Assembly: GCA_032249095.1 (NCBI GenBank)
Contig: JAVVGN010000110.1
Span: 1-5,577, forward strand
Source: Candidatus Caldarchaeales archaeon
GTDB lineage: Archaea; Thermoproteota; Nitrososphaeria_A; Caldarchaeales; Calditenuaceae
Length of the DNA: 5,577 bases
Direction: 5' to 3'
Position 1 is the stretch's first letter. Every line of letters begins with the position of its first letter. This document shows, one piece after another, positions 1 through 5,577 of the stretch. The notes under the pieces are model-generated. The model saw only the letters and a program-made list of their open reading frames with translations. It did no database searches and had not been told where the DNA came from. The position numbers and the translations under genes are program-made.

Positions 1-110
1 AGCAGATACGGCTAGAGAACTACGTCAAGAGAACCACTAGGATGCCTACCCCTCCCCCCCATCCATTTCCCAGCAAACACCCCCACACTTATCTTATCAA
101 TTTTAACTAA
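1..110 (+). CDS. Window-truncated 3' end (last ~35 codons) of a paralog of the HTH-LAGLIDADG gene at 4445-5458
   Basis: The frame starting at nt 3 reads QIRLENYVKRTTRMPTPPPHPFPSKHPHTYLINFN* with TAA at 108-110. Nt 10-38 match 3521-3549 at 28/29 positions. The tail shares the C-rich core and the TAACTAA heptamer with the other two copies. It is convergent with and 3 nt away from tRNA-Met. The upstream part is not visible, so intactness is unknown. A C7 run versus C5 in the other copies shifts the tail frame. Confidence 0.6.
   Translation, partial: QIRLENYVKRTTRMPTPPPHPFPSKHPHTYLINFN
45..71 (+). repeat. Conserved C-rich core of the LAGLIDADG-gene 3' module (copy 1): CCTACCCCTCCCCCCCATCCATTTCCC
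   Basis: Hand alignment with 3556-3580 and the reverse complement of 4585-4609. It differs by a longer C run (7 vs 5) and AT vs AA. Confidence 0.7.
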
Positions 111-113
111 AAT

Positions 114-190
114 TGGTGCCGGCGGTGGGACTCGAACCCACGGCGACGGGATTATGAGTCCCGCGCTCTGCCAGCCTGAGCTACGCCGGC
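114..190 (-). tRNA. tRNA with anticodon CAT (elongator Met or Ile2/agmatidine type), 3' CCA encoded
   Basis: The reverse complement folds as a cloverleaf: GCCGGCG TA GCTC AGGCTGGCA GAGC G CGGGA CTCATAA TCCCG TCGCC GTGGG TTCGAGT CCCAC CGCCGGC A CCA. All stems are Watson-Crick. It has G1-C72, not the A1-U72 of archaeal initiators. Confidence 0.9.
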
Positions 191-360
191 ACTCTGGCCA
201 GATAAAACCGCACCGCCGGCGATACAACTATTCTTTGAGGCAGTATTAATCTTTGACCTCGGGGACCCTTCACAAGGCCGCCTAGCGCCTACTAAAGCCG
301 CGTCACCGAAGATAAAGATGGCGCTGAGTCCTAGGGCCGATTTCGCTGATCCCACGATGA

Positions 361-708
361 TTAGCGGGTTCTTGACGCGTCGCGGAGGAGAGTTCCAAGC
401 TCCTGCGCGTCATAGAGGCTCCCATGGACCTTGATTCTCCCCATGAAGAAGAGCTGGGTCGCGTCCGCTACCCCGTATATGACGCTTGCAAGATCCTCAT
501 CCGTTGCAATTATCGTTGCGACGGGGTCCTGAGCCTCACCCTCCTCAACGCTGAGGGACCCTCTCACGATCTTTAGCTGGAACGGCTGAGCGTTGATCGG
601 TCTGAACTGATAGGTCTTAACCATTCTCGATGTTCGGGCCTTGAGAAGCTCATCCTGCGAGGCCTTAGAGATAAGCTCTCGAAGAGCCTCAAAAGATTTA
701 GAGGCCAT
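361..708 (-). CDS. SCP2 (sterol carrier protein 2-like) domain protein, 115 aa
   Basis: The C-terminal half, ATIIATDEDLASVIYGVADATQLFFMGRIKVHGSLYDAQELGTLL, fits the SCP2 signature (xxDxDfxxlxxGkxxxxxAFmxGklkikGdmxxaxkl). I prefer the ATG at 708 over the TTG at 711 used in the ORF track. The stop is TAA at 361-363. Confidence 0.7.
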   Translation of the reverse strand: MASKSFEALRELISKASQDELLKARTSRMVKTYQFRPINAQPFQLKIVRGSLSVEEGEAQDPVATIIATDEDLASVIYGVADATQLFFMGRIKVHGSLYDAQELGTLLRDASRTR

Positions 709-730
709 CAAGTTGGAGAATTAGAGCCGG

Positions 731-738
731 TTATATAT
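731..738 (-). promoter_or_regulatory. TATA box (ATATATAA on the minus strand) for the SCP2-like gene
   Basis: The A/T octamer is centred about 26-27 nt upstream of the ATG at 708. This spacing fits an archaeal promoter producing a leaderless mRNA. Confidence 0.4.
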
Positions 739-781
739 CTTTTGAGGCGGGTCTCCTCTGTCCAGGCTCTCCAGTTAATGG

Positions 782-788
782 TTTTAAA
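782..788 (+). promoter_or_regulatory. TATA box (TTTTAAA) for argG
   Basis: It is centred about 29 nt upstream of the ATG at 815, consistent with a leaderless or very short-leader archaeal transcript. It is divergent from the SCP2 promoter. Confidence 0.4.
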
Positions 789-814
789 CAGGGATAGACG
801 CTTCAAGGCTTGAT

Positions 815-2011
815 ATGAAGGTAGCTCTCGCGTACAGCGGCGGGCTGGACACAACAGTCTCGATACCATGGCTGAAGGAGAAGTATGGCGCCGAGGTGAT
901 CACGGTTACAGTGGATGTAGGCCAAGATGAGGATTTTTCCGCGATCGAGGAGAGGGCCTTGTCGGCTGGAGCCTCGAAACACTATTTCATAGACGCGAGG
1001 CGTGAATTCGTAGAGAACTACATAAAGCCCTGTATAATGGCTAACGGACTCTACGAGGATGAATACCCACTTGGGACCGCATTAGCGAGGCCGCTCATAG
1101 CAACTAAGACTGTCGAGGTTGCGTTGAAGGAGGGGTGCGACGCGGTGGCGCACGGATGCACAGGTAAGGGAAACGACCAGCTGAGATTTGACACAACCAT
1201 CTCGGTCCTCTCACCCGAGCTTAGAATCATAGCGCCGATAAGGGAGTGGGACCTCTCGAGAGACCAAGAGATCGAGTACGCGAAAAAGAAAAACCTCAAG
1301 CTGGACTTTAGGATAAGCAGGTTCAGCATCGACGAGAACCTATGGAGCAGGTCGATCGAGGCCGCCGAACTAGAGGACCCATGGGTCAGACCGCCCCCCG
1401 AGGCTTTCAAGTACGTTGCCGACCCGGTCAGCGCCCCTGATAGGCCGGAACTCGTCGAGATAGAGTTCGAGCGGGGCGTGCCAGTTGCCCTGAACGGCGT
1501 CGAGAAGAGCCTCATAGAAATAGTTAGGGAGCTGAACGTGTTGGGAGGTAGGGCAGGCTTCGGCATAATCGACCACATAGAGGACAGGGCCGTCGGAATC
1601 AAGTCGAGGGAGATTTACGAGGCCCCCGCCGCCTTGCTACTGATTAGGGCGCATAAAGACCTTGAGAAACTGACTCTCAACGGGAAAACGATCGGTTTTA
1701 AGCGGCTAGTCGACCAGAGGTGGTCGGAGCTAGTATACTACGGCTTTTGGTACGACCCGCTCATGGAGGCCCTAAACTCTTTTATCGAGACAACGCAGAG
1801 AAACGTTACTGGGAAAGTTAGAGTCGAGCTTTACAAGGGGTCAGCGAGAATAGTTGGCCGCACCTCTGAAAATCCGCTCTATTCGCGCGAACTCGCAACA
1901 TATGCGGCTGGCAGCGCCTTCCAGCAGAAGGCTGGTGAAGGATTCAGCAAGATCTGGGGCCTCGAGACCGTGATAAGCGCATCGGCGTGGAGGAGGCTGA
2001 GAGGGCGCTAG
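815..2011 (+). CDS. argG: Argininosuccinate synthase
   Basis: 398 aa. The N-terminal MKVALAYSGGLDTT is the SGGxDT ATP-pyrophosphatase motif. It also has the GCTGKGNDQLRF and IKSREIYEAPAA blocks typical of ArgG. The length is canonical. Confidence 0.95.
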   Translation: MKVALAYSGGLDTTVSIPWLKEKYGAEVITVTVDVGQDEDFSAIEERALSAGASKHYFIDARREFVENYIKPCIMANGLYEDEYPLGTALARPLIATKTVEVALKEGCDAVAHGCTGKGNDQLRFDTTISVLSPELRIIAPIREWDLSRDQEIEYAKKKNLKLDFRISRFSIDENLWSRSIEAAELEDPWVRPPPEAFKYVADPVSAPDRPELVEIEFERGVPVALNGVEKSLIEIVRELNVLGGRAGFGIIDHIEDRAVGIKSREIYEAPAALLLIRAHKDLEKLTLNGKTIGFKRLVDQRWSELVYYGFWYDPLMEALNSFIETTQRNVTGKVRVELYKGSARIVGRTSENPLYSRELATYAAGSAFQQKAGEGFSKIWGLETVISASAWRRLRGR

Positions 2012-2988
2012 ACGGACGTGACCTCCCTTCTCAGCCCCTCGTGGGGGATCTTGACGACCTCCACTTTGAACTTGCCAGAAATTGCTTTAGCGACCTCGTG
2101 CGACTTGTTTTCAGCGGCTATAGCTACCACGTATCCGCCGCCACCAGCGCCCGTGAGCTTCGCTCCTAGCGCGCCGCTCTTGACCGCCGTCTCTACCGCG
2201 AGGTCCAGCTGCTTGTTCGAGACGCCGATAACTCGCAGGAGATCGTGAGAAAGTAGGAAGAGGGTTCCAACCCTCTCAAGCCTCCTATTAGTTAATGCAA
2301 GCTCAAGCTCATTACAAATCTCGTCGTTCACGGCAAGGAGTCTGTCAAAGATGCCGACGAACTGGTCCCTCAACGCGGCTACCCGCCTAACCACCTCGCC
2401 GGTCCGCCTCCCCCTCTCCGTGCTTATCAGAAGCAACTCCATGCTACCCTCAATCGGGATCTGGCGCGGTTTCTCGCCACGGATAAAGCTGATGACCCCA
2501 CCGTTTAGGGAAGCCGCGATGTCTATCCCGGAGGCCCTGAAGTGGATCGAGGACTCAGACACCGAGGCTAGCTCCATAACCTCGGACTGGGAGGGCTCGA
2601 TATTCAGGGCCGCCAAGCATGCCGACGCCGCCGCAAGCGAGACAGACGCGGAGGACCCAAGCCCCATGCCTCTCGGAATCTCTGACTTAATCCGGAGCGA
2701 GAACCCCTTGGCACCATATCTCTCCACAACTTGGTCAAGCATGGCCTTCAAAGGTCTGAGCCTACGTGGTGCCGACTTATCGGAACTTTTGACCACCTTG
2801 TCGCCCTTCCATACACATGAATAGTTGGTGTCAAGAGAATCGATAGAGATCAGTCCATCACCCCGCACAATAGCCGTCGCATAAGCACGCTTCGGAATAG
2901 CACAGGCAATCGCGCGCCCCCTATAGACCACAAAATGCTCTCCACACAGGATAACTTTAGCGGGTGACGAGTAAGTCGCCGCCTCCAT
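2008..2988 (-). CDS. mvk: Mevalonate kinase (GHMP kinase family)
   Basis: 326 aa. Motif 1 is AKVILCGEHFVVYRG, GHMP motif 2 is PRGMGLGSSASVSLAAA, and motif 3 is KLTGAGGGGYVVAI. The GEHxVV motif favours mevalonate kinase over other GHMP kinases. Confidence 0.85.
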   Translation of the reverse strand: MEAATYSSPAKVILCGEHFVVYRGRAIACAIPKRAYATAIVRGDGLISIDSLDTNYSCVWKGDKVVKSSDKSAPRRLRPLKAMLDQVVERYGAKGFSLRIKSEIPRGMGLGSSASVSLAAASACLAALNIEPSQSEVMELASVSESSIHFRASGIDIAASLNGGVISFIRGEKPRQIPIEGSMELLLISTERGRRTGEVVRRVAALRDQFVGIFDRLLAVNDEICNELELALTNRRLERVGTLFLLSHDLLRVIGVSNKQLDLAVETAVKSGALGAKLTGAGGGGYVVAIAAENKSHEVAKAISGKFKVEVVKIPHEGLRREVTSV

Positions 2989-3021
2989 CCACGACTCCTT
3001 GATAAAGTTTGATTAAGACAC

Positions 3022-3029
3022 TATTTAAA
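3022..3029 (-). promoter_or_regulatory. TATA box (TTTAAATA on the minus strand) for mvk
   Basis: It is centred about 38 nt upstream of the ATG at 2988. The predicted TSS near 2999 leaves a short leader AAGGAGTCGTGG containing GGAG. Confidence 0.45.
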
Positions 3030-3270
3030 CCCCCTTAGCCACCGCCCCGAGCTCGGATACTTGCAACCGCAGAGCCATAATCTTTTTCGCTCTTAATCCA
3101 TTGTTTGTTGGTGGGTTCTGTTGTTTTGCTTTTATTTAAGCTCTTCCCATTTATAAGCTTTAAATCGCAAGAGGGTGGACTGAGGAGGCTATTTATCAGC
3201 ATAATCAGCGACGGTATTACCATGCATTGACAGATGGGGAAAACCTATAAACACCAACACAAAATGGATT

Positions 3271-3621
3271 AAGAGCGAACCCATTATTTGGACACTACCC
3301 GACCTAAGACTACTCACATATATCATGGATCTTCTTAGGAGACTGGGTATAGAGTCAACGGGGCCAATGCTCAAAGCCCGACGAGGAACTATATTCTATG
3401 ATCCTAGGATGGGGAAGAAATACACGCATAACAAGGATGTATATGTGATCTATATTCGAGTCAGCAGTAACATAAACTTCTACAGATACGTGGGCTTCAC
3501 CATTACTAGGAAGCAGGCGTGGCTAGAGAACTACGTCAAGAGAAACACTATTACACCTGCCCCTCCCCCAACCATTTCCCATCCAGCATACCTAAACACG
3601 ACTCTAACTAACAATAACTAA
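3271..3621 (+). pseudogene. 5'-truncated remnant (C-terminal ~110 codons) of the HTH-LAGLIDADG family
   Basis: The translation ...LRLLTYIMDLLRRLGIESTGP...YIRVSSNINFYRYVGFTITRKQAWLENYVKRNTITPAPPPTIS... aligns colinearly, without gaps, with residues ~198-291 of the 4445-5458 protein, at roughly 60% identity by eye. The HTH and both LAGLIDADG motifs are missing. The frame is open from 3205, but the first ATG is at 3325. A TAA TAG double stop lies at 3619-3624, flush against tRNA-Gly. Confidence 0.7.
3556..3580 (+). repeat. Conserved C-rich core of the LAGLIDADG-gene 3' module (copy 2): CCTGCCCCTCCCCCAACCATTTCCC
   Basis: 24/25 nt identical to the reverse complement of 4585-4609, while the surrounding coding DNA is only about 70% identical by eye. 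Confidence 0.75.
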
Positions 3622-3624
3622 TAG

Positions 3625-3699
3625 TGCGGCCGCCGGGATTTGAACCCGGGTATTGGGCTCGGAAAGCCCACGTCCTAGTCCAGGCTAGACCACGGCCGC
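3625..3699 (-). tRNA. tRNA-Gly (anticodon TCC)
   Basis: The reverse complement folds as GCGGCCG TG GTCT AGCCTGGACTA GGAC G TGGGC TTTCCGA GCCCA ATAC CCGGG TTCAAAT CCCGG CGGCCGC A. The discriminator is A73, no CCA is encoded, and there is no intron. Confidence 0.9.
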
Positions 3700-3969
3700 A
3701 TCGGTACGTTGGCTTCTTTTGAGGAGGTCCTCTCTCCCATCGTGAGGGTCGTTTTTGGGTCAACGTTCATTAGTGTGAGGCGATCTTATAGACTTTTGGA
3801 TCCTGAAGCCCGAGGAGACAGCTCGCCCGATAGGTGGTGTATTAAGCGGTTCCTCGAGGTAAAGAAGTGTGGGGATGAGCGGCCCTCATTTTAACGTTGC
3901 GCTGGATTTGGATGGCTTGTGAGGCCGAGGCCATCACCTTTTTGTGTTGCCTGATGAGTTGTTGGGTGT

Positions 3970-4398
3970 ATGATCCAGTTTATCAGAGTTGAGGTGGCTT
4001 TGGCGCTGCTGGCTTTCCTCTGTATTGGGATGACGGATTTCGTCCGGAAGAAGGCTTCTCTGGAGGGCGCGCATCCGCTCGGGTATCTGCTTGTGGAGTC
4101 TTTTGTCGTCATAGCGGTCATATCAGTCGCCTCCTTCCTATTCGAGAGGGGTGAGCCGCAGCTTTGGAGGGCCTCCATTCCCTATGCTCTGCTGAGCGGG
4201 CTGACCATCTCTCTAGGGCTTATCGCGTTGATGAGCGGGCTTAGGATAGGTCAGGGAAGTGTCGTGATACCGATATCGAGGCTTGGCCTAGCCCTCGCAG
4301 CAATTATGAGTCTCTTCTTCTTCGGCGAGGCGGTTACTTTGACGAAGATCCTGGGTGTTGCGTTCGCCGTGATGGCGGTCATTCTCCTTTCCAGCTAA
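3970..4398 (+). CDS. Single EamA-domain membrane protein (DMT superfamily, half-size transporter)
   Basis: 142 aa with five hydrophobic segments. The C-terminal GSVVIPISRLGLALAAIMSLFFFGEAVTLTKILGVAFAVMAVILLS matches the EamA pattern (as.v.pl..l.pv.a.l.g.lflgE.lt..q.lG..li..gv.ll). Confidence 0.7.
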   Translation: MIQFIRVEVALALLAFLCIGMTDFVRKKASLEGAHPLGYLLVESFVVIAVISVASFLFERGEPQLWRASIPYALLSGLTISLGLIALMSGLRIGQGSVVIPISRLGLALAAIMSLFFFGEAVTLTKILGVAFAVMAVILLSS

Positions 4399-4444
4399 AT
4401 CTCGGAGACATGGGCGGACCGCAGGACAGAGGGCCGGCTTAAAC

Positions 4445-4452
4445 CTAAATTA
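4445..4452 (+). promoter_or_regulatory. Candidate TATA box (CTAAATTA) for tRNA-Thr
   Basis: It is centred about 28 nt upstream of the mature tRNA 5' end at 4477. It is the only A/T block in the 78-nt spacer. Confidence 0.35.
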
Positions 4453-5458
4453 GTCCTTGACGAGTTTTTGACGGGTGCCTCGGTAGCTCAGACTGGTAGA
4501 GCACCGGCTTGGTAAGCCGGGGGTCGCGGGTTCGAGTCCCGCCCGAGGCTATATTAGTTATTATTTTGAGTATGTTGAGTGTGGGGGAAATGGTTGGGGG
4601 AGGGGTAGGTTTTCTAGTGGTTCTCCTGATGTACTCTTCTAGGCGTTGTTGTTTTCTCTTTATTGTGAATCCGATGTATTTGTAGAAGTTTGCGTTACTA
4701 CTGGCTCGAATATAGGTATAGTAGCAATCCTTTTTAGCCATGTATTGCTTCCCCGTCCTCGGATCATTGATTACAGTTCCCCGTTGGAAAGCAATTCTTG
4801 GCCCAGTTAACTCTATGCCGAGTCTCCTAAGAAGCTCATTGATATATATGAGTCGCTTAATGTTGGTGTTGGTGATATATATGTAACCATGTTTGTCGAC
4901 GCTTCCTTCCGAGTCCGCGAAGCCCCTGATGAAAGCCGCCACGCACCTCTCACAGTGCTCTATGTATCTCCTCAGCCTGTCGAGGTCAACTGGCTTTCTT
5001 AGGAGTTCGTATAGCGTCTGTGACCTAACTTCCACGACATACCTACCCGAAGATTTCACGTATCTTGGCCTTATTGGTCTCCTGCCCAGAACCTTTGCAA
5101 GACATCTGCCAAACTCCTCTACAAACTCCCTATCTTTAGCCTCAAGACATATTATGACGTCGTTGTAGCCTTTGCGGACGCGGCTTTTCTTCCCAACGCA
5201 TCCATCGCCTAGGACCACGCCGATCACGTACGCCAACTCCTCTGAAGGCTTCAACAATTCTAGTGAAGGTATCCGTCTACCATTGTATGGGCTATGCATC
5301 CCACGTAGCCACTCACTTATCGACGACTTGGAGATCCTGACTCCGTATCTTCGATAGATCTCCCCGATGATCCCTCTATATGTCAGACCGCGTCTCCGAA
5401 GAACAACGACATCATTGTACAGCTTTATTCTAAGCTCTCGTGGCAGGCATCTCCTCAC
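4445..5458 (-). CDS. HTH domain + two-motif LAGLIDADG homing endonuclease-like protein (full-length family member)
   Basis: Motif 1 is LAYVIGVVLGDGCV (D85). Motif 2 is VAAFIRGFADSEGSV (E184), about 99 residues later, giving the D/E pair and spacing seen in monomeric archaeal enzymes such as I-DmoI. The N-terminal ~70 aa look like a helix-turn-helix (GLTYRGIIGEIYRRYGVRISKSSISEWLRG). The start is GTG at 5458, preceded by GGAGGTG (5465-5471) with 6-nt spacing. About 303 codons lie outside the tRNA. The last 34 codons (4445-4550) are antisense to tRNA-Thr and are probably not a genuine part of the ancestral protein. Confidence 0.85.
   Translation of the reverse strand: MRRCLPRELRIKLYNDVVVLRRRGLTYRGIIGEIYRRYGVRISKSSISEWLRGMHSPYNGRRIPSLELLKPSEELAYVIGVVLGDGCVGKKSRVRKGYNDVIICLEAKDREFVEEFGRCLAKVLGRRPIRPRYVKSSGRYVVEVRSQTLYELLRKPVDLDRLRRYIEHCERCVAAFIRGFADSEGSVDKHGYIYITNTNIKRLIYINELLRRLGIELTGPRIAFQRGTVINDPRTGKQYMAKKDCYYTYIRASSNANFYKYIGFTIKRKQQRLEEYIRRTTRKPTPPPTISPTLNILKIITNIASGGTRTRDPRLTKPVLYQSELPRHPSKTRQGLI
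4477..4550 (+). tRNA. tRNA-Thr (anticodon GGT)
   Basis: Cloverleaf: GCCTCGG TA GCTC AGACTGGTA GAGC A CCGGC TTGGTAA GCCGG GGGTC GCGGG TTCGAGT CCCGC CCGAGGC T. All stems are Watson-Crick, no CCA is encoded, and there is no intron. Confidence 0.9.
4554..4567 (+). terminator. T-rich tract (TTAGTTATTATTTT) directly downstream of tRNA-Thr, a likely oligo-T termination signal
   Basis: Archaeal RNA polymerase terminates at oligo-T. The TTAGTTA heptamer recurs 3 nt after the other two tRNAs, at 104-110 and 3615-3621 on their strands. It doubles as the stop-codon region of the convergent LAGLIDADG genes. Confidence 0.35.
4585..4609 (-). repeat. Conserved C-rich core of the LAGLIDADG-gene 3' module (copy 3): CCTACCCCTCCCCCAACCATTTCCC on the minus strand
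   Basis: The plus strand reads GGGAAATGGTTGGGGGAGGGGTAGG. This aligns with 45-71 and 3556-3580. Confidence 0.75.
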
Positions 5459-5461
5459 TTA

Positions 5462-5577
5462 CTACACCTCCTCGTTCTGTGTCTTTATCTCGTATGGCCT
5501 CGCCACTATGTGGAACCTCTCTACCTGCTCCCTCTCTAGGACTGTCGAGTTGAGTGGTGGTAGGTGGTAGATTCTCG
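5462..5577 (-). CDS. C-terminal end of an unidentified upstream gene (window-truncated)
   Basis: The minus-strand frame is open from the window edge and reads RIYHLPPLNSTVLEREQVERFHIVARPYEIKTQNEEV* with TAG at 5462-5464. The composition is protein-like but I recognise no family. It is too short to appear in the ORF track. Confidence 0.35.
   Translation of the reverse strand, partial: RIYHLPPLNSTVLEREQVERFHIVARPYEIKTQNEEV

Follow-up and report, generated by a model that had tools for sequence, protein, structure and literature searches.

A LAGLIDADG Endonuclease Family Docked on the 3' Ends of Archaeal tRNA Genes, Probably a Free-Standing Homing Element

In the stretch of Caldarchaeales DNA analysed here (5,577 nucleotides; hereafter the window), three tRNA genes of different identity are each met, tail to tail, by a member of one family of LAGLIDADG endonuclease genes. 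Members of this family in other genomes are likewise docked on the 3' ends of tRNA genes, and orthologous tRNA loci in relatives are found both with and without them. We consider it probable that the family is a free-standing homing endonuclease, that is, a selfish element with the 3' ends of tRNA genes as its insertion site, a preference that it presumably owes to the cleavage specificity of the enzyme that it encodes.

Results

ARAGORN and Rfam place a tRNA-Met(CAT) with an elongator-type acceptor stem at 114/117-190 (gene body 117-190) and a tRNA-Gly(TCC) at 3624/3625-3699, both on the minus strand, and a tRNA-Thr(GGT) at 4477-4550 on the plus strand; no other known RNA was found in the window with Rfam. 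Combined with the ORF coordinates, these positions confirm the original prediction that all three tRNAs are met by the opposite-strand 3' end of a single gene family. The same prediction took the CCA beside the tRNA-Met (114-116) for an encoded one. This trinucleotide is missing from the orthologous gene in three relatives (L088, L089 and L090) and thus is not an ancestral encoded CCA. The tRNA-Gly is identical in sequence to an unoccupied tRNA-Gly in L089, and no consistent "immune" substitutions were seen when the occupied tRNAs of the window were compared with those of that relative.

The window had been read as containing three family genes. All three copies are indeed members, but only copy 3 is whole; the other two are defective, copy 1 being startless and copy 2 a remnant. 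Copy 3 (4553-5458, minus strand) comprises 302 conserved residues within a formal ORF of 4445-5458, which continues for 34 codons beyond an out-of-frame TAACTAA and through the antisense tRNA-Thr, so that its read-through tail overlaps this tRNA gene. Copy 1 (1-113, plus strand) is cut by the window edge and is represented by its 3' end, the last 36 codons, with the stop TAA at 108-110 and TAACTAA at 104-110, followed by AAT. It is complete in the full contig (L002, 3583-4545), where the ORF is open and the start codon is missing, having been lost through a 17-nt deletion. Copy 2 (3283-3621, plus strand; tblastn match 3283-3579, ORF 3325-3621, stop TAA 3619-3621) is truncated at its 5' side: it matches residues ~193-291 of copy 3, and many stop codons occur in the DNA upstream. 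Its C-rich core lies at 3556-3580, and TAACTAA is found twice, at 3605-3611 and 3615-3621. Copies 2 and 3 share 58% of their amino acids and 73.6% of their nucleotides, near the ~60% and ~70% first estimated; the corresponding values for copies 1 and 3 are 70% and 75%, and copies 1 and 2 are 82% identical at the nucleotide level.

The window protein is a member of the uncharacterised MJ0398 family. An N-terminal three-helix bundle, predicted to be HTH-like (copy 3 residues 7-51), precedes an I-DmoI-like double LAGLIDADG core (domains at residues 73-166 and 170-281, with catalytic D85 and E184), and a proline-rich disordered tail starts at residue ~285. Pfam LAGLIDADG_3 is matched in two stretches (E = 6e-15), and PDB profile matches include I-Tsp061I (8e-9), I-DmoI and PI-PfuI. 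In the AF2 model (pLDDT 83.6), the two LAGLIDADG domains have an alpha-beta-beta-alpha-beta-beta-alpha fold, for which I-DmoI gives the best Foldseek matches (TM 0.70-0.75 normalised to target, E ~3e-9); WhiA is also among the structural matches. Profile and structure searches thus agree with the predicted double LAGLIDADG architecture with its N-terminal helical module, and the catalytic residues are intact: G84-D85-G86 and D182-S183-E184-G185, aligned with the I-DmoI motifs, are invariant in 26 members. The nuclease gene is under purifying selection (dN/dS 0.05-0.38 in 10 pairs), and the genes are apparently active. The ORF is intergenic, lies outside the tRNA and has a promoter-like block of its own; no intron or intein surrounds it.

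Docking on tRNA genes extends well beyond the window. In other genomes, 54 of 75 complete copies are docked on an antisense, convergent tRNA, together covering 23 anticodons, with the tRNA starting a median of 64.5 nt beyond the conserved domain (residue 283). The T arm only was found at 4 further copies, and 17 of the 75 have no called tRNA, several of them visibly adjoining tRNA fragments. The control, made up of other long ORFs of the same loci, gave a docked tRNA at 2 of 593. The association with tRNAs is therefore far beyond chance, and the expected enrichment at opposite-strand tRNA 3' ends holds across several phyla. Copies are always convergent with the docked tRNA, and in the window, as in paralogues elsewhere, the junction lies 0-3 nt from the discriminator. 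For 18 of 54 family ORFs, the stop codon is not reached until within the tRNA, and the C-terminal tails of database homologues are translated antisense tRNA. Position profiles of the T arm and acceptor were nearly alike in 53 docked and 35 undocked tRNAs and revealed no clear difference; docked tRNAs have a weak excess of GTGGG/CCCAC T stems, which is confounded by phylogeny. A published account of the association was not found in searchable full text, a body of literature that most subscription journals lie outside.

When the window junctions are aligned, a C-rich core, CCT(A/G)CCCCTCCCCC(A/C)A(A/T)CCATTTCC, is followed by a variable tail, TAACTAA (104-110; 3615-3621; complement of 4554-4560), 3 nt and the tRNA end. 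This shared architecture had been noticed at the outset and is present at all three window junctions, but it is lineage-specific rather than family-wide: TAACTAA plus 3 nt is limited to the species of the window and its closest relatives, and the C-rich core with its proline-rich tail is confined to Caldarchaeales members, those of soil Nitrososphaerota and Euryarchaeota being without it. We rejected TAACTAA as a shared double stop, because it provides the stop in copies 1 and 2 only; copy 3 and its close relatives P0007, P0008 and P0026 read through it as K-I-I-T-N/K. The C-rich core was rejected as a DNA signal, since in most members it keeps to one frame and encodes the proline-rich tail, which is predicted to be disordered. 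That the core is frame-shifted in copy 1 fits a dead copy. At copy 3, the junction and tail DNA (4551-4610) reads, on the tRNA strand, ATA, TTAGTTA (4554-4560), a T-rich run and then, G-rich on this strand, the complement of the core (4583-4609). This DNA is the end of the element abutting the tRNA discriminator, and it probably also supplies the T-rich terminator of the tRNA-Thr.

On the other side, the inserted unit exceeds the ORF and includes a promoter block and, in the lineage of the window, a second ORF, p163. The 5' part of the copy 3 unit (5459-5577, minus strand) contains the 3' end of p163 from 5462 onward; the complete p163 lies at 9897-10388 of L002. About 66 nt upstream of the copy 3 start codon are common to copy 1, and a TATA-like promoter block, also shared, is situated outside the window. 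p163 and the nuclease gene occur together at the tRNA-Thr here and at a tRNA-Pro in another species. Neither p163 nor p156 has a match in Pfam or PHROG. Upstream of other copies lies a GC-rich block (search string GGCCTCCCGGGAAGGCCATG) that has no Rfam match and for which RNAalifold reports almost no covariation, owing to its nearly invariant sequence.

Orthologous loci exist in the unoccupied state. L089 carries the same three tRNAs (Thr, Gly, Met) in a cluster without any family member, and in L088 the Gly locus is the only occupied one; L090, like L088, is empty at Met. Around the tRNA-Met, homology to the empty sites stops exactly at the discriminator base (117). Presence/absence polymorphism, as foreseen in the original prediction, is thus seen at tRNA loci that are empty in L089, L088, L090 and L138 and occupied in relatives. 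No shared motif was seen in the flanks downstream of empty tRNAs, and a classical 22-bp LAGLIDADG site across the junction would therefore need high tolerance on one side. One MAG contains at least 9 copies, and when paralogues from one genome that sit at different tRNAs are compared, their DNA is 82-93% identical up to the tRNA end. Copies 1 and 2 of the window are decayed, many copies elsewhere are 5'-truncated or split into multiple HSPs, and synteny breaks coincide with elements.

At 4 of ~50 loci, a displaced tRNA 3' fragment that begins near the variable loop lies upstream of the gene, in the same orientation as the intact tRNA (L088 9283-9318; L022 8769-8810; L026 9596-9630; L063 9624-9655; searched within 4 kb, with at most 7 mismatches per 28 nt). 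In three of these loci, the T stem of the intact tRNA differs from that of the fragment. The search, with the same limits, found no such fragment at the three copies of the window. The insertion in L088 measures only ~1.2 kb, and the nuclease gene is the sole gene between tRNA and fragment. A larger integrated element in L063 was rejected, the intervening genes (DUF4013, zinc-ribbon, PNP, HEPN/MNT, GcvH, protoglobin) being ordinary and partly common to the relative L090. Neither the gene tables of the loci nor the scanned ORFs revealed an integrase or transposase in inserted segments. A viral origin was dismissed as well, the family profile having found no relative in 2.9 million viral contigs.

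A distant clade is docked on the initiator tRNA-Met of Thermococcales, Archaeoglobaceae and Methanocaldococcus, where MJ0398 of Methanocaldococcus jannaschii lies 47 nt from this tRNA. Its members are single-copy and have a dN/dS of 0.05; a host function would fit both the single-copy state and such strong purifying selection. Initiator-tRNA loci sampled in the metagenome scan were occupied in 1 of 52 cases (L126). A Methanocaldococcus-like locus, L138, is empty, in contrast to the occupied M. jannaschii/L092 and L074; an IS-type gene on the far side of the L138 tRNA means that the 5' boundary of the element cannot be fixed there. No mention of MJ0398 was found in the searchable literature.

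Discussion

Enrichment at tRNAs, presence/absence polymorphism and the LAGLIDADG fold together support the original interpretation of the family as one that homes to, or is selectively retained at, tRNA gene 3' ends. Free-standing homing endonucleases are expected to spread by cleaving the nuclease-less allele, followed by co-conversion. LAGLIDADG enzymes have a target of ~20 bp, in which they make a double-strand cut with 4-nt 3' overhangs, and their housing in introns or inteins is usual, not obligatory.

How might such an element reach the end of a tRNA gene? Conceivably, the nuclease recognises an unoccupied tRNA gene by its conserved 3' part, made up of T arm and acceptor strand, and by the flank next to it, the extra HTH possibly reading the T arm or acceptor strand. 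Cleavage at this site and repair from an occupied copy, with the tRNA body serving as a homology arm, would then place the element flush with the 3' end of the tRNA gene. The element itself comprises a promoter/5' block, in some cases a further small ORF (p163 here), the nuclease gene and, at its end, a short tail rich in A/T; it is positioned directly after the last tRNA base and transcribed toward the tRNA. Its insertion would destroy the target, keep the tRNA intact and endow it with a T-rich trailer; if the far flank were non-homologous, the resident tRNA would leave a displaced 3' fragment behind. Once fixed, copies decay: start codons are lost, reading frames shift and 5' parts disappear, while deletions cannot run on into the essential tRNA. 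Decay bounded in this manner explains why the window holds one intact and two defective copies. Several points count against the homing reading. It does not account for copying to a tRNA of another identity when only one side is homologous, the flanks of empty tRNAs have no common motif, docked tRNAs do not stand out clearly in T arm or acceptor, 17 of 75 copies have no called tRNA, displaced tRNA fragments are few (4 of ~50 loci), and the initiator-tRNA clade could equally have a host function.

A different possibility, which we put forward tentatively, is that integration is carried out by the LAGLIDADG enzyme itself, in what would be a new class of archaeal mobile elements, specific for tRNA 3' ends in general. 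The enzyme might read the universally conserved T arm via its HTH and cut at or near the gene end, and the element might be copied in with a replacement tRNA 3' segment and a terminator, without integrase or transposase. An element of this kind could hop between tRNA identities within a genome, reshuffle neighbourhoods and occasionally replace tRNA alleles.

Archaeal proviruses and plasmids insert in the 3' part of tRNA genes by means of a tyrosine integrase. We regard it as unlikely that the family is the cargo of such integrative elements, with the integrase provided in trans or since lost and the LAGLIDADG gene merely being the one nearest attL. The four loci in which the segment is bounded by an intact tRNA and, on the other side, by a displaced 3' fragment in the same orientation speak for this origin, as do the differing T stems in three of them, which would follow if a tRNA 3' part had arrived with the incoming DNA. 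However, the ~1.2 kb that separate tRNA and fragment in L088 contain the nuclease gene only, the fragment is absent at most loci, and the gene tables for the surroundings of the copies list no Pfam family of integrases. Moreover, paralogue similarity ends exactly at the tRNA end and not within the tRNA, the viral contigs yielded no relative, and from phylum to phylum the nuclease gene is found in the same orientation and at the same distance relative to the tRNA, unlike cargo.

Passive retention in a safe haven appears very unlikely. In that case, insertion would be near-random, and copies would persist only beside tRNAs, where flanks are tolerant and deletions counter-selected. The tRNA side is intact in every copy and the 5' side often truncated, which shows that selection on the tRNA does shape the surviving copies; yet retention alone would not give rise to base-precise junctions, 0-3 nt from the discriminator and always in convergent orientation, at 23 different tRNAs, nor does it sit well with docking at 54 of 75 copies against 2 of 593 control ORFs. 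Least probable is a domesticated, vertically inherited WhiA-like LAGLIDADG DNA-binding protein with a cellular role tied to the neighbouring tRNA (e.g., regulating or terminating its transcription), to which the structural match to WhiA, the HTH module and the single-copy initiator-tRNA clade of Thermococcales, Methanocaldococcus and Archaeoglobaceae (dN/dS 0.05) would conform, but WhiA has lost the catalytic acidic residues and carries its HTH at the C terminus, whereas here both acids are invariant, the HTH is N-terminal, distribution among close relatives is patchy, only 1 of 52 initiator-tRNA loci is occupied, and the family has undergone multicopy expansion in Caldarchaeales with many pseudogenes.

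That the family comes and goes between related genomes is consistent with selfish DNA of a sort seldom described, for which tRNA genes are the place of landing. Homing to tRNA gene ends, our preferred reading, would if correct add a new lifestyle to the LAGLIDADG class, outside the target gene, with base-precise docking at many tRNAs per genome and a range from Caldarchaeales to Methanocaldococcus, and it would give mobile DNA a third way of exploiting tRNA genes, independent of integrase and reverse transcriptase. The element would account for contig breaks, tRNA gene fragments and local scrambling of synteny in Nitrososphaerota MAGs. The family is also a lead toward thermostable nucleases that may have the ends of tRNA genes as targets, and MJ0398 provides testable material in a model organism. 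For annotation, a warning follows: the "tails" of ORFs can be antisense tRNA.

Relation to Known Systems

MJ0398 and the genes annotated as "LAGLIDADG family homing endonuclease" in Thermococcus, Pyrococcus and Palaeococcus belong to the same family as the window protein, with which they share 32-37% identity, the same architecture and the tail-to-tail position on the initiator tRNA-Met. They differ in being single-copy, bound to one tRNA only and without the proline-rich tail, and their annotation is by similarity alone. Among characterised enzymes, the monomeric two-domain nucleases I-DmoI, I-Tsp061I and PI-PfuI are the best sequence and structure matches; they have the same fold with catalytic Asp/Glu at the ends of the LAGLIDADG helices and, like the family, are archaeal and thermophilic. 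Enzymes of the I-DmoI type, however, are encoded within rRNA introns or inteins, and their target is the allele that lacks the intron or intein, whereas the family described here is free-standing, has an extra N-terminal three-helix module, lies outside the gene that it targets and, in some genomes, is present in multiple copies.

Homing endonucleases are textbook parasites of introns and inteins, and free-standing ones are known mainly from phages. T4 SegB and SegF/SegG and the cyanophage enzyme F-CphI, which lies next to psbA, are likewise intergenic beside a conserved gene and present or absent among relatives; SegB, acting in a tRNA gene region, resembles the family in this respect also. 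These phage enzymes are of the GIY-YIG or HNH type, occupy one locus per genome and lack a base-precise junction. In contrast, the family is of the LAGLIDADG type, resides in cellular archaeal chromosomes and abuts the 3' ends of up to 9 or more tRNAs per genome in convergent orientation. With archaeal integrase-type elements and the eukaryotic retrotransposons Ty3 and Dictyostelium TRE, the family has in common tRNA landing sites, occasional tRNA 3' fragments and rearrangements. It differs in that a LAGLIDADG nuclease is its sole enzyme, with no integrase, reverse transcriptase or transposase, and in its point of insertion: integrases act inside the tRNA gene, and Ty3 and TRE insert at a distance upstream, whereas the family is found at the exact tRNA 3' end.

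A gene family docked on tRNA 3' ends

As the original prediction had it, the three tRNA genes of the window, called by both ARAGORN and Rfam, are each reached on the opposite strand by the 3' end of one free-standing LAGLIDADG gene family: tRNA-Met(CAT) (114/117-190, minus strand) by copy 1, whose 3' end occupies 1-113 on the plus strand with its stop codon at 108-110; tRNA-Gly(TCC) (3624/3625-3699, minus) by copy 2 (3283-3621, plus); and tRNA-Thr(GGT) (4477-4550, plus) by copy 3 (4445-5458, minus). We call such genes, convergent with a tRNA gene and ending at its 3' end, docked; docking is base-precise and occurs in a single orientation. The tRNA genes are separated by argG, a GHMP/mevalonate kinase gene, an SCP2 gene and an EamA-type gene. 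Of these, argG (815-2011, plus) and the mevalonate-kinase-like gene (2008-2988, minus) converge, with stop codons overlapping by 4 nt (2008-2011).

The three junctions can be aligned in the predicted order, from a C-rich core through a variable tail and TAACTAA to three bases and the tRNA end. The TAACTAA-plus-3-nt spacing is common to the window copies and their closest relatives, but it is not family-wide and TAACTAA is not always the stop. In Caldarchaeales members, the C-rich core codes for a disordered tail rich in proline; this core is not present elsewhere. In copy 3, an 11-nt tail deletion shifts the frame of TAACTAA, so the ORF reads on for 34 codons across the antisense tRNA-Thr. Family-wide, 18 of 54 docked ORFs have no stop codon before the antisense tRNA and end within it, and translated antisense tRNA forms the C-terminal peptide of several database homologues (e.g., ...GFEPT... 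and ...AGLEPAT...). The "encoded CCA" proposed for tRNA-Met (114-116) did not hold up: it is missing from the orthologous gene in three relatives (contigs L088, L089 and L090), where the discriminator is followed by CGC, TCT and CAT, respectively. On this alignment, the CCA of the window is either part of the inserted DNA or fortuitous.

Copies 2 and 3 are 58% identical in protein and 73.6% in DNA, close to the earlier estimates by eye; the values are 70% and 75% for copies 1 and 3, and copies 1 and 2 share 82% of nucleotides. The copies form a decay series from intact (copy 3) through start-less to 5'-truncated: copy 1, which contig L002 covers in full, has an open frame and has lost the start-codon region to a 17-nt deletion, and of copy 2 only the last ~100 codons survive, with stop codons crowding the DNA upstream. 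In another species, an IS element (DDE_Tnp_1 transposase; L086 5739-7403) lies within a copy docked on tRNA-Arg(CCG), which is uninterrupted in the sister contig L087.

Generality of docking

A HMMER search of 1.84 billion representatives returned 186 clusters at 50% identity (E <= 1e-30). Scanning one genome per species yielded 79 loci, with copies placed by tblastn and tRNAs by ARAGORN with introns allowed; 75 copies had at least 30% identity, an intact C-terminus and sufficient flanking DNA. An opposite-strand tRNA was present at 54 of these 75. Among the 593 other long ORFs in the same loci, only 2 had a convergent tRNA at their end, which bears out the proposed enrichment at tRNA 3' ends; the docked tRNAs cover 23 anticodons. 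In the docked copies, the median distance from the end of the conserved domain to the tRNA 3' end is 64.5 nt (IQR 51-82). Four more of the 75 meet a T arm only, and 17 have no called tRNA, several of which visibly abut tRNA 3' fragments (L030, L047). Nine DPANN homologues, at 25-29% identity, lie away from tRNAs and carry a different C-terminal extension. At the DPANN and Aenigmatarchaeota loci (L075-L085; 25-29% identity, no adjoining tRNA), this is a helix-turn-helix-like extension that takes the place of the proline-rich tail.

A neighbour-joining tree reveals two regimes. In the first, clades are bound to a single tRNA over distant taxa: one to initiator tRNA-Met in Thermococcus, Methanocaldococcus, Archaeoglobaceae and two uncultured archaea, another to tRNA-Cys. 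The initiator clade includes MJ0398 of Methanocaldococcus jannaschii, whose stop codon lies 47 nt from the initiator tRNA-Met 3' end. In the second, found in Caldarchaeales, paralogues from the same genome group together irrespective of the tRNA occupied.

Empty sites and multiplication

Window DNA is also found on at least 17 metagenome contigs. Their flanks hold a eukaryote-like cluster of ubiquitin, E2, E1 and JAB deubiquitinase genes (L001 2653-4594, with equivalents in L088-L090), less than 10 kb from the window; this cluster is characteristic of Caldiarchaeum-like archaea (Aigarchaeota, in current usage Caldarchaeales within Nitrososphaerota) and places the organism among them, in keeping with the annotation of the closest genome hits.

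The presence/absence polymorphism anticipated at orthologous tRNA loci is evident. Among relatives with ArgG 76-80% identical (L088-L090), L089 has tRNA-Thr(GGT), tRNA-Gly(TCC) and tRNA-Met(CAT) within 1.5 kb beside SCP2-argG and no family member; it represents all three window sites in their empty form. L088 has one degenerate copy, at tRNA-Gly only, and L090 none near tRNA-Met. The tRNA-Met gene and about 100 nt of upstream promoter region are common to all four loci, and similarity ends exactly at the discriminator, where the element tail begins in the window. Likewise, a Methanocaldococcus locus (L138) that aligns with the tRNA and adjacent PGM gene of M. jannaschii at 77% DNA identity is empty, and only 1 of 52 metagenomic initiator-tRNA loci with enough flank is occupied (L126).

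The elements have multiplied within genomes, with at least nine copies in one MAG and at least four on one 1.55-Mb contig; many lie at contig ends, as with repeats. In MAG BF2_bins_8, paralogues at different tRNAs are 82-93% identical in DNA, and similarity ends at the last base of the tRNA.

Anatomy of the inserted unit

The inserted unit exceeds the ORF. Three further stretches are common to copies 1 and 3 of the window's genome: some 50-66 nt before the start codon, a TATA-like block (GGGGCCACTACTCTTTATATG) and, further upstream, a 102-nt block. The latter repeat is 88-90% identical between L002 3396-3497 and 10702-10802, inside a predicted ORF (p156), and also occurs far from any family copy in another species (L086 3585-3666). 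Between promoter and nuclease gene, copy 3 has an ORF of 163 aa, p163 (minus strand, 5462-5577 and beyond; whole in L002 9897-10388), 3 nt upstream of the intact nuclease gene and with no match in Pfam or PHROG. An ORF whose protein is 84-100% identical precedes the copy docked on tRNA-Pro(TGG) in a different species, where the surrounding genes are unrelated (L086 9870-10346), and copy 1 of one strain retains a piece of p163. It therefore seems that p163 moves together with the nuclease gene.

In other genomes, paralogue similarity extends 320-440 nt upstream and takes in a GC-rich block with nested inverted repeats (CCCCGAYAGGAGG...CCTCCTGTCGGGG and GCCGGAG...CTCTCCGGCGG) and a motif, GGCCTCCCGGGAAGGCCATG, that reads as 'RPRPPGKAM' in several database ORFs. 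The block, 105-140 nt long, is conserved directly upstream of the ORF at six or more Caldarchaeales loci (L010 500-603, L030 7169-7271, L015 7642-7756, L020 1339-1476, L022 9524-9653 and L023 9526-9662). It has no match in Rfam, is nearly invariant and thus offers almost no covariation, and is absent from the window copies. A search of the inserted segments for integrase or transposase genes found none in any, and we consider it unlikely that an integrase drives insertion with the nuclease gene as cargo.

Possible traces of breakage and rearrangement

In L088, the order is an intact tRNA-Gly (8020-8095), the nuclease gene, a tRNA-Gly 3' fragment of the L089/window type about 300 nt past the gene's 5' end (9283-9318), and then the old spacer and tRNA-Met; the T stem of the intact tRNA-Gly differs from that of the fragment. 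Similar fragments, spanning about variable loop to discriminator and oriented like the docked tRNA, occur upstream of family copies at L022 8769-8810, L026 9596-9630 and L063 9624-9655. At three of these four loci, the intact docked tRNA has a T stem (GTGGG/CCCAC) different from the fragment's. Such stems occur in 27 of 53 docked versus 8 of 35 undocked tRNAs, a difference confounded by relatedness, and docked and undocked tRNAs are otherwise alike; the window's own tRNAs lack the pattern. The excess, together with the same incoming stem at three of four loci, hints that a 3' segment of the tRNA is co-transferred.

An orphan tRNA-Gly fragment stands alone at L090 3780-3826, and some copies are docked on 3' fragments in place of whole tRNA genes (L030, L037, L042, L047). 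Compared with L088-L090, gene order around the window is scrambled: the unit with tRNA-Met points the other way with respect to SCP2, and the three tRNAs lie apart, each accompanied by a copy. The contigs L001 and L002, from two nearly identical strains and 99.6% identical downstream, part about 360 nt upstream of copy 1 (L002 3275/L001 8003), with an MFS transporter gene upstream in one and DinB plus the ubiquitin-like cluster in the other, a strain-level rearrangement ending at the element. Fragments and scrambling fit, circumstantially, a history of double-strand breakage and repair recurring at tRNA ends. That the genes are passively retained there, the tRNA end being a safe haven, seems to us very unlikely.

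The protein

The double LAGLIDADG fold suspected originally is borne out by several approaches. Pfam matches LAGLIDADG_3 twice (E = 6e-15), with a sub-threshold winged-helix match at residues 32-54, and a 26-member profile matches the archaeal intron enzymes I-Tsp061I and I-DmoI and the intein enzyme PI-PfuI. An AlphaFold model (pLDDT 83.6) has three N-terminal helices (7-51), LAGLIDADG domains at 73-166 and 170-281 and a disordered tail; its top structural matches are I-DmoI (TM 0.70-0.75 on target). The catalytic acidic residues ending both LAGLIDADG helices, D85 and E184, are invariant, and dN/dS among copies (0.05-0.38) indicates purifying selection. By sequence and model, the protein looks like a working nuclease and not like a degenerate DNA-binding relic such as WhiA; a domesticated WhiA-like factor has some appeal for the single-copy initiator-tRNA clade only and is the least likely account.

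A probable homing element at tRNA genes

The best-supported reading, and in our view probably the correct one, is a free-standing homing-endonuclease element with the tRNA gene 3' end as its landing site. We envision that the enzyme would cut unoccupied tRNA genes within or beside their 3' part, that the tRNA body would supply homology for repair, and that insertion would destroy the target. The extra helix-turn-helix could read the conserved T arm, and the A/T-rich tail might replace the tRNA terminator. The weak points of the homing-element reading are that the empty-site flanks compared have no common motif, that docked tRNAs so resemble undocked ones, and that, with homology one-sided, it comes without a worked-out route to a tRNA of other identity.

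A full-text literature search of incomplete coverage returned no description of the tRNA association or of MJ0398. By sequence and structure, the family protein belongs to the I-DmoI-type LAGLIDADG enzymes and departs from them only in lacking their usual, not obligatory, intron or intein context. With integrase elements and Ty3/TRE, the sole likeness is the exploitation of tRNA genes. Free-standing homing endonuclease genes lie beside their target genes in phages, as do T4 SegB in the tRNA cluster and F-CphI beside psbA. The family would seem functionally closest to these, yet it differs from them in enzyme class, in host, in base-precise convergent docking and in multicopy spread over many tRNAs.
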